From Phenylobacterium sp. (GTDB taxonomy: Bacteria > Pseudomonadota > Alphaproteobacteria > Caulobacterales > Caulobacteraceae): a DNA stretch of 64,000 nucleotides. Below, piece after piece: positions 1-64,000 of the stretch. The translations under genes and the position numbers were made by a program. The stretch lies in the NCBI RefSeq assembly GCF_030697305.1, contig NZ_JAUYQL010000038.1, positions 23,531 through 87,530 on the forward strand. The letters are read 5' to 3'. Within the stretch, counting starts at the first letter, position 1, and every line of letters starts with the position of its first letter. Below the pieces are notes generated by a model. It had not been told where the DNA came from and did not search any database. It worked only from the letters and a program-made list of their open reading frames with translations.

Positions 1-17
1 ATCGGAGACGCAGCCCC

Positions 18-512
18 ATGTCCCTGTTCAGCCGTTCGACCTGGCTGCTCGCCGCCGGCGCCGTGCTCGCGGTGGCCACTGTCGCCCAGGCCCACGTCAC
101 CATCGGCCCGAAGGAGTCGCCGCTGGGCGTGCGCGAGAAGTACGTCATGCGCGTGCCCAACGAGCGCAAGACCGCGACAGTGAAGATCGAGGGCTTCTTC
201 CCGGCCGGACTGAAGATCAGCAGCTTTGAGGATAAGTGCGGCTGGAAGGTCGAGACCACCCGCGACGCGTCGGGCGCCATCGTCTCGGCGGTGTGGACCG
301 GCGAGGTGCCGGTCGATGGTTACGCCGAGTTCGGGATCATCGCGATCAATCCGAAGGAAGGCGCGACCCTGGCCTGGAAATTCAACCAGACCTACGCCGA
401 CGGCACGGTGGTGGAATGGAGCGGACCCAAGGGTTCGAAGACGCCAGGACCGATCGTGACCTTGACGCCTGCGCCGGAAGCGGCCCCTGCGCCGGCGGCG
501 GCCGCGCACTAA
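18..512 (+). CDS. YcnI/DUF1775-family periplasmic copper-binding protein
   Basis: Signal peptide ending AQA followed by H-V-T (mature N-terminal His); 'MRVPNER', 'W.F.Q.Y.DG.VV.W.G' and 'P.P.VTL' YcnI-type motifs; GGAG RBS upstream. Confidence 0.8.
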   Translation: MSLFSRSTWLLAAGAVLAVATVAQAHVTIGPKESPLGVREKYVMRVPNERKTATVKIEGFFPAGLKISSFEDKCGWKVETTRDASGAIVSAVWTGEVPVDGYAEFGIIAINPKEGATLAWKFNQTYADGTVVEWSGPKGSKTPGPIVTLTPAPEAAPAPAAAAH

Positions 513-597
513 CCCCCTCCGTCAAGCCCCTGCGGGGCGCGCCACCTCCCCCGTTCCACGGGGGAGGTGGCCTCGCGGCAGGCGAGGTCGGAGGGGG
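513..597. repeat. Multi-hairpin palindromic intergenic element (CIR/RIME-like) between convergent genes
   Basis: Outer arms CCCCCTCCG (513-521) / CGGAGGGGG (589-597); perfect 13-bp stem GCCACCTCCCCCG (541-553) / CGGGGGAGGTGGC (559-571); extra small hairpins. Confidence 0.7.
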
Positions 598-628
598 CTT
601 ACGCGCCCTCCACACACAACGATCTCGC

Positions 629-1651
629 TCAGACCGTAGCGATCGGATTGACCGGTGATCCCACCGCGCCCGGCAGGCGCAACGGCGGCGCGGTCAGCAG
701 GAAGCGGCTGCGCCCGTTGGCCGCCAGCCAATCGGCCAGCGGCGTCAGCCACCAGAGCTCGCCCAGCGGCAGGCCGAGCTTGAACAGACAGAGCTCATGC
801 AGCGGCAAGAGCGCATGGCGGCCGTCACCCGCGTGCTCGTACGGGCGCGCCTCCACCGCGTAGTTGTCGGCGGCGATGGCGGCGATCCCGCTGTCGTCGA
901 TCCAGCGCAGCAGCCGCGCGTCGGCGCCGTCCAGCACCGCGCCGCAGGCGTCCAGCCGCGCCTTGTCCGGCGCGCCGGCCATCTCGACGATCGCCTCGGC
1001 GAAGCCTGTATGGACGCAGAGCACGTCGCCGCGCTCGACCTCGGCGCCCTGCGCCTGCAGCGCCCGCATCAGGTCGTCATAACCGACGCTGCGTCGAGCA
1101 TCGCCGAACGCGCGGCGCAGGTCGGCCATCACGCCACGCCCCTGCACGCCGTGAACGGCGGCGTTCTCGATGCCCAGCGCGCCGGCGCTGGAGGCTCCCT
1201 GCGGATTGTCGGCAGGGGTATGGAACAGGCCTTCCGGGCGATAGCCGTTATAGAACACCGTCTCGGCTTCACCGTCGCCGTCCGCATCGAACTGCGCCCC
1301 GACGTGGCTGAGCGCGTCCCACTGGGTGGAGTACTGCAGGCACAGCGTCACCATGTCGTCGCAGACGACCTCGGTAGTGTTGTAGACCTCACGGAACGAC
1401 CGCAGGAAATTCATCTCTCCCGCCGGCGTCGTGGTCGGGCGAAGCTGCGGCGGATGGCGCGACGGATTGAGCACCGCCCCGCCCGGCAGGTCGAGCGGCA
1501 GGCTGAGGCTGAAGGTGCGCCCCTCGCGCACCTCGGCGACGCCCTGGCGCACCTTCTCGGGCGTCATCAGGTTCAGACGGCCGAGCTGGTCGTCGTCGCC
1601 GAATTCACCCCAATTGGCGCCCTCAGGCCGGACCTTCCAGCGCCGGGTCAC
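629..1651 (-). CDS. Cyclase-family (kynurenine formamidase-like) metal-dependent hydrolase
   Basis: 'WG.FG.DDQLGRLN', 'LQYSTQWDALSH', 'ADNYAVE', 'H...LFKLG.PLGELW.L..LA', 'PLRLPGAVGSPVNP.A' cyclase motifs. Confidence 0.85.
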   Translation of the reverse strand: MTRRWKVRPEGANWGEFGDDDQLGRLNLMTPEKVRQGVAEVREGRTFSLSLPLDLPGGAVLNPSRHPPQLRPTTTPAGEMNFLRSFREVYNTTEVVCDDMVTLCLQYSTQWDALSHVGAQFDADGDGEAETVFYNGYRPEGLFHTPADNPQGASSAGALGIENAAVHGVQGRGVMADLRRAFGDARRSVGYDDLMRALQAQGAEVERGDVLCVHTGFAEAIVEMAGAPDKARLDACGAVLDGADARLLRWIDDSGIAAIAADNYAVEARPYEHAGDGRHALLPLHELCLFKLGLPLGELWWLTPLADWLAANGRSRFLLTAPPLRLPGAVGSPVNPIATV

Positions 1652-2418
1652 GAGAAGCTGGCATCGAGCACGCCCAGCCGGTCGAACTCCAGCCGCACGG
1701 CGTCGCCCGGATGAACGAACACCGCGTCGGTGAGCGCGCCGGCCAAAGCCACCTGACCAGCCTTCAGCGGTCGGCCGAGCTCGGAGGCCCGCGTCGCCAG
1801 CCAGGCGAGAGCTTCCCAGGGATCGCCCAGGATCGCGGCGCCAGAGGCGGTGGCCATGACCTCGCCGTTCTTGCTGTAGACCATGCCCACCAGCTTCAGC
1901 TCGTAGTCGCTGGAGACTGGCGTCTCCGGACCCAGCACCACGCGCGCGGCCGAGGTGTTATCGGCGATCACGTCGCCCAGGCCGAACTTGAAATCCTTGA
2001 AGCGGCTGTCGATGATCTCCAGCGCCGGCATCACGGTGGCGGCCGCGGCGCGCGCCTGGGCGATCGTGGTCGGCCCGTTCAGGTCGCGGCCGAGACGGAA
2101 CGCGATCTCCGGTTCGGCGCGGGGATGGATCAACGGCTTGGTGTCGACGACGCCGCCGTTGGCCACCAGCCCTGAGCCCAGCAGGTGCCCCAGGATCGGC
2201 TGCAGCACGCCCATGGTCTGCTGCTTCGCCTTGCTGGTCAGGCCGGTCTTCAGGCCGACGATCTGCTCGCCGCGGGCGAGCTTGTCGGCGATGCCTTCGA
2301 ACTGCAGGCGGTAGGCCTCGTCTTCGCCGACCAGGCCTTGGGGATCGATGCGATCGATCTCGCGGCGCTCTCGCTCGGCGGCCAGCAGGGTGACAGTGCG
2401 GGGGTCCATGGTGCTCAT
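1648..2418 (-). CDS. 2-keto-4-pentenoate hydratase / 4-oxalocrotonate decarboxylase family (FAH superfamily)
   Basis: 'GLKTGLTSKAKQ', 'EPEIAF', 'LEIIDSR', 'DVIADN', 'LAGAL'; start moved to ATG 2418, which overlaps the upstream stop (ATGA). Confidence 0.88.
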   Translation of the reverse strand: MSTMDPRTVTLLAAERERREIDRIDPQGLVGEDEAYRLQFEGIADKLARGEQIVGLKTGLTSKAKQQTMGVLQPILGHLLGSGLVANGGVVDTKPLIHPRAEPEIAFRLGRDLNGPTTIAQARAAAATVMPALEIIDSRFKDFKFGLGDVIADNTSAARVVLGPETPVSSDYELKLVGMVYSKNGEVMATASGAAILGDPWEALAWLATRASELGRPLKAGQVALAGALTDAVFVHPGDAVRLEFDRLGVLDASFS

Positions 2419-3158
2419 TGTCCGTTCGCCATCAGTGCGCGCATCAGCGCATAGCCTTCTTCCGGCGCCGCGTTCAGCGAGCTGCCATTGGTGTTCGGGC
2501 GGATCCACAGCCAGGATCCGGGGATGTTCTGGTGCAGTTCGAAGCAGTGACCCAGGGGGTGAACCACTTCACGCTCGTCGCCGCGTAGGATCAGGGTCGG
2601 GACTCGGACCCCTTTCGACGTTTCGCGCAGGCTGTAGTGCTCCTGAAGCTCCGGCTTGTTGCGGATGCTCATGTAGTTGGCCAGGACGTTTCGCCAGTCT
2701 GTCCCGTGCTGGTTCTCGCGCATCTTCTGGTCGGCTTCAGACAGGTTGTCGAACGAGCCGAGGTTGACGTTCAGCGCGGTGTTGGTGGCGCCCTCCATGG
2801 CGATGATCGGCAACTCCAGCGTCAGGGTCTTCACCAGCGCCGGATGATCGATGGCCAGCCGCAGGGCGACACGGGCGCCCAGGCTGATGCCAAAGACATG
2901 CACGCGCTGCAGGCCCAGGTGATCCAACAGGGCCTTGGCGTCATCGGTCCAGGCCGACGGCGGCATCTCGCTGACGTGGGCGCTGCGGCCCATGGCGCGC
3001 ATGTCCGGCACGATCACCCGGTGGGTCTTCGACAGAGCAAGGGCGTGGTGGGCGAGCGAGACGTTGGACTGCGAGGCGCCATGGAACATGATCAACGGCT
3101 CGCCCTCGCCGTGATCCTCCCAATAGTGTTGCAAGCCGTTAATGACCGCCTCAGGCAT
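2415..3158 (-). CDS. Alpha/beta-hydrolase fold protein (atypical triad)
   Basis: 'HGA' oxyanion region, 'PDMRAMGRS', nucleophile elbow G-I-S92-L-G; GGAG RBS. Confidence 0.85.
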   Translation of the reverse strand: MPEAVINGLQHYWEDHGEGEPLIMFHGASQSNVSLAHHALALSKTHRVIVPDMRAMGRSAHVSEMPPSAWTDDAKALLDHLGLQRVHVFGISLGARVALRLAIDHPALVKTLTLELPIIAMEGATNTALNVNLGSFDNLSEADQKMRENQHGTDWRNVLANYMSIRNKPELQEHYSLRETSKGVRVPTLILRGDEREVVHPLGHCFELHQNIPGSWLWIRPNTNGSSLNAAPEEGYALMRALMANGQ

Positions 3159-3259
3159 GGTCGCCTCCCATGGGTTCTTGTCTGTTTCGCGTGTGAGCCC
3201 GCGAATGGTCCAACCTTAGGGGCGTATCACCGCCGTGGCCAGACGGACGTCACATGGCG

Positions 3260-3757
3260 TCAACCCGCGGCGACGTCCAGCAACGCCCGGGTGTAGCCCT
3301 CGACCACCAGGCTGATCGGCGTTTCGTCGGCCAGGACCAGCACGGCGCGGTGCCGGATGATGTAGGGGCCCGGCGCGCCCGTCAGGATCTCGGCGTCCAG
3401 TGTGCGGCGGCGGAAACCGAGCGGCCGCACGACCGCGCCGAACGGCGTGCGGCTCTCATCCAGACACCGGTTCATCTCCGGCGTCAGGCGCGCGGGCACG
3501 TACCAATTGTCGGCCTCCGACAGGATCGTTCCATCGACCAGGAGCTCGACCCGGCGATGGCGAACCAGGTCCCCGTCGCCGACTTCGAGCATGGCGCGGG
3601 TCGCGGCGTCGGCTGGACGCTCGTTGTCGCCGATGCGGCAGGCGCTCACCTCGGCGCACGCCACGCCGCGCCACCGGGCCAGGGTCTCGGTGGCGCTGTC
3701 GTTCTGCAGGAGCTGACGGTTCAGCGCCTCGACGCGGGCCCGATGCTCTGGGCTCAT
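3260..3757 (-). CDS. Chorismate-lyase/UTRA-like fold protein
   Basis: 'SAT.TL..W', 'VRHRRVEL', 'LSEADNWYVPARL', 'TPFG.VV.PL.F.R', 'LVVEGYT' resemble the UbiC-like fold; real start probably ATG 3757. Confidence 0.55.
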   Translation of the reverse strand: MSPEHRARVEALNRQLLQNDSATETLARWRGVACAEVSACRIGDNERPADAATRAMLEVGDGDLVRHRRVELLVDGTILSEADNWYVPARLTPEMNRCLDESRTPFGAVVRPLGFRRRTLDAEILTGAPGPYIIRHRAVLVLADETPISLVVEGYTRALLDVAAG

Positions 3758-3801
3758 ACTGGTACGCGACTCCTTGACCCTCTCGAGCGGCGCGCCGCGT
3801 G

Positions 3802-4710
3802 TCAGGTCGCGGGCGGGCGCTCGCCGTTCGGCTTCTGGTAGTGCAGGACGCGCATCACGTTGTCGACCACGCCGGTGATCATCATCGGGCTGCCAACCTC
3901 GCGGCCCATATCCATGGCGATTCCGACGTCTTTCAGCCCGATCTGCAGCCGTCCTGCGTAACTGGGATCGACGCGGCCCTGCATGAAGCCGGCGAATGAG
4001 TTCATCAATCGCGCGAGCCCGTGGTCGGGAGCGATGGCGTTGGCGCGCCCGTACTCCTTGAGCATGTTGGAGTCCGCGAAACCGCCGGCCAACGCCTGGG
4101 GCAGCAGGTCGGAGTTCAGGCCGAAGCACTGCGACAGACTGCACGCCTCGGCGATCGCCATCATCGTCGCGAAGTTGATGACCTGGTTGCAGATCTTGGT
4201 CGCCTGGCCGGCGCCCTGCCCGCCCATGTGGGTGATGGTGCCCGAGTAGGCGGCGATCATCGGCCGAGCCCGCTCGAATTCCTCGGCGGTTCCGCCGGCG
4301 AAGGACGCCAGCGTCCCGGCCTGGGCGCCGCCCGGCCCGCCGGACACCGGGGCGTCCACCCAGCCGATGCCGTGCTCGGCGCGCAGGCGCTGGGCCATCT
4401 CGACGGTGACCTTGGGGTGGAGGGTGGAATTGTCGACGATGAGCTTCGTCCGGCCGCCGGCGGCGACTCCCAGCGGGCCGAACACCACCGCCTCCACCGC
4501 GTAGGGACTGTCCAGGCAGAGGAAGACGATGTCGGTGGCTGCGCCGACCTCGGCCGCCGAGCCCGCGGCGCGGGCGCCCTTGGCGATCAGCGGCTGCATC
4601 TTGTCCGGCGTGCGGTTCCAGACCGTCAGGTCGAAGCCCGCCAGCGCGATCCGCTCGGCCATCGGCGCACCGATGGCGCCAAGGCCGATGTAACCCACGC
4701 TCTGCGTCAT
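3802..4710 (-). CDS. NAD(P)-dependent beta-hydroxyacid dehydrogenase (3-hydroxyisobutyrate/tartronate semialdehyde reductase family)
   Basis: 'GYIGLGAIGAPMA', 'DAPVSGG', 'GAGQATKICNQ' with catalytic Lys. Confidence 0.9.
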   Translation of the reverse strand: MTQSVGYIGLGAIGAPMAERIALAGFDLTVWNRTPDKMQPLIAKGARAAGSAAEVGAATDIVFLCLDSPYAVEAVVFGPLGVAAGGRTKLIVDNSTLHPKVTVEMAQRLRAEHGIGWVDAPVSGGPGGAQAGTLASFAGGTAEEFERARPMIAAYSGTITHMGGQGAGQATKICNQVINFATMMAIAEACSLSQCFGLNSDLLPQALAGGFADSNMLKEYGRANAIAPDHGLARLMNSFAGFMQGRVDPSYAGRLQIGLKDVGIAMDMGREVGSPMMITGVVDNVMRVLHYQKPNGERPPAT

Positions 4711-4825
4711 TGCGGTCCCTCCCAGCGCGACCACGGCCGGGGATTGAGCCCCCGGACGCTGCGCCGGGCTTAGGTAGCCAGATCGGGCCAGCCGAACCAA
4801 GACCTCAAAGCGAGGGCGTCGCAGA

Positions 4826-5743
4826 TCAGGGTCGCGCGGGGACCTTGCCCGGCCAGGTCAGGAAGCCGTTCCCGTCGAGGCCGGCCGCGCCGGGGCTGGC
4901 GACGCAGCAGGGGCCGCGCACGCTGCTGCGGCTCTCGTAGACCGCGCCGCCGCTGCTGTAGCTGCGATGGGTCTCGGATTCCGAGTAGCTCTCCGAACGG
5001 CTGCGCTCGCCGTAGACGCCGCCGGCGGTGCGGCCGGACTCCTGCTGGTAATAGCTATGGCCGCCGGAATAGCGGTCAGGCGTCGGCAGGCGCGGAGTCT
5101 CGTCGCGATAGCGGACCGGCGGCGGAGCCGGACGCTCGTCCCTATAGCGCGCGGGCGGCGGCGGCGGCGCGTAGCGGCGACGGCCGTCCTCGAACCACTG
5201 GCCGTCGTCAGCCGGCGCGGCGCGCTCGTAGCGGCGTTCCTGGGATTGGCCGCGATAGGCGTGGCCGTCCTGATAGCGGCGATCGGAGTAGACCTCGTCG
5301 CGCTCCTGGAACGACGGGCCGCCATAGATCCGGACGCCGGAGTCGCGACGATCGTCATAGCGGCGCTCTTCGTAACGGCCGCCGCGATCGTCGAAACGCT
5401 CGCGCGGCGGCGGGCCGCCAGCCAGGTCGTCATGGTCGCGCTGCTCGGCGCGGCGGTATTCGTAGCGCCCGGCAGGCGCGGCGTAGGCGGTGTGACGGAC
5501 CGTTGAGCGCTTCGTCGCCGTAGCCTTGCCCGTGCGGCGGGCGACCGCCTTGTGGGCGCTGGCCTTATGGCCCCCACTCGCCTTGGCGGTCTGCGGCAGG
5601 CAGGCCGGCGTCGGCGGGCAGGCGGTCGCGGGCATAGTCGCCGGCAGCGGCGCACGCGCGGCGACACCACTTTTCGAAGCCGGTTGATCGCAGGCCGCGA
5701 GAGCCAGAAGTGCGGCGAAGGGTAGGACGAGACGGAGGCGCAT
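4826..5743 (-). CDS. Hypothetical low-complexity lipoprotein (Arg/Tyr/Asp/Ser/Pro-rich)
   Basis: Lipobox LAAC at residues 15-18 after a hydrophobic stretch; 305-aa ORF filling the intergenic space. Confidence 0.7.
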   Translation of the reverse strand: MRLRLVLPFAALLALAACDQPASKSGVAARAPLPATMPATACPPTPACLPQTAKASGGHKASAHKAVARRTGKATATKRSTVRHTAYAAPAGRYEYRRAEQRDHDDLAGGPPPRERFDDRGGRYEERRYDDRRDSGVRIYGGPSFQERDEVYSDRRYQDGHAYRGQSQERRYERAAPADDGQWFEDGRRRYAPPPPPARYRDERPAPPPVRYRDETPRLPTPDRYSGGHSYYQQESGRTAGGVYGERSRSESYSESETHRSYSSGGAVYESRSSVRGPCCVASPGAAGLDGNGFLTWPGKVPARP

Positions 5744-5778
5744 GAAGAATTCCGGACGCGTCTGTTGAAACCAAAACC

Positions 5779-6612
5779 CTAATTGCAGGATGCCGAGCCG
5801 TTAACGCTGTAGGTTTCACCCGTTGCGCGAAGAAATTCTTCGACCAACTCGTCGTAGAGGTCCAGGCGCTTGTATTGGCGGAACTGTGGCGTGGCGCTTC
5901 GCCAAGCCTTGGCGAAGCCCGCGAGACGTGGCGGGTCGGCCAGCAACGCGGCCAGCGGCTCCAGCGATACGCGGATGGTGAACACTGCGCCGCCCGTCCG
6001 CGGCAGACGGCGCACGGTCTGGCGCTCAACGCGTATCCGCAGTTCCCGCTCCACATCGGCGGGCGCCAGATCGGCGATCCGCGCGCGCATCGGCGCGGGG
6101 TCGGGCGCGAACAGTTCCGGCGAATTGACCAGGGTCCAGTTGCGGCGCTCCAGCACGACGTTGGGACGCAGGGCGTCGAACACCCTTTGCACGCGGGCCA
6201 GGAACCGATCGCCGAAGCCCGGCACCGGCCCGTGCAATGCGGCCAGGGAGCGGCCGAGCGCTTCGCCGGCGGTGAAGAAGGTCGGGGCCGACAGGCTGAG
6301 CGCGGTCAGCCGCCAGGCGCCGTCCGTCTTCTCCATCAGGCAAAGGTCGTCGGCCACCCGTCGAGCGGCGGCGTACAGCGGCGGCAGGGCGCCGGGCGGC
6401 GGCTGCGCGCCCAGGGCCGCGTCGACCAGCGTGGCGACCTCCTCCTGGCCATCGCGCGACCCTTCGATTTCGCCCCAGACGAGATCGCGGCGGCCGGCGA
6501 ACAGCGGGTCCTTTCGCAACCAGGGCGCCGCCTCCCCGCCCTGCAGCCACGCCGAGGCAGGGATAGGGCGCAGGCCGATGGCGAAGTCCGCGGCCTGTTC
6601 CCAAGGGCTCAT
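5779..6612 (-). CDS. DUF3445 / heme-dependent oxidative N-demethylase alpha-subunit family protein
   Basis: 'DDLCLM', 'LG.SL..LHGPVP', 'R.NW', 'LRIRVERQT.RRLP.TG..VFTIR'; start ATG 6612 coupled to VanZ stop. Confidence 0.8.
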   Translation of the reverse strand: MSPWEQAADFAIGLRPIPASAWLQGGEAAPWLRKDPLFAGRRDLVWGEIEGSRDGQEEVATLVDAALGAQPPPGALPPLYAAARRVADDLCLMEKTDGAWRLTALSLSAPTFFTAGEALGRSLAALHGPVPGFGDRFLARVQRVFDALRPNVVLERRNWTLVNSPELFAPDPAPMRARIADLAPADVERELRIRVERQTVRRLPRTGGAVFTIRVSLEPLAALLADPPRLAGFAKAWRSATPQFRQYKRLDLYDELVEEFLRATGETYSVNGSASCN

Positions 6613-6980
6613 GGGCGACGCCGCAAGATCACGGCCAGCGCCGCAGCCACGGCCACGCCGATGATGTTGGCCAGCATGTCGCGCCAGTCGCCGTCGCGGC
6701 CGAACCCCATGGTCGCCTGCAACACCTCGATGCCGGCGCCGAGCACCAGCATCGCCCCCACGAGGCGCCTGCAACGGGTTGGATAGAGAGCCAGGCCGAG
6801 GGCGGTGATCGTCAGGTAGGCGATGGCGTGCTCCGCCTTGTCCCAGAACCGCGCCAGGCCTGGCACGTCCTCGCCCGGCGCGAGCGAGGCCCACAGCAGG
6901 GCGGCGATCGCAGTCCCGAAGATCGCGGCCTTAAGCGCGGACGGCCAGCGCCAGGGATGCAGGAGAAGGGACGGGGGCAT
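6609..6980 (-). CDS. VanZ-like membrane protein
   Basis: 'DKAEH..AY', 'GAGIEVLQ', 'GRDGDWRDMLAN..G'. Confidence 0.8.
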   Translation of the reverse strand: MPPSLLLHPWRWPSALKAAIFGTAIAALLWASLAPGEDVPGLARFWDKAEHAIAYLTITALGLALYPTRCRRLVGAMLVLGAGIEVLQATMGFGRDGDWRDMLANIIGVAVAAALAVILRRRP

Positions 6981-7069
6981 CGCCCGCTGATAGCAGATCA
7001 GCGCAGTGCGCGAACGCCTTGCGCGCGTCATGGGCCGTCTCTAGCGTCGCGCCGTTGGTGAGGAACAGC

Positions 7070-7732
7070 ATGGCGATCGAGGCGGTGATCTGGGATTTCG
7101 GCGGGGTGTTCACCACCTCGCCGTTCGAGGCGTTCGCCCGTTACGAGGTCGAGCGCGGGGCGCCGAAGGACCTGATCCGACGGGTCAACACGCTGAACCC
7201 CGACACCAACGCCTGGGCGCGGTTCGAGCGCTCGGAGATCGACGCTGCGGCGTTCGACGGCCTGTTCCTGGAAGAATCGACCGCGCTGGGCCACGCCGTG
7301 CCCGGCCGTGACATCCTGCCGTTGCTGAGCGGCGCGGTCAGGCCGCGGATGGTGGCGGCGCTGGCGGCGTGCAAGCCGTTGTTCAAGGTGGGCTGCATCA
7401 CCAACAACATGCGCACCGAGCACAGCCCGGGCGCCGACGCCGGCCAGCGCGAGGCGGGCGACATCCGCATCGGCGACATCTTGGAGATGTTCGACGTGGT
7501 CATCGAGAGCGCCAAGGCGGGCGTGCGCAAGCCCGATCCGAAGATCTACCTGATGATGTGCGAGGCGCTCCGCGTCGAGCCGCGCGCCTGCGTCTATCTC
7601 GACGACCTCGGCATCAACTGCAAACCGGCGGCCGCCCTGGGCATGAAGGCGATCAAGGTGGGCGATCCCGACGTGGCGTTGCGCGAACTGGGCGAAGCGG
7701 TCGGCCTCGACTTCGCGGCGGTGGCCGCGTGA
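7070..7732 (+). CDS. HAD-IA family hydrolase
   Basis: 'WDFGGV' motif I, 'ITNN', 'KPDPKIY', 'YLDD...N'. Confidence 0.85.
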   Translation: MAIEAVIWDFGGVFTTSPFEAFARYEVERGAPKDLIRRVNTLNPDTNAWARFERSEIDAAAFDGLFLEESTALGHAVPGRDILPLLSGAVRPRMVAALAACKPLFKVGCITNNMRTEHSPGADAGQREAGDIRIGDILEMFDVVIESAKAGVRKPDPKIYLMMCEALRVEPRACVYLDDLGINCKPAAALGMKAIKVGDPDVALRELGEAVGLDFAAVAA

Positions 7733-8034
7733 GCCGCCCGGCCCGCATCGGCGCCGCTGCGGCGCTCGCCCGCCTGCCGGGCTGGAACGCCGTGGAAGGA
7801 CGCGACGCCATCCATCGCACCTTCGAGTTCGACGAGTTCAACGCGGCCTTCGGCTTCATGACCCGCGTGGCGATGATGGCCGAGACCATGCAGCATCATC
7901 CGGAGTGGTCGAACCTCTATGGCGAGGTCAGCGTCACCCTGGCGACCCACGAGGTCGAGGGCGTCACCGAGCGCGACGTGATCATGGCCTCGTTCATGGA
8001 CCAGTGCGCGCGGTCCAGCGGCGCCAAGTCCTGA
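7729..8034 (+). CDS. phhB: Pterin-4-alpha-carbinolamine dehydratase
   Basis: 'F..FN.AFGFM.RVA..AE...HHPEWSN.Y..V.V.L.THE..G.TERD'; GTG start overlapping HAD stop. Confidence 0.88.
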   Translation: MSRPARIGAAAALARLPGWNAVEGRDAIHRTFEFDEFNAAFGFMTRVAMMAETMQHHPEWSNLYGEVSVTLATHEVEGVTERDVIMASFMDQCARSSGAKS

Positions 8035-8054
8035 TCGCGAAGAGGGAGACACGG

Positions 8055-8831
8055 ATGGCAGGACGGCTGGACGGCAAGAAGGCGTTCATCTCCGGCGCCG
8101 CCCAGGGCCTGGGGGCGGCGATCGCCGAGCGGTTCGTTGAGGAAGGCGCGCAGGTCAGCCTGGCCGACCTGAACCACGCCGGCGCGCAGGCCCAGGCGGC
8201 GGCGATCAACGCGGCCCACGGCGAGGGCCGGGCCTTCGCCTTTCCCCTGGACGTCACCCGCGAGGACCAGTGGATCTTCGCGCTGGAAGAGGCCGACGAC
8301 GCCATGGGCGGGCTGTCGGTGCTGGTCAACAACGCCGGCATCATGCGTGGCGGCGACATCGAGAGCCTGTCGTTCGAGATCTGGAAACAGGTGATGGAGG
8401 TCAATGTCGACTCCGTCTTTCTAGGGTCGAAGCACGCGCTGAAGTACATGCGCCGGAGCCAGCCCGGCTCAATCATCAACCTGTCGTCGATCGCCGGCCT
8501 AGTCGCCGCGCACAATACGCCGGCCTACAACACGTCCAAGGCCGGGGTCTGGCTGTTGTCCAAGAGCATCGCCCTGCACTGCGCCAAGCAGGGGCTGGAT
8601 ATCCGCTCGAATTCGCTCCACCCGACCTATATCGACACGCCGATCCTCGACGACATCCGTGACCGCTTTGGCGCCGAGGAGGCCGAGGCGAAGCTGGCGC
8701 GCCAGGTGCCGCTGGGGCGGATCGGCGTACCGCGGGACGTCGCCGACGCGGCGGTCTACCTGGCGTCCGACGAGAGCCGGTTCATGACCGGCGCCGAACT
8801 CAAGCTGGACGGCGGCGTCTCGGCGATGTGA
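8055..8831 (+). CDS. Short-chain dehydrogenase/reductase (3-beta/17-beta-HSD-like)
   Basis: 'SGAAQGLG', 'NNAG', 'YNTSK', 'G.ELKLDGG'. Confidence 0.9.
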   Translation: MAGRLDGKKAFISGAAQGLGAAIAERFVEEGAQVSLADLNHAGAQAQAAAINAAHGEGRAFAFPLDVTREDQWIFALEEADDAMGGLSVLVNNAGIMRGGDIESLSFEIWKQVMEVNVDSVFLGSKHALKYMRRSQPGSIINLSSIAGLVAAHNTPAYNTSKAGVWLLSKSIALHCAKQGLDIRSNSLHPTYIDTPILDDIRDRFGAEEAEAKLARQVPLGRIGVPRDVADAAVYLASDESRFMTGAELKLDGGVSAM

Positions 8832-8866
8832 GGCGAGGCTTAAGGCCCGCGCCGAGTGACGACGCC

Positions 8867-9271
8867 CTAGTTGAGCAGGAGAGTTCCCAGCAGCAGGCGC
8901 GCACCTTTCTTGCCCAGCACGCGGTCGGTCTCGCGTTGCAGCTCACGGGCCAGGAAGTCGGCGTTGGGTGCAGAGGTCGGCGACAGGCCGGCGGCGTAGG
9001 TCTGGACGACCTGCACATAGGCCGCCCGAAGTCGCGGCAGGTTCAGCTCGGCGCGGTTGCGCAGCGCCCCGTCCGGCACATCGATGCCGGTTTCGACGGT
9101 GAACACCCCGCGCTTGCCGCTCGGGCGGATCGCCGTGGCGGTCAGGGACGAAATCTGGATGTAGGACTCGCCGCCGCCCTTCTTCTTCTCGGCCTTCTTC
9201 TCGCTCGCCGCGGCCATGCCCGGAACGGCGCTGAGCAGGGCGATGGCGGCCAGGATGTCGCGGCGGTTCAT
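8867..9271 (-). CDS. Exported FliL-like protein with twin-arginine-like signal
   Basis: N-terminus MNRRDILAA..; C-terminal pattern 'PRLRAAY...L..ELQR..DRVLG...ARLLL' resembles the FliL periplasmic domain. Confidence 0.5.
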   Translation of the reverse strand: MNRRDILAAIALLSAVPGMAAASEKKAEKKKGGGESYIQISSLTATAIRPSGKRGVFTVETGIDVPDGALRNRAELNLPRLRAAYVQVVQTYAAGLSPTSAPNADFLARELQRETDRVLGKKGARLLLGTLLLN

Positions 9272-9299
9272 GCCCGCTATGTGCGGCCGTCAGGGTTAG

Positions 9300-11544
<2,245 letters not shown>

Positions 11545-11551
11545 CGCTCCT

Positions 11552-11581
11552 TCCGCTCCATCCCGGCGAAAGCCGGACCCA
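11552..11581 (+). repeat. REP-like palindrome copy 1
   Basis: TCCGCTCCATCCCGGCGAAAGCCGGACCCA just after pseC stop; shares TCCGCTC..CCGGC-GAAA-GCCGG core with copies 2 and 3. Confidence 0.65.
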
Positions 11582-11610
11582 AGCTGGCTATCCACGCAGG
11601 AGACCACGCC

Positions 11611-12249
11611 ATGTACATCGCTGCGCCGTCCCGCGAGGAACGCCCAGAGATTCTGCGGGAGGCCATGCGCGACATGCAGTTCGCGGCCCTGGTGATCGCC
11701 GGAACCGATGGACTGACCGCGTCCCATATACCCCTGCTCGTGCGCCAGGCAGATGACGGCGGATTGTTGCTGGAAGGCCACGTGGCCCGACCCAACGACC
11801 TGTGGAGACAGGCGCTAAGCGGCCGCCCGGCGCTGGCCATCTTCCAGGGCCCGCAGGCCTACATCCATCCCGGTTGGTACCCCAGCAAGCAGGTCGACGG
11901 CCGCGCGGTGCCGACCTGGAATTACATCGCGGTGCACGCGCACGGCATGCTGGAAGCGGTAGAGGACGAGGCGTGGCTGCGTCGACACCTGGCCGAGCTC
12001 ACGGCGCGCAACGAAACTGACCGCGACGCCCCCTGGGCGATCACCGACGCCCCGGCGGACTACGTGGCTGGCATGCTGCGCGCGATCGTCGGTCTGCGGC
12101 TGTCGGTCGAGAGGATCGAAGGCGCCTGGAAGATGGCCCAGCGTCATCCGCCAGAGAATCGGCGAGGCGTGATCGAAGGCCTTTCGACGTCCTCCAACCC
12201 ACGCGACCACGAGGTCGCCGCGGTGATGCGCGCACTGGACGGCGGTTAG
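11611..12249 (+). CDS. paiB: PaiB-family FMN/heme-binding negative transcriptional regulator
   Basis: 'GHVARPN', 'FQGP.AYI.P.WY', 'VPTWNY.AVH', 'KM.Q'. Confidence 0.85.
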   Translation: MYIAAPSREERPEILREAMRDMQFAALVIAGTDGLTASHIPLLVRQADDGGLLLEGHVARPNDLWRQALSGRPALAIFQGPQAYIHPGWYPSKQVDGRAVPTWNYIAVHAHGMLEAVEDEAWLRRHLAELTARNETDRDAPWAITDAPADYVAGMLRAIVGLRLSVERIEGAWKMAQRHPPENRRGVIEGLSTSSNPRDHEVAAVMRALDGG

Positions 12250-12257
12250 GGTCGCGC

Positions 12258-13970
12258 TCAGGCGGCCAGACTGGCGGCCTGGATCATGTCGCGGACCTGG
12301 GCCATCTGCTCCGGTGATCGCGCGAGTTCGCCGCGGATGTCGTCCTGACGCAGCAGCTTCATCGCCTCGACACGGGCGCGGTCAGCGGCCGGACCCAGCG
12401 GCGCGGCTTCGCCGGCGGCCAGCCGCAACAGCAGTGAAATGCGATGCAGGGCCGGCGCCTGGGCCTTGGCCACCGCGGCGACCAGCTTGGCGTCCGCCTC
12501 GACCAGCCCACCCAATTCGCCGAGCTTGACCTGGATCGGCTCGAAGTCCTCCAACACGAGACCCGAACGCGCCACGGAACGCTGCAGGTCCGCAAGGTTG
12601 GCCAAGCGGGTCGCCGGGCTGTCCGGGCTGTTGCGGACGTCCTTCTCGAAGCGCAGGGCGGAGATCAGGGCGGCGAGCCAGCGTCCGGCCTGGCGCTTGT
12701 TGGCCGAGCCGATGACGTTCTCCACCAGCCAGATCAGCGCCCCCGCCTCGGCGCGCGCCGAACGGTCCTCGCCCAGGAACGCATCGACGAAATCGCCGGT
12801 GACCAGGGTCTTGGAGCGGGCGGCGAAGGCCGACTGGACGTCGTCGACCGGCAGCATGTCGCCGGCCGCCGCGGTCAGCGCCATGGCCAGACCGCGCAAG
12901 ATGTCGATCTCGCCTTCGGCGTCGGAGGGACGCAGGCGGCGTGGGCCCATCAGCTCTCGCAGGACGCGCCGCGCGATGGCGGTGCGCACGGCCGCGAAGT
13001 CCTCCGCGGCCAGGCAGCGGCCCAGGCGCTCGGCCGCTGGCGACAGCTTGGGCATCACCTTGGCGACCGAAGGCTCGACGGCGATCAACGCGTCCACGGC
13101 GTCGGCGGCGGCCAGGCGGGTCATCGCCGCGAGCGTACCCCCCAGGTCAAGATCATGGCCGAGAATGTCGTCCAGTCCCACCTTGGAGCCGAGGATCTCG
13201 GCCAGCAGTTGTTCGATGGTCGACAGCGCCAGCGCCCTGGGCGGACCAGCGGCGGGCGCGACGTCCACCAGATCCAGCAGCCGCGTGACCTTCTCGGTCC
13301 AGGTGCGGGCCGACGCCAGCGAGGCCGCGACGCCGGCGCCCAGCAGATAACCGCGCTCCGGCTCGCGCATCAGGCGCTCGGCGGCGACGGCGAAGCCTTC
13401 CTTCTCGATGTTCGGCAGCAGGCCTTGGCGGTTGTCCTTGAGCAGCCGCTCGATGGCGCGCTCTACCAGCTTCTGGAAGCTGCGGATCAGTTCGTGGACC
13501 GAGATGCCGCGATCCTGGGCCTCGGGAATCGCGATCTTCTGCAGGGCGTGCTGCAGGTCGGTGCCGGACGCCTCCAGCTTCTCGACCAGATCGGGACGGT
13601 GAAGCAGCTCGAACGGCGTGGCCCGGTTGCGCTCCAGCCAAGCATCCAGCAGCCGGCCGATGCGGTCACGCGCATGGGCCGAGTAGAGATCCTGCGGGGT
13701 GACGCACAGCGGCTCGAGATCCTCGCGGACCTTCTTGGCCTTCGGCTGGTCGGGATCGCCCAGCGCCAGGATCGACACGCTTCGGAATTCGCGGGTCTCG
13801 GGATCGAGGGTTTCCTTGGTGACCTTTACCGCGATGGCGCGGCCCTCGGCCATCGTCTCCTGAGCCGCGCTGACCGCCTGCGCGCGGTCTTCGGTCGCCA
13901 GCTCCAGCGACCAGCCCGAGCCCGGCTTGCGCCGGACGCAGACCTCGAAGTGCACCTGCGCGCCGTCCAT
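12258..13970 (-). CDS. Conserved hypothetical all-alpha protein (570 aa), divergent from chvI
   Basis: Long ORF with typical GC3 bias and GGAG RBS; no recognisable catalytic motif. Confidence 0.75.
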   Translation of the reverse strand: MDGAQVHFEVCVRRKPGSGWSLELATEDRAQAVSAAQETMAEGRAIAVKVTKETLDPETREFRSVSILALGDPDQPKAKKVREDLEPLCVTPQDLYSAHARDRIGRLLDAWLERNRATPFELLHRPDLVEKLEASGTDLQHALQKIAIPEAQDRGISVHELIRSFQKLVERAIERLLKDNRQGLLPNIEKEGFAVAAERLMREPERGYLLGAGVAASLASARTWTEKVTRLLDLVDVAPAAGPPRALALSTIEQLLAEILGSKVGLDDILGHDLDLGGTLAAMTRLAAADAVDALIAVEPSVAKVMPKLSPAAERLGRCLAAEDFAAVRTAIARRVLRELMGPRRLRPSDAEGEIDILRGLAMALTAAAGDMLPVDDVQSAFAARSKTLVTGDFVDAFLGEDRSARAEAGALIWLVENVIGSANKRQAGRWLAALISALRFEKDVRNSPDSPATRLANLADLQRSVARSGLVLEDFEPIQVKLGELGGLVEADAKLVAAVAKAQAPALHRISLLLRLAAGEAAPLGPAADRARVEAMKLLRQDDIRGELARSPEQMAQVRDMIQAASLAA

Positions 13971-14104
13971 GAGAGACTCTCCCTGCGGTGCGAAAGTCGC
14001 CGAACAAGCTTAATGCTGCGTCACCGCTTGCAAATGCGGCGCCCCATTGAGGTCACTGTGTCGGCCGACTAGCTTCCAGCCTCGCAAGGAGACGCGAACT
14101 TCAG

Positions 14105-14809
14105 ATGGCCAAGATCACGCTCGTCGACGACGACGAGAACATTGTCACCTCGGTGGGCCTCGCCCTCGAGAGCCACGGTCATACGGTGAAGTCGTACTAC
14201 GACGGCGCCGCCGGCCTGGCCGCGCTCGAGAACGATCCGCCGGACCTGGCCATCCTCGACGTGAAGATGCCGCGCATGGACGGCATGGAAGTGCTGCGTC
14301 GCCTGCGCCGCACCACCGACCTGCCGGTGATCATCCTGACGTCGAAGGACGAGGAGATCGACGAGATCCTCGGCTTCAACCTGGGCGCCGACGACTACAT
14401 CCACAAGCCGTTCAGCCAGCGCCTGCTGATCGAGCGGGTGAAGGCGCTGCTGCGGCGCGCCGGCGCCGACGGCGAGGAGCCGGCGCCGATCGCCGGCGAC
14501 GCCACGCGGGCGATCAAGCGCGGCAAGCTGACGCTCGATCCGGCGCGTCACGACTGCCTGTGGGACGGCCGTCCGGTGAAGCTGACGGTGACCGAGTTCC
14601 TGCTGCTGCAATCGCTGGCCCAGCGGCCCGGGTTCGTGAAGAGCCGCGACAACCTGATGGACGCCGCCTACGAGGATCAGGTCTATGTCGACGACCGCAC
14701 CATCGACAGCCACATCAAGCGGATGCGGAAGAAATTCCGCGATGTCGACCCTGAGTTCGACGCGATAGAGACCCTGTATGGCGTCGGCTACCGTTACCGC
14801 GAAGTCTGA
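14105..14809 (+). CDS. chvI: OmpR-family response regulator ChvI
   Basis: 'LVDDD.NI..S', '[10 protein letters not shown]', '[17 protein letters not shown]', 'IETLYGVGY'. Confidence 0.95.
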
Positions 14810-16376
14810 ACCCGACCGCAGGCGGTCGCGCGGGTCCTGGCTGCCGGGCACCCGGCTCGGCCGGCTGATCATCGCGCTCAACCTGCTGGGACTGGTGATC
14901 CTGATCGGCGGGGCGCTGGTGCTGAACGAACTGCGGCGAGGCCTGGTCGGCGCGCGCATCGACAGCCTGACCACGCAGGGTGAGCTTATCGCCACCATCA
15001 TCGACCGCGCGGCGACCATCGGCGAACCCGAACCGTCAATGGACGGCCAATACGCCGCCGAGATCCTGCAGATGCTGTCCAACCCGCGCTCGCAACGGGC
15101 GCGACTGTTTGACGCCGAGGGGCGGCTGATCGCCGACTCCGACTGGGTGGCCGACCGGGTGGAATGGAAAACGCTTCCCCCCGCGCGCCAGCGCGTCGAC
15201 CCCGGGACCTTCTCCCTGGATCTGCAGGGGCGCGGACCCGCGGCGCCGATGGCGAGCGGGGAGGCGGGCCTCGCCCGCGAAGTCGCCAAGGCTCTGAAGG
15301 GCGACCATCAGGCCGGCATGCGGGTCGGCGACCACGGCGCGCGCGTCGTCTCGGTGTCGATCCCCATCCAGCACGTCCAGGCGGTGCTGGGGGTGCTGAC
15401 CCTGGAAGCCAGCGACGTCGACGAAATCATCGCCCGCGAACGGGCCGCGCTGATCCCCTTCGCGCTGATCGCCGTCAGCGTGACGCTGATCTCCTCGCTG
15501 TTGCTCAACCGATTGATCGCCCAGCCGGTGCGCAGGCTGGCGCGCGCCGCCGACAGCGTGCGGCTGTCGCGGGCCAGGGCCATCTCCCTGCCCGACCTCG
15601 CCAAGCGGGACGACGAGCTCGGCGACCTGACCCGCTCGCTGGAGGACATGACCCACGCCCTTTCCGAGCGCATGGACGCGATCGAGAGCTTCGCCGCCGA
15701 CGTGGCGCACGAGATCCGCAATCCGCTGACCTCGATCCGCTCGGCGCTGGAGACCCTGGACCTGGTCACCGATCCGGCCGCGCGCGAGCGCCTGACCCGC
15801 ATCCTGCATCAGGACATCCAGCGGCTGGACCGGTTGATCACCGACATCTCCAACGCCTCGCGCCTGGACGCCGAGTTGTCGCGGGAATCACCGCGCCCGC
15901 TGGACGTCGGCCGGCTGCTGTCGGACGTCGCCGGCCTGTACCAAGAGACCGCCAAGCCCGGCGACATCGACGTGCGCTTCGTCCCCGCCGATACGCTGGA
16001 GCCCATCCGGGTTTCGGGCCGCGAGGGTCCGGTGGGTCAGGTGTTCCGCAACCTGATCGACAACGCGCGCTCGTTCAGCAGACCAGGCGGCGAGGTGCGG
16101 GTCGGTCTGCAGTCGTCGCGCGGACAGGCCGTGGTGACCATTGACGACGACGGCCCCGGCATTCCCGAGGAGAACCTGGAAACGGTGTTCCAGCGTTTCT
16201 ACACCTCCAGGCCGAAGGGCGCGGCGTTCGGCGGCAACTCAGGTCTCGGCCTGTCGATCGCCCGCCAGATCACCGAGGCGCATGGCGGCGTCATCCGCGC
16301 CGAGAACCGGGCGGGACCGGACGGCGAGGTCGCCGGCGCGCGCTTCGTGGTCTCGCTGCCGCAAGCCCGGTCGTGA
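14778..16376 (+). CDS. chvG: Sensor histidine kinase ChvG/ExoS
   Basis: Two TM segments, HAMP, '[13 protein letters not shown]', '[16 protein letters not shown]'; adjacent to chvI. Confidence 0.93.
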
Positions 16377-16798
16377 TCGTCCACGGCGGTCTGATCGCGG
16401 CCAGGATCGGCGGCGCCTGGCGCGGCGCGCTGATCGAAGGCGCATCCGGCGACGGCAAGAGCGACCTGGCCTTACGGGCGATCGACGCTGGGTTCCGCCT
16501 CTGCGCCGACGACCGGGTCGAGCTCTGGGCGTCGGGAGCCAGGCTCTACGGCTGCGCGCCGCCCAGTCTGCAAGGCCTGATAGAGGCGAGGGGTCTCGAC
16601 GTGGTGCGCCTGCCCGCCCTGGCGTTTTGCGAGGTCGCACTGGTCGTTCAGTTCGGAACGCCGGAGCGATTGCCCGAACCGCGCTGGGTGGAGCGCGAGG
16701 GCCTTCAGATACCGGCGTTCCTGTTGGCGCCCTACGAGGCGTCCGCACCGCTCAAACTGCGCCTCGCCCTGGAGCATACGCAGACGCGGCGCCCTTGA
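16373..16798 (+). CDS. hprK: HPr kinase/phosphorylase (short alphaproteobacterial type)
   Basis: Walker A 'GASGDGKS', 'ADD', 'GLIEARG'. Confidence 0.88.
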   Translation: MIVHGGLIAARIGGAWRGALIEGASGDGKSDLALRAIDAGFRLCADDRVELWASGARLYGCAPPSLQGLIEARGLDVVRLPALAFCEVALVVQFGTPERLPEPRWVEREGLQIPAFLLAPYEASAPLKLRLALEHTQTRRP

Positions 16799-17156
16799 TC
16801 ATGTGTCGCCTGAGTTGATTGCTCGGCGCGGGATGAAATTCAGGGTTGAGGTCGTTTGACTCTGTGGATCAGGGCGGCGATGGACAGGCGCAATTCCCCT
16901 TGCCTTCGTGTGGTGTTGGGGGCCTGTGGCTTTCCGGCGCGCCCCCCTACCGCGTCAGTAGAGTGTTATCCATGTTGTCTCAGAGTGGGGGCGAATTCTT
17001 CGGGCTTCCCCTGTGCGACGCGATGCGGGCGGGGCGCACGCAGAGTCAGGGCCAAGACCGCATGTGGCGTCGAAAATGGCGAATGACGACTCAAGGCAGC
17101 TCTTTCCTCCGACGCCGCACTGCTCGGTCGGGGACGGCGGACGTGAGCCTCGCGGG

Positions 17157-17561
17157 ATGATCGGCCTGGTCATCGTCACCCACGGGCGCCTGGCGGAGGA
17201 ATTCATCTTCGCCATGGAACATGTCGTGGGCCCCCAAGCCGCCGTGGAGGCGATCTGCATCGGGCCTGAGGACGACATGGAACGGCGCCGTCAGGACATC
17301 CTGGAGGCCTGCAGCCGGGTCGACGGCGGCGGCGGGGTGATCCTGCTCACAGACATGTTCGGCGGCACGCCGTCGAACCTGGCCATCTCGGTCATGGAAC
17401 AGACCAAGGCGGAGGTCATCGCCGGCCTGAATCTTCCGATGTTGATAAAATTGGCCAGCGTGCGCAATCGCCAGCCGCTCGAAGATTGCGTAGCGTGTGC
17501 GCAGGAGGCGGGACGCAAGTACATCTCGGTCGCCTCGTACGTGCTCGCCGGAGAGAAATGA
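17157..17561 (+). CDS. manX: PTS EIIA mannose/fructose-type component
   Basis: 'MIGLVIVTHG.LA', 'TDMFGGTPSN', 'G.NLPML'. Confidence 0.9.
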   Translation: MIGLVIVTHGRLAEEFIFAMEHVVGPQAAVEAICIGPEDDMERRRQDILEACSRVDGGGGVILLTDMFGGTPSNLAISVMEQTKAEVIAGLNLPMLIKLASVRNRQPLEDCVACAQEAGRKYISVASYVLAGEK

Positions 17562-17836
17562 GCGAAAGCGTCGTCAGGGAGGTCGAGATCGTCAATGAGC
17601 GGGGGCTGCACGCCCGCGCCTCGGCGAAGTTCGTCCGCACCGCCGCCGGTTTCGACGCCGAAGTCACGGTCTCCAAGGACGGCCAGGCCGCTGACGCCCG
17701 CTCGATCATGGGCTTGATGATGCTGGCCGCCGGACCTGGCTGCTGCATCCTCATCGAGGCGCGCGGCGCCGAAGCCGACGCCGCCGTGGCGGCGCTGGCG
17801 GCCCTAGTCGCCGACCGCTTCGACGAGGACCGCTGA
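17558..17836 (+). CDS. ptsH: Phosphocarrier protein HPr/NPr
   Basis: '[13 protein letters not shown]', '[10 protein letters not shown]'. Confidence 0.92.
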
Positions 17837-18814
17837 GGCCGCGCCCATCGGCCTCATCCCGAGATCGGCCAGCAGCGCCGCATCGGTGTCGCGGTCGGGG
17901 TTGGCCGTGGTCAGCAGCTTGCCGCCGATGAAGATCGAATTCGCTCCGGCCAGGAAGCACAGCGCCTGCAGCTCGCGGCTCATGTGTTCGCGCCCGGCCG
18001 ACAGGCGCACCACGGCCTTCGGGCAGACCAGGCGGGCGACCGCCACCATCCGCACGAACTCCAGGCCGTCCACGGGATCGCTTCCCCCCAGCGGGGTGCC
18101 GGTGGTCGGCATCAGGTCGTTCACCGGCAGGCTGTCCGGATGCTTGGGCAGGGTCGCCAGGGCCTGCAGCAGGCCGGCGCGGTCGTGGCGCGTCTCGCCC
18201 ATGCCGACGATGCCGCCGCAGCAGGTGTTGAGCCCCGCGTCGCGCACGTGCGCCAGCGTATCCAGACGGTCCTGATAGGTCCGCGTGCTGACCACGCTCG
18301 GGTAGTACTCAGGGCCGGTGTCGAGGTTGTGGTTGTAGTAGTCGAGGCCGGCGTCCTTGAGCGCCTTGGCCTGCGGGCCGGTCATCATCCCCAGCGTGGC
18401 GCAGGTCTCCAGACCCAACGCCTTCACCCCGGAGATCATCGCGCAGACCTTCGGCAGGTCGCGATCCTTGATGTCGCGCCAGGCCGCGCCCATGCAGAAA
18501 CGCTGCGCCCCGCCGGCCTTGGCCTCCATCGCCGCGGCGATCACCGCGGTCGTATCCATCAGCTTGGTCGCCGTAAGGCCGGTATCGAAGCTCGCCGACT
18601 GGCTGCAGTAGCCGCAGTTCTCCGCGCAGCCGCCGGTCTTGATCGAGAGGAGCTGGGAAAGCTGCAGCTCCGTGGGATCGAACCAGCGCCGATGCACCTC
18701 GGCCGCTCGGAACACGAGCTCGGTGAACGGCAGCTCGAACAGCGCCTCGATCTCGGCCACGGTCCAGTCGTGGCGGGGTTCGGCGGCGTCGACCATGCGG
18801 GTGTGGGCGTTCAT
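17804..18814 (-). CDS. bioB: Biotin synthase (radical SAM)
   Basis: '[13 protein letters not shown]' CxxxCxxC, 'YNHNLDT', 'NSIFIG.KLLT'; 33-bp convergent overlap with HPr. Confidence 0.95.
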
Positions 18815-18942
18815 GACGGCTCCTTGCGCTCAAGCGCGATTACACCGGCGGAGCGCCTGCACGCAATGCGTCGCGCCGCACGCGGGCGTCGGGCCGCCGC
18901 CGAGGACGCCTTTTTCAGGCGCAGGACGGCGTCAACCTAATC

Positions 18943-18962
18943 ATATAAGGATTTCTTTATAT
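18943..18962. promoter_or_regulatory. Probable SahR operator upstream of ahcY
   Basis: AT-rich 20-bp near-palindrome ATATAAGGATTTCTTTATAT (16/20 self-complementary) just upstream of TTGCCC-N17-TATAGA (18969-18997). Confidence 0.7.
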
Positions 18963-19032
18963 GTTTCCTTGCCCATGGCGGCCGGGCTGGCTATAGAGCC
19001 GGCCACCAGACATTCGCCGACAAGGACCCGTC

Positions 19033-20424
19033 ATGACCGACTACGTCGTCAAGGACATCGCCCTGGCCGATTGGGGCCAGAAGGAAATCGCCATCGCCGA
19101 GACGGAGATGCCCGGCCTGATGGCGGTGCGCGCCGAGTTCGGCAAGGACAAGCCGCTGAAGGGCGCCCGCATCGCCGGCTCCCTGCACATGACCATCCAG
19201 ACCGCAGTGCTGATCCAGACGCTGGAGGCGCTCGGCGCCGAGGTGCGCTGGGCCTCCTGCAACATCTTCTCGACCCAGGACCACGCCGCCGCCGCCATCG
19301 CCGCCGCCGGCACGCCGGTGTTCGCGATCAAGGGCGAGAACCTGATCGAGTACTGGGAGTACGCCCACAAGATCTTCGAATGGTCCGACGGCGGCTATCC
19401 CAACATGATCCTCGACGACGGCGGCGACGCGACGCTGCTGTGCGTGCTCGGACCCAAGGCCGAGAAGGACGCGAGCCTCCTCAGCAAGCCGACCAACGAG
19501 GAGGAAGAGGCGCTCTACACGGTGATGAAGCGCTATCTGAAAGAGAAGCCCGGCTTCTACAGCGCCATCCGCGACTCGATCAAAGGCGTCTCGGAAGAGA
19601 CCACGACCGGCGTCCATCGCCTGTACCAGATGGCGGAACGCGGCGAGCTGCCGTTCCCCGCGATCAACGTCAACGACAGCGTCACCAAGTCCAAGTTCGA
19701 CAATCTCTACGGCTGCCGTGAGAGCCTGGTCGACGCCATCCGCCGCGGCACCGACGTGATGCTGGCCGGCAAGGTGGCGGTGGTGCTGGGCTATGGCGAC
19801 GTGGGCAAGGGCTCGGCGGCGTCCCTGCGCAACGGCGGCGCGCGCGTCGTGGTCACCGAGATCGACCCGATCTGCGCCCTGCAAGCGGCCATGGAAGGCT
19901 ATGAAGTCCAGACCATGGAAGACGTCGCCGACAAGGCCGACATATTCGTCACCGCGACCGGCAACAAGGATGTGCTGACCGTCGAGCACATGCGGCGCAT
20001 GAAGAACAACGCCATCGTCGCCAACATCGGCCACTTCGATTCCGAGATCCAGGTCGCCGGCCTGAAGAACTTCAAGTGGGACAAGATCAAGGATCAGGTC
20101 CACCACGTCGAATTCCCGGACGGCAAGAAGATCATCCTGCTGTCTGAAGGCCGCCTGGTGAACCTGGGCAACGCCACCGGCCACCCGAGCTTCGTGATGA
20201 GCGCCTCGTTCACCAACCAGACGCTGGCGCAGATCGAGCTGTGGGCCAACGGCAAGAACTACGAGACCAAGGTCTACACCCTGCCCAAGCACCTCGACGA
20301 GAAGGTGGCGATGCTGCACCTCGACAAGCTGGGCGCGAAGCTGACCACCCTGTCAAAGGACCAGGCCGACTACATCGGCGTGACCCCGCAGGGCCCGTTC
20401 AAGCCGGACCACTACCGCTACTGA
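19033..20424 (+). CDS. ahcY: S-adenosyl-L-homocysteine hydrolase
   Basis: 'GSLHMTIQT', '[12 protein letters not shown]', 'EETTTGV', 'KSKFDN.YGC', C-terminal 'KPDHYRY'. Confidence 0.97.
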
Positions 20425-20430
20425 TCCTAC

Positions 20431-20464
20431 TCCGCTCACCCTGGCGAAAGCCCGGGTGAGCGGA
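20431..20464. terminator. REP-like palindrome copy 2 / bidirectional hairpin between ahcY and crotonase genes
   Basis: TCCGCTCACCC-TGGCGAAAGCCC-GGGTGAGCGGA, 11-bp perfect outer stem plus GGC-GAAA-GCC. Confidence 0.7.
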
Positions 20465-20471
20465 AGGGATA

Positions 20472-21272
20472 TCAACGCCCCTCGAACTTCGCCGGGCGCT
20501 TCTCGGCGAAGGCGGCGAAGGCTTCGGCGCGGTCGCGGGTCGGGAAGATCTGGGCGTGACGCTCGGTTTCCGCCAGGCTGAAGGCGCGCATGTCCATGCG
20601 CTCGGCGTCGAGGAAGTTGGCCTTCAGCGCCTTGAGCGCCAGCGGCGCGGAATTGGCGAGCTGGGTGGTGAGCTTGTCCAGCTCGGTCTCGAAAGCCGCC
20701 TCGTCGAACACGCGAGTGACCATGCCCATGTCCAGCGCCTCCTGCGCGCCGAACTTGCGCGGGAAGAAGTAGAGGTCGCGCGCCCGGCCCGCGCCGACGA
20801 TCCGCGACAGCGTCCAGGGGCCGGCCATGTCGCCCGCCGCGCCCACCGCCAGGAACGCCGTGTTGAACGCCGCGCGCGTGTCGGCGAAGCGCAAGTCGCA
20901 ACCCAAGGCCCAGCCGAAGCCCGCACCGGCGCACGCGCCGCGCACGGCGGCGATGGTCACCGGCGCCATCTCATGCAGCAGCACCGGCAGGTGAAAGTAG
21001 GTGCGGTCCTGGGCCAGGTGCTGCGGTTGGTCGCTGGCTTCGGAATTGTACTGCTTGATGTCGGCCCCGGCGCAGAAGTCCGCGCCCTCGCCCCGCAGCA
21101 CGACGACGCGGACGCTAGGGTCCTTCGACGCCTCCAGCGCCGCGTCGTAGATCGCCGCAGCGGTGCCGTAGCGCAGGCTGTTGCGCGCCTGCGGACGGTT
21201 GATGCGGATGGTCGCAACGCCGTCCTTGACCCCGTAGATCACGTCTTCCGGATGCTTGGTGAAAGCGGTCAT
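20472..21272 (-). CDS. Enoyl-CoA hydratase/isomerase family (PaaG-like)
   Basis: 'INRPQARNSL', 'FCAGADI', 'GACAGAG', 'CDLR'. Confidence 0.85.
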   Translation of the reverse strand: MTAFTKHPEDVIYGVKDGVATIRINRPQARNSLRYGTAAAIYDAALEASKDPSVRVVVLRGEGADFCAGADIKQYNSEASDQPQHLAQDRTYFHLPVLLHEMAPVTIAAVRGACAGAGFGWALGCDLRFADTRAAFNTAFLAVGAAGDMAGPWTLSRIVGAGRARDLYFFPRKFGAQEALDMGMVTRVFDEAAFETELDKLTTQLANSAPLALKALKANFLDAERMDMRAFSLAETERHAQIFPTRDRAEAFAAFAEKRPAKFEGR

Positions 21273-22090
21273 TTGGGGAATCCTTCGCTGACGGGGGCAA
21301 ATGCGGGAGGACGGCGCTCGACGAACGAGGCGCCGCCCTCGACCGCGTCAGGGTGCTTCAGGGCGGCCTGCATGATCCGCTCGCAATCCTCGGACGCGGC
21401 GACGAAGTCCATCGACAGGTGCCGATAGACCATCGTCTTGATGGTGGCGACGGCGCGTGGCGCGACATTGGCCTTGAGCATGGCCACGTAATCGATGGCG
21501 GCCTGGACCAGGTCGGCGGCCGGAACCACGCGGTCGACCAGGCCGATGCGCAGCGCCTCCTGGGCGTCGACCTTGCGCGAACTCCACAGCAGATCGAGGG
21601 CGCGGCTGGTTCCGATCTGGCGCGGCAGTAGCCAGCTCATGGCGTGTTCGGCGATCAGACCGCGCTTGGAGAACACGGTGATGAAGGTCGCCTCCTCTGC
21701 GGCGAAGCGCAGGTCGGACATCATCGCCAGCACGAAGCCGCCGCCGGCCGCCACGCCGTTGATCGCGCAGATCACCGGCTTGGGCGTACCCAGCAGATAG
21801 CCGAACAGCGCCGGCGTGCCGTCGCCGGCCTCGAAATGCGGGCGCGGCTTGCCCGCGGCGCCCGTTGAATTCTGCAGTACGCCCATGTCCATGCCGGCGC
21901 TGAAGCCGCGGCCTTCGCCGGTGAACACCAGGGCGAACACGGCGTCGTCGGCGGTGGCCCGCTTCACCGCGGCGCGGATGCCGTCGATCATGCCCAGAGA
22001 CAGCGCGTTCAGCGCCTCGGGCCGGGTCAAGGTGATCAGGGCGACGTTGTCGCGCACCTCATACTTCAGGTGGTCGGCCGTCTCACCCAT
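21269..22090 (-). CDS. Enoyl-CoA hydratase/isomerase family
   Basis: 'RPEALNAL', 'FSAGMDM', 'INGVAAGGG', 'EALRIGLV'. Confidence 0.85.
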   Translation of the reverse strand: MGETADHLKYEVRDNVALITLTRPEALNALSLGMIDGIRAAVKRATADDAVFALVFTGEGRGFSAGMDMGVLQNSTGAAGKPRPHFEAGDGTPALFGYLLGTPKPVICAINGVAAGGGFVLAMMSDLRFAAEEATFITVFSKRGLIAEHAMSWLLPRQIGTSRALDLLWSSRKVDAQEALRIGLVDRVVPAADLVQAAIDYVAMLKANVAPRAVATIKTMVYRHLSMDFVAASEDCERIMQAALKHPDAVEGGASFVERRPPAFAPVSEGFPK

Positions 22091-22196
22091 ACGCGTCTGC
22101 TCCCATGATCCGGGCGCGGCCCGTTACGCTTTGCGGCATCTTTCTTGGATGCTACGCCCAAAGGCAACCGACCGATCCGACGGCGTCGACGAGGAA

Positions 22197-22976
22197 ATGC
22201 GGATGAGCGAGTACCGGCTGCGCCAGGTGGCTCTGATGGCTGAGGACCTTGGCGAGGTTTCCCGCCAGCTCGAGCAGATGTTCGGCGTGGAGGTCGGCTT
22301 CAACGACCCCAGCCTGGTCACCTGGGGACTGATCAATGCGGTGTTCCCGGTGGGTTCGGACTTCATCGAGGTCGCCCAGCCGACGGTCGACGAGGCCCCC
22401 GGCCGCCGGTTCATGGACAAGCGCGGCGGCGACGCCGGCTACATGGTGATCTTCCAGGCCGAGGACGCCGACGCCCATCGCCGGAGGCTGGAAGCGAAGG
22501 GCGCCAGGGTCATCGAGCTGTTGGACTACGACGACCACGTGGCCGTGCAGTTCCATCCGAAGGACTTCGGCGGGACTCTGACCTCGATCGACGAGGCGCG
22601 CGGCGCAGCGGACTGGCTGAGCGCGGACTGCCACTGGCATCCGGCGGGCGCCGACTGGATGGCGGCGCGCAACGGCGACACTTTGGGCATCGCCGCCGTC
22701 GCCGTGCAGCACCCTAACCCCGAGGCGGTCGCGGCGCGGTGGTCGGAACTGCTCGAACTGCCGGTGAGCGCAGGCCCGAACGGTCCCGCCATCGAAGTGC
22801 TCGATGGACGGATCGACTTCGTCCCAGCACGCGGCGGCGCAGGCGACGGCGTGGTCGGGCTGGAGATCCGCGTCCCGAACGTTGAAGCCGCACTGAAGCG
22901 CGCGCGAGACGCCGGCCTCCCCGTCGACAATGGCGCGGCGATGATTGGCGGCGTCGCCTTCCGACCGGTGACTTAA
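22197..22976 (+). CDS. VOC/glyoxalase-like domain protein
   Basis: 'RLRQVAL', 'GL.NAV.PVG.DFIEV', 'RGGDAGYMVI.Q', 'QFHPKD.GG'. Confidence 0.7.
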   Translation: MRMSEYRLRQVALMAEDLGEVSRQLEQMFGVEVGFNDPSLVTWGLINAVFPVGSDFIEVAQPTVDEAPGRRFMDKRGGDAGYMVIFQAEDADAHRRRLEAKGARVIELLDYDDHVAVQFHPKDFGGTLTSIDEARGAADWLSADCHWHPAGADWMAARNGDTLGIAAVAVQHPNPEAVAARWSELLELPVSAGPNGPAIEVLDGRIDFVPARGGAGDGVVGLEIRVPNVEAALKRARDAGLPVDNGAAMIGGVAFRPVT

Positions 22977-22978
22977 GC

Positions 22979-24109
22979 GTGGCCGGCGTCGAGGTCCTGG
23001 GTTTCGCCCATGCCCCATTCGGAGCGGTGAAGGACGCCTTCGCCGCCAACTTCGCGGAAGGCCGCGAGCTGGGCGCTCGTTTCAGCCTGGTGCGCGAGGG
23101 CGAGACTGTAGTCGACCTGCATGCGGGCTTTGCCGATCGCGCCCGTACGCGGGCGTTCGGCGCCGACACCCTGGCGACGTTGTTCTCGACCACCAAGGCG
23201 CTGGCGGCGCTGATGATGGCGCGGCTGGTGGACCAGGGCCGCCTCGCCTACGACCAGCCGGTGGCCGATGTCTGGCCGGAGTTCGCCCAGGCCGGTAAGG
23301 CAGGCGTCACAGTCGAGCAGGCGCTGTCGCACCAGGCCGGACTGTGCGGGTTCCTGGAGCCCATGGAGCCGTCGCTGTGGTTCGACTGGCAGGCGATCTG
23401 CGACCGGTTGGCGTCGATGGCGCCGATCTGGCCACCGGGCACGGCCAGCGGCTACCACCCGCTCACCTATGGCTACCTGGCGGGCGAGATCTTCCGCCGC
23501 GTCGACGGCCGCACCCTGGGCCGGGCGCTGCACGAGGATATCGCCGAGCCATTCGGCCTGGATATCTGGATCGGGCTGCCCGACGCCGAGCATGACCGCG
23601 TCGCCCAGGTGCAGCGGCCGAGCGCCCTGCCCGACTTCGGCGAGATCAATGCGGCGACGCGCGCGGCCTTCCTGTCGCCCTGGTCACAGCCGGGCGGACG
23701 GCCGGAGGCGGAATGGCGGCGCATCGAGGTGCCGTCGGCCAACGGCCACGCGACCGCTTTGGCATTGGCCCGGTTGTTCGGGGCCCTGGCCGACGACGGC
23801 TGGCTGGACGGCGAACAGATCCTGTCGCCGGCGCTGATCGGTGAACTGGCGCGCGAGCGGATCGGCGGCCAGGACCTGGTGCTGCCGTTCGAGATGAGCT
23901 GGGCGGCCGGCGTGTTCCGCAATGCGCCTTTGAAGGCCTGGGGGCCGGCGGAACAGAGCTTCGGCCATTCTGGCTGGGGCGGCAGTTGCGTCTTCGCCGA
24001 TCCGGAACGGCGGCTCGGCGGGGCCTATGTGATGAACAAGCAGTCCACCGACCTGGTCGGCGACGCCCGGCCGAAGCGGTTGATCGAGGCGGCCTACGCG
24101 GCGCTCTGA
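22979..24109 (+). CDS. Serine hydrolase, beta-lactamase-like family VIII esterase
   Basis: SxxK 'FSTTK', 'LSHQAG', 'GYHPLTYG', 'FGHSGWGGS..FADP'; GTG start. Confidence 0.88.
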   Translation: MAGVEVLGFAHAPFGAVKDAFAANFAEGRELGARFSLVREGETVVDLHAGFADRARTRAFGADTLATLFSTTKALAALMMARLVDQGRLAYDQPVADVWPEFAQAGKAGVTVEQALSHQAGLCGFLEPMEPSLWFDWQAICDRLASMAPIWPPGTASGYHPLTYGYLAGEIFRRVDGRTLGRALHEDIAEPFGLDIWIGLPDAEHDRVAQVQRPSALPDFGEINAATRAAFLSPWSQPGGRPEAEWRRIEVPSANGHATALALARLFGALADDGWLDGEQILSPALIGELARERIGGQDLVLPFEMSWAAGVFRNAPLKAWGPAEQSFGHSGWGGSCVFADPERRLGGAYVMNKQSTDLVGDARPKRLIEAAYAAL

Positions 24110-25017
24110 ACCGCCGCGGCGGCCAGGCGGCTGCGTCGCCACGCGCCCCACAGGAACACGCCGACGCCGATCCAGATGAACACGAACGACATGCCGCGCA
24201 GCCAGGTGAACGGTTCGCCCTGCAGCACGCCCATGAAGAAGGTGATGGTCGGCGTGATGAATTGCAGGAAGCCGATCGCCGACAGCGGGATGCGTCTGGC
24301 CGACCAGGAGAACATCATCAGCGGCACGGCGGTGAGCACGCCTGCGAAGACGAACGCGGCGGCCACGCCCGCGTCGCTCAGGAAGTGTCCGCCCCCCGAT
24401 CGCTCCAGCCAGAGGACGTAGGCGAGCCCGCAAGCGCCCAGCATCAGACACTCGATCAGCAGACCAGTCTGGGCGTCGGCCGCCACCTGCTTGCGCACCA
24501 GGCCATAGGTGCTGAAGCTCAGCGCCAGGACGATGGAGATGATCGGGAGCTGACCGATCGCCGCCGTTTGCAAGGCGATGCCGGCGGCGGCGAGGCCGAT
24601 CGCGACCTTGGCTGAGCCGTCCATGCGCTCACGGAACAGCAGCGCCCCGCTGGCGATATTGAACAGGGGCGTGATGAAGTAGCCGAGGCTGGTCTCCAGC
24701 ACCCGGCCGGTGTTCACCGCTGTGATGTAGAGCACCCAGTTGAGGGTGATCAGGCAGGCGGAGATCGCCAGCAGACCCAGCACCTTGGGCTGGCGTAAGA
24801 CAGCGAGGAACTGGGATTGCTGGTTCGCCAGCACGACGAACAGCGCCGCCGGCGGGATCGCCCATACCGTCCGCTGGGCGAGGATCTCCCACGGTCCGCC
24901 GCCGTGTCGGGCGATGAACTGGAACAACAGGGGCATGAACCCCCAGATGACATAGCAACCGGCGCCGGCTCCGAGCGCGAGGCGCTGTTCGGAACCGGCG
25001 GCCGATTGCGCTGTCAT
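24094..25017 (-). CDS. rarD: EamA-family transporter RarD
   Basis: 'Y.IWG..PL', 'LETSLGYFITPL', 'YGLVRK', 'G.LQFITP'. Confidence 0.88.
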   Translation of the reverse strand: MTAQSAAGSEQRLALGAGAGCYVIWGFMPLLFQFIARHGGGPWEILAQRTVWAIPPAALFVVLANQQSQFLAVLRQPKVLGLLAISACLITLNWVLYITAVNTGRVLETSLGYFITPLFNIASGALLFRERMDGSAKVAIGLAAAGIALQTAAIGQLPIISIVLALSFSTYGLVRKQVAADAQTGLLIECLMLGACGLAYVLWLERSGGGHFLSDAGVAAAFVFAGVLTAVPLMMFSWSARRIPLSAIGFLQFITPTITFFMGVLQGEPFTWLRGMSFVFIWIGVGVFLWGAWRRSRLAAAAVQSAA

Positions 25018-26048
25018 TACGCCAGGGCCTTGGTCCGGATCAGGCCGCGTTCGTCGAGCAATTGGGCAATCTGCACGGCGTTGAGCGCCGCGCCCTTGCG
25101 CAGGTTGTCGGCGACCACCCACAGGTTCAGGCCGTGCTCGACGGTCGGATCGTTGCGGATGCGGCTGATGAAGACCGGGAACTCGCCCTGGGCTTCCTTC
25201 GGCGTGATGTAGCCTTTGTCGTCGCGCTTATCGATCACGATGATCCCGGGGCTTTCGCGCAGCAGTTCGCGGGCCTCGTCCTCGTCGATGGGGTCGTGGA
25301 ACTCGATATTCACCGCTTCCGAGTGGCCGACCATGACCGGCACACGCACGCAGGTGACCGTCAGCTTGATCGCCGGGTCGATCATCTTGTGCGTCTCGTT
25401 CCACATCTTGGCTTCTTCGTCGGTGTAGCCGTCGTCGTTGAAGGCGCCGATGAAGGGGATGACGTTGAACGCGATCTGCTTGGGAAACTTTTTTGGCTCA
25501 GACGGGCCGAGCACGAACACGCCCTTGGTCTGATCCCAGAGCTCGTCCATGCCTTCCTTGCCGGCCCCGGAGACCGACTGGTAGGTCGACACCACAACCC
25601 GCTTGATGCGCGCGCGATCGTGCAGCGGCTTCAGCGCCACCACCAGTTGAGCGGTGGAGCAGTTCGGGTTGGCGATGATGTTCTTCTTGTGCGCGAAGTC
25701 GACGTCGTCGGGGTTCACTTCCGGGACGATCAGCGGCACGTCGGGGTCCATGCGCCAGGCCGACGAATTGTCGATGACGATGGGGCCGGCCGCGCCGATC
25801 TTCGGCGCCCACTGCTTGGAGAATGAGCCGCTCACGGACATCAACACCAGGTCGACGGTGGAGAAGTCGAACTGTTCGACGTCTTCACAGGCGATGTTGG
25901 AATTGCCGAAGGACACTTGCACGCCGATGGATTTCCGCGAGGCGATCGCGTGAATCTTGTCCACGGGGAAGTTCACTTCCTCGAGGATGTTCAGCATTTC
26001 GCGGCCCACGTTGCCCGTGGCGCCTACGACGGCGACCCGGTAACCCAT
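25017..26048 (-). CDS. asd: Aspartate-semialdehyde dehydrogenase
   Basis: 'VVGATGNVG', 'IDNSSAWRM', 'ANPNCST', 'DNLRKGAALN'. Confidence 0.96.
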   Translation of the reverse strand: MGYRVAVVGATGNVGREMLNILEEVNFPVDKIHAIASRKSIGVQVSFGNSNIACEDVEQFDFSTVDLVLMSVSGSFSKQWAPKIGAAGPIVIDNSSAWRMDPDVPLIVPEVNPDDVDFAHKKNIIANPNCSTAQLVVALKPLHDRARIKRVVVSTYQSVSGAGKEGMDELWDQTKGVFVLGPSEPKKFPKQIAFNVIPFIGAFNDDGYTDEEAKMWNETHKMIDPAIKLTVTCVRVPVMVGHSEAVNIEFHDPIDEDEARELLRESPGIIVIDKRDDKGYITPKEAQGEFPVFISRIRNDPTVEHGLNLWVVADNLRKGAALNAVQIAQLLDERGLIRTKALA

Positions 26049-26181
26049 AGACGTATCTCCTGTTTTTGAGGGAGGGTCCCGTTACTCCTCCTGAGGCCCT
26101 GGCGCAAGGCGCACCAGGCCACAGCGCGGGTGAATTGCGCGCTGCAACATCATCAAACCACCGCGTCGCGATGGAGTTCGT

Positions 26182-27234
26182 TCAGAGTTTGGCGATCACC
26201 GCGTCGGCCATCTGGCCCGTCGACAGAGTCCCGCCGATGTCCGGCGTGCGGGCGCCGTCCTCCAGCGCCCCCACCACTGCGGCCTTCAGGCGGTCGGCGA
26301 GGTCGGCGCGGCCCAGTGACCAGCGAAGGGCCATCTCGAACGACAGGATGGCGGCCAGCGGATTGGCGACCCCCTTGCCGGTGATGTCGGGGGCAGACCC
26401 ATGGATCGGCTCGAACAGGCCAGGCGTGCCCGGTGCGCCCAGCGCCGCCGACGGCAGCAGGCCCAGGCCGCCGGTCAGTTGCGCCGCCTCGTCCGACAGG
26501 ATGTCGCCGAACAGATTGTCGGTGACGATGACATCGAACTGCTTGGGGTTCTTCACCAGTTGCATGGCGGCGTTGTCGGCCAGCATGTGCTCGAGCTGCA
26601 CGTCGGGATAGTCCTTGGCGTGCAGGGCGGTGACGACCTCGCGCCACAACAGCCCAGTCTCCATGACGTTGGACTTCTCGGCCGAGGTCACTTTGTTGCG
26701 CCGGCCGCGGGCGAGTTCGAAGGCCACACGGCTGACGCGCTCGATCTCCGAGGTCGTGTAGACCTGGGTGTCGACCCCGCGGCGCTGGCCGTCGGCCAGG
26801 GTCTCGATGCCGCGCGGCTGGCCGAAATAGACCCCACCCGTCAGCTCACGGACGATCATGATGTCCAAGCCCTGGACCACTTCCCGCTTCAGGGACGAGG
26901 CGTCGGCGAGCGCGTCGAAGCAGATCGCCGGGCGCAGATTGGCGAACACCGCCATGCCGGTGCGCAGGTTCAGCAGGCCGGCCTCGGGGCGCAGATGCCG
27001 CGGGGCGTCGGCCCATGCAGGCCCGCCCACCGCGCCCATCAGCACCGCTTTTGAGGCCTGGGCGAGCGCCAGGGTGTCGTCGGTGAGCGGCGCGCCGAAC
27101 TGGTCGAAGCTCGACCCGCCGAACGCACGCTCCTCGATCGCCAGGTCGTTGGCGAGCCGGGAGGCGACACGACGGACCTGCTCGGTCACCTCCGGTCCGA
27201 TGCCGTCGCCGGGCAGGAGAAGCACGTCGGTCAT
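26182..27234 (-). CDS. leuB: 3-isopropylmalate dehydrogenase
   Basis: '[10 protein letters not shown]', 'RELTGG.YFG', 'NLFGDILSD', '[10 protein letters not shown]'. Confidence 0.95.
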
Positions 27235-27247
27235 GGCTGTGGCCCCC

Positions 27248-27550
27248 TCAGAGTGGTCGCTGCGAGGCGATCTCGTAGAGGGACAGGCGCCGCTCGGAAA
27301 CCCCCAAAGCTTCGCCGGCCGCGCGCCAGGCCTTGAGGTGTTCGGTCTTGCCATGCGCGGACAGCGCCGCCTGGTCGCGCCAGATCTCGAAGATGTGGAT
27401 CAGGCCGGGATCGCCGACGTCTTCGGAGAAGGCGAACGTCTCGCAGCCGTCCTCGGCGCGGTTCGAGGCCAGCACGGTCACCATGTGCGGGCGCAGGGCG
27501 GCGACGTTCTCAGGGGGCACGCGAACGGTGCCGGCGATGATCAGGGTCAT
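27248..27550 (-). CDS. ABM-domain putative quinol monooxygenase
   Basis: 'SRAEDGC-type' motif, 'FE.W.D..AL.AH...H'; embedded in leu operon. Confidence 0.75.
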
Positions 27551-28158
27551 GCGCGCTCCAGCCAGGGTTGCGAGATGGCCTGGCGCATCTCGTAGACGTC
27601 GATGTCCTTGGCCGCCTGCAGCGTCTCGCCGATAGCGTCCAGGCCGTTCTGCATCTTGTGCTTGCGCGCAGGGTCGATGTCGAAATGGAAGCGCAGGCCG
27701 GTCGGCGAGACCACGGTCTGCTCGGCGAGGTCGACGGTGACCAGGTGGTTGCCGCCCTGGGCCTCGTCCATCAGCGCCTGCACCTCCTCGGGCTTCAGCA
27801 CCACCGGCAGCAGGCCATTCTGGAAGCAGTTGTTGTAGAAGATGTCCGCGAAGCTGGTGGAGATCACGCAGCGCACGCCGAAGTCCATCAGCGCCCAGGG
27901 CGCATGCTCGCGCGACGAGCCGCAGCCGAAGTTGTCGCCGGCCACCAGCACCGATGCGCCCTTGTACTCCGGACGATTGAGGATGAAGTCCGGCCGCTCG
28001 CGCCCCTCAGGCGTGAAGCGCAGATCGTAGAACAGCCCAGCGCCCAGGCCGACCCGGTCCACGGTCTTGAGGAACTGCTTGGGGATGATCTGGTCGGTGT
28101 CGATGTTGGCCATCGGCAACGGCGCCATGCGCCCGTCCAGGTGGTTGAAAGCTTCCAT
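27547..28158 (-). CDS. leuD: 3-isopropylmalate dehydratase small subunit
   Basis: 'NIDTDQIIP', '[15 protein letters not shown]', 'SFADIF'. Confidence 0.96.
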
Positions 28159-28173
28159 GTTCGCTCAAGGCCC

Positions 28174-29601
28174 CTAGAGGAAGTCGCGCACGTCGGCGAT
28201 GTGGCCGGCGATCGCCGCGGCGGCGGCCATCGGCGGGCTCATCAGGTGGGTGCGGCCGCCGCGACCCTGGCGGCCCTCGAAGTTGCGGTTCGAGGTCGAG
28301 GCGCAGCGTTCGCCGGGCTCAAGCTGATCGGGGTTCATGCCCAGGCACATCGAGCAGCCGGGCTCGCGCCAGTCGAAACCGGCGGCGATGAACACCTCGT
28401 CCAGCCCCTCGTCCTCGGCCTGGGCCTTCACCAGGCCGGAGCCGGGCACCACCATGGCGTTGACGTGGTCGGCGACACGCAGGCCGCGGTCCAGGGCCTT
28501 CTGCACCACCACGGCGGCGGCGCGCAGGTCCTCGATGCGGCTGTTGGTGCACGAGCCGATGAACACCCGGTCGATCTTCGCCTCGCTGATCGGCTGGCCG
28601 GCGACCAGGCCCATGTACTCCAGCGAGCGGGCCGCGGAGGCGCGCTTGTCGGCGTGCGGATAGCTGGCGGGGTCCGGCACATTCCCGGTCACCGGGACCA
28701 CGTCCTCGGGGCTTGTGCCCCAGGTGACCAGCGGCGCGATCTGGGCCGCGTCGATGGTGATCTCGCGGTCGAACACCGCGTCGTCGTCGGAGCGGAAGGT
28801 CTTCCAGTACGACAGCGCCATTTCCCAAGCGCCGCCCTTGGGCGCCGCCGGACGGCCCATCAGGTAGTCGAAGGTGGTCTGGTCGGCCGCCACCAGGCCC
28901 GCGCGCGCGCCGGCCTCGATGGTCAGGTTGCACAGCGTCATGCGGCCTTCCATCGACAGGGCGCGGACCGCCTCGCCGGCGTATTCGATGACGAAGCCGG
29001 TGCCGCCGGCCGTGCCGATGGTGCTGATCACCGCGAGCGCGAAATCCTTGGCGCCGACGCCGGGTGCGGGCGTCCCCTCGATGTTGACGCGGAAGTTCTT
29101 CGACTTCTTCTGGCGCAGGGTCTGGGTGGCCAGCACATGCTCGACCTCTGACGTGCCGATGCCCTGGGCCAGAGCGCCGAACGCGCCATGGGTGGAGGTG
29201 TGGCTGTCGCCACAGACGATGGTCATGCCGGGCTGGGTGCGGCCCTGTTCGGGACCGACCACGTGGACGATGCCGTTGCGGATGTCGCCCATCGGGAAGA
29301 ACTCGATGCCGAATTCCTCGACGTTGCGGCCCAGCGTCTGCAGTTGCAGGCGCGCCTCTGCGTCGGCCACGCCGTCGACGCCCAGGTCCTGGCCCTCTGT
29401 GGGGATGTTGTGGTCCGCCACCGCCAGCGTGCGGTCGGGCCTGCGCACGGGGCGGTTCGCGGCGCGAAGGCCGGCGAAGGCCTGCGGCGTCGTCACCTCG
29501 TGGATCAGGTGCAGGTCGATATAGAAGACCTCTTCGTCCCCATCGGCGTGGGCGACGACGTGAGCGTCCCAGATCTTGTCGTAGAGCGTCTTTCCGGCCA
29601 T
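28174..29601 (-). CDS. leuC: 3-isopropylmalate dehydratase large subunit
   Basis: 'TLYDKIW', 'HEVTTPQAF', 'CGDSHT.THGAFG', 'IGSCTN.R', '[10 protein letters not shown]'. Confidence 0.96.
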
Positions 29602-29736
29602 GGCCGGCATGTAGGCCTTCGGCGCCCGCTACGGCAAGTCCGAGACGGGGCGCCTGAACACAGAAAAACCCGCTCGTCCCGTCGAAGGTCGGTATCCAAG
29701 CAGGCTATCCGCGCGCGCTCTGCAGACCCCGCCCAG

Positions 29737-29763
29737 GCCCCGGCTTTCGCCGGGGTGAGCGGA
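29737..29763 (-). repeat. REP-like palindrome copy 3
   Basis: Minus strand TCCGCTCACCCCGGCGAAAGCCGGGGC, about 8 nt after the rplS stop. Confidence 0.7.
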
Positions 29764-29770
29764 GACGAAC

Positions 29771-30175
29771 TCAGCTTTCGGTGGTTTCCGCAGTCGCAGC
29801 GGCGACCGGCTTGGCGCTCATCGAGCGCTCGGCGATCCTGGCCGACTTCCCGCGACGATCGCGCAGGTAATAGAGCTTGGCGCGCCGCACGACGCCGCGG
29901 CGCTTCACTTCGATCGAATCGATCATCGGCGAGAGCACCGGGAACACCCGCTCGACGCCTTCGCCGAACGAGATCTTGCGCACGGTGAAGCTCTCGTTGA
30001 TGCCGGAGCCGGCGCGGGCGATGCAGACGCCTTCATAGGCCTGGACGCGCTCGCGCTCGCCTTCCTTGATCTTCACGTTGACGCGGACGGTGTCGCCCGG
30101 CTGGAATTCGGGGGTGGAGCGCTGCGCCTTCAGGCGATCTTCTTCTTCGCGCTCAAGGGTCTGGATCACGTTCAT
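29771..30175 (-). CDS. rplS: 50S ribosomal protein L19
   Basis: 'F.PGDTVRV', '[14 protein letters not shown]', 'RRAKLYYLR'. Confidence 0.97.
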
Positions 30176-30203
30176 CGTCGTCGTCCTTCAGGTCTTTTGG
30201 GCT

Positions 30204-30914
30204 TCATCCGCCCTTTGGCTGTTGATTGGCGAGATGCGCCGCCCATAGATCCGGCCGACGCTCCCGCGTGGTTATTTCGCGCTGCGTCCGCCGCCATGCC
30301 GCCACCTGGGCGTGATGACCGCTGAGCAGCACCTCGGGGATATCGAGCCCTTCGAACGTCCGCGGCCTAGTGTACTGCGGATGCTCGAGGAGCCCGTCCT
30401 CGAAGCTCTCTTCCTTCAAACTCTCCGGCTGGCCCAACACACCCGGCGCCAGCCGTACGCACGCTTCGATCGCCACCATCGCCGCCGCCTCGCCGCCGGC
30501 GAGCACCGCGTCGCCGACCGCGACCTCCTCGAACCCGCGGGCGTCGAGCACCCGCTGGTCCACCCCTTCGAACCGTCCGCACAGGACGATGACGCCGGGA
30601 CCTACAGCCCACTGGGCGACCCTTTCCTGAGACAGGGGCCGACCGCGTGCGCTCATATACAAAAGCGGCCGCCCCCGCCGCTCCACGCTGTCCAGCGCGG
30701 CGGCGATGACGTCCGCTCGCATCACCTGCCCGGGACCGCCACCCGCGGGGGTGTCGTCCAGGAAGCCGCGCTTATCCTTGGAAAAACTGCGGATGTCCAC
30801 CGTTTCCAGGGTCCACAGGCCCGCCTCGCGCCAGGCCGTGCCGATCAGCGAAACGCCGAGCGGGCCGGGAAAGGCCTCGGGAAACATGGTCAGGACGGTG
30901 GCGTCGAACGACAT
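30204..30914 (-). CDS. trmD: tRNA (guanine-N1)-methyltransferase
   Basis: '[10 protein letters not shown]', '[11 protein letters not shown]', 'GD.VL.GGE', 'P.VLLSGHH'. Confidence 0.95.
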
Positions 30915-31004
30915 GGCCCCGTTCAAGCCTCGCCCGGACGGCGTCCGTCAAGCATCGCAATCACCGGACTTGACCCCAGCGCCCCGGTCGATCCAGGACA
31001 GGGC

Positions 31005-31832
31005 ATGACCACCCTGCTCAAGACTCTCGGCGAAATGTTGTCGCTCGAACGCACCGGCGAGGCCACGTTCCGCGGCCTGTCGCTCGAAGGCGGGCCACCC
31101 CGCATCTATGGCGGCCAGGTGGTCGGCCAGGCGCTAGTCGCCGCCAACGCCACCGTCGAGGCGAAGGTGTGCCATTCGCTGCATTGCTACTACGTGCGCG
31201 GCGGCGATCCGGCCGTCGCCCTCGACTTCGAGGTGGAGAAGGTGCGCGACGGCGGCAGTTTCGCCACGCGCCGGGTCACGGCGCGCCAGGCGGGCCAGGA
31301 GATCTTCACCATGACCGCCTCGTACCAGTCGCCCGAGACCGGCCTGGAGCATCAGGGACCGATGGTCGACGCGCCGGTGCTGGCCGACATACCCGACCGC
31401 CCCGCCGCTCAGCAGATTGGGCTGATGGGCGCGCTCGACGTCCGCAGCCTGGACAGCCCCATGTTCGCGCCGAGCGCATCCCGAAAGCCGACCTATCAGG
31501 GCTGGATGCGCGCGCGCCGGCCGATCGGCGACGACGCGCGCATGCACCAGGCGGTGTTGGCCTACGCCTCCGACTTCGCAGTGATGACGCCGGCCATGCG
31601 ACCGCACGCGGTCGACTGGCGTGCGCCGGGGGTGCAGGTGGCGAGCCTGGATCATACGGTATGGTTCCACCGCCAGAGCGACTTCAACCAGTGGCATCTG
31701 TTCACCATCGAGAGTGACTGGGCCGGGTCCGGGCGCGGGTTCGTGCGCGGGACCTTGCATCTCGAAGACGGGACCCTGGTCGCCTCGCTGGCGCAGGAAG
31801 GCCTGATCCGGATCCGGGCGTCGAAGGCGTAG
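31005..31832 (+). CDS. tesB: Acyl-CoA thioesterase II
   Basis: 'YGGQVVGQAL', 'HSLH.Y', 'RDG.SF.TRRV', 'ASLDH..WFH', 'QEGLIR'. Confidence 0.9.
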   Translation: MTTLLKTLGEMLSLERTGEATFRGLSLEGGPPRIYGGQVVGQALVAANATVEAKVCHSLHCYYVRGGDPAVALDFEVEKVRDGGSFATRRVTARQAGQEIFTMTASYQSPETGLEHQGPMVDAPVLADIPDRPAAQQIGLMGALDVRSLDSPMFAPSASRKPTYQGWMRARRPIGDDARMHQAVLAYASDFAVMTPAMRPHAVDWRAPGVQVASLDHTVWFHRQSDFNQWHLFTIESDWAGSGRGFVRGTLHLEDGTLVASLAQEGLIRIRASKA

Positions 31833-31895
31833 GGCCCGCCACTCTCCCCTCATTCCCAGAACCTGGCATGACCGGGGTCTGGCGGAGCGCTCGCG

Positions 31896-32405
31896 CTATT
31901 CCTCGTCCGCCTCAGTTGGGCGAACGCAGATCAGCCGACCCTCGGCGAGGCTGACCACCGGTACAGCTTCGCGGGTGAAAGGCAGCCACCAGCTAGCCCC
32001 ATGCGTCGGCTGGACCTCGACCAGGTCGCCGGCGCCGAAATCCTGCACGGACTTGACCAGGCCGAGCAGTTCGCCGGCCTGGGTCTCGACCCGCAGGCCG
32101 ACCATGTCGGCGGCGTAAAACTCGTCCTCATCCGGCGGCGGCAGCAGGTCGCGCGGCACGTAGAGTTGCAGGCCGCGCAGGGCCTCGGCCTGGTCGCGGG
32201 TGGCGACTTCCTTGGCCCGCACCACCGCGCCGCCCTTGGCGATGCGGGCGGAGGTGATCGTCAGGCCGGGCGAGCCGTCCTCGCGCCGCAGGTCGCGGTA
32301 GGCCGCGACGGACAGCGGATCTTCGGTGAAGGTCGAAAGGCGAACCTCGCCGCGCACGCCGACGGCGCCGCCAACACGCGCAACGAGGATCAGCCGTTCA
32401 GACAA
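31896..32405 (-). CDS. rimM: Ribosome maturation factor RimM
   Basis: 'G.VGVRGEV', 'DEFY..D..G', 'FGAGDL.E'. Confidence 0.92.
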   Translation of the reverse strand: MSERLILVARVGGAVGVRGEVRLSTFTEDPLSVAAYRDLRREDGSPGLTITSARIAKGGAVVRAKEVATRDQAEALRGLQLYVPRDLLPPPDEDEFYAADMVGLRVETQAGELLGLVKSVQDFGAGDLVEVQPTHGASWWLPFTREAVPVVSLAEGRLICVRPTEADEE

Positions 32406-32414
32406 GCGAAGGCC

Positions 32415-33020
32415 TTAAGCCTTGGGCTCTTCGTCGGCCGCGGCTTCGGCGGCGGGCGCGTCTTCGGCCGGAGCCTCGGCGGCGGGCGCTTCCTCGGCGG
32501 CCGCCTCGGCAGGTGCGGCTTCCTCGGCAGGGGCGGCGACTTCGGCGGCGGCCTCGGCCGGGGCTGCTTCCTCAGCGGCCGCTTCGGGCGCGGCTTCCGC
32601 GGCAGCGGGCTCTTCAGCGGCCGGCTCCTCGACCACAGGTTCGGGCGCCGGGGCGGCGGCGGCCTGGGCCAGGGCCTCGGCGCGGTCGGCTTCGCGCTGG
32701 GCGCGCTCGGCGGCGCGTTCCTGCGACTTCTTGCCCGGCTCGCCCTTCTTCAGGTTGGAGCCGGCTTCCCACTTCACGATGCCCTGGGCGGACAGCAGGC
32801 GCGCGACGCGATCGGTCGGCTGGGCGCCTTTGCTGATCCATTCCTGGATGCGCTCGACCTTGAAGTTGGTGCGATCGGCGTGGTCCTTGGGCAGCAGCGG
32901 GTTGAACGCGCCGACCTTTTCGATGAAGCGGCCGTCGCGGGGCGAATGGCTGTCGGCGACGACGATCGAGTAGTAGGGGCGCTTCTTGGCGCCGCCCCGG
33001 GCGAGACGAATCTTGAGCAT
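32415..33020 (-). CDS. rpsP: 30S ribosomal protein S16 with long Ala/Glu/Pro-rich C-terminal tail
   Basis: '[16 protein letters not shown]', '[11 protein letters not shown]', 'GAQPTDRV'. Confidence 0.96.
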
Positions 33021-33039
33021 AACGAAGTCCTTGGTTCTT

Positions 33040-34548
33040 TTAGGGTTTCTTGAATGGATTGAGGCCGGGCAAACCGCCCAGCCCGGGGAGTTTCGGTGCG
33101 CCGCCGCCCAGCCCGGGCAGGCTGGGTGCAGAGGGATCTGAGGTCGGCAGCTTGCCGCCGCCCATCGCTTGCAGGCGGGCCATGTCGCCGCCGCCGCCAG
33201 CGCCGCCCATGCCCATCGCGCCGGCCATGCGCGCGAAGCCCTTGCCGCCGTCGCGGCTCATCATCTTGAAGGCGTCGGCCATCTGACGGTGCTGCTTCAG
33301 CAGGCGGTTGACCTCGGAGACCTCGACGCCCGCGCCGGCGGCGATGCGGCGCTTGCGCGACGCCTGGAGGATGTCGGGCTTGCGGCGCTCGGCCTTGGTC
33401 ATCGACGAGATGATCGCCGCCTGACGGTCCAGCGACTTGTCGGAGATGTTGGCTTCGGCGATCTGCTTCTTGATCTTCTGCACGCCGGGCAGGAAGCCCA
33501 TCAGTCCCTGCATGCCGCCCATCTTCTTCATCTGGGCGAACTGCTCGGCCATCATGTCGAGGTCGAACTGGCCCTTCGCCAGCCGCTTGGCCAGCGCCTC
33601 GGCCTTGGCCTGGTCGACGTCCTGGACGGCGCGCTCGACCAGCGCCACCACGTCGCCCTGGCCCAGGATGCGGCCTGCGACGCGGCGGGCGTCGAACACG
33701 TCCAGGCCGTCGATCTTCTCCGACACGCCGAGGAACTTGATCGGCAGGCCGGTGACCGCGCGCATCGACAGCGCCGCGCCGCCGCGCCCGTCGCCGTCGG
33801 CGCGGGTCAGCACCAGGCCGGTGAGCGGCAGGCGTTCGTGGAACGCCTTCGCGGTGCGGACCGCGTCCTGGCCGGTCAAGCTGTCGGCGACCAACAGGGT
33901 TTCGGACGGATTGCCGATGCGGGCGATCTCGGCGGCTTCCGCCATCATCGCCTCGTCGAGCGTGGTGCGCCCGGCGGTGTCGAGGATCAGGACATCGAAG
34001 CCCTGAAGCTTGGCGGCCTGCAGCGCGCGGCGCGCGATGTCCGGCGCCGACTGGCCGGCGACGATCGGCAGGCTGTCGACGCCCGCCTGGGTCGCCAGCA
34101 TGGCGAGTTGCTGCATGGCGGCGGGACGTCGGGTGTCCAGCGAGGCCAGGAGGACCTTCTTGCGGTCCTTGGAAAGCTTCAGGGCGAGCTTGCCGGCGGT
34201 CGTGGTCTTGCCCGAGCCCTGCAGGCCGGCCATCAGGATGACGCTTGGCGGGTTGAGCGAGAGGTTCAGGTCCTCCGTCGCGTCGCCGCCCAGCATCTCC
34301 ACCAGGCCGTCGTAGGTGATCTTGACCACCTGGTCGGCCGGACGCACCGAGCGGATGACGTTCTCGCCGCTGGCGCGCTCCTTGGCCTTGGCGATGAAGT
34401 CGCGGACCACCGGCAGAGCGACGTCGGCCTCGAGCAAGGCGACGCGGACTTCACGCAGCACCTCGTCGATGTCCTTGTCCGACAGCACGCCGCGCCCCGA
34501 GAGGCGGTCGAACACCCCCGTCAGCCGCTCTGTCAGTCCGTCGAACAT
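33040..34548 (-). CDS. ffh: Signal recognition particle protein
   Basis: '[10 protein letters not shown]', 'DTAGR', 'DGD.RGGAALS', M domain 'II.SMT..ER'. Confidence 0.97.
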
Positions 34549-34679
34549 CAAGACCTCGATCGCCCAAACGCAACCGGCCCCCGTGGACGATCACGTCGAC
34601 GGGGGTCCTCGCCGCCCTCGTCCCATCACAGATGGAGGTCGTGGCGGTGGAGGGCGCTGGCAGGAGCTGGCGCCGGAAG
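34549..34679 (-). ncRNA. Structured ffh 5' leader (alphaproteobacterial ffh RNA motif candidate)
   Basis: Hairpin CCCCCGT-C-GACG-TGAT-CGTC-C-ACGGGGG (34578-34605) plus a second stem-loop, downstream of a sigma70 promoter. Confidence 0.6.
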
Positions 34680-34685
34680 GGCGCG

Positions 34686-34714
34686 CTTATGCGCCTGTGG
34701 ACGGATCAGGTCAA
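34686..34714 (-). promoter_or_regulatory. sigma70 promoter of ffh
   Basis: TTGACC-N17-CATAAG on minus strand. Confidence 0.65.
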
Positions 34715-34725
34715 GAAAAGCGCCG

Positions 34726-35109
34726 TCAGCCGAAGAACACGGCCGCCAGCTTGTTGCCGACGGGATCGCGCAGGTAGGTGGCGTACCAGTTAGGCCCATA
34801 GTCGGGGCGCGGGCCGGGCGCGCCGTCGTCTGAACCGCCATTGGCCATCGCCGCCTCGAAGAAGGCGTGCACCTCGGCCTGCGACCTCGCCTCGAACGCG
34901 ACCATCGAGCCGTTGCCGACCGACGCCGGCTCGCCGTTGAACGGTTGGCACACCCAGACGCTCTGGCCCTCGCCCTGGCCGCCCAGGCTGTAGCCGCGCC
35001 AACCCGGATTGTCGGCATGCGCCTTCCAGCCGATCGCCCCGAGAACAGCGTCGTAGAAGCGGTTCGAAACCTCGGCGTCCAACGCCCCGATAGTCACGTA
35101 GCTCAGCAT
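34726..35109 (-). CDS. VOC/glyoxalase family protein
   Basis: 'MLSYVTIG..D......FYDAVL', 'PFNGEPASVGNGSMVAF', 'Y.RDP.GNKL'. Confidence 0.85.
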   Translation of the reverse strand: MLSYVTIGALDAEVSNRFYDAVLGAIGWKAHADNPGWRGYSLGGQGEGQSVWVCQPFNGEPASVGNGSMVAFEARSQAEVHAFFEAAMANGGSDDGAPGPRPDYGPNWYATYLRDPVGNKLAAVFFG

Positions 35110-35152
35110 CACAACCTCCCGTCATTTTGCGTGGAGGTTATTGCTTGTTTGA

Positions 35153-35167
35153 GAACAAAACAAGTAC
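35153..35167. promoter_or_regulatory. Probable alphaproteobacterial LexA (SOS) box
   Basis: GAAC-AAAACAA-GTAC, one mismatch to GAAC-N7-GAAC, 44 bp upstream of the VOC start. Confidence 0.6.
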
Positions 35168-35182
35168 GAAGGCGCTCGCGCG

Positions 35183-37300
35183 TCACACTACTGGGAAGCC
35201 CTTCTCGCGGAGGTAGGCCTTCACGTCGGGGTCGCGGCCGCGGAAGGCGCGGTACTGGTCGGCCGGATCGCTGGTGTCGCCGCGGCTGAGCACGGTGTCG
35301 CGCAGGCGATCAGCGGTAGCCTTGTCGAAGGGATCGCCGGCGTCGATGAACGCTTCCCAGGCGTCGTGGTCCAGCACCTCAGACCACAGGTAGCTGTAAT
35401 AGCCGGCCGCATAACCGTCGGACGAGAAGATGTGCTGGAACTGCGGCGTACGGTGGCGCATCGGCAGCTCCGTCGGCATGTTCAGCGCCGCGAGCTCGGC
35501 CTTTTCGAAGGCGTCCGGGTCGATGTCGGCGTCGCCGGCCAGATGCAGCTTCATGTCGATCAGCGCCGAGGCCAGGTACTCGGTCACGTCAAACCCCTGC
35601 CTGAAGGTCTTGGCCTTCTCGATCTTGGCCACCAACTCGGCGGGGATCGGCTCGCCGGTCTTATGATGCAGGGCGAAGCGGCCCAGGATCTGCGGCGTCG
35701 GCAACCAGTGCTCGTTGAGCTGCGATGGAAACTCCACATAGTCCCGCGACACCCTGGTGCCCGAAACGGTCGGATAGGCCACCGCCGAGTTCAGCCCGTG
35801 CAGCGCGTGGCCGAACTCATGGAACAGGGTCTTGGCGTCGTCCCATGAAACCAGCACCGGCTCGCCCGGCGCACCCTTCTGGAAGTTGGCGTTGTTGGAG
35901 ACGATCGTAGTGACCGCGCCATCGAACGTCTCCTGCGCGCGGTAGGCGTTCATCCAGGCGCCGGAGCGCTTGCCCGTGCGCGCATAGGGGTCGAAGTACC
36001 ACAGGCCGCGATGACGACCGGCGGCGTCCTTGACCTGCCAGACGCGCACATCGGGGTGGGGAACGGGAACGCCCGGCGCCGGGGAATAGGAGAACCCGTA
36101 AAGTTCGCCCGACGCCCAGAACATCGCCTCGCGCAATTTCTCCAACTGCAGGTACGGCTTCACCGCATTCATATCGAGGGCGTAGCGGCGCCCGCGCACC
36201 TTCTCGGCGTAGAAGCGGTAGTCCCAGGGCGAGATGGTGATCTGCGCCTTTTCGGCGTCGGCGATCGACTGCATCTCGGCGACCTCTTCGCGCACCCGGG
36301 CGATAGCCGAGGGCCAGACGCGCAGCATCAGGTCCATGGCCGCTTGCGGCGTCTTGGCCATTGCGTCCTCCAGCCGCCAGTGGGCGTGGGTCGGATAGCC
36401 GAGCAGCTTGGCGCGCTCTGCACGCAGCTTCAGGATCTGCTTGATGACGGCGTTGTTGTCGTGGGCGTCACCGTTGTCGCCGCGATTGTAGAAGGTGCGC
36501 CACACCGCCTCGCGCAGCGCTCGCTGGTCCGAATAGGTGAGGAACGGGTCGACCGAAGATCGGGTGTTGAGAATCGCGAACTCGCCCGGATGGCCGCGCT
36601 CGTCAGCCGCGGCTGCGGCGGCGGCCCGCAGGTCGGCCGGGAGGCCGCCGAGCTGATCAGGCTTGAGGTAGTGGACCTGGCCGCCCTCCTCGGCGAGCAG
36701 GTTCTGATTGAAGGTGGTGAACAGCGTGGCGAGCTCGCCGTTGATCTGCGCCACGCGGGCGCGGGCCTGCGGATCCAGCTTCGCACCGGCGCGCACGAAG
36801 GCGTTCCAGCGCCGCCACGCGACGCGCTTTTGTTCCGCGGTCAGCTTGGGATCGTTGCGCGACGCCTGGTAAGCGGCCTCGACGCGGGCGAACAGCCGGG
36901 CGTCCTGCAGGATGGCCGATTCATGCGCCGCCAGCCTGGGCTCCAGCTCGACCTGCACCGGCTGCAGTTCCGGCGTGGAGAAGTTCGCGCACCAGATGGC
37001 GTAGACTGTGCCGGCGCGGTTCAAGGCCCTGCCGCTGCGTTCCAGCGCCGCGAAGGTGTTGTCGAAGGTTGGTGGGGCAGGATTGGCGGCGATCGCCCTC
37101 ACCTCCGCCATTTCCTCGGCCATCGCGGCTTCGATCGCCGGCGCGAAGTCCGCAACCTTGACCTTGTCGAACGGCGGCGCTCCGCCGTATGCGCCACGCC
37201 ACGGGGCGAGCAATTCGGACGGCGCGGCGAGGGCGGACGGTGGCGAAAGAGTCATGGCTGCGGATGCGGCGGACGCGAAGAGGAAACTGCGCCGATGCAT
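35183..37300 (-). CDS. dcp: M3 family metallopeptidase (peptidyl-dipeptidase Dcp-like), Tat-exported
   Basis: 'MHRRSFL' Tat signal; 'FHEFGHALH', 'D.VEFPSQ.NE', 'Y.AGYYSY.W.EV'. Confidence 0.88.
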   Translation of the reverse strand: MHRRSFLFASAASAAMTLSPPSALAAPSELLAPWRGAYGGAPPFDKVKVADFAPAIEAAMAEEMAEVRAIAANPAPPTFDNTFAALERSGRALNRAGTVYAIWCANFSTPELQPVQVELEPRLAAHESAILQDARLFARVEAAYQASRNDPKLTAEQKRVAWRRWNAFVRAGAKLDPQARARVAQINGELATLFTTFNQNLLAEEGGQVHYLKPDQLGGLPADLRAAAAAAADERGHPGEFAILNTRSSVDPFLTYSDQRALREAVWRTFYNRGDNGDAHDNNAVIKQILKLRAERAKLLGYPTHAHWRLEDAMAKTPQAAMDLMLRVWPSAIARVREEVAEMQSIADAEKAQITISPWDYRFYAEKVRGRRYALDMNAVKPYLQLEKLREAMFWASGELYGFSYSPAPGVPVPHPDVRVWQVKDAAGRHRGLWYFDPYARTGKRSGAWMNAYRAQETFDGAVTTIVSNNANFQKGAPGEPVLVSWDDAKTLFHEFGHALHGLNSAVAYPTVSGTRVSRDYVEFPSQLNEHWLPTPQILGRFALHHKTGEPIPAELVAKIEKAKTFRQGFDVTEYLASALIDMKLHLAGDADIDPDAFEKAELAALNMPTELPMRHRTPQFQHIFSSDGYAAGYYSYLWSEVLDHDAWEAFIDAGDPFDKATADRLRDTVLSRGDTSDPADQYRAFRGRDPDVKAYLREKGFPVV

Positions 37301-37440
37301 GGGGTCTCCCTGACCGTTGGCGTGTCGTTGTCCGGCCCGTAACGCGCCACAGCCGAGTTTGGCCCAATTGACATGAACGTCATGGATCGGCGGGCCCCAT
37401 GGGGCTAGTCGCAAGGCCATCAGGCCGCTAAAGCCGGGCC

Positions 37441-38292
37441 ATGTCGATCGGCGTCTTCGATTCCGGAGTGGGAGGACTGACCGTCCACCACAAGCTCGTC
37501 GACTGCTTCCCGGACGCGGACTTTATCTACCTCGCCGACCAGGCGAACGCGCCGTATGGCGGCAGGGGCGGCGAGGAGATCGTCGATCTCACCCGCGCCG
37601 GCTGCATCCGACTGTTCGAACAGGGCTGCGACCTGGTGGTGCTGGCCTGCAACACCGCCTCGGGCATCGCGCTGCGACGGCTGCAGCAGACGTGGCTGCC
37701 CGGCTACCGCCGCGCGCTGGGTCGGCCGGTGAACATCCTGGGCATCATCGTGCCGACCATCGAGGCGGCCACGGGCCTGCCCTGGGAGCACGAGGCCGAG
37801 CGGCGCGGCGACAAGGTCGAGAAGCTGGACGTGCTGGCGGTGTTTTCGACGCCGGCCACGACGGCCAGCCGGGTCTATGAGATCGAGATCGACAAGCGCC
37901 GCCAGGACGTGGCGGTGTTCTCCGAACCCTGCCCTGAACTGGCGCGGATGATCGAGGCCGGCGCCGCGGCCGAGGCCCTCGCGCCGATCGTCCAAGGGCA
38001 TGTGGCGGCGATCACTCAGCGGATCGGCCGCGCGCCGGACCGCGCGATCCTGGGCTGCACCCACTACGAGATCATCGCCGACCTCTTCCGCGCCGCCCTG
38101 CCGCCCGGAACGCCGCTGATCCATCAGCCGGACGCCACCGCCGAGGCGCTGGCGCGATACCTGGAACGGCATCCGGAGTTCGACGCTGGCGATGGCGGGC
38201 TGCGGCGGTTCCTGACCACCGGCATTCCTGGCCCACAGCCGCCCCTGGTGGCGACGTTCTGGGGTGCGCCGTTGAGCTTCGAGGCGGCCTGA
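37441..38292 (+). CDS. murI: Glutamate racemase
   Basis: 'IGVFDSGVGGL.V', 'PYG', 'LACNTAS', 'LGCTHY'. Confidence 0.93.
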   Translation: MSIGVFDSGVGGLTVHHKLVDCFPDADFIYLADQANAPYGGRGGEEIVDLTRAGCIRLFEQGCDLVVLACNTASGIALRRLQQTWLPGYRRALGRPVNILGIIVPTIEAATGLPWEHEAERRGDKVEKLDVLAVFSTPATTASRVYEIEIDKRRQDVAVFSEPCPELARMIEAGAAAEALAPIVQGHVAAITQRIGRAPDRAILGCTHYEIIADLFRAALPPGTPLIHQPDATAEALARYLERHPEFDAGDGGLRRFLTTGIPGPQPPLVATFWGAPLSFEAA

Positions 38293-38294
38293 GG

Positions 38295-38320
38295 GGAACC
38301 ACGGCGTCCGGCGAACAGTT
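38295..38320 (+). promoter_or_regulatory. Probable EcfG/sigmaT general-stress promoter
   Basis: GGAAC-N17-AGTT (consensus GGAAC-N16/17-CGTT) about 50 nt upstream of ORF 38370. Confidence 0.5.
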
Positions 38321-38369
38321 GCACTTGGACAGGCGGCGTGCATCGATCACCGCACACAGGAGCTTCAGC

Positions 38370-38708
38370 ATGGCTGGTCATGATGCCTATTCGTCGAGTG
38401 CGCGCGGATCCCCTGGCTCGGACGTTATTTTTCTGTGGCTTGTGTGGGCGCTGACCGCCGTCTGGTTCTTCCCGTTCGCAGCCCGCACACTTGTCGGCAT
38501 CATGTCGGTGACCCCGCCGCCGGGCGGCGCGGGCGCGGCCAGCGCCGGCATGATGGTCGTGGGTCTGGTGGTGTTCGTGGTGCTGGTAGTCGCGGCCGCC
38601 TACGCCGTCGCCGGCCGTCACCGCCGCGATCGCGCGCTCGAATCCGCGTCGGAAGCGGTGACCAAGGCCCAGTACGACGCCCCGCACGCGGCGGCGGCGT
38701 CGAGCTGA
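38370..38708 (+). CDS. Small two-TM hypothetical membrane protein
   Basis: AGGAG RBS; two hydrophobic segments joined by a Pro/Gly/Ala linker. Confidence 0.6.
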   Translation: MAGHDAYSSSARGSPGSDVIFLWLVWALTAVWFFPFAARTLVGIMSVTPPPGGAGAASAGMMVVGLVVFVVLVVAAAYAVAGRHRRDRALESASEAVTKAQYDAPHAAAASS

Positions 38709-38712
38709 GACC

Positions 38713-39249
38713 TTAGGCGGCCAGCGCGGCTTCCGCGTCAGCGACGCGGCTGACCGCGTTGACCACCGCGCCGATCCGCAGCGCCGCCTGGATGGCGGTG
38801 TTGGGGACGCCGTGCTTCTTCAATTCCTGCTCGTGGCTGTCGAGACAGGCGCCGCAGCCGTTGATCGCCGAGCCGGCCATGCACCAGAGCTCGAAGTCGA
38901 CCTTCTCCACGCCTGGGTTGGCGATGATGTTCATCCGCAGGCGCGCCGGCAGGGTGCGGTACTCCGGGTTCTGCAGCAGATGCAAGGCGCGGTAGTAGAC
39001 GTTGTTCATGCCCATCATGGCCGAGGCGGCCTTGGCGGCGTTGAGCGCCTCGGGCGACGAGCCCGCCTCGGTCGCCGCGGCTTCCAGCGCGAGGATCACG
39101 CCAGGTGCGCCTACCGCGTGGGCCGAGGCGACGAACGCGCCCCATTTTTGCTGGTCGGTCAGCAAGGTCTCCGACGCCAGGCTCGAGAGGTTGAGGCTCA
39201 GGTCCTTGGCGTAGGCCGGCAGGGTTTCGCGCAGCGCGTCGAGGGACAT
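38713..39249 (-). CDS. ahpD: Alkyl hydroperoxide reductase AhpD
   Basis: 'LP.YAKDL.LNL', 'MNNVYYR', 'FELWC...SAINGCG.C..SHE'. Confidence 0.93.
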   Translation of the reverse strand: MSLDALRETLPAYAKDLSLNLSSLASETLLTDQQKWGAFVASAHAVGAPGVILALEAAATEAGSSPEALNAAKAASAMMGMNNVYYRALHLLQNPEYRTLPARLRMNIIANPGVEKVDFELWCMAGSAINGCGACLDSHEQELKKHGVPNTAIQAALRIGAVVNAVSRVADAEAALAA

Positions 39250-39275
39250 CATATTTCTCCAAATTCGAAGACGTG

Positions 39276-39314
39276 GCCGGAAGGCGCGACTGGGGGAGCA
39301 GCGCGCCTTCCGGC
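39276..39314. other. Intercistronic 13-bp stem-loop between ahpC and ahpD
   Basis: GCCGGAAGGCGCG / CGCGCCTTCCGGC perfect stem, 13-nt loop. Confidence 0.6.
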
Positions 39315-39339
39315 GTCGCGGTTCAAGGCGTCGGGAGCC

Positions 39340-39900
39340 TTAGGCCGCGGTTCTCAGGGTCTCGCCGCCCACCGAACGGTTGCAGGGGCAGAGTTCGTCG
39401 GTCTGCAGCGCGTCCAGCACCCGCAGCGTATCTGCAGGGTTGCGACCGACGTTCAGGTTGGTGACGTAGACGTGCTGGATGGTGTTGTCGGGGTCGACCA
39501 CGAAGGTGGCGCGATAGGCGACGCCCTCTTCCTCGTTGAGCACGCCCAGCGCACGGGCGAACTTCCCGGAGCTGTCGGCGAAGTTCCAGATCGGCAGGCT
39601 GTTCAGGTCAGCGTGCTCACGCCGCCAGCCGAGCTTGGAGTGCTCGTTGTCCGTCGAGCCGCCGAGCACCACGGTGTCGCGGTCCGCAAACTCACTGTTT
39701 AGCCGGGCGAACTCGGCGATCTCGGTCGGGCAGACGAAGGTGAAATCCTTCGGATAGAAGAAGATGACCTTCCACTTGCCCGGGAAACTGTCCTTGGTGA
39801 TCGGTTCGAACGCGCTTTCGCCGTTCTCTTCGTGGCGGTTGAACTTGGGCTTCACGCCGACGACCTTGAAGTCGGGGAGGATGTCTCCAACGGTCAGCAT
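39340..39900 (-). CDS. ahpC: Peroxiredoxin AhpC
   Basis: 'FFYPKDFTFVCPTE', 'GR...E/D.LRVLDALQTDELCPCN'. Confidence 0.94.
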   Translation of the reverse strand: MLTVGDILPDFKVVGVKPKFNRHEENGESAFEPITKDSFPGKWKVIFFYPKDFTFVCPTEIAEFARLNSEFADRDTVVLGGSTDNEHSKLGWRREHADLNSLPIWNFADSSGKFARALGVLNEEEGVAYRATFVVDPDNTIQHVYVTNLNVGRNPADTLRVLDALQTDELCPCNRSVGGETLRTAA

Positions 39901-40002
39901 CTCACTCGGTCTCCTTGAACTATGTCAGGGCAGGACGCCCCGTCGGGACTGGAGATAGGGACCGTGGACCGAAAGTACCAATTGATTGAATTTGCATTTT
40001 AG

Positions 40003-40017
40003 ATAGATAATTTCTAT
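40003..40017. promoter_or_regulatory. OxyR binding site in ahpC/oxyR divergon
   Basis: Exact ATAG-N7-CTAT (ATAGATAATTTCTAT) in an AT-rich gap. Confidence 0.75.
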
Positions 40018-40063
40018 CTTCTGAGAAGCGCGCCAACGCTGGCGCGCTTGGAACGACGCCGCG

Positions 40064-40960
40064 ATGCTGCCCACCCTTCGACAACTGAGCTACCTCAAGC
40101 TGCTGGCCGAGAACGGCTCGTTCGGCCGCGCGGCCGAGGCGGCCCACGTGACCCAGCCGACCCTGTCGGCGGGAATCCAGGAGCTCGAGCGAACTCTTGG
40201 CGCATCGGTGGTCGACCGGGCGCGCAGCGGCGTGATCCTCACGCCGGTCGGCCAGGAGGCGCTGCGCCGCGCGACCAGCATCCTGATGGAGGCCGAGGAG
40301 CTGGTGGAGGCGGCCAAGAACGCCGGCCAGCCGCTAACCGGCCGGTTCCGCCTGGGCGTCATACCGACCATCGCGCCTTATCTGCTGCCCCGCGCCCTGC
40401 CCGCTTTGCGCGAGCGCTACCCGAAACTGCGGCTCTATCTGCGCGAGGACCTGACCCAGCGCCTGCTCACCGCGCTGAAGGCGGGCCAGCTCGACGCCGC
40501 GCTGATCGCCCTGCCCTTCGACATGGCCGGCCTCGCCAGCGCCCATGTGGCCGACGACGAACTGCTGGCCGCCGCCCCGCCCAACCATCCGTGGGCGCAG
40601 TCGGAGACCGTGGCGCCGTCGCAGATCGACGCCCAGGACCTTATTCTGCTGGAGGACGGCCACTGCCTGCGCGACCACGTGCTGCACGCCTGCGGGATCA
40701 GTCCACCCAAGGCGATGCAGGAGGAGGAACACTTCGCCGCGACGTCGTTGCCGACGATCGTGCAGATGGTGGGATCAGGCCTGGGCGTGACCTTCTTACC
40801 GGCCATGGCGGTGAACGCGGGCCTCGCCGACACCGCGCCGATCGTCGTGCGCCCGCTGGCGGCCGATCGCCCCAGCCGCGAGATCGTGGTGGTGTGGCGC
40901 GCCGGATCGAGCCGCGCGGCGGAAGGCCGGCTGCTGGCCGAAGTGTTCAAACAGAGCTGA
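40064..40960 (+). CDS. oxyR: Hydrogen peroxide-inducible LysR regulator OxyR
   Basis: LysR HTH 'VTQPTLSAGI', 'LGVIPTIAPYLLP', 'LLEDGHCLRDH', 'ATSL.T..QMV..G.G.T'; divergent from ahpCD. Confidence 0.9.
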   Translation: MLPTLRQLSYLKLLAENGSFGRAAEAAHVTQPTLSAGIQELERTLGASVVDRARSGVILTPVGQEALRRATSILMEAEELVEAAKNAGQPLTGRFRLGVIPTIAPYLLPRALPALRERYPKLRLYLREDLTQRLLTALKAGQLDAALIALPFDMAGLASAHVADDELLAAAPPNHPWAQSETVAPSQIDAQDLILLEDGHCLRDHVLHACGISPPKAMQEEEHFAATSLPTIVQMVGSGLGVTFLPAMAVNAGLADTAPIVVRPLAADRPSREIVVVWRAGSSRAAEGRLLAEVFKQS

Positions 40961-41014
40961 GTGGAACCCTACGCCCCCTTCGGGGACTCCAGACCACCTC
41001 TTGAGGAGACATCC

Positions 41015-41506
41015 GTGATCCGATCATCGATCAGCCTGGCCGCAGCGGCCCTCGTCCTGGGCGGCTGCGTGGGCATGTCGCGCAGCGAGACCGTGTCGCC
41101 GTTGTCCGACAACTGGGCGAGGAGCGGACGCATCGAGACGATCGCCCTGACCAAGGGCGACATCAAGGTGACCCCAGAGTTCGACGAGATCTTCAAGAGC
41201 CGGGTCAAATCCAAGCTCGACGCCTGCGCCAAGGGACCAACGCCTTTGACGCTGGAGGTCGCTCTCGATCGGCTGGACAAGGCGAACCCCGTGCTGACCA
41301 CGGTGGTCGCCGGCGCGAACGTCCTGCGCGGTCAGGCCCGGCTGGTGAACCCGGCGACCGGCGCTGTCGTCGCCGACTACAAGATCGGCAAGACCATCGT
41401 CGGCGGCCGCTTCGCCATCGTGGTGATGGGCCAGGCCGAGGAGCAGCTCTCCGACGCGTTCGGCGACGAGCTTTGCAAGCAGGCGTTCCTGCCGACCGAA
41501 AAATAG
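41015..41506 (+). CDS. Hypothetical lipoprotein (DUF4410-like)
   Basis: GGAG RBS + GTG; lipobox LGGC; alpha/beta periplasmic-type sequence. Confidence 0.6.
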   Translation: MIRSSISLAAAALVLGGCVGMSRSETVSPLSDNWARSGRIETIALTKGDIKVTPEFDEIFKSRVKSKLDACAKGPTPLTLEVALDRLDKANPVLTTVVAGANVLRGQARLVNPATGAVVADYKIGKTIVGGRFAIVVMGQAEEQLSDAFGDELCKQAFLPTEK

Positions 41507-41507
41507 T

Positions 41508-41568
41508 TTCGATATATCTATTGTGATCCGATCCAACTTCGATATATCTGCGCAATCGACATATCGAA
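41508..41568. promoter_or_regulatory. Triple operator-like repeat upstream of PadR gene
   Basis: TTCGATATATCT at 41508-41519 and 41538-41549 (exact), plus inverted TCGACATATCGAA 41556-41568. Confidence 0.65.
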
Positions 41569-41581
41569 ACAGGATCTATTT

Positions 41582-42157
41582 ATGCGCGGACTCTTTCATA
41601 ACCACCATCGCCGCGAACGCTTCGGCCGCGGCCCGTTCGGCGGCCATATGGGCGGCGGACACAGAGGCGGCCATCCCGGCCGCCACGGCGGATCGCGGAT
41701 CGGCCGCTTCCTCGAGCACGGCGATCTTCGCTTCGTGCTGTTGGCGCTGATCGCGGAGCAGCCGCGACACGGCTACGACCTGATCCGCGAACTGGAGACC
41801 CGAACCGGCGGCGCCTACCGGCCAAGCCCTGGCGTGGTCTACCCCACCCTGTCGCTGCTCGACGACGAGGGCTTCATCCAGCCATCCGCCGGCGACACCG
41901 CGCGCAAGCTGTTCGAGATCACGCCGGCCGGCCGCGAGGCGCTCGAGCGTGAAGGCCCGGCCGTGAAGGCGGTGTTCGCCCGCATGGCGGAAGCTGCGGC
42001 CCAATCCGACCAGACCGGCCCGCGGGTCCGCCGAGCCATGGAGAACCTCGGATCCTCCCTGCGCATCCGGCTGTCCCAGGGCGCCGTCACCGAGGCTCAG
42101 GTGGACGCCATAGCCCGCGCCATCGACGAGGCCGCCGCCGCCATCGAGCGGGTCTGA
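41582..42157 (+). CDS. PadR-family regulator, YqjI-like, with His/Gly-rich N-terminus
   Basis: 'GDLRFVLL.LI.E.PRHGY.LI', 'Y.PSPGVVYPTL..L.DEG'. Confidence 0.88.
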   Translation: MRGLFHNHHRRERFGRGPFGGHMGGGHRGGHPGRHGGSRIGRFLEHGDLRFVLLALIAEQPRHGYDLIRELETRTGGAYRPSPGVVYPTLSLLDDEGFIQPSAGDTARKLFEITPAGREALEREGPAVKAVFARMAEAAAQSDQTGPRVRRAMENLGSSLRIRLSQGAVTEAQVDAIARAIDEAAAAIERV

Positions 42158-42216
42158 GCGGCGGCTTGGTACAGCCCAGGTGATCGACGGGCGGTTCTCG
42201 CCTATATACGGCGGCC

Positions 42217-43044
42217 ATGAGCCGTCCGTTCCTCAAGATGAACGGGCTCGGCAACGACTTTGTCGTGGTCGAGGCCCGCAGCGCGCCCTTCGCGCCAAGC
42301 GCCGAAGACGTGCGCGCCATCGCCAACCGGACCAATGGCGTCGGCTGCGACCAGCTGGTGCTGATCGAGGGGTCGGACACAGCTGACGCCTTCGTGCGCT
42401 TCTGGAACGCCGACGGCGAGGAGATCGACGCCTGCGGCAACGGCTCGCGCTGCGTCGGCCTGCTGCTGATGCAGGCCTCGGGGCGCGACGAAGCGACCTT
42501 CGAGACCAAGGCCGGCGTGCTCACCGCGCGCCGCGCCGGGCCGACGCAGATCAGCGTCGACATGGGCGCGCCCGGTCTCTCCTGGACCGACATCCCCCTG
42601 GCTGAGGCCATGGACACCCGCGGTGTCGAGCTGCAGGTGGGCCCGATCGACGCGCCGCTGCTGCACACGCCGGGCTGCGTCTCGATGGGCAATCCCCACG
42701 TGGTGTTCTTCGTCCCCGACGTGGACGTTGCGCCTGTGAGGCAGGTCGGATCGCTGATCGAACACCACCCTCTGTTCCCCGAAGGCGTCAACGTCGGCTT
42801 CGCCCAGATCAAGGCGCGCGACCGAATTCGCCTGCGGGTCTGGGAACGCGGCGCGGGCTTGACCAAGGCCTGCGGCACCGGCGCCTGTGCGGCGCTGGTC
42901 GCCAGCCATCGCCGCGGCTTCGTCGATCGGGAGGCGACGCTCGAGCTGGACGGCGGCGACCTGCACATCGAATGGCGCGCCAGCGACGACCACGTGATCA
43001 TGACCGGGCCGGCGCAGATCGACTTCAGCGGCGTGCTGCCGTGA
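42217..43044 (+). CDS. dapF: Diaminopimelate epimerase
   Basis: 'KMNGLGNDF', 'NADG....ACGNG.RC', 'MGNPH', 'WERGAG.T.ACGTG'. Confidence 0.95.
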   Translation: MSRPFLKMNGLGNDFVVVEARSAPFAPSAEDVRAIANRTNGVGCDQLVLIEGSDTADAFVRFWNADGEEIDACGNGSRCVGLLLMQASGRDEATFETKAGVLTARRAGPTQISVDMGAPGLSWTDIPLAEAMDTRGVELQVGPIDAPLLHTPGCVSMGNPHVVFFVPDVDVAPVRQVGSLIEHHPLFPEGVNVGFAQIKARDRIRLRVWERGAGLTKACGTGACAALVASHRRGFVDREATLELDGGDLHIEWRASDDHVIMTGPAQIDFSGVLP

Positions 43045-44348
43045 ACGCGCTCGTGGTCCCGCCGCCCGCCCCGCAGGCCCCAGCGCAGGGCGACGTCGAA
43101 GTCGTCACCTTCGGCTGTCGCCTGAACGCTTACGAGAGCGAGCTGATCCGCGCCCGCGCAGCGCAGGACGGGCTGACCGACGCGGTGGTGTTCAACACCT
43201 GCGCGGTGACCGGGGAAGCGGTGCGTCAGGCCCGCCAGGCGATCCGCAAGGCCCGCCGGGAACGCCCCGGCGCCCGGCTGATCGTCACCGGTTGCGCCGC
43301 CCAGATCGATCCCGCCGCCTTCGCCGGCATGGCCGAGGTGGACCTGGTGCTGGGCAATGGCGACAAGGCCAGTCCCGGCGCCTACCTGCCCGCCGCCGAC
43401 GGCGCACGGGTGCGGGTCAACGACATCATGAGCGTGCGCGAGACCGCGCCGCAGCTGGTCGACGGCCTGAAGGACCGGGCGCGAGCCTATGTCGAGGTGC
43501 AGAATGGCTGCGACCACCGCTGCACCTTCTGCGTGATCCCCTACGGCCGTGGGAATTCCCGATCCGTGCCCGCCGGCGTAGTGGTCGATCAAGTGCGCCG
43601 GCTGGCCGCCCAGGGCTACCGCGAGGTGGTGCTGACCGGCGTCGACGTGACGAGCTGGGGCTCCGACCTGCCGGGCGCGCCGACCCTGGGCCAGCTGGTG
43701 GCGCGCATCCTCAGGCACGCGCCGGAGCTGCCGCGGCTGCGACTGTCCTCGATCGACGCCGCCGAGATCGACCCCGACCTGATGCGCTGCCTGGCCGAGG
43801 AGCCGCGGCTCGCCCCCTACCTTCATCTGTCGCTGCAGGCCGGCGACGACATGATCCTCAAGCGCATGAAGCGCCGCCACTCGCGCGCCGACGCGCTGAA
43901 GCTGATCGCCGATGTGCGCGCCGTGCGGCCCGACGTGGCGTTCGGCGCCGACCTGATCGCCGGTTTCCCTACCGAGACCGAGGCGATGTTTGAGAACACC
44001 CTGCGCCTGGTCGAGGATGCGGGTCTGGCCTTCCTGCACGTCTTCCCGTTCAGCCCGCGCCCAGGCACGCCCGCGGCGCGAATGCCGCAACTTCCTCGCC
44101 AGGTGATCCGCGAACGCGCCGCGCGTCTGCGCGCGGCCGGTGAGGCGGCGCTGGCCCGCCATCTCGATCGCCAGACCGGGAGTACGCTCGACGCCCTGGT
44201 CGAACGCCCCGGCGTGGCCCGGGCCGCCGACTTCACCGAACTGGCGTTCACCGGCGCGGCGCCGGCAGGCGAGATCGTGGCTATGCGGATCACCGGCCAC
44301 GACGGACGTCGCGCGTCGGCGGAAACGCTCGACCGCGGGGAGACCTAG
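43041..44348 (+). CDS. mtaB: tRNA threonylcarbamoyladenosine methylthiotransferase
   Basis: 'TFGCRLN.YES', 'NTCAVT', 'QNGCDHRCTFC', 'HVFPFS.RPGT.A'. Confidence 0.9.
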   Translation: MNALVVPPPAPQAPAQGDVEVVTFGCRLNAYESELIRARAAQDGLTDAVVFNTCAVTGEAVRQARQAIRKARRERPGARLIVTGCAAQIDPAAFAGMAEVDLVLGNGDKASPGAYLPAADGARVRVNDIMSVRETAPQLVDGLKDRARAYVEVQNGCDHRCTFCVIPYGRGNSRSVPAGVVVDQVRRLAAQGYREVVLTGVDVTSWGSDLPGAPTLGQLVARILRHAPELPRLRLSSIDAAEIDPDLMRCLAEEPRLAPYLHLSLQAGDDMILKRMKRRHSRADALKLIADVRAVRPDVAFGADLIAGFPTETEAMFENTLRLVEDAGLAFLHVFPFSPRPGTPAARMPQLPRQVIRERAARLRAAGEAALARHLDRQTGSTLDALVERPGVARAADFTELAFTGAAPAGEIVAMRITGHDGRRASAETLDRGET

Positions 44349-44780
44349 ATGGCCTGGACCGGCGGCTGCCAGTGCGGCGCAGTGCGGTTCCGCGTCGAGG
44401 GCGACCTCGGCCGCGCCAGCATCTGCCATTGCCGGATGTGCCAGAAGGCCACCGGCGGCCCGTTCGGCGCCTTCGTCACCGTGCAGCGCGACGACCTGAC
44501 CTGGACCCGCGCCGAGCCGCAGCGCTTCCAGAGCTCAAATATCGTACGCCGCGGCTTCTGCGCAGCATGCGGGACGCCGCTGACCTTCGAGACCGACCGG
44601 TCGACAGACCTCTCGATTTTCGCCTTCGATCGCGTCGGCGAGATCACGCCCGTCATCCAGCTCGAACCTGAGCGCTCACCCGCCTGGGTGGCCCACGTCG
44701 CCGGACTGCCGGTCGTGGTCGCGCCGACAGGCCACTTCGATCGGATCATCTCGCACCAGCACCCAGACCACGACACCTAG
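44349..44780 (+). CDS. GFA/CENP-V family zinc protein
   Basis: 'TGGCQCGAVR', 'CHC.MCQKA.G', 'FC..CGTPL'. Confidence 0.88.
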   Translation: MAWTGGCQCGAVRFRVEGDLGRASICHCRMCQKATGGPFGAFVTVQRDDLTWTRAEPQRFQSSNIVRRGFCAACGTPLTFETDRSTDLSIFAFDRVGEITPVIQLEPERSPAWVAHVAGLPVVVAPTGHFDRIISHQHPDHDT

Positions 44781-45406
44781 TCCTCCGGCGACGCGCGACC
44801 GGGGAAGCCTGGCAGACTCCATCCGAACACCAGGGCCCCGGCCCGCAAGGCGAGAGCCGCGCCGAAGCCCGCCAGCCCCGCTACGGCCGCGCCGACGCCG
44901 AGCAGTCCAAGGCCCACGTAGGTCGCAGCCCCGACCAGCGCCGCGGTGACGTAGATCTCGCGCTTCAAAAGCACCGACGGCTCGTCGGCCAGGACGTCGC
45001 GGACGATTCCACCAAAGGTCGCGGTCAGCACGCCCAGCACCACGGCGGTGAGCGGCGGCGCGCCCAGCGCTCCTGCCTTCGCTGCGCCAGCGACGCTGTA
45101 GGCGGCCATGCCCAGGGCATCCAGCCAGATCAGCAGGCGGTAGCGGCCACGTTTGGCCCCGAACAGCCACACCGCGACAGCCGCCAGCAGACAGGCGACC
45201 AGATAGGCTGGCTGATGCACCCAGACCACCGGCGCGCCCAGCAGCAGATCGCGCAAGGTCCCGCCGCCGACGCCGGTGATCGCCGCGAAGAACCCGAAGG
45301 TGACGATGTCGTGCTTGCGCCTGGCCGCGGCCAGGGCGCCGGTCGCGCCGAACACCGCCACGGCGGCGTAGTCCAGCCAGATCAGCGCGGTCTCGAAGCC
45401 GTCCAT
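44777..45406 (-). CDS. TRIC/UPF0126 (YadS-like) membrane protein
   Basis: 'GVGGGT.RD.LLG', 'DALG', 'T..FGG..RD.L'. Confidence 0.87.
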   Translation of the reverse strand: MDGFETALIWLDYAAVAVFGATGALAAARRKHDIVTFGFFAAITGVGGGTLRDLLLGAPVVWVHQPAYLVACLLAAVAVWLFGAKRGRYRLLIWLDALGMAAYSVAGAAKAGALGAPPLTAVVLGVLTATFGGIVRDVLADEPSVLLKREIYVTAALVGAATYVGLGLLGVGAAVAGLAGFGAALALRAGALVFGWSLPGFPGRASPED

Positions 45407-45477
45407 CCCCTGCCCCTTCCGCCCCCAGGCTCAGGCGCGGTTCCCTCGACGGCGGAAACCGCGCTAGAAGGCGCCCC

Positions 45478-46413
45478 ATGACCGAACCCAAGAAGGGCTG
45501 GTTCCAGCGCCTCACCCAGGGGCTGTCGCGCTCGTCCAAGGCGATGACCGAGCAGCTTACCGGCGCCTTCGTCAAGGCGCCGCTCGACCAGGCGCGCCTC
45601 GACGCTCTGGAGGAGATGCTGATCGAAGCCGACCTCGGCCCGCAGTCGGCCGCGCGTATCGTCGAGCGGTTCGGGGCGGAGCGCTTCGGCCGCAGCGTCG
45701 ACGAGCGCGAGATCCAGGAGGCCCTGGCCGAGGCGATCGGTGACGAGCTCACCGCGCGCCAGGGGGACTTCGACCCCTTGGGCGGCCCCAAGCCGTTCGT
45801 GGTGCTGTTCATCGGGGTCAACGGCTCGGGCAAGACCACGACGCTGGGCAAGATCGCCGCCGAGCTGAAGGGGCGCGGCGCCAAGGTGCTGATCGCCGCC
45901 GGCGACACCTTCCGCGCCGCCGCTGTCGAGCAACTTCAGGTGTGGGCGGACCGTGCCGGCGCCGACTTCATGTCCAGGCCCACCGGATCCGACGCCGCGG
46001 GCCTGGCTTACGACGCGCTCGAGAAGGCGCGGGCCGAGGATTATGACGTACTGCTGATCGACACCGCCGGGCGGCTGCAGAACAAGCAGGGCCTGATGGA
46101 CGAGTTGCACAAGATCATCCGGGTGCTGAAAAAAGTCGATGCGGACGCCCCGCACGAGACCCTGCTGGTGCTGGACGCCACGGTCGGGCGCAACGCGTTG
46201 GCCCAGGAGAACATCTTCGGGAACCAGATCGGCGTCTCGGGCATCGTCATGACCAAGCTGGACGGCACGGCGCGCGGCGGGGTGCTGGTGCCGGTGGCGC
46301 AGGCTTCGGACTCGCCGATCAAGCTGATCGGGGTGGGCGAGCAGATCGAGGATCTGCAGCCCTTCAATGCGCGCGCCTTCGCCCGCTCGCTGGTCGGACT
46401 GGAGGACGCGTGA
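45478..46413 (+). CDS. ftsY: SRP receptor FtsY
   Basis: 'GVNGSGKTTT.GK', 'DTFRAAA', 'DTAGRL', 'KLDGTARGG'. Confidence 0.96.
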   Translation: MTEPKKGWFQRLTQGLSRSSKAMTEQLTGAFVKAPLDQARLDALEEMLIEADLGPQSAARIVERFGAERFGRSVDEREIQEALAEAIGDELTARQGDFDPLGGPKPFVVLFIGVNGSGKTTTLGKIAAELKGRGAKVLIAAGDTFRAAAVEQLQVWADRAGADFMSRPTGSDAAGLAYDALEKARAEDYDVLLIDTAGRLQNKQGLMDELHKIIRVLKKVDADAPHETLLVLDATVGRNALAQENIFGNQIGVSGIVMTKLDGTARGGVLVPVAQASDSPIKLIGVGEQIEDLQPFNARAFARSLVGLEDA

Positions 46414-47009
46414 CCGTATCGCCGAAAGCAAAAGGCTGGATCCGCGCCGCCGTCGACTACGGGGCGCCGCTGAGCTTCATGGTCGCGTTCCTGATCACCC
46501 GCGACGCCGTGACGGCGAGCTGGGCGCTGGTCGGCGGGGCGGGCGTGGCGTTGCTGGTGGGCTATGTGGCCGAGCGGCGGATCGCGCCGATGCCGCTGAT
46601 CGCCGGGGTCGCTGCGCTGATCTTCGGCGGCATGACGCTGATCTTCCACGACGAGCGGTTCATCAAGATCAAGCCGACGGTGCTGAACCTGGGCTTCGCG
46701 GCGTTCCTGCTGGGCGGGGTGGCGACGCGCCGCAACCCGCTGAAGGCGCTGCTGGGCGAGACCCTGCGCATGCCGGACGAGGCCTGGCGCACCCTGACGC
46801 TGCGCTATGGGATCTTCTTCCTGTGCGCGGCGGTGTTGAACGAGGCGGTGTGGCGCACTCAATCCACCTATGTTTGGGCCTGGTTCCGCTTCCCGGGCCT
46901 GCAGATCCTGGCGATCCTGTTCTCGCTGACCCAGGCGCCGCTGATGATGAAGCACGCCAAGGCCGCCGACGAGGAAGCGCCAGCCATTCCGCCGCCGCCC
47001 ACGGAGTAG
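46410..47009 (+). CDS. ispZ: Intracellular septation protein A (YciB/IspZ)
   Basis: 'FGG.TL..HD..FIK.KPT', 'LNE.VWR', 'W..F...G'. Confidence 0.88.
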   Translation: MTVSPKAKGWIRAAVDYGAPLSFMVAFLITRDAVTASWALVGGAGVALLVGYVAERRIAPMPLIAGVAALIFGGMTLIFHDERFIKIKPTVLNLGFAAFLLGGVATRRNPLKALLGETLRMPDEAWRTLTLRYGIFFLCAAVLNEAVWRTQSTYVWAWFRFPGLQILAILFSLTQAPLMMKHAKAADEEAPAIPPPPTE

Positions 47010-47094
47010 ACGCTCACACCGCCTACGGACGATCCGTCGCCAAACCGCAACAATAAGAGCGTAGGCTGAAAGTCCCGATCAGGAGACGTCAGCC

Positions 47095-47679
47095 ATGGCC
47101 GCCGCGAAAGGCAAGTTGGGGGGCAAGTCTGGCCGCAAATCCGTGGTCGCCGCGCTGGAGCGCTCGCCCAGCCACCTGCTGCACCGCGCGTTGCAGCTCG
47201 CGCTCGACATCTACGCCGAAGAAGTCGGCGACTCCGCGCTGACCCAGCGCCAGTACGCCGTGCTGGCCGCGGCCGCGGCCCACGAAGGCGCGACCCAGAC
47301 TGACCTCGTCAGGATCACCGGTATCGACCGCTCCACCCTGGCCGACATGGCCGCGCGGATGATCGGCCGCGGGTTGCTCGAGCGCGAACGATCGCAATTG
47401 GACGCCCGGGCCAACGCCGTGACCATCACCGACCACGGCCGTGCGGCCCTGGAGGATGTGCAGCCGAAGGTCGCGGCCGCCGATGCGCGGCTGCTGAAGC
47501 TGATCGCCCGCAACAGCCGGCGCGAGACGTTCCTGGAACTGCTGGGCGAGCTGGTCGCCGCTGAGCCGTCGGCGCCGGCCAGCGAACCCGCCAACGACGA
47601 GGCCAAGACGCCCAAGGCGGCGAAGCCGCCAAAGTCGCCCAAGGCCGACGGCAAGAAGAAGAAAAAGAAGGCCGCCTAG
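47095..47679 (+). CDS. MarR-family regulator with Lys-rich tails
   Basis: 'LT.RQY.VL', 'TQTDL...TGIDRST', 'DARA..V.IT..G'. Confidence 0.85.
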   Translation: MAAAKGKLGGKSGRKSVVAALERSPSHLLHRALQLALDIYAEEVGDSALTQRQYAVLAAAAAHEGATQTDLVRITGIDRSTLADMAARMIGRGLLERERSQLDARANAVTITDHGRAALEDVQPKVAAADARLLKLIARNSRRETFLELLGELVAAEPSAPASEPANDEAKTPKAAKPPKSPKADGKKKKKKAA

Positions 47680-47794
47680 TCCGCGCGGCTGCGATTGCCG
47701 CCCTTCGGCCGGCGTCGTCAAATGGCCGCCGCATCAACTGAGCATGGTCTGCGCTCGAGACAGGTCGGTCATCCTCGACCCGGAGGCTTTTGCG

Positions 47795-48448
47795 ATGATC
47801 CCCACCATCACCGCCTTTGAACGCTCGCCGGATCGCGGTCGGGGTCTGGCGCGCGACATGCGCGTGCGCTGGGCGCTCGAGGAGGTGGGTCAGCCCTATG
47901 ACGTGCGTCTGGTGTCGTTCGAGGCGATGAAGCAGCCCGCCCATCTCGCCCTGCACCCCTTCGGCCAGATCCCGACATTCGAGGAGGGCGACCTTGCCCT
48001 TTTCGAAACGGGAGCGATCGTCTTCCACATCGCCGAGCAGAACGCGGGACTGCTGCCCAGCGATGCGAACGCCCGAGCGCGCGCCGTGACCTGGATGTTC
48101 GCCGCGCTCAATACGGTGGAGCCGCCGGTGCTTGAGCGCGAAATGGCCAGGCTCGTGGAGCGCGACAAGCCGTGGTTCGAGGCGCGCCTGCCGATCCTCG
48201 AGGACCGCATACGCAGCCGGCTGGGCGCGCTGTCCGATCGCCTGGGTGACGCCGACTGGCTCGACGGCGACTTCAGCGCCGGCGACCTGATGATGGCGAT
48301 GGTCCTGCTCAGGCTGAAGGGCTCGGATCTGCTCGGTAGGTATCCGAACCTCGCCGCCTACCTCGCCCGCGGCGAGGCGCGGCCGGCCTACCAGCGCGCC
48401 TTCGCCGCCCAGCTGGCGGTCTTCACCAGCCAGCAACCCGACGGCTGA
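47795..48448 (+). CDS. Glutathione S-transferase family protein
   Basis: 'GRGLARD.RVRWALEE', 'PFGQIP', 'FETGAI'; GGAGG RBS before ATG 47795. Confidence 0.88.
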   Translation: MIPTITAFERSPDRGRGLARDMRVRWALEEVGQPYDVRLVSFEAMKQPAHLALHPFGQIPTFEEGDLALFETGAIVFHIAEQNAGLLPSDANARARAVTWMFAALNTVEPPVLEREMARLVERDKPWFEARLPILEDRIRSRLGALSDRLGDADWLDGDFSAGDLMMAMVLLRLKGSDLLGRYPNLAAYLARGEARPAYQRAFAAQLAVFTSQQPDG

Positions 48449-48456
48449 TGACTGCG

Positions 48457-49539
48457 TCAGTAACCCCCGCCGCGCGCCGTCGGCTCAGCGCCGACACGGG
48501 GTGAAGCGTCGATGGCCTGGGCGATGATCCGCAGCGCGTCGTCCACATCGCGCTCGGTGATGTCCAGATAGAAGACCGCGCGTATCGCATCCGCCCCGGA
48601 GGGCAGCATCCACAACCCGCGTTGATGCGCCTGATCGACCACGCTGCCCGCGGCGACATCGGTCAGCCGATAGCGGACGATGTTCGACTGCACGCTCGCC
48701 GGGTCGATCTCGATTCCGTCGATCTGCGCGAGGCCCTGGGCGAACCGAGCGGCGAGTGCGTGGGTCTCGCCCAGCCGCGGGCGATGGTGCTCCAGGGCAT
48801 GCAGAGCGCCCGCCGCGACCAGACCCGCCTGGCGAAAGCCGCCGCCGAACATCTGCTTGAAGCGACGCGCCCGGCTGACGAAATCCGCAGGTCCCACCAG
48901 GCAGGAGCCCATGGGCGCGCCAAGCGCCTTCGACATGCAGACGCTCACCGTGTCGAACGATCGCGCATAGTCCGCCTCGGACACGCCGGTCGCGGCCGTC
49001 GCATGCCATAGGCGCGCGCCGTCGAGGTGGGTCGCCAGCCCGTGTCGCCGACCCGCCGCCGTCGCCGCCTCCAAGGCTTCGAGCGGCCAGATCGAGCCGC
49101 CGCCGTTGTTGTGGGTGTTCTCCAGGCACAGCAGGCGCGCCGGAGCGGTCACGGTCGTCGGGAAGAAGCGGTGCGGAACCCCGATCACGGCGTCGACGTC
49201 GGCGGGCGTGAAGATCCCTCTGACGCCGGGAAGCGGCCTGGGCAGCACGCCGGAGAACGCCGCCACGCCGCCGTTCTCCAGGACGTAGACGTGGGCGGCC
49301 TGGTCGAACAGCACGGCGTCGCCCGGCTGGGTATGGGTGCGCACGGCGACCTGGTTGGTCATCGTGCCGCTGGGCATGTAGACGGCGTCTTCCTTGCCCA
49401 GGATGTCGGCCACCGCCGCCTCCAGCGCCTTGACCGTCGGATCGTCGCCATAGACGTCGTCACCGACCTCGGCGTAGGCCATCACCCGTCGCATTTCGGG
49501 CGTAGGACGGCTGCAGGTGTCGCTACGCAGGTCGATCAT
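48457..49539 (-). CDS. ltaE: Low-specificity L-threonine aldolase
   Basis: 'DLRSDT...P', 'GDDVYGDDPTV..LE', 'SGTM.N', 'HLDGARLW', 'CMSKALGAP.GS'. Confidence 0.9.
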   Translation of the reverse strand: MIDLRSDTCSRPTPEMRRVMAYAEVGDDVYGDDPTVKALEAAVADILGKEDAVYMPSGTMTNQVAVRTHTQPGDAVLFDQAAHVYVLENGGVAAFSGVLPRPLPGVRGIFTPADVDAVIGVPHRFFPTTVTAPARLLCLENTHNNGGGSIWPLEALEAATAAGRRHGLATHLDGARLWHATAATGVSEADYARSFDTVSVCMSKALGAPMGSCLVGPADFVSRARRFKQMFGGGFRQAGLVAAGALHALEHHRPRLGETHALAARFAQGLAQIDGIEIDPASVQSNIVRYRLTDVAAGSVVDQAHQRGLWMLPSGADAIRAVFYLDITERDVDDALRIIAQAIDASPRVGAEPTARGGGY

Positions 49540-49599
49540 CGCACGCCCCCCGTTCGGGCCCAAGCGGGCCTCGGCGAGGCGCAATCTAGCGCGCCGACG

Positions 49600-50763
49600 T
49601 CACGAAGACAGGGCTATCAACTCAGGCTGCGGTCCGACATAGCGCGCCCGGGGTCGGATCAGCACGCCGGCGGCGCCCTGTTCCAGGGCGTGGGCGATCC
49701 AGCCGGCGACGCGGGCAGTGGCGAACAGGGCGAACGGGGCGTCGGCGGGGGCGGAGATCGCCTGGGTCATCGCCGCGAGGGCGAAGTCGATGTTGGGCGC
49801 TGCGCCCGTCGCCTCGTGCACGGCCGCGCTGAGGGACTGGGCCGCCGCGGCCGGCGTGAACCGTCCGAGCAGTGCGAGGGCGCGAGGATCGCCGTCCGGA
49901 TACAGCGGATGGCCGAAGCCTGGGATCGGCCGGCCCTCGGCGAGGCGCGCGGCGACCGCCACCTGCGCGCCGTCCCGCGCCGCATCGGCCAGCAGGGCGG
50001 CGACGCCGGCCGCAGCCCCACCATGCAGAGGTCCGGTAAGGGTCGCCAGGCCCGCCAGCGCGCAGGCGGCCAGAGACGCGCCGGTGGACGCCGCCACCCG
50101 CGCGGCGAACGTCGAGGCGTTGAACTCGTGGTCCGCCAGCAACACCAGAGCGCGACGGATCAGATCGGCGCCGTTGGCGTCTACGCCCCAAGCGACCGCC
50201 AGCCGCAGATGGATCGCGCCGCCGCCGGAAACGCCGGCGACGGCTTCGGACACGGCGTCCAGCAGATCTTCCGCCTCGAGGCCCAAGGCCGCGGCCTGTC
50301 GACCCAGCGCCGGTCGGTCACTCGCCGCCCGGCTTGCAAGCAGGCTGAACGCGCGCGCCTTCAGTGCTCCCGCCGGCATCGCCTGAAGAGGCCTGGGCTG
50401 ACATGGGTGCGATTGGGCGCTCCACAGCAGACGCGCGACGGCCTCCAGGGTCTCGGTTTCGGCCAACACCGCCGCATCACGTCCGCGGTAGAACAGCCGT
50501 CCGCCCACGATCGTGGTGATCGCCGAGTCCATCACGGGCTCGCCCCAGGCGATGGCCCCGGCCGCGACCTCCGACCGCTTGCGCCCGCGCGTGCGGCGTT
50601 CGATCAGCGCCGCGAGATCCACCGCGCGATAGAGGCTGCGCCGCGGATCGTCGGGATCGGCGCGCACCTGCACGCGACCGCGGCTGACATAGGCGTAGAG
50701 CGTCTGCGGCCGGACGCCGAGGCGTTCGATGGCGGCCTGCGCGGTGATCCACTCGTCTGACAT
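49600..50763 (-). CDS. HTH_17/excisionase-type DNA-binding domain fused to citrate-synthase domain
   Basis: N-terminal 'WITAQAAIERLGVRPQTLYAYVSRG' wHTH; CS motifs 'DHEFNASTF', 'GPLHGGA', 'GFGHPLY..GDPR', 'NIDF'. Confidence 0.88.
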   Translation of the reverse strand: MSDEWITAQAAIERLGVRPQTLYAYVSRGRVQVRADPDDPRRSLYRAVDLAALIERRTRGRKRSEVAAGAIAWGEPVMDSAITTIVGGRLFYRGRDAAVLAETETLEAVARLLWSAQSHPCQPRPLQAMPAGALKARAFSLLASRAASDRPALGRQAAALGLEAEDLLDAVSEAVAGVSGGGAIHLRLAVAWGVDANGADLIRRALVLLADHEFNASTFAARVAASTGASLAACALAGLATLTGPLHGGAAAGVAALLADAARDGAQVAVAARLAEGRPIPGFGHPLYPDGDPRALALLGRFTPAAAAQSLSAAVHEATGAAPNIDFALAAMTQAISAPADAPFALFATARVAGWIAHALEQGAAGVLIRPRARYVGPQPELIALSS

Positions 50764-50786
50764 TGATTATATTGATCAAGATTGAC
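50762..50786. promoter_or_regulatory. Phased direct repeats (candidate operator) in the CS divergon
   Basis: ATTGAT 50762-67, ATTGAT 50771-76, ATTGAC 50781-86; also TTGAT-N7-ATCAA dyad. Confidence 0.6.
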
Positions 50787-50838
50787 TAGGTGATCGTGCG
50801 ACAGATGATGACCGGGCGCAAGCAAGAAGGAGCCCGCA

Positions 50839-51918
50839 ATGTCCGAAGGCCTCGACGACGTCATCGCCGCCCGCACCATCCTGTCGGACGTGGATGGCGC
50901 GGCCGGGCGGCTGGTGATCCGCGGACACTCGCTCGACGACCTGGCCGGCCGCGCCCGGTTCGAGCACGTCGCCCATCTGCTATTCGAGGGCTTCTTCGAT
51001 GATCTTCCGCGCGACCTGCAGCGACCGCTGGGAGAGGCGCGGGCCGCGGTGTTCGCCCAGGCTGCCGCCGTCGGCGAGCTCAGGGGACTGGATCCCGTGG
51101 AGGCGATGCGGGCACTGAGCGCACGGCTGCCCGACGGAGACGATCTCGCCACTGCGCTGAGGCTGCTGGCCGCACCTGGGGTGTTCACCGCCGCCGTGCT
51201 GCGCGCCCGCGCCGGCGCCGCCCCGATCGCGCCTGACCCTTCCCTGAGCCACGCCGCCGACATCTTGAGGATGACCCACGGCCGGCCCGCTGGTCCCGGC
51301 CAGGCCGAGGCGCTGGACGCCTATCTGGTGACCGTCTGCGACCACGGACTGAACGCCTCGACCTTCGCCGCCAGGGTGATCGCCTCGACGCACGCGGGCC
51401 TGACCTCGGCGGTGCTGGGCGGGATCAGCGCGCTCAAAGGTCCGCTGCATGGCGGCGCGCCGGGCCCGGTGCTGGAGATGCTGCGCGAGATCGGAGAGCC
51501 GGCGAACGCCCGCCCGTGGCTTGAGGCGGCGCTGGCGCGCGGCGAGCGCCTGATGGGTTTCGGACACCGGATCTACCGGCTGCGCGACCCCAGGGCCGAT
51601 GCGCTGAAGGCGGCCGTGCGCAGGCTGGGCGCGCTGCAACCGGACGCGTCAGGCCGTATCGCCCTGGCCGAAGCGGTGGAGGCCGCGGCGCTGGCGATCC
51701 TCAAAGAACGCAAGCCCGACCGGCCGCTGGAGACCAACGTCGAGTTCTACACCGCCCTACTGCTGGAGGCGGTCGGCTTCCCGGCGGACGCCTTCACCGG
51801 CGTATTCGCCATGGGGCGGGTGGCGGGCTGGATCGCCCACGCCCGCGAACAGGTGGCGCAGGGCCGGCTGATCCGTCCGCAGTCGGTCTATGTCGGTCCG
51901 CAGCCGAAGGCCGCCTGA
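50839..51918 (+). CDS. Citrate/2-methylcitrate synthase-like paralogue
   Basis: 'GLDDVIAA.T.LS.VDG..G.L..RG', 'DHGLNASTF', 'GPLHGGA', 'GFGHRIY...DPR', 'NVEFY'; AAGGAG RBS. Confidence 0.9.
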   Translation: MSEGLDDVIAARTILSDVDGAAGRLVIRGHSLDDLAGRARFEHVAHLLFEGFFDDLPRDLQRPLGEARAAVFAQAAAVGELRGLDPVEAMRALSARLPDGDDLATALRLLAAPGVFTAAVLRARAGAAPIAPDPSLSHAADILRMTHGRPAGPGQAEALDAYLVTVCDHGLNASTFAARVIASTHAGLTSAVLGGISALKGPLHGGAPGPVLEMLREIGEPANARPWLEAALARGERLMGFGHRIYRLRDPRADALKAAVRRLGALQPDASGRIALAEAVEAAALAILKERKPDRPLETNVEFYTALLLEAVGFPADAFTGVFAMGRVAGWIAHAREQVAQGRLIRPQSVYVGPQPKAA

Positions 51919-51921
51919 AAC

Positions 51922-52902
51922 TCAGGCTTCCGGCACCTCGACGACGCCTGCGCCGCCGGCCTCGTCGCCCCAGGCGAGGCGGCGGTGGTCGGCGGTGATA
52001 GCCAACGCAGAGATCGCCGCGCCCTTCTCAGCCTTGACCGTGTCGATGCGCCGCCCGGTGAGGTCGCAGACCCACACCCGTCCGTCGTCCAGCCCGGCGG
52101 CCGCCCAGGTGGCCCCAGGCGTCGCAGCGGCGCGGGTCACCAGGGCGGATTCGTCAAAGCCGATCTCGGCCGCCTCCTTGCCCATCGGCCCGGTGGAGCC
52201 GCCGAACGGCCAGATCACCAGGCCGTTGGCCCCGGAGGTGACCATCAATTGTCCCTTGGAGCAGAACGCCAGGCTGCGGACCTTGGCCGGGTAGCCGCCC
52301 ATTCGCATGTTCTTCTCGTCGGAGACCCGCCAGCCGTGGAGCTGGTTCTCCTGCATGGACGAGATCAGGAACTTGCCGTCCGGGCTCCAGGCCGCGCCGA
52401 TATGGCTGCCGGCCCAGTTCAGCACCGCCGGCTTCTGTTCGGCGATCCGCGCGTACCACAGGCGCAGGCAGTTGTAGGTCGCCGCCGCCACCCGCCGGCC
52501 CTTGGGGTCGAAGGCGACGTCGGCGATGGACCGCTCGTGCGGGAAAAGTCTGGTGAAGCCTGCGTCGGCGACGTCGCGCATGTGCAGGTCGCGGCCCGCG
52601 GCGAAGGCGATCAGGCCCGACTGGGCGCTCGCCGCGACCACATCGATCCAGCGGCCCTTCACCTCGGCGATCTGTTCGGCGCCGCTCGGCCGCGACCAGA
52701 CCACACGGCCGTCGTCGCCGCCGGTGAGCATCCCGTCGCCCGACGGATGCAGGCAGGCTGACAGTATGGCGCCGTCGTGCGCCTGGACGCTCTCGCCGCC
52801 CTCGAAACGGACGGTCCCGTCGCCCAGGGCGAAACAGGCGCGCTGGGCGCGGTCGAAGGCGGCGGCGGTGACGAAGGCTTCGAATTCAGAGATCATCGCC
52901 AT
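51922..52902 (-). CDS. WD40-repeat beta-propeller protein
   Basis: Repeated 'L.GGDDG.V..', 'AFDP.G', 'WSPDG..L', 'G.DDG.VW'; start may be ATG 52896. Confidence 0.82.
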   Translation of the reverse strand: MAMISEFEAFVTAAAFDRAQRACFALGDGTVRFEGGESVQAHDGAILSACLHPSGDGMLTGGDDGRVVWSRPSGAEQIAEVKGRWIDVVAASAQSGLIAFAAGRDLHMRDVADAGFTRLFPHERSIADVAFDPKGRRVAAATYNCLRLWYARIAEQKPAVLNWAGSHIGAAWSPDGKFLISSMQENQLHGWRVSDEKNMRMGGYPAKVRSLAFCSKGQLMVTSGANGLVIWPFGGSTGPMGKEAAEIGFDESALVTRAAATPGATWAAAGLDDGRVWVCDLTGRRIDTVKAEKGAAISALAITADHRRLAWGDEAGGAGVVEVPEA

Positions 52903-52983
52903 GCCATAGCCGGGCCTTCAGGGGCTTTCCAGGGCGCCGACGCACGGCGCGAACCCCGCCGGGGCGATCTGGTCTTTACTTTC

Positions 52984-53010
52984 TGAAAATGACTTGCGAA
53001 TGGTCTCGCG
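52984..53010. promoter_or_regulatory. Possible Fur box upstream of exbD
   Basis: TGAAAAT-G-ACTTGCG (7-1-7) overlapping TGCGAAT-G-GTCTCGCG; AT-rich relative to context. Confidence 0.4.
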
Positions 53011-53058
53011 AACGGATGACGGGCGAAACTACGCGCCGTCGCAGGGAAGGAACTTCAT

Positions 53059-53505
53059 ATGGGTGCGAAGCTGGGCGGTGGGGGCGGCGGCTCCAAGTTC
53101 GACCTCGGCCAGAACAGCGACATCAACGTCACGCCCTTCGTGGACGTGATGCTGGTGCTCCTCATCATCTTCATGGTGGCGATTCCCGCCGCGACGGTGT
53201 CGATCAAGCTCGACCTGCCGCCGGCCATCCCCCCGCCCCCGGGCGCCAAGGTGAAGGAGCCCACCCTGATCAACATCCAGCAGGGCGGCGTGCTGTTCAT
53301 CGGCGAGAAGCCGACAACGCTCGACACCCTGACCGGCGACCTGGAACGCGAACTCATCGCCAACGACGAGCCGTCCTCCGGCCCGGACGCGCGGGTCTAC
53401 ATCCGCGCCGACCGTACGGTCCGCTACGGCGAGTTCATGGCCGTCATGAACAACCTGCAGGCGGGCGGCTACTACCAGGTGGCGCTGATCAACGAAGAGC
53501 TCTGA
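53059..53505 (+). CDS. exbD: ExbD/TolR biopolymer transport protein
   Basis: 'INVTPFVDVMLVLLIIFMV', 'IRAD..V.YG..M.VM..L'. Confidence 0.9.
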   Translation: MGAKLGGGGGGSKFDLGQNSDINVTPFVDVMLVLLIIFMVAIPAATVSIKLDLPPAIPPPPGAKVKEPTLINIQQGGVLFIGEKPTTLDTLTGDLERELIANDEPSSGPDARVYIRADRTVRYGEFMAVMNNLQAGGYYQVALINEEL

Positions 53506-53532
53506 AGCTCGACGTCGGTATCGCGAGATCAG

Positions 53533-53568
53533 AAAGGCCCGCCGGGAAACCAGCGGGCCTTTTTCTTT
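53533..53568. terminator. Bidirectional intrinsic terminator
   Basis: AAAGGCCCGC...GCGGGCCTTT followed by TTTCTTT, between convergent exbD and COG0523. Confidence 0.8.
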
Positions 53569-53590
53569 GGGGCGTCCTGTGAGCTGAACG

Positions 53591-54637
53591 CTAGGCCGCG
53601 CAGGCCTCGAAGCCTTCGCGCAGGGCGGCCTCGTCGAGGTTGCGGCCGATGAACACCAGTCGGCTCTGGCGCACGCTGCCCTCGCGCCACTCGCCCTGGA
53701 AATCACCCTCCAGGATCATGTGCACGGCCTGGAACACCAGCCTGCGGTCTTCGCCGGCGACGTCGAGGATGCCCTTGGCGCGCAGGATGTCCGGTCCCTG
53801 GGCCTGCAGCACCTCGTTCAGCCAGGTGGTGACCTTGTTGGCGTTGATCGGCTTGTCCAGGGTCAGCGAGATTCCGCGGATGCCGGCGGCGGCGGCGTGG
53901 TCCTGATGATCGTGCCCATGATTATGCTCGTGATGATCGTGGTGGTCGTGCTCGCAGTCCTCGTCGTGCACATGGCCCGCCTCGCCGTGCGCCGGGTTGA
54001 GGAATTCCGGCTCCAGCTCGGTGATCCGCGCGAGGTCGAAGCCGCCGCGGCCGAGGATCGCGTCCAGGGGCACGTTCGAGCGCTGCGCCCGGTGGATCGG
54101 CGCCAGCGGATTAAGCCGGCGGATCGAGGCCTCGACGGCGGCCAGTTCGGCCGGGGTCACCAAATCGGTCTTGTTGAGGATGATCTGGTCGGCGAAGGCG
54201 ATCTGCTCCACCGCCTCGCGGGAGTCCGCCAGTCTGAGCGGCAGGTGCTTGGCGTCGACCACCGTGGTCACGCTGTCGAGTTGGGTGCGGGCGCGCACGT
54301 CCTCGTCGACGAAGAAGGTCTGGGCCACCGGGCCGGGGTCGGCGAGGCCCGTGGTCTCGACAATGATCGCATCGAAGCCGCCCTTGCGCTTCATCAGGCC
54401 TGAGAGCACCCGGATCAGGTCGCCGCGCACCGTGCAGCAGACGCAGCCGTTGTTCATCTCGAACACCTCTTCGTCGGCGCCGACGATCAGGTCGTTGTCG
54501 ATGCCGACCTCGCCGAACTCGTTGACGATCACGGCGTATCGCTTCCCGTGGTCCTCCGAGAGAATGCGGTTGAGGAGCGTGGTCTTGCCGGCCCCAAGGT
54601 AGCCTGTGAGCACGGTGACGGGGGTTTTGTCGGTCAT
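53591..54637 (-). CDS. COG0523/CobW-family metallochaperone GTPase
   Basis: '[10 protein letters not shown]', 'NEFGE', 'GCVCC', 'ETTGLADP', His-rich insert, CobW_C 'RAKG'. Confidence 0.92.
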
Positions 54638-54704
54638 GGGGGTCATCTAGTCATCGCAAGAGCGAGTGGAAACCTCGCGGGTCCAGATTGACCCGCGCGG
54701 CGTG

Positions 54705-54723
54705 GACGTTACAAGATAACATC
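54705..54723. promoter_or_regulatory. Probable Zur box
   Basis: GACGTTACAAGATAACATC near-palindrome containing GTTA(C/T)-N3-ATAAC, between divergent COG0523 and CDF genes. Confidence 0.65.
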
Positions 54724-54746
54724 GCTCATCGCCGCCCGAGATTTCC

Positions 54747-55688
54747 TTGATCCCCATCGATCCCACGTCCGGCGCGGCGGACACAAGCCCGCAGGTCGCG
54801 CCAGCGCGCATGGACGCCTTCCGCGCTGATCGCGTCTATCTGGGCGCAGACCACGCGCGCAACGAGCGGCGCACCTGGATCGTCACCGCGATCTGTGCGG
54901 CGACCCTGGCCGCACAACTCATCGGCGGGCTGGCGTTCAAGTCGATGGCGCTGACCGCCGCCGGCCTGCACATGGCCGCCCATGTCGCCGTGCTGCTGGT
55001 TGCCGCATTCGCATACCGGGTCGCACGCCAGCGCAAGGACGACCCGCGCTATGCTTTCGGCACCGGCAAGATCGGCTTCCTCGCCGGCTTCGCCAACGCC
55101 GTGGTCCTCGCCGCCACGGCTTTTCTGATCGCCTTGGAGAGCATCGAGCGGCTGATCGAGCCTGCGGCGGTCGACTATGACTCCGCCCTGCCTCTGGCCG
55201 CCGCCGGCCTGGCGGTGACGATCGTCTGCGTCTGGCTTCTGAAGCCCGCGCGCGCCGCCCATGACGGCGACGCCGACCTCAATCTGTCAGCGGCCCACCT
55301 ACACCTTTCGGCCGACGCCCTGGTGGGCGTGCTGACGCTGGCGGGACTGGCCGCCGGCCGGAGCTTCGGCTGGAGCTGGACCGACCCGGCCGCAGGCCTC
55401 GTGGGAGCAGCCCTGGTGGCGCAGTTCGCCTGGAGCCTGCTGCGCCGCACCGGCGGCGTACTGCTGGACATGAACCCAAGTCCGGCGCTGGTCGCCGAGA
55501 TCCGCGCACGGCTGCAGGCGCAGGGCGAGCGGGTGGTCGACCTGCATCTGTGGCGGCTGGGCCCCGGCCACCATGCCGCGATTGTCGTGCTGGAGGCCGC
55601 CCAGCCACAGGACGTGCAGGCCTATCGCGCGCGGCTGGCGGGCCTTGCGGGCCTCAGTCACCTGACGATCGAAGTGCGCCGCGCCTGA
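54747..55688 (+). CDS. CDF-family metal transporter (DmeF-like); start uncertain (TTG 54747 or ATG 54810)
   Basis: 'H.RNERRT..V', 'SMAL...G.HM..H', 'FGTGK...LAGF', 'HL.AD', 'DLHLW.LGPG'. Confidence 0.87.
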   Translation: MIPIDPTSGAADTSPQVAPARMDAFRADRVYLGADHARNERRTWIVTAICAATLAAQLIGGLAFKSMALTAAGLHMAAHVAVLLVAAFAYRVARQRKDDPRYAFGTGKIGFLAGFANAVVLAATAFLIALESIERLIEPAAVDYDSALPLAAAGLAVTIVCVWLLKPARAAHDGDADLNLSAAHLHLSADALVGVLTLAGLAAGRSFGWSWTDPAAGLVGAALVAQFAWSLLRRTGGVLLDMNPSPALVAEIRARLQAQGERVVDLHLWRLGPGHHAAIVVLEAAQPQDVQAYRARLAGLAGLSHLTIEVRRA

Positions 55689-55711
55689 GTCCCAAGTTGG
55701 CCCCGCGTCCG

Positions 55712-55739
55712 TTGACTTGGGCCGGTCCCCCTGTATAAG
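55712..55739 (+). promoter_or_regulatory. sigma70 promoter of rplU-rpmA
   Basis: TTGACT-N16-TATAAG; GCCCGTG/CACGGGC hairpin in the leader. Confidence 0.65.
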
Positions 55740-55811
55740 ACCGCGCTCTCGCCCGTGGGACCGCTCACGGGCGCAATACTTTTTGCAATTACATTCTGTA
55801 AGGCGCGAACG

Positions 55812-56411
55812 ATGTACGCGGTGATCAAGACCGGCGGCAAGCAGTACCGGGTCCAACCGGGCGACGTGCTGGTGGTCGAAAAGCTGGACGGCGAACCCGG
55901 GGCCGACGTGGCCTTCGGCGAGGTGCTGATGCTGGGTGACGGCGCGGCCGTCACCGTGGGCGCGCCGACCGTCTCGGGCGCCTCGGTGAACGCCACCCTG
56001 ATCGAGACCCGTAAGGGCCTCAAGGTGAAGATCTTCAAGAAGACTCGCCGCCAGGGCTATCGCCGCACCAGGGGGCATCGTCAGTTCGAAAGCGTGCTGC
56101 GCGTCACCGGCATCACCGGCGACGGCAAGAGCGCCAAGTGGGACGGCACGGTCGACCTGACCACCAAGGCGGTGATCGACGCCCGCGCCCGTGGACTGGC
56201 GCTTCGCGACGACGTCACGCCGACCAGCGTCGTCGAAGAGGCTCCGCAGGTTGAAGTCGAAGCCGTGGCCGCCGACGCCGCGACCGAGACCGCCGCTCCC
56301 GCCAAGAAGGCCGCGCCCCGCAAGGCCGCAGCCCCGAAGGCCGAAGCTGGCGAAGCCAAACCCGCCGCCAAGAAACCGACGGCCAAGAAGACGGATACGG
56401 ACGCCGAATAA
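55812..56411 (+). CDS. rplU: 50S ribosomal protein L21 with C-terminal extension
   Basis: 'MYAVIKTGGKQYRV', 'FKK.RR.GYRR..GHRQ'. Confidence 0.96.
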   Translation: MYAVIKTGGKQYRVQPGDVLVVEKLDGEPGADVAFGEVLMLGDGAAVTVGAPTVSGASVNATLIETRKGLKVKIFKKTRRQGYRRTRGHRQFESVLRVTGITGDGKSAKWDGTVDLTTKAVIDARARGLALRDDVTPTSVVEEAPQVEVEAVAADAATETAAPAKKAAPRKAAAPKAEAGEAKPAAKKPTAKKTDTDAE

Positions 56412-56439
56412 GGCGTCCAGCAGGACCTAGGAGAGCACC

Positions 56440-56712
56440 ATGGCTCACAAGAAATCAGGCGGCTCCTCGCGCAACGGGCGCGACTCGGCCGGTCGCCGCC
56501 TCGGCGTGAAGAAGTTCGGTGGCGAAGCAGTGCTCGCCGGCAACATCATCGTGCGCCAGCGCGGCACCAAGTTCTTCCCGGGCGACAACGTCGGCATGGG
56601 TGTGGACCACACCCTCTTCGCCACGGCCCAGGGCGCGGTGAAATTCGTCACCAAGCGCGACGACCGCACCTACGTGAACGTGGTCACGCCGGCCCCGGCG
56701 AACGCAGACTAG
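56440..56712 (+). CDS. rpmA: 50S ribosomal protein L27
   Basis: '[23 protein letters not shown]', 'IVRQRGT'. Confidence 0.97.
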
Positions 56713-56769
56713 GCGGAACCCTCATTGCCGGTTCCGCCCCAATGATTGGCGGACCGGACAGACGACCTC

Positions 56770-56808
56770 AGCGGGGAGTCCGGACGCCGGACTCCCCGCT
56801 TTTGTTTT
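56770..56808 (+). terminator. Intrinsic terminator after rpmA
   Basis: 14-bp perfect stem AGCGGGGAGTCCGG / CCGGACTCCCCGCT followed by TTTGTTTT. Confidence 0.82.
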
Positions 56809-56848
56809 CTGAAAAGGCCCTCCCAGAAGGGCCGGGAGGTTCAAGACC

Positions 56849-57382
56849 ATGTGTGCGATCGAACTGGAGCCCGTCATCCGCACAGCGCGGCTGCGGCTGC
56901 GCAAGCCCCGCCGCAAGGACGCCGCGAGGATCGCGGCGCTGGCCAACGACATCGACGTCGCGCGGATGACCACGCGCATGCCCCACCCCTACGGCCTGGA
57001 CCACGCCGAGACCTACCTGGACAGCCTTGCGGGCCGCGACCCGTCGCGCGAGGCGCTGTTCGTCGTCGATCACGAAGACGAGGGCCTGATCGGCATGCTC
57101 GGCTTCCACCCCAACGAGCTGGGGCGCGCCGAGCTGGGCTACTGGCTGGGTCGTCCCTATTGGGGCCAGGGCTACGCTACCGAAGCTGCGTCCGCGGCCC
57201 TTGTGTGGGCGTCCAAGGACTGGCGTCGGCGGATGGTGGTCGCCGGGCACTTCGCCGACAATCCGGCGTCGGGCGAGGTGCTGTGCAAGGCGGGCTTCCT
57301 CTATACCGGCGAAGTCCGCAGGCTGCCCAGCGCCGCCCGCGGCGAGCCTGTTCCCGCCCGGATGATGGTGTGGCTCGCCTGA
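56849..57382 (+). CDS. RimJ/RimL-type GNAT acetyltransferase
   Basis: 'T.RL.LR', 'PHPY', 'ELGYWLG.PYWG.GYATEA', 'N.AS..VL.KAGF'. Confidence 0.88.
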   Translation: MCAIELEPVIRTARLRLRKPRRKDAARIAALANDIDVARMTTRMPHPYGLDHAETYLDSLAGRDPSREALFVVDHEDEGLIGMLGFHPNELGRAELGYWLGRPYWGQGYATEAASAALVWASKDWRRRMVVAGHFADNPASGEVLCKAGFLYTGEVRRLPSAARGEPVPARMMVWLA

Positions 57383-57450
57383 GCTGCGCCTTGAGGGCCA
57401 TAGGGCGCGGAAGGCCTCCGCGTGCTATGGCCTTCAGCCATAGGACATAG

Positions 57451-59666
<2,216 letters not shown>

Positions 59667-59697
59667 TCAGGGCCCAGATCTGGAAGGCTGAGAGGCG

Positions 59698-61260
59698 ATG
59701 GACGACGGCGCGGCGCGGCAGACCACGGAACGGACGGATCGCCTGGAGCGGCTCGCGCCTGGCCAGCCAGTGATCTATGGCGGCGATCGGGTGACCCATG
59801 TGGGGGCCGAGCTCGCCGCCGCCTTCCGCCCCGGTGATCGGCTGGTGGTGGTGCAGGACGACGGCGCGCTGCTGCATGTGCCGGCCGCCCAGCATGCGCT
59901 GGCCTCTCATGCCGTCGACCGGGCTCTGACCGCGTTCCAGGCCATGGGCGCAGTCGCCGATGCGCAGATCACCGCCTTCTTCGAGGCGTTCGCCGCCCGA
60001 CTCGAGGACGAGGCCGCCTGGGGCGCGATCGCCCGGGCCAACGCCGCAGACGTCGAGCGCGCCCAGGCGCGGGGCCGATCGACCACCCGGCTGGCGATCA
60101 GCGAGGCGATGCGCCGAGACATGACCGCAGGCCTACGGGCCTGGCGCGACACGCCGCCGCCCCGCGACGCGGTGATCGAGCGGGTCGAACATGCGGGGTG
60201 GAGCGTCGAGCAGACCGCGGCGCCGCTGGGCGTGGTGGGCTTCGTGTTCGAGGGTCGGCCCAATGTGTTCGCCGACGCCACCGGCGTGCTGCGGGGCGGC
60301 AACACCGTGGTGTTCCGCATCGGCTCCGATGCGCTCGGCACCGCGCGCGCCATCGTCGACTTCGCCCTGGATCCGGCGCTCGCCGAAGCGGGCCTGCCGG
60401 CGGGCGCCGCCAGCCTGGTTGACAGCGCCGAGCACGCCGCCGGCTGGGCGATGTTCGGCGACCGGCGCCTGGCGCTGGCCGTGGCTCGCGGCTCTGGTCC
60501 CGCCGTCGCGCAACTGGGGGCCATCGCGCGGCAGGCCGGCACGCCGGTCAGCTTGCACGGCACGGGCGGCGCCTGGATGGTCGCCGACGCAAGCGCGAAC
60601 GCGGATCGCCTGTTCGCCGCCGCCTATCACTCGCTGGACCGCAAGGTCTGCAACACCCTGAACGTCTGCTGCATCGTCCGCGCGCGGGCCGCCGAGCTGG
60701 TCCCGGCTTTCCTGCAAGCGCTCGAACGCGCCGGCGAGCGTCGCGCAGGCTGGAAGCTGCATGTCGCGGGGGGCTCGGAAAGCTACCTCCCGGCCGGCTG
60801 GCTGGATCGCCGCGGCCCGGTCGTGCGCGCCGAGGGGGTCCGCGAGGAGGCGCTGGTGGAGATCATCGCCGACGCCGACCTCGCCCGCGAGTGGGAATGG
60901 GAGGAGACGCCGGAGGTCTCCTTGCGCATTGTCGACGACCTGGACGAGGCGGTGGCCCTGTTCAACCGCTACAGCCCGCAGTTCACCGCCTCGCTGATCG
61001 CCTCGGACGCCGAAGCGCACCTGCGGTTCTACGCGGCGATCAACGCGCCGTTCGTCGGCGACGGCTTCACCCGCTGGGTTGATGGCCAGTACGCCCTCGA
61101 CCGGCCGGAGCTCGGCTTATCGAATTGGGAGCACGGACGGCTGTTCGCGCGCGGCGCGGTGCTGGCCGGCGACGGCGTGTTCAGCGTGCGCACCCGCGTG
61201 CGCCAGACCGATCCCCACTTGGACCGCGCCGGCGCGCCGACGCCCGCGCGCAAGCCCTGA
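59698..61260 (+). CDS. proA: Divergent gamma-glutamyl phosphate reductase with N-terminal extension
   Basis: 'PLGVVGFVFEGRPNV', 'GN....R.GS.A', catalytic 'VCN', position between proB and nadD. Confidence 0.75.
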   Translation: MDDGAARQTTERTDRLERLAPGQPVIYGGDRVTHVGAELAAAFRPGDRLVVVQDDGALLHVPAAQHALASHAVDRALTAFQAMGAVADAQITAFFEAFAARLEDEAAWGAIARANAADVERAQARGRSTTRLAISEAMRRDMTAGLRAWRDTPPPRDAVIERVEHAGWSVEQTAAPLGVVGFVFEGRPNVFADATGVLRGGNTVVFRIGSDALGTARAIVDFALDPALAEAGLPAGAASLVDSAEHAAGWAMFGDRRLALAVARGSGPAVAQLGAIARQAGTPVSLHGTGGAWMVADASANADRLFAAAYHSLDRKVCNTLNVCCIVRARAAELVPAFLQALERAGERRAGWKLHVAGGSESYLPAGWLDRRGPVVRAEGVREEALVEIIADADLAREWEWEETPEVSLRIVDDLDEAVALFNRYSPQFTASLIASDAEAHLRFYAAINAPFVGDGFTRWVDGQYALDRPELGLSNWEHGRLFARGAVLAGDGVFSVRTRVRQTDPHLDRAGAPTPARKP

Positions 61261-61277
61261 GCCGTAGCGCCCACGCG

Positions 61278-61928
61278 ATGTGGTCCGACCGCCCCGCCAC
61301 GCGCGGTCAAGCCGCAGGCCGCCCAAAGGCCCTGCGCCTGGGGTTCTCTCTGCAGCCCGGCATGCGCGTCGGCCTCTACGGCGGCTCGTTCAACCCGGCC
61401 CATGCCGGCCACGCCCATGTCGCCGAAACCGCTCTGACCCGGCTCCGACTGGATCAGGTGATCTGGCTGGTCTCCCCGCAGAACCCGCTGAAGCCCAGCG
61501 ACGGCATGGCCGGCGCCGCCGAACGCATGGCGTCGGCGGATCGATGGGCGCGAGGCCCATCGATGCGCGTCTCCGACCTCGAGCGCCGCCTGGGGTCGGC
61601 CTACACGATTGACACCCTGCGCCGGCTGCGGGCGCGCTTTCCGGCGGTGCGTTTCGTCTGGATCATGGGCGCCGACGGCCTGGCGTCCTTCCATCTCTGG
61701 AAAGGGTGGGCGGATATCCTGCGCGAGGTTCCCATGGCCGTCGTCGCCCGCCCTGGGATGACCTTGCGGGCCCTGTCGTCGCCGGCGGCCCGGCGCTTCA
61801 CTTCCGCGCGACGCAGGTCGAGCGCCGCCGCGACCCTGCCGGGCGCCTCGCCGCCCGCCTGGGTGTTCCTGGTTGCGCCGCTGCACTTCGAATCGTCCAC
61901 TGCGCTGCGCAAGGCCGCCTCCGTGTGA
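61278..61928 (+). CDS. nadD: Nicotinate-nucleotide adenylyltransferase
   Basis: 'GLYGGSFNPAHAGH', 'SPQNPLK', 'YT.DTL', 'WIMGAD....H.W', 'SST'. Confidence 0.92.
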   Translation: MWSDRPATRGQAAGRPKALRLGFSLQPGMRVGLYGGSFNPAHAGHAHVAETALTRLRLDQVIWLVSPQNPLKPSDGMAGAAERMASADRWARGPSMRVSDLERRLGSAYTIDTLRRLRARFPAVRFVWIMGADGLASFHLWKGWADILREVPMAVVARPGMTLRALSSPAARRFTSARRRSSAAATLPGASPPAWVFLVAPLHFESSTALRKAASV

Positions 61929-61999
61929 GGTGGATTGACGTGTGCGTGATGGCCGGCTGACCCGGTGGCCGCGACGTGCTAGGCTCGCGCGTAGCGAGG

Positions 62000-62431
62000 A
62001 TGACAAGGAGTAACCCGCTGGACCACGATTCCGCGCCGCGCGCGCAGAAGGATGACGGCCTGTCCGATCCTTCCCATCCCCAGGGCCGCATTCAAGCCCT
62101 GGAAGAGCTGATCCTGAGCCGACTTGATGACGACAAGGCGCAGGACGTTGTCTTCATTGACTTGAAGGGCAAGAGCGCCATGGCCGACGGCCTGGTGGTG
62201 GCGTCTGGCCGCTCCCACCGCCACGTCGGCGCGATGGCCGACCACCTGCTGCGCGCCCTGAAGGAACAGGGTTACGGCAAGGCGCGTGTCGAGGGCATGC
62301 CGCATTGCGACTGGGTGCTGATCGACACCGGCGACGTGATCATCCACCTGTTCCGGCCGGAAGTGCGGTCGTTCTACAACATCGAGAAGATCTGGTCGGT
62401 GGAGCCGCCGACGCAATCCGTGGCGATGTGA
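62000..62431 (+). CDS. rsfS: Ribosome silencing factor (start uncertain)
   Basis: 'DDKAQDVV.IDL', 'SGRS.RHV', 'WVL.D.GDVI.H.F..E.R.FYN.EK.W'. Confidence 0.92.
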   Translation: MTRSNPLDHDSAPRAQKDDGLSDPSHPQGRIQALEELILSRLDDDKAQDVVFIDLKGKSAMADGLVVASGRSHRHVGAMADHLLRALKEQGYGKARVEGMPHCDWVLIDTGDVIIHLFRPEVRSFYNIEKIWSVEPPTQSVAM

Positions 62432-62892
62432 GGGTCACGATCCTCGCCGTCGGCCGCCTGGCCAAGGGCCCGGAAGCCGACCTTGTTCAGACCTACGTCC
62501 AGCGCGCCGCCGCGGCAGGACGCTCGCTGGGCCTCTCGCCCGTAGACGCCGTCGAAGTTGAGGCGCGCAAGCCCGGCAAGGCCGCCGAGGCCGAGGTGCT
62601 GCGCCCGCACCTGGCCGGCGCCCATGTGATCGCCTGCGACGAGCGCGGCGCGGCGCGCACCTCCCGCGCCCTCGCGATCGAGCTTGGACGCCTGCGCGAC
62701 GAGGGCGCCCGGCGCGCGGTGTTCGTGATAGGCGGCGCGGACGGCCTTGAGCCTGCGCTGGTCGAACAGGCCGATGCGACCCTGGCGTTCGGACCGCAGA
62801 CCTGGCCGCATGCACTGGCTCGCGTGATGCTCGCCGAGCAGATCTACCGCGCGACCACAATCCTCGCCGGCGGCCCCTACCATCGTGACTGA
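62428..62892 (+). CDS. rlmH: 23S rRNA pseudouridine-1915 N3-methyltransferase
   Basis: 'AVGRL', 'DERG', 'FVIGGADG', 'TWPH.LAR.ML.EQ.YRA', 'GGPYHR'; GTG start. Confidence 0.92.
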   Translation: MRVTILAVGRLAKGPEADLVQTYVQRAAAAGRSLGLSPVDAVEVEARKPGKAAEAEVLRPHLAGAHVIACDERGAARTSRALAIELGRLRDEGARRAVFVIGGADGLEPALVEQADATLAFGPQTWPHALARVMLAEQIYRATTILAGGPYHRD

Positions 62893-62911
62893 GGAAGGCC
62901 TAATCGAAGGC

Positions 62912-63763
62912 ATGGCCGCCGTCCTGAAGCCCCCCCGCCTTCCCGCGCTGGCGATCGTCGCCACGGCGGCGATCGCGGCCGTGGCCGTCGCCCAACCTAG
63001 CGAGCGCGAGCGTCTGGAGCGGCTGAACCTCAAGGAAACGGTGCTTACCGCCGAGCAGGGCCGCAACATGAACCAGCTGTCCAAGCTGCTGTCGGTCCAG
63101 GAGCGCATCCGGCGCGACCCGCCGCCAGCGCTCCTGGTCAGCCCGGGCGACGCGCGCAACGCGGTACGCGCCGCGATCCTGGTCAAGGCGATGACGCCTG
63201 AGCTGCAGAAGCGCGCCCAGACCTACGCCGCCGAGGCCGGCGAGATCGCCCGTCTGCGCCGTCTGGCTGCGGTTCAGAGCGAGGCGCTGTTCACCGCCGA
63301 GAGCGAGCTGGCCGAACGCCCGGCCGGACTGCGGGGGGCGGTGTCGCCTGGTGAAAAGCCGCAGGTGATGCCGGTTCTGCCACCGACCATGCTGTCGATC
63401 CCGACTCCCGGGCCTATGAAGCATGCATTCGGTGATCGTCTGGCGGGCGGTCTCAGCAACGGACTGACCCTCGACGCCCAACCGAACGCCATGGTCCGCA
63501 GCCCGGGCGACGGCCTCGTGCAATATGTAGGGCCGGTAAAGGGCTGGGGCGTTATATTGATATTGAGACTGTCGGGCGGATACCATCTGGTGCTGGCGGG
63601 TTTGGAACGGACGTCTGTTGACGTCGGACAATCCGTCGCGGCCGGAACGCCTGTCGGTTGGATGCCCGATGGAAGACAATCGGACTCGGAGCTCTATCTT
63701 GAGGTCCGGGATCAGGGCGCGCCCGTAGATCCGGCGCGTTGGTTGAAGATCGGGGCGCGTTAG
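62912..63763 (+). CDS. envC: EnvC/LdpF-like murein hydrolase activator (degenerate LytM/M23)
   Basis: Signal peptide, coiled coil, LytM domain lacking the Zn ligands (SNGLTL, LAGL in place of HxxxD, HxH); upstream of S41 protease. Confidence 0.78.
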   Translation: MAAVLKPPRLPALAIVATAAIAAVAVAQPSERERLERLNLKETVLTAEQGRNMNQLSKLLSVQERIRRDPPPALLVSPGDARNAVRAAILVKAMTPELQKRAQTYAAEAGEIARLRRLAAVQSEALFTAESELAERPAGLRGAVSPGEKPQVMPVLPPTMLSIPTPGPMKHAFGDRLAGGLSNGLTLDAQPNAMVRSPGDGLVQYVGPVKGWGVILILRLSGGYHLVLAGLERTSVDVGQSVAAGTPVGWMPDGRQSDSELYLEVRDQGAPVDPARWLKIGAR

Positions 63764-63830
63764 CCTCGGGGTTGATTGGGGCCCGGACTGTTAAGCGGCT
63801 GTAGCTGCAAGGGAGCCTGACGGCAGGCGT

Positions 63831-64000
63831 ATGAGAAAGTATCTTCTGATCGGCGCGTCCGCATTCGTCCTTGGCGCAGGCGCCATGGCCTATGTGAGCC
63901 AGCAAGCCCTGGCCGCGGCCCAGCCCAAGGCCAAGACCTACCGGATGCTCGGCCTGTTCGGCGACGTGCTGGACACCGTCGAGCGCCAGTATGTGTCCGA
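63831..64000 (+). CDS. ctpA: S41/CtpA carboxy-terminal protease, 5' fragment (runs off window)
   Basis: MRKYLLIGASAFVLGAGAMAYV...TYRMLGLFGDVLDTVERQYV; typical S41A N-terminus; follows envC. Confidence 0.75.
   Translation, partial: MRKYLLIGASAFVLGAGAMAYVSQQALAAAQPKAKTYRMLGLFGDVLDTVERQYVS

Follow-up and report, generated by a model that had tools for sequence, protein, structure and literature searches.

Two genes encoding citrate synthase (CS)-like proteins lie back to back in a 64-kb stretch of Phenylobacterium sp. DNA (64,000 nucleotides, referred to here as the window). One encodes a helix-turn-helix (HTH) domain fused to a CS domain (hereafter the fusion), the other is a CS paralogue (the partner), and the two diverge from a gap of 75 bp (50764-50838). 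This arrangement had been described in an initial annotation of the window, and its ORFs, its spacing and all of the sequence motifs named there were confirmed. The locus comprises the following features.

49600..50763, (-) strand: HTH-citrate-synthase fusion gene, an ORF of 387 aa, orthologue of Caulobacter CitC (CCNA_03758)
50587..50763, (-) strand: winged HTH of the excisionase/MerR-like (HTH_17) type, residues 1-59 of the fusion, from the AF2 model, HTH_17 and conservation
50530..50586, (-) strand: linker between HTH and CS domain, residues 60-78, basic and of low confidence (pLDDT below 50 at 64-76)
49603..50529, (-) strand: CS-fold domain and putative sensor, residues 79-387, from Foldseek and residue statistics
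50762..50786, (+) strand: operator-like 25-bp motif, ATTGATTATATTGATCAAGATTGAC, overlapping two bases of the fusion start codon
50782..50809, (+) strand: candidate promoter of the partner, sigma-70-like, TTGACT-16-GATGAT, with the third half-site of the motif as its -35 hexamer
50827..50832, (+) strand: Shine-Dalgarno AAGGAG, 6 nt before the partner ATG, read from the sequence
50839..51918, (+) strand: partner citrate synthase, an ORF of 359 aa of the M. tuberculosis CitA / PRK12350 type, orthologue of Caulobacter CitB (CCNA_03757)

Codon-position GC supports both reading frames (GC3 of 0.84 for the fusion and 0.87 for the partner) and a 577-aa ORF opposite the fusion strand is a shadow ORF. 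The closest relative of the fusion is 91% identical and comes from a Phenylobacterium MAG. Genes for a GST-like protein (47744-48448), a threonine-aldolase-like protein (48457-49584) and a WD40 protein (51922-52902) flank the pair, and were rejected as components of the system because they are conserved beside it only in the nearest Phenylobacterium relative.

The partner matches Pfam Citrate_synt (PF00285) over its full length (E=9e-96, 321 bits against a gathering score of 27) and passes the NCBIfam model PRK12350 with 455 bits (cut-off 332). It aligns with PDB entries 8gmf/6wgy at an E-value of about 1e-66, and ETNVEF is common to both. The motif NVEF places Glu where the catalytic Asp is expected, a substitution that is found in all 52 partner orthologues and in M. 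tuberculosis CitA, and that the initial annotation had missed; the canonical CS residues, with Glu for Asp, are conserved in 52/52 partner orthologues. Neither protein resembles the hexameric GltA, as had been noted from the sequence at the outset: the model for that type (TIGR01798, type II hexameric GltA) has a cut-off of 485 bits, and the fusion scores 76 and the partner 160. The fusion gene has no Shine-Dalgarno comparable to that of the partner, since its ATG abuts the motif.

Domain architecture and conservation of the fusion family

Fusions of this kind form a multi-phylum family with at least 142 clusters at 50% identity. The family statistics given here are based on 80 inspected loci from species-level genomes and on 142 full-length representatives; a tblastn count of 596 loci was not relied upon, as it may include ordinary CS genes matched by the pattern DHELNAST. 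The divergent pair recurs across phyla, as the survey of gene neighbourhoods proposed in the initial annotation shows: 52 of the 80 genomes have a divergent CS partner, with gaps of 72-236 bp, and these loci span Alpha- and Betaproteobacteria, Acidobacteriota, Rubrobacteraceae and Vulcanimicrobiota. The divergent slot is instead occupied by a family III CoA-transferase in at least 11 other genomes and by an MFS transporter in 2.

The N-terminal segment had been called an HTH by eye. In the window protein, residues 5-57 match HTH_17 (PF12728) with E=4e-4 and 21 bits, short of the gathering score of 27; WITAQAAIERLGVRPQTLYAYVSRG corresponds to residues 5-29. The model nevertheless matches 15 of 20 diverse family members at E-values up to 0.01 (best 8.6e-12), and many database relatives carry a precomputed PF12728 match. 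The assignment is thus weak for the window protein alone and firmer for the family. The recognition-helix motif, TLYAYVSRG, is conserved across the family, and Y23, S27 and R28 are invariant in all 142 representatives (50% identity clusters), a pattern indicating that the HTH is under strict purifying selection family-wide.

The predicted structure agrees with this assignment. An AF2 model built with a 65-sequence alignment (mean pLDDT 87.9; 42 for the single-sequence version) consists of a confident winged HTH at residues 1-59, a floppy linker, whose residues are poorly conserved (set A1), and a CS fold. The HTH has the topology beta-alpha-alpha-beta-beta-alpha (b5-7, a8-15, a19-27, b33-36, b39-46 and a47-59, with pLDDT 84-95). 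It superimposes on phage MerR-like, excisionase, AlpA and PrtN proteins in BFVD with target-normalised TM scores of 0.7-0.86 and rmsd of 1.5-2.7 A, although these matches are weak by E-value (0.065 at best). Against PDB sequences, a profile of this N-terminal segment gave no significant match, the top ones being SoxR and PcaV at E-values of 0.4-0.5. The layout of the MerR family is absent, in that the single helix 47-59 leads into the disordered linker and there is no long coiled-coil dimerisation helix.

The fusion also matches Citrate_synt, with E=1.7e-56 and 192 bits against the gathering score of 27 (best stretch 194-372), and is 44% identical to the partner over 195 aa. A Foldseek search of the CS domain against the PDB places M. 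tuberculosis CitA first (E 1.8e-14, TM 0.67-0.72). The motifs DHEFNAS (211-217), GPLHG (244-248), GFGH (282-285) and NIDF (324-327) are present, and H212, N215, H247, H285, R294, D326, R351 and R370 are retained; the His-His-Asp and arginine residues among these, like those in the partner, were matched to pig-enzyme numbering. The substrate-binding arginines R294, R351 and R370 are found in 142/142 representatives. The residues of the His-His-Asp triad are nearly as constant (H247 in 140, H285 in 131 and D326 in 133 of the 142), and all 52 CS-paired fusions have the triad intact.

The surroundings of these motifs differ from those in the partners. The window fusion has Pro at positions +1 and +4 after GFGH and no basic residue among the 12 preceding NID. 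Family-wide, position +4 is Pro in 124 of 142 fusions and Arg or Lys in 51 of 52 partners, and the 12 residues before the catalytic acid contain on average 0.9 Lys/Arg in fusions versus 3.1 in partners. The lost basic residues are presumably CoA-phosphate contacts of the kind present in pig-heart CS structures. Among the ligands that had been put forward in the initial annotation, oxaloacetate and citrate seem likelier than an acyl-CoA, since basic residues beside the active-site motifs have been systematically lost. The fusion also scores under the cut-off of all 21 NCBIfam models, citrate-synthase and citryl-CoA-lyase models included (best TIGR01800, 153 bits vs 421).

A conserved motif upstream of the fusion gene

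In 74 of 80 genomes, a 25-bp motif with the family-wide form aTTGATt-N5-ATCAAgATTGAc lies immediately upstream of the fusion gene, irrespective of which gene is the neighbour. It occurs in a single orientation, at all 52 loci with a partner (PWM score of at least 18 bits in 50) and at 22 of the 28 loci without one, and is absent at 6 of the 80. The window copy has the half-sites TTGAT (50763-50767), ATCAA (50775-50779) and TTGAC (50782-50786); with 48.9 bits, it is the only site of at least 15 bits within the window. The eight positions of TCAA..TTGA are invariant (53/53), and conservation reaches 20 bp upstream. An unbiased count of 8-mers found AAGATTGA in 39 of 52 intergenic regions, compared with a maximum of 4 for any 8-mer in shuffled sequences.

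The association of motif and fusion gene holds in both directions. When metagenomic sequence was searched in reverse, with TTGAT-N7-ATCAAGATTGAC as the query, 83 of 113 exact copies (73%) adjoined a fusion gene, that is, had a fusion N-terminus, oriented as predicted, no more than 260 nt away. Of the copies without a fusion gene, about half are in low-GC DNA or within ORFs, and some 15 high-GC copies have no fusion gene nearby. Copies of the motif also occur near DinB, DUF2332, HMGL-like and amidase/RraA genes, which may be further targets.

The initial annotation had noted that winged HTHs of the Xis/BldC type bind DNA as head-to-tail oligomers. Three direct repeats, ATTGAT/ATTGAT/ATTGAC (ATTGAY) at 9-10 bp, can indeed be read in the window and in other Caulobacterales, but across phyla the middle repeat decays, whereas the inverted ATCAA remains invariant. 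From its conservation, the DNA appears to fit inverted half-sites (TTGAT-N7-ATCAA, followed by TTGAC) better than a head-to-tail array.

The candidate partner promoter, which begins at the third half-site, is the only promoter-like match in 49300-52300, with 0.0 expected, and the motif stands at a nearly fixed distance from the partner ATG (51-69 nt in most loci). A perfect -35-like TTGAC falls within the stretch of the motif that varies least, so the conservation may be partly that of a promoter rather than that of an operator. No promoter could be placed for the fusion gene itself, and a pair of back-to-back -35 boxes was rejected as the sole explanation of the motif, because the fusion ATG is so near that it leaves no room for a -10 box. 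The locus was also sought in RNA-seq runs, which yielded only groundwater and other metagenome DNA runs, and a transcription start site or leaderless annotation of CCNA_03757/8 was not found in the accessible portions of the supplements of PMC4117421 and PMC4287350.

A candidate metabolite-sensing regulator and its alternatives

The initial annotation knew of no functional characterisation of the pair; orthologues have in fact been assayed in an E. coli gltA mutant, which is complemented by Caulobacter crescentus CitB, a working citrate synthase, and not by CitC (Bergé et al. 2020, eLife, PMC7083601). Both proteins were treated in that study only as candidate citrate synthases, and an HTH, DNA binding and regulation were not considered. 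MTDWMD is encoded by the citC cloning primer, which maps to the start codon of the fusion gene in the Caulobacter loci L011, L013 and L025, while the citB primer encodes MSDGLEGV and the window partner starts with MSEGLDDV. By these sequence comparisons, the window pair is orthologous to CitC (fusion) and CitB (partner). The Caulobacter loci carry the same divergent arrangement and motif, and the Phenylobacterium window sequence is about 60% identical to that of Caulobacter.

We consider it probable that the fusion is a one-component regulator that acts as a dimer, senses an acid resembling oxaloacetate or citrate, and controls both its own gene and the divergent one. A DNA-binding domain and a putative ligand-binding domain are joined in one chain, with a candidate operator beside the gene, which is the layout of a one-component system. 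The initial annotation had proposed such an enzyme-fold regulator, and the invariance of the HTH, the recurring divergent pair, the dyad-containing motif and the motif-first search, which are all of the computational predictions that were tried, support it. The failure of CitC to complement gltA and the position of the fusion below the NCBIfam CS cut-offs were also counted in favour of a regulator. Together, the fusion and the conserved motif most likely represent a family of gene switches, not described before, in which a Krebs-cycle enzyme has been turned into a metabolite sensor.

In the mechanism we propose, the winged HTH would be connected through a flexible linker, about 20 residues long, to a CS-fold domain recruited as ligand sensor. 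The fusion is expected to dimerise, as all citrate synthases do, which would place two HTHs on the inverted TTGAT-N7-ATCAA, with the third half-site, TTGAC, doubling as the -35 box of the divergent gene. Binding at the motif would repress the fusion's own transcription, as expected from the motif touching its start codon, and would switch the divergent promoter, which serves a CitB-type citrate synthase here and a CoA-transferase III or an MFS transporter elsewhere. A di- or tricarboxylic acid able to occupy the oxaloacetate/citrate pocket is the probable effector, with oxaloacetate or citrate favoured. Ligand binding drives an open-to-closed domain movement in real citrate synthases, and the same movement in the fusion would alter the spacing or orientation of the two HTHs. 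The initial annotation had envisaged control of the partner enzyme in particular. The motif does lie in the predicted intergenic DNA; however, the common denominator among the loci is the fusion's own promoter and any divergent gene, rather than CS specifically.

A different role for the active site would make the fusion a trigger enzyme, one that retains a CS-family activity (for instance as a citryl-CoA lyase or hydrolase, or as a condensing enzyme using another acyl donor or oxo-acid) and whose turnover is coupled to DNA binding, as that of PutA is with proline. More than 92% of the 142 representatives, as well as every CS-paired fusion, keep the whole triad, including the Asp, which is mainly catalytic in citrate synthase; moreover, the divergent genes all encode acyl-CoA or organic-acid enzymes. 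On the other hand, the basic residues that flank the active-site motifs, which we take to be CoA-phosphate contacts, are replaced, and the fusion is under all curated CS and citryl-CoA-lyase cut-offs. Furthermore, CitC does not rescue E. coli gltA (PMC7083601). We regard a trigger enzyme as unlikely. The same doubtful standing applies to the broader formulation in which flux through the active site, and not its occupancy, would set DNA binding, whether the fusion turns over a CS-type substrate, such as citryl-CoA or oxaloacetate with an atypical acyl donor, or pairs with CitB in mixed dimers. An intact triad that includes the Asp general base exceeds what a pure binding pocket needs, and counts against a regulator-only reading.

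It is quite improbable that the conserved DNA is instead a pair of promoter elements, or a site for another protein (IHF-like or FNR/CRP-like), to which the fusion does not bind. TTGAC is the sigma-70 -35 consensus, and its distance from the partner ATG would suit a promoter. The IHF consensus, WATCAANNNNTTR, includes ATCAA, and FNR half-sites have the sequences TTGAT/ATCAA. However, -35 boxes are never invariant to the extent seen at these eight positions, and the conservation reaches 20 bp upstream. The motif also stays with the fusion gene in phyla whose global regulators differ, and most exact metagenomic copies adjoin that gene. An FNR box was rejected because the spacing is N7 and not N4, and an IHF site because no TTR follows ATCAA-N4.

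We give very little credence to the heterodimer that had been offered as an alternative in the initial annotation, in which the two paralogues would carry out a non-TCA condensation with the HTH incidental: the 44% identity does cover the C-terminal half, where CS subunits make much of their dimer contact, and the genes are tightly linked in 52/80 genomes, but the 28/80 fusions without a nearby CS partner still have the motif, the pocket and the HTH, CitB by itself is able to complement E. coli gltA (PMC7083601), the M. tuberculosis member of the partner subfamily was crystallised without such a subunit, and the invariant HTH and motif would be left unexplained.

If the fusion is a regulator, this would explain why Caulobacter retains the apparently 'inactive' third citrate synthase, CitC, and would correct the label 'citrate synthase (family protein)' on hundreds of genes from bacteria that live in soil or water or in association with plants. 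Should the ligand be oxaloacetate or citrate, the fusion would also offer a biosensor scaffold for a node of central metabolism with few known sensors. A trigger enzyme, if that is what the fusion is, would provide a direct transcriptional read-out of the oxaloacetate/acetyl-CoA node, and might link to the non-enzymatic cell-cycle role shown for the Caulobacter paralogue CitA. Relative to the earlier work (PMC7083601), the multi-phylum fusion family, its HTH, the alternate partners, the conserved motif and the pocket pattern are new. The hypothesis is readily testable, since Caulobacter is genetically tractable and carries the predicted operator, a short sequence that hardly varies.

Relationship to known systems

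M. tuberculosis CitA (Rv0889c; PDB 6WGY, 8GM9) belongs to the partner's subfamily and shares its Glu for the catalytic Asp. It is also structurally nearest to the CS domain of the fusion. The deposited chains, of 363-380 residues, align with the partner from residue 10, which leaves no room for an N-terminal HTH, and citA is not known to have an HTH-CS neighbour in the M. tuberculosis genome.

Our literature searches for an HTH, excisionase or MerR domain combined with citrate synthase, and for 'citrate synthase-like' regulators, retrieved nothing relevant. If the proposal is right, the CS fold would join a short list of whole enzymes recruited as transcription-factor sensors (GabR/MocR, PutA and BirA). 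MocR/GabR regulators combine a GntR-type winged HTH with an aminotransferase fold; they are dimeric and self-repressing, and are encoded divergently from a homologous real enzyme gene that they control. The fusion is similar in having a full-size enzyme fold as the effector domain of a putative regulator and a divergent gene for a homologous enzyme. It is nevertheless not a member of that family, since GntR and HTH_17 domains are unrelated, as are PLP aminotransferases and citrate synthase. The trigger enzymes PutA and BirA likewise unite a metabolic enzyme and a DNA-binding domain in a single chain and make gene control depend on the ligand of the enzyme, but they have other folds and are proven active enzymes, whereas activity of the fusion is doubtful.

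The N-terminus of the fusion shares the beta-alpha-alpha-beta-beta topology with Xis/TorI/AlpA/BldC and MerR proteins, and family members match both HTH_17 and MerR models. The conserved half-sites of the putative operator appear inverted rather than arranged in a clear head-to-tail array of the Xis/BldC kind, and unlike the sites of MerR, the operator lies upstream of and over the -35-like TTGAC rather than inside a 19-20 bp spacer between the -35 and -10 elements.

The divergent gene pair and its Caulobacter counterparts

Features of the fusion/partner locus in the window
49600-50763, minus strand: fusion gene, an ORF of 387 aa encoding a predicted winged helix-turn-helix (wHTH) joined to a citrate-synthase (CS) domain
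50839-51918, plus strand: partner gene, an ORF of 359 aa encoding a CS
50762-50786: motif, 25 bp of conserved operator-like DNA (PWM scan, 48.9 bits)
49027-50760, plus strand: shadow ORF of 577 aa on the strand opposite the fusion gene, with atypical codon-position GC
50604-51263, minus strand: shadow ORF of 219 aa on the strand opposite the partner gene, with atypical codon-position GC

On re-reading of the sequence, the ORF positions, divergent orientation and 75-bp spacer reported in the initial annotation came out the same, and all the peptide motifs it quoted were found in the fusion translation. Codon-position GC backs both reading frames; the long ORFs on the opposite strand have atypical values (e.g. 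0.85/0.57/0.76) and are most plausibly shadow ORFs of GC-rich DNA. The nearest database relatives are proteins from Phenylobacterium (91% identity to a MAG), and the sequencing runs containing this sequence are groundwater metagenomes.

In a Pfam scan, the partner matches Citrate_synt over its full length (9e-96). The fusion, as anticipated, also matches this model (1.7e-56), most strongly over its C-terminal half, while the anticipated HTH_17 match at its N-terminus is present but, at 21 bits, lies under the Pfam gathering score of 27. Among NCBIfam models, the partner falls in PRK12350 (455 bits versus a cut-off of 332), the fusion is under every curated cut-off for citrate synthase or citryl-CoA lyase, and both are far from TIGR01798, in agreement with the earlier view that neither looks like the hexameric GltA. 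The closest solved structures to the partner are M. tuberculosis and M. bovis CitA, with which it has in common an ETNVEF motif that places Glu at the position of the catalytic Asp of other citrate synthases.

In Caulobacter crescentus, citB (CCNA_03757) and citC (CCNA_03758) are adjacent. Bergé et al. 2020 (PMC7083601) reported that CitB can stand in for gltA in E. coli, that CitC cannot, and that a citBC deletion strain is unable to take a citA mutation. The published citB forward primer encodes M-S-D-G-L-E-G-V, and the window partner begins MSEGLDDV. Similarly, the citC forward primer encodes M-T-D-W-M-D, where fusion N-termini read M-x-D/E-W-I/L-D/T, and its reverse counterpart ends in ...SPSSSS-stop when translated, as does P0121, a fusion of the Caulobacter type. 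If three mismatches are allowed, the forward primer for citC falls on the fusion start codon in three Caulobacter/Caulobacteraceae loci (L011, L013, L025). Since these cloning-primer peptides match each gene, the window pair is, as judged from sequence, CitC (fusion) and CitB (partner), and the pair, initially noted as having no known functional characterisation, has been the subject of earlier work (PMC7083601). Neither a helix nor an HTH is mentioned in the eLife text of that study, and our literature searches turned up no account of an HTH-citrate-synthase protein.

Conservation of the HTH and of the citrate-synthase pocket

An exhaustive HMMER search with the fusion over 1.84 billion representatives gave 1170 clusters at E 1e-30 or better; nearly all of the best 150 of these align from query residue 1-15 and therefore carry the HTH. 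Residues Y23, S27 and R28 of the HTH are invariant in 142 full-length fusion representatives, and of 20 diverse members 15 are hit by HTH_17 (best 8.6e-12) and 10 by MerR models. A confident AF2 model from a 65-sequence alignment (mean pLDDT 87.9) has a beta-alpha-alpha-beta-beta-alpha domain (residues 1-59), a disordered segment (60-78) and a CS fold over the remainder. Foldseek ranked M. tuberculosis CitA first in the PDB; among viral models only the N-terminal domain was matched, by MerR-like, excisionase, AlpA and PrtN proteins, with target-normalised TM of 0.7-0.86 but weak E-values, as follows from the shortness of the domain. In one representative, P0179 (792 aa), the whole HTH-CS unit is tandemly duplicated in a single chain, with the His-His catalytic positions gone from both copies (GRRLE, GFGS) and both HTHs retained; from its sequence, it looks like a family member turned pure pseudo-enzyme regulator.

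R294, R351 and R370, the three arginines lining the pocket for oxaloacetate/citrate in citrate synthases, are invariant in the 142 representatives. In partner orthologues, GFGH is followed by Arg at +1 (52/52) and Arg or Lys at +4 (51/52), and the 12 positions that precede the catalytic acid hold a mean of 3.1 basic residues (n=52). In the fusion family, Pro stands at +4 in 124/142 and at +1 in 85/142, and the same 12 positions hold a mean of 0.9 basic residues, with none in the window fusion. The residues lost would correspond to Arg324, Lys366 and Lys368 of the pig-heart enzyme, which hold the CoA phosphates. These losses, together with the failure of CitC to complement and the sub-threshold NCBIfam scores, suggest that the fusion pocket still binds a dicarboxylate or tricarboxylate and is impaired for acetyl-CoA. 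The catalytic triad is found at H247 in 140, H285 in 131 and D326 in 133 of the 142 representatives, and is complete in all 52 fusions with a paired CS gene. This perfect conservation leaves room for a trigger enzyme, in which the fusion would still be catalytic and its turnover tied to DNA binding, a reading that we consider rather improbable.

Gene neighbours and the conserved DNA motif

A context scan that took one genome for each GTDB species gave 80 fusion loci, in Alpha-, Beta- and Gammaproteobacteria, Acidobacteriota, Rubrobacteraceae, Vulcanimicrobiota and Binatia. The arrangement recurs: a PRK12350-type CS gene lies divergently upstream of the fusion in 52 loci, with gaps of 72-236 bp. 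The other 28 fusions lack a CS neighbour and keep all else, and CitB is functional on its own (PMC7083601); the heterodimer alternative raised initially, taken as an obligate CitB-CitC enzyme, is thus unlikely. In at least 11 of these 28 loci a family III CoA-transferase, extended at its N-terminus by about 200 residues, is divergent from the fusion; other neighbours are an MFS transporter (2), a cupin (1) and a threonine-dehydratase-like enzyme (1). The CoA-transferases found in place of the CS partner (L036, L052, L057-L061, L064, L067, L070) match the CoA_transf_3 model only over its first ~200 positions, and in all of them ~190-270 residues without domain assignment precede that domain. 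Rubricella (L052) also has an aconitase-family gene two genes beyond the CoA-transferase.

Lining up the 52 intergenic regions gave the consensus a-TTGAT-t-N5-ATCAA-g-A-TTGA-c, in which T-C-A-A and T-T-G-A are invariant (53/53 sequences), also at loci where the fusion has no more than about 41-48% identity to that of the window. When 8-mers were counted without bias, AAGATTGA turned up in 39/52 regions, against at most 4 for any 8-mer in shuffles. The copy at 50762-50786 is the sole PWM site of at least 15 bits in the 64-kb window. The PWM also places a site in 50/52 partner loci, with gapped versions visible in the other two, and in 22/28 non-partner loci, so it is the fusion gene, and not the CS partner, that the motif accompanies. 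The motif lies just upstream of the fusion gene, in a single orientation, in all PWM-site loci apart from L055. In a reverse test, metagenome contigs were scanned for TTGAT-N7-ATCAAGATTGAC: of 113 matches with room on the expected side, 83 lie no more than 260 nt from a fusion N-terminus that is oriented as predicted, a CS partner is on the other side in 55/110, and about half of the misses lie in low-GC DNA or within ORFs, as expected of chance matches. How far its conservation extends, its spacing and its phylum-wide linkage to the fusion gene make it unlikely that the motif is mere promoter DNA or a site for some other factor.

The half-sites (TTGAT, ATCAA) are more readily taken as inverted than as a head-to-tail array of the Xis/BldC kind mentioned initially. 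A promoter scan of 49300-52300 found a single sigma-70-like -35 box, the third half-site TTGAC(T/G), and no promoter could be assigned to the fusion gene. In most loci this box is 51-69 nt away from the partner ATG, and there is an AAGGAG ribosome-binding site ahead of the partner gene. The dyad TTGAT-N7-ATCAA would be centred near -46 of this predicted promoter, where a bound protein could activate or occlude it. On the other side, in the window the motif shares two bases with the start codon of the fusion, and in most Alphaproteobacteria it is 12-40 nt from that codon; because it overlaps or adjoins this start, a protein on it should disturb the fusion's own transcription.

The best-supported reading is that the fusion is a dimeric, autoregulating one-component regulator, whose CS-fold sensor would bind an oxaloacetate- or citrate-like acid and which would also control the divergent organic-acid or acyl-CoA gene. 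It would thus resemble GabR/MocR proteins, in which the sensor is an enzyme fold and the gene under control is a divergent one for a homologous real enzyme, although the fusion is a member of neither that family nor the MerR family. The comparative evidence supports the regulator proposed initially, with a predicted target set wider than the CS partner. This hypothesis is readily testable in Caulobacter.

At L055 (Pseudomonas sp. NA-150), the motif (6966-6990, 39.8 bits) lies ~800 nt downstream of the fusion gene and faces a row of amidase, RraA-like aldolase (oxaloacetate-decarboxylase family) and MFS transporter genes, which may be a relocated target operon. Exact high-GC copies without an adjacent fusion occur on metagenome contigs upstream of DinB-family (L084:639-662, L101), DUF2332 (L137, L191) and HMGL-like/homocitrate-synthase-like (L109:4196-4219) genes; these could be extra regulon members or chance matches.

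Other genes in the window

The window genes flanking the pair are common only to the nearest relative's locus. Among them, a Beta_elim_lyase (threonine-aldolase-like) gene at 48457-49584(-), which has the same orientation as the fusion, starts only 15 nt past the fusion stop codon, and the two may be co-transcribed; this gene is linked to the fusion only in the closest Phenylobacterium relative. In a divergent pair, 53591-54646(-) and 54747-55688(+), the translations resemble a COG0523/CobW-type metal-chaperone GTPase (GCVCC motif, His-rich stretch) for one gene and a cation-efflux membrane protein for the other; the pair is probably a zinc-homeostasis module. By eye, the small ORF 47095-47679(+) has a MarR-like-looking winged-helix region followed by a lysine-rich tail, KADGKKKKKKAA.

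Follow-up and report, generated by a model that had tools for sequence, protein, structure and literature searches.

The window, by which we mean the whole stretch of DNA that was analysed (64,000 nucleotides of Phenylobacterium sp., originating from a groundwater metagenome), contains a divergent pair of genes related to citrate synthase (CS). The leftward gene (minus strand, 49600 to 50763) encodes a fusion protein of 387 amino acids, referred to here as HTH-CS, in which a helix-turn-helix (HTH) domain precedes a citrate-synthase fold; its start codon appears as CAT at 50761-63 on the plus strand. The rightward gene (plus strand, 50839 to 51918) encodes a full-length citrate synthase of 359 amino acids (Pfam Citrate_synt, E 9e-96), which scores 455 bits against the NCBIfam model PRK12350 and is thereby over its cutoff of 332. 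A threonine-aldolase-like ORF and the ORF at 51922 to 52902 were also considered as parts of this module and were rejected, since they are kept in the closest relative only.

The region 50761-50790, which reads CATTGATTATATTGATCAAGATTGACTAGG, is unusually AT-rich. Its GC content is 0.30 compared with a window mean of 0.69, and 78 of the 63,971 30-mers in the window are equally AT-rich. ATTGAT starts at 50762 and again at 50771, and ATTGAC starts at 50781, giving spacings of 9 and 10 bp, and within the same island TTGAT (50763-67) and ATCAA (50775-79) form a dyad separated by seven bases. The sequence-only reading that drew attention to this locus had described the three repeats and the dyad correctly. 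Over the window as a whole ATTGAY is not enriched, with 22 matches found and 23 expected; three of these 22 are packed into 25 bp, and three phased identical 5-mers arose in 9 of 200,000 shuffles of the same 30-mer.

We number the element on the minus strand, so that the window coordinate equals 50787 - p. Its 25-bp core (minus strand, 50762 to 50786; p1-p25) is GTCAATCTTGATCAATATAATCAAT, and the full pattern has this one match in the window, even when three mismatches are allowed. Three half-sites can be recognised. Half-site I is GTCAAT (minus strand, 50781 to 50786; ATTGAC on the plus strand) and half-site III is ATCAAT (minus strand, 50762 to 50767; ATTGAT on the plus strand), whose final two bases supply the A and T in the ATG of the fusion gene. 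Half-site II, TTGAT (minus strand, 50775 to 50779; ATCAA on the plus strand), is inverted with respect to the other two, and with half-site III it makes the dyad TTGAT-N7-ATCAA. The seven bases between them (CAATATA, minus strand, 50768 to 50774) form an AT-rich spacer that may serve as the -10 region of a leaderless or short-leader fusion transcript. The middle ATTGAT (plus strand, 50771 to 50776; ATCAAT at p11-16 of the minus strand) is present in the window because of a local palindrome, TTGATCAA.

A putative promoter of the partner gene (plus strand, 50782 to 50809) adjoins the other end of the element. It comprises a -35 hexamer TTGACT (50782-87), a 16-bp spacer and a -10 hexamer GATGAT (50804-09), and is the only sigma-70-like site in 50500-51100, where 0.1 would be expected. 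A Shine-Dalgarno (SD) sequence, GGAG (plus strand, 50829 to 50832), can be read 6 nt before the partner ATG. Read in reverse complement, half-site I gives TTGAC(G), which overlaps the putative -35. The earlier suggestion that the repeats overlap both the ATG of the fusion gene and the likely -35 of its CS partner was upheld.

Conservation of the element and its attachment to HTH-CS genes

Of 81 loci drawn from several phyla, 76 have the same pattern just 5' of the start codon of their HTH-CS gene. In these, at least 14 of 17 specified positions agree with the pattern, and mostly 16-17; the sample covered Alpha-, Beta- and Gammaproteobacteria, Acidobacteriota, Chloroflexota, Binatia and others. 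Written on the fusion-gene strand, the family element is RTCAAT-c-TTGAT-N7(6)-ATCAAY-AT, with a length of 25-27 bp. The core positions of the outer repeats and of the inverted TTGAT hardly vary, each having about 2 bits: the TCAA of half-site I, a direct repeat found throughout the family, has 1.9-2 bits per position, the TTGA of half-site II (p8-11) has 1.8-2 bits, and the TCAA core of half-site III has 2 bits. Flanking DNA has about 0 bits. The outer repeats are 19 bp apart, or 18 bp in some lineages, and from the end of the element to the fusion ATG there are 0-84 nt in the 76 loci. Two loci (L023 and L024) lack the element despite a typical HTH, and in another (L051) it is located at a different place, linked to an amidase.

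The association also holds when it is approached from the opposite direction. A search of metagenome contigs gave 120 exact matches to the pattern, 118 of them evaluable, and an HTH-CS N-terminus follows within 130 nt and in the correct orientation after 99 of the 118. Among the other 19 matches, 17 run across open frames of at least 111 amino acids, which fits chance matches in coding sequence. The positives, unlike the negatives, are conserved at five positions that had been left unspecified in the search pattern, namely p14 A, p15 A, p19 R, p26 A and p27 T (1.4 bits); of these, the spacer positions (p14, p15 and p19) are conserved in both independent sets. Conservation in orthologous loci, to which the sequence-only reading had looked for a check of its proposal, was found. 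No complementary covariation beyond column frequencies was seen for p13/p19, p14/p18 or p15/p17, so that the palindrome is not extended. A reading of the element as RNA structure was set aside, as the conservation is sequence-specific and without covariation, and the possible stem has only 5 bp. What we see is a cis-signal that is conserved together with the HTH-CS gene, and three copies of a 4-5-bp core in a fixed layout, at about 2 bits, are the hallmark of a DNA-binding protein with sequence specificity.

The divergent partner is a CS gene in 53 of 80 related loci. Other divergent partners include a family III CoA-transferase, an HMGL-like enzyme and a PEP-mutase/ICL-family enzyme, and the element is kept beside these also. 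Across loci, 45-59 nt separate the element from the partner ATG. In three loci this distance is 30-31 nt, and these three fit an arrangement of TTGACx-17-(-10)-6/7-ATG with a leaderless CS mRNA and, exactly, a -35 role for TTGAC; the spacer of the putative partner promoter is 16-18 bp across loci. On the other side, the element ends at most 4 nt from the fusion start codon in 31 of the 76 loci, and most of the longer fusion-gene leaders are without an SD sequence. When -35/-10 placements for the fusion gene at TTGATY (p8-13), at the upstream TTGAC and at p-10..-5 were judged against start codons abutting the element, no consistent pair emerged, and no conserved -35 was found in the flanks of the element. 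It is the closeness of the element to the ATG that suggests it may cover the fusion promoter. Contigs from RNA runs that represent related Variovorax and Caulobacter loci were fragmentary, with 90-95% identity, and none spanned the intergenic region.

The HTH-CS protein and known regulators

The 387-residue fusion is laid out as a winged HTH (residues 5-58), a disordered basic linker (60-75) and a citrate-synthase fold (83 to the end). The AF2 model of the full protein (pLDDT 90.7) contains all three, including a full CS fold, and in it a helix at 47-58 is followed by the disordered stretch and then by the CS fold; the model of the N-terminus alone has a pLDDT of 89.8. The best PDB fold matches of the HTH are Pukovnik Xis (4j2n; TM 0.66/0.75) and BldC (6ama/6amk; TM 0.61-0.76), at a probability of about 1.0 and with E values of only 0.065 or weaker, and MerR-family proteins, SoxR and HiNmlR among them, rank after these. 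Sequence searches of the PDB with the HTH gave non-significant matches only. Among 39 family members, profile matches were obtained to HTH_17 in 33 (best E 8.6e-12), to MerR in 21 and to MerR_1 in 20; the window protein alone matches HTH_17 at E 4e-4 and 21 bits, whereas Pfam sets its cutoff at 27. Models and profiles support the assignment of the N-terminal domain as a Xis/BldC/MerR-like winged HTH, and the Xis/BldC-like fold that had been proposed at the outset is supported by the ranking of the fold matches. The recognition helix TLYAYVSRG is near-invariant across the HTH-CS family, in keeping with the invariant DNA half-sites, and the one lineage with a variant element (TTAAA...GTTAAC) has the helix TLYVYVSRG. 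A second candidate pairing of helix and element variants is Y-to-N/S with an additional TTGAC upstream.

The CS domain of the fusion is recognised by Pfam at E 1.7e-56, with its best stretch at 194-372 and a diverged N-terminal CS part. H212, H247 and H285 are near-invariant, R294, R351 and R370/R372 are invariant, and D325 is present in most members. Its closest solved fold is that of Mycobacterium tuberculosis CitA (30% identity, E 1e-14), and the catalytic His/His/Asp and the substrate Arg residues are largely kept in the fusion. It differs from enzymes of this type in the diverged N-terminal part, in the added HTH and in scores far below NCBIfam cutoffs (at best 152.8 bits against the citrate-synthase cutoff of 421.3).

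BldC of Streptomyces and the Xis proteins of phages (lambda, Pukovnik) share with HTH-CS a beta-alpha-alpha-beta-beta-alpha winged HTH, and their AT-rich targets are repeated about one helical turn apart; in the present element at least two half-sites are direct repeats. However, BldC and Xis are stand-alone proteins of 55-70 amino acids that oligomerise head-to-tail, whereas the HTH of HTH-CS is joined through its linker to a CS fold of roughly 310 amino acids. The BldC repeat is AATTxxxxC (PMC5859096), while the core here is TCAA and the middle half-site that is best conserved is inverted. The winged HTHs of the classical MerR-family activators MerR, SoxR and CueR are also related. In the AF2 model HTH-CS has neither the coiled-coil dimerisation helix nor the C-terminal metal or drug pocket of the MerR family. 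A half-site spacing like that of TTGAT-N7-ATCAA is typical of this family; the dyad here nevertheless lies upstream of and over the -35 of a putative promoter with a 16-17-bp spacer, and not inside a 19-20-bp -35/-10 spacer. By analogy, HTH-CS may also be compared with the MocR-type regulators GabR and PdxR, in which a DNA-binding domain and a flexible linker precede a complete dimeric enzyme-fold sensor, and whose genes are divergent from a metabolic partner and share with it an intergenic operator of mixed direct and inverted repeats. GabR and PdxR autorepress and control their partner genes in a ligand-dependent manner. They differ from HTH-CS in having a GntR HTH instead of an HTH_17/MerR-like one, a fold-type I aminotransferase instead of a citrate synthase, and another DNA motif.

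A predicted operator and the alternatives to it

The conserved site adjoins the HTH-CS gene in diverse genomes and overlaps the putative promoter or the start of both genes, and we consider it likely that this AT-rich element is the cognate operator of HTH-CS, which would be a one-component regulator with a CS-fold sensor. Its N-terminal winged HTH would read the TCAA/TTGA half-sites, and its C-terminal domain would dimerise and sense a ligand of central metabolism, for which oxaloacetate, an acyl-CoA and citrate are the likeliest candidates. Such an operator would be composed of three strong half-sites, forward, reverse and forward (RTCAAT, TTGAT and ATCAAY), together with the AT-rich spacer. 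More than one HTH is probably bound, for example a CS-type dimer on TTGAT-N7-ATCAA and a further subunit on RTCAAT, although half-sites I and II, at only 6 bp from centre to centre, would not easily accommodate two HTHs on the same face of the helix. The predicted operator would reach from the partner -35 to the start codon of the regulator, and probably to its transcription start, and with such a span its occupancy should silence the gene of the regulator itself (negative autoregulation) and control the partner. Autorepression and partner control are both plausible from this geometry. For the partner, repression relieved by the ligand seems most likely, the alternative being activation from about -43. 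What has been observed is the element, its conservation, its exclusive attachment to the HTH-CS gene, its placement with respect to both genes and the domain folds of the protein; binding and its stoichiometry, the direction of regulation and the nature of the ligand are inferred.

It is possible, but rather doubtful, that HTH-CS follows a strict BldC/Xis mode in which at least three HTH protomers are arranged head-to-tail on three direct repeats spaced at 9-10 bp and the inverted TTGAT is incidental. The HTH fold is closest to Xis and BldC, three RTCAAY repeats at 10 and 9 bp are present in the window and in many Alphaproteobacteria, and a unit T-R-R-TCAA-Y-n-T can be read three times, the T at p-1, p9, p18 and p27 being partly conserved; BldC repeats are 9 bp long (PMC5859096). 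The middle repeat is the difficulty for this mode, as only about half of the loci keep its C (34 sequences have C at p13 and 28 have T, with p14-15 partly conserved as AA) and ATCAA[TGC] is found in 16 of 53 unique motifs. It is a lineage-specific third direct repeat, and direct repeats leave the invariant TTG at p8-10 unexplained. The three helically phased direct repeats of the sequence-only reading are not seen throughout the family, the outer two being near-invariant and the middle one not; the dyad, which that reading named in passing, is the better conserved feature. BldC and Xis are also stand-alone domains, whereas HTH-CS carries a CS domain, and citrate-synthase domains are normally two-fold symmetric dimers, which counts further against the strict mode.

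We regard it as improbable that the element represents core promoter and translation-start signals, that is, a -35 of the partner, an AT-rich -10 and start region of a leaderless fusion mRNA, and an AU-rich unstructured landing site for the ribosome. The fixed distance of TTGAC from the partner ATG, the many loci in which the element abuts a start codon without SD, and the weak CAATAT/TAATAT consensus of the AT-rich spacer, which resembles a -10, are all in its favour. Promoter hexamers, however, are not normally invariant across phyla, three core copies of about 2 bits in a fixed arrangement are not accounted for, and the element persists in loci that lack a CS partner and in those with the ATG at a distance of 26-84 nt. 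A promoter or start role and an operator role are mutually compatible.

A site for a global regulator of the CRP/FNR (FixK) family is very unlikely. The half-sites TTGAT and ATCAA are alike in both cases, and the consensus of the FNR/FixK box is TTGAT-N4-ATCAA; the spacing here is nevertheless N7 in 67 loci, N6 in nine and never N4, a third half-site is present, and the element follows one gene family across phyla and occurs once in the 64-kb window. Least credible of all is an att-type site, at which an Xis-like directionality factor of a mobile element would act in recombination or excision. The HTH does resemble phage Xis, and Xis proteins bind phased direct repeats. Among the neighbouring ORFs that were inspected, however, none stood out as a recombinase or integrase; the HTH is part of a fusion with the fold of a metabolic enzyme, the partners are metabolic genes, and the locus lies on the chromosome, with synteny across a family.

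Caulobacter citC and the wider HTH-CS family

The preferred reading of the element as an operator of HTH-CS can be extended to a model organism. Caulobacter vibrioides has a divergent 361-aa CS and 383-aa HTH-CS, separated by a 75-bp intergenic region that contains the identical 25-mer. This pair is very probably citB/citC of Caulobacter crescentus (CCNA_03757/03758), and we infer that citC is the HTH-CS gene. In PMC7083601, citB and citC are the only extra CS-like genes reported; they are adjacent, and an E. coli gltA mutant was complemented by citB and not by citC. CitC is regarded there as a putative citrate synthase, and an HTH or a regulatory role of CitC is not mentioned in the passages searched.

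Our literature search found no paper describing an HTH-citrate-synthase regulator. We lean towards the view that HTH-CS proteins constitute a large, unrecognised family of transcription factors, which forms no fewer than 150 clusters at 50% identity and ranges from Proteobacteria to Chloroflexota, and in which a CS-fold sensor, possibly still catalytic, is combined with a Xis/BldC-type winged HTH acting on a near-universal 27-bp operator. Such regulators would couple the oxaloacetate or acyl-CoA state of the cell to genes for a second CS, a CoA-transferase or a lyase, and Caulobacter CitC would be the first member to have been studied genetically. If this is true, a DNA site and a probable function would be provided for an abundant family now annotated as 'citrate synthase (family protein)', and citrate synthase would join the short list of whole-enzyme folds that have been reused as the sensors of transcription factors. 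HTH-CS and its operator may also find use as a part for a metabolite biosensor. For Caulobacter, the failure of citC to complement a citrate-synthase mutant would be accounted for, and the citB/citC pair would offer a system, in a model organism, for the control of a back-up citrate synthase by a central carbon metabolite.

The fusion gene and its divergent partner

The fusion gene occupies 49600..50763 on the minus strand and encodes 387 aa, and the partner CS gene, at 50839..51918 on the plus strand with its start 75 bp from the fusion start, encodes 359 aa. PRK12350 marks the partner as a genuine citrate synthase (455 bits vs a cutoff of 332). The fusion protein carries a Citrate_synt domain (E 1.7e-56), scores far under the NCBIfam citrate-synthase cutoffs, and resembles HTH_17 over its N-terminal residues 5-57 (E 4e-4, under Pfam's cutoff). 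Its AF2 model (pLDDT 90.7) comprises a winged HTH (b5-7, a8-15, a19-27, b33-35, b43-46, a47-58), a disordered basic linker (residues 60-75) and a complete CS fold, and as a whole lies nearest to M. tuberculosis CitA, at 30% identity. The sequence-only reading had placed the HTH in the Xis/BldC family, and the isolated domain does match Pukovnik Xis and BldC best (TM 0.65-0.76), followed by SoxR, RacA and HiNmlR, all with the weak E-values usual at about 55 residues.

The fusion family is large, with 1,170 representatives at E < 1e-30. Of the best 150 clusters (50% identity) all but about 20 include the HTH, their alignments starting at residue ~20 or earlier; the closest relatives are from Phenylobacterium, at up to 91% identity. 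When 39 diverse members are aligned, the helix LGVxxxTLYAYVSRG hardly varies and the CS residues H212, H247, H285, R294, R351 and R370/372 are kept; HTH_17 is matched by 33 of the 39 and MerR profiles by 20-21. A threonine-aldolase-like ORF (48457-49584, minus) begins 15 nt past the stop codon of the fusion gene, with which it may share a transcript, and its conservation is limited to the closest relative (L001).

An element conserved upstream of the fusion gene

Positions 50761-50790 are CATTGATTATATTGATCAAGATTGACTAGG on the plus strand. As had been described, this stretch holds two copies of ATTGAT, starting at 50762 and 50771, and one ATTGAC, starting at 50781 (spacings 9 and 10 bp), together with the dyad TTGAT (50763-67)-N7-ATCAA (50775-79), and extends over the minus-strand start codon (CAT, 50761-63). 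The 30-mer is indeed an AT-rich island, with 30% GC vs 69% in the window; further 30-mers of GC <=0.34 occur at 18929-18976, 33031-33060, 35134-35170, 39968-40030, 41492-41584, 52966-53004 and 55771-55805. ATTGAY is no commoner in the window than expected (22 observed vs 23 expected), and it is the clustering that is unusual: when the 30-mer is shuffled 200,000 times, three phased identical 5-mers arise in 9 cases. On the fusion strand the element is GTCAATCTTGATCAATATAATCAatg, the single match in the window even with three mismatches allowed.

We compared 80 genomic loci of relatives (39-91% identity) from Alpha-, Beta- and Gammaproteobacteria, Acidobacteriota, Chloroflexota, Binatia and others, 53 of which have a divergent CS directly upstream. 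Nearly all upstream regions contain RTCAAT-N-TTGAY-N7-RTCAAY on the fusion strand. The collection of orthologous intergenic regions proposed earlier bore the element out: 76 of 81 loci, the window counted, match at least 14 of the 17 specified positions and mostly 16-17. Sixty-seven loci have a 7-bp spacer and nine a 6-bp one. With positions numbered on the fusion strand (window coordinate 50787 - p), p2-5 TCAA, p8-11 TTGA and p21-24 TCAA each carry ~2 bits per position, p7 C, p15 A, p20 A and p27 T carry 1.1-1.6 bits, and the flanking DNA ~0 bits. No element was found within 250 nt upstream of the fusion gene in two Caulobacterales MAG homologues (L023, L024), which have a typical HTH and no divergent CS.

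Nine other weak matches occur across 549 kb of loci, eight being the same site on the opposite strand and one lying elsewhere. The latter is the best copy in Pseudomonas sp. NA-150 (L051:4950-5015; GTCAATcaagTTGATtatattaATCAATAT), situated not before the fusion gene but ~800 bp downstream of it, ahead of an amidase-like ORF (5013..6626), with a I-II gap of 4 nt vs the usual 1; this site may mark a further regulon member.

The reverse comparison, in which metagenome contigs were scanned blind to genes for exact RTCAATCTTGAT-N7-ATCAAY, gave at least 120 matches. Among the matches listed, 99 of 118 evaluable ones have an HTH-CS N-terminus within 130 nt in the correct orientation, and of the 19 others 17 overlap open frames of at least 111 aa (14 of them > 200 aa), the pattern expected of chance matches. 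The unspecified positions p14 A, p15 A, p19 R, p26 A and p27 T are kept in the 93 unique positives listed and are not conserved in the listed negatives. Taken with the upstream comparison, element and gene therefore each predict the other.

The idea of three phased direct repeats holds in part. The outer two, half-sites I (50781) and III (50762), are family-wide direct repeats at a distance of 19 bp, which some lineages shorten to 18 bp, but just 16 of 53 unique motifs have ATCAA(T/G/C) as the middle one (50771; p11-16), C and T being about equally frequent at p13. The invariant centre is instead TTGAT on the fusion strand (50775-79), the inverted half-site of the TTGAT-N7-ATCAA dyad to which the earlier reading had also pointed. 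Both descriptions coexist in the window because TTGATCAA is palindromic; the spacer shows no palindromic covariation.

Some lineages have a fourth half-site, TTGAC, abutting I and giving the palindrome TTGACGTCAA (L015, L020, L022, L027, L028, L032, L034, L037, L041, L042, L044, L048), and in most of these loci N or S replaces the second Y of TLYAYVSRG. Paraburkholderia has an additional ATATTGAT downstream. In the lineage of L069 and L080 the element is TTAAA...GTTAAC (in full GTCAATCTTAAAtcaacgtGTTAAC, ~25 nt before the fusion ATG), half-sites II and III being altered symmetrically (G to A and C to T), and the recognition helix reads TLYVYVSRG in place of TLYAYVSRG. This pairing hints at protein-DNA covariation, and just a hint since it concerns a single lineage.

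Placement between the two genes and the range of partners

Read as its reverse complement, in the partner direction, half-site I becomes TTGAC(G/T), a -35 core, and the window has TTGACT-16-GATGAT there, in keeping with the proposed overlap with the likely CS -35. The distance from element to partner ATG is restricted to 45-59 nt across loci and to 30-31 nt in L059, L065 and L077, which read TTGAYN-17-(-10 hexamer)-6/7-ATG and would fit a leaderless CS mRNA; both observations support half-site I as the -35. The element centre would thus be placed near -43 of the predicted partner promoter. Towards the fusion gene, the element ends 0-84 nt from the ATG, within 4 nt in 31 of 76 loci and with a 2-nt overlap in the window, and 30 of 41 longer fusion leaders lack an SD. 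This makes a leaderless or nearly leaderless fusion mRNA probable, with its start close to where half-site III ends. No convincing -35/-10 pair was identified for it.

The element is kept where the divergent gene is not a CS (L040, L050, L052, L054-L057, L060-L062, L064, L071, L066:1550-2851 and L058:1881-2885). A family III CoA-transferase is a frequent partner in such loci (Burkholderiales, Rubricella); the others are an HMGL-like enzyme (Ktedonobacter), a PEP-mutase/isocitrate-lyase (ICL)-family enzyme (Dyella) or something unrelated. Most non-CS partners work on acyl-CoA or C4-C6 acids, which fits a CS-fold sensor.

Caulobacter vibrioides has a divergent pair of a 361-aa CS and a 383-aa HTH-CS, and its 75-bp intergenic region (L201:2426-2500) contains a 25-mer identical to that of the window, 4 nt before the ATG; the fusion proteins are nonetheless of only moderate similarity, those of Caulobacter loci being ~60-62% identical to the window protein. 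A study of Caulobacter citrate synthases found two additional CS-like genes and no more, citB and citC, which are adjacent, and E. coli gltA is complemented by citB but not by citC (eLife, PMC7083601); the passages searched make no mention of an HTH. We infer that citC is the HTH-CS gene.

Regulatory interpretation

Several other readings were considered. BldC binds 9-bp direct repeats head-to-tail whereas classical MerR proteins form symmetric dimers on palindromes (PMC5859096). A strict BldC-type array on the element was weighed, as were plain promoter signals and a recombination site. An FNR/FixK box fails on its N4 spacing, since the element has N7 or N6 in every case. That the element is the cognate operator of the HTH-CS protein, lying over two overlapping divergent promoters, is strongly supported by the evidence. 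Binding would be expected to involve more than one HTH per site, either as a symmetric dimer on the dyad with an extra subunit or as a head-to-tail array.

The literature searched contained no description of an HTH-citrate-synthase regulator or its motif. MocR-type regulators offer a likeness, in that they join an enzyme-fold sensor to an HTH and use a divergent operator of mixed repeats, but both their HTH class and their enzyme fold differ from those of HTH-CS. The most likely role of the HTH-CS protein would be negative autoregulation together with ligand-dependent control of its partner.
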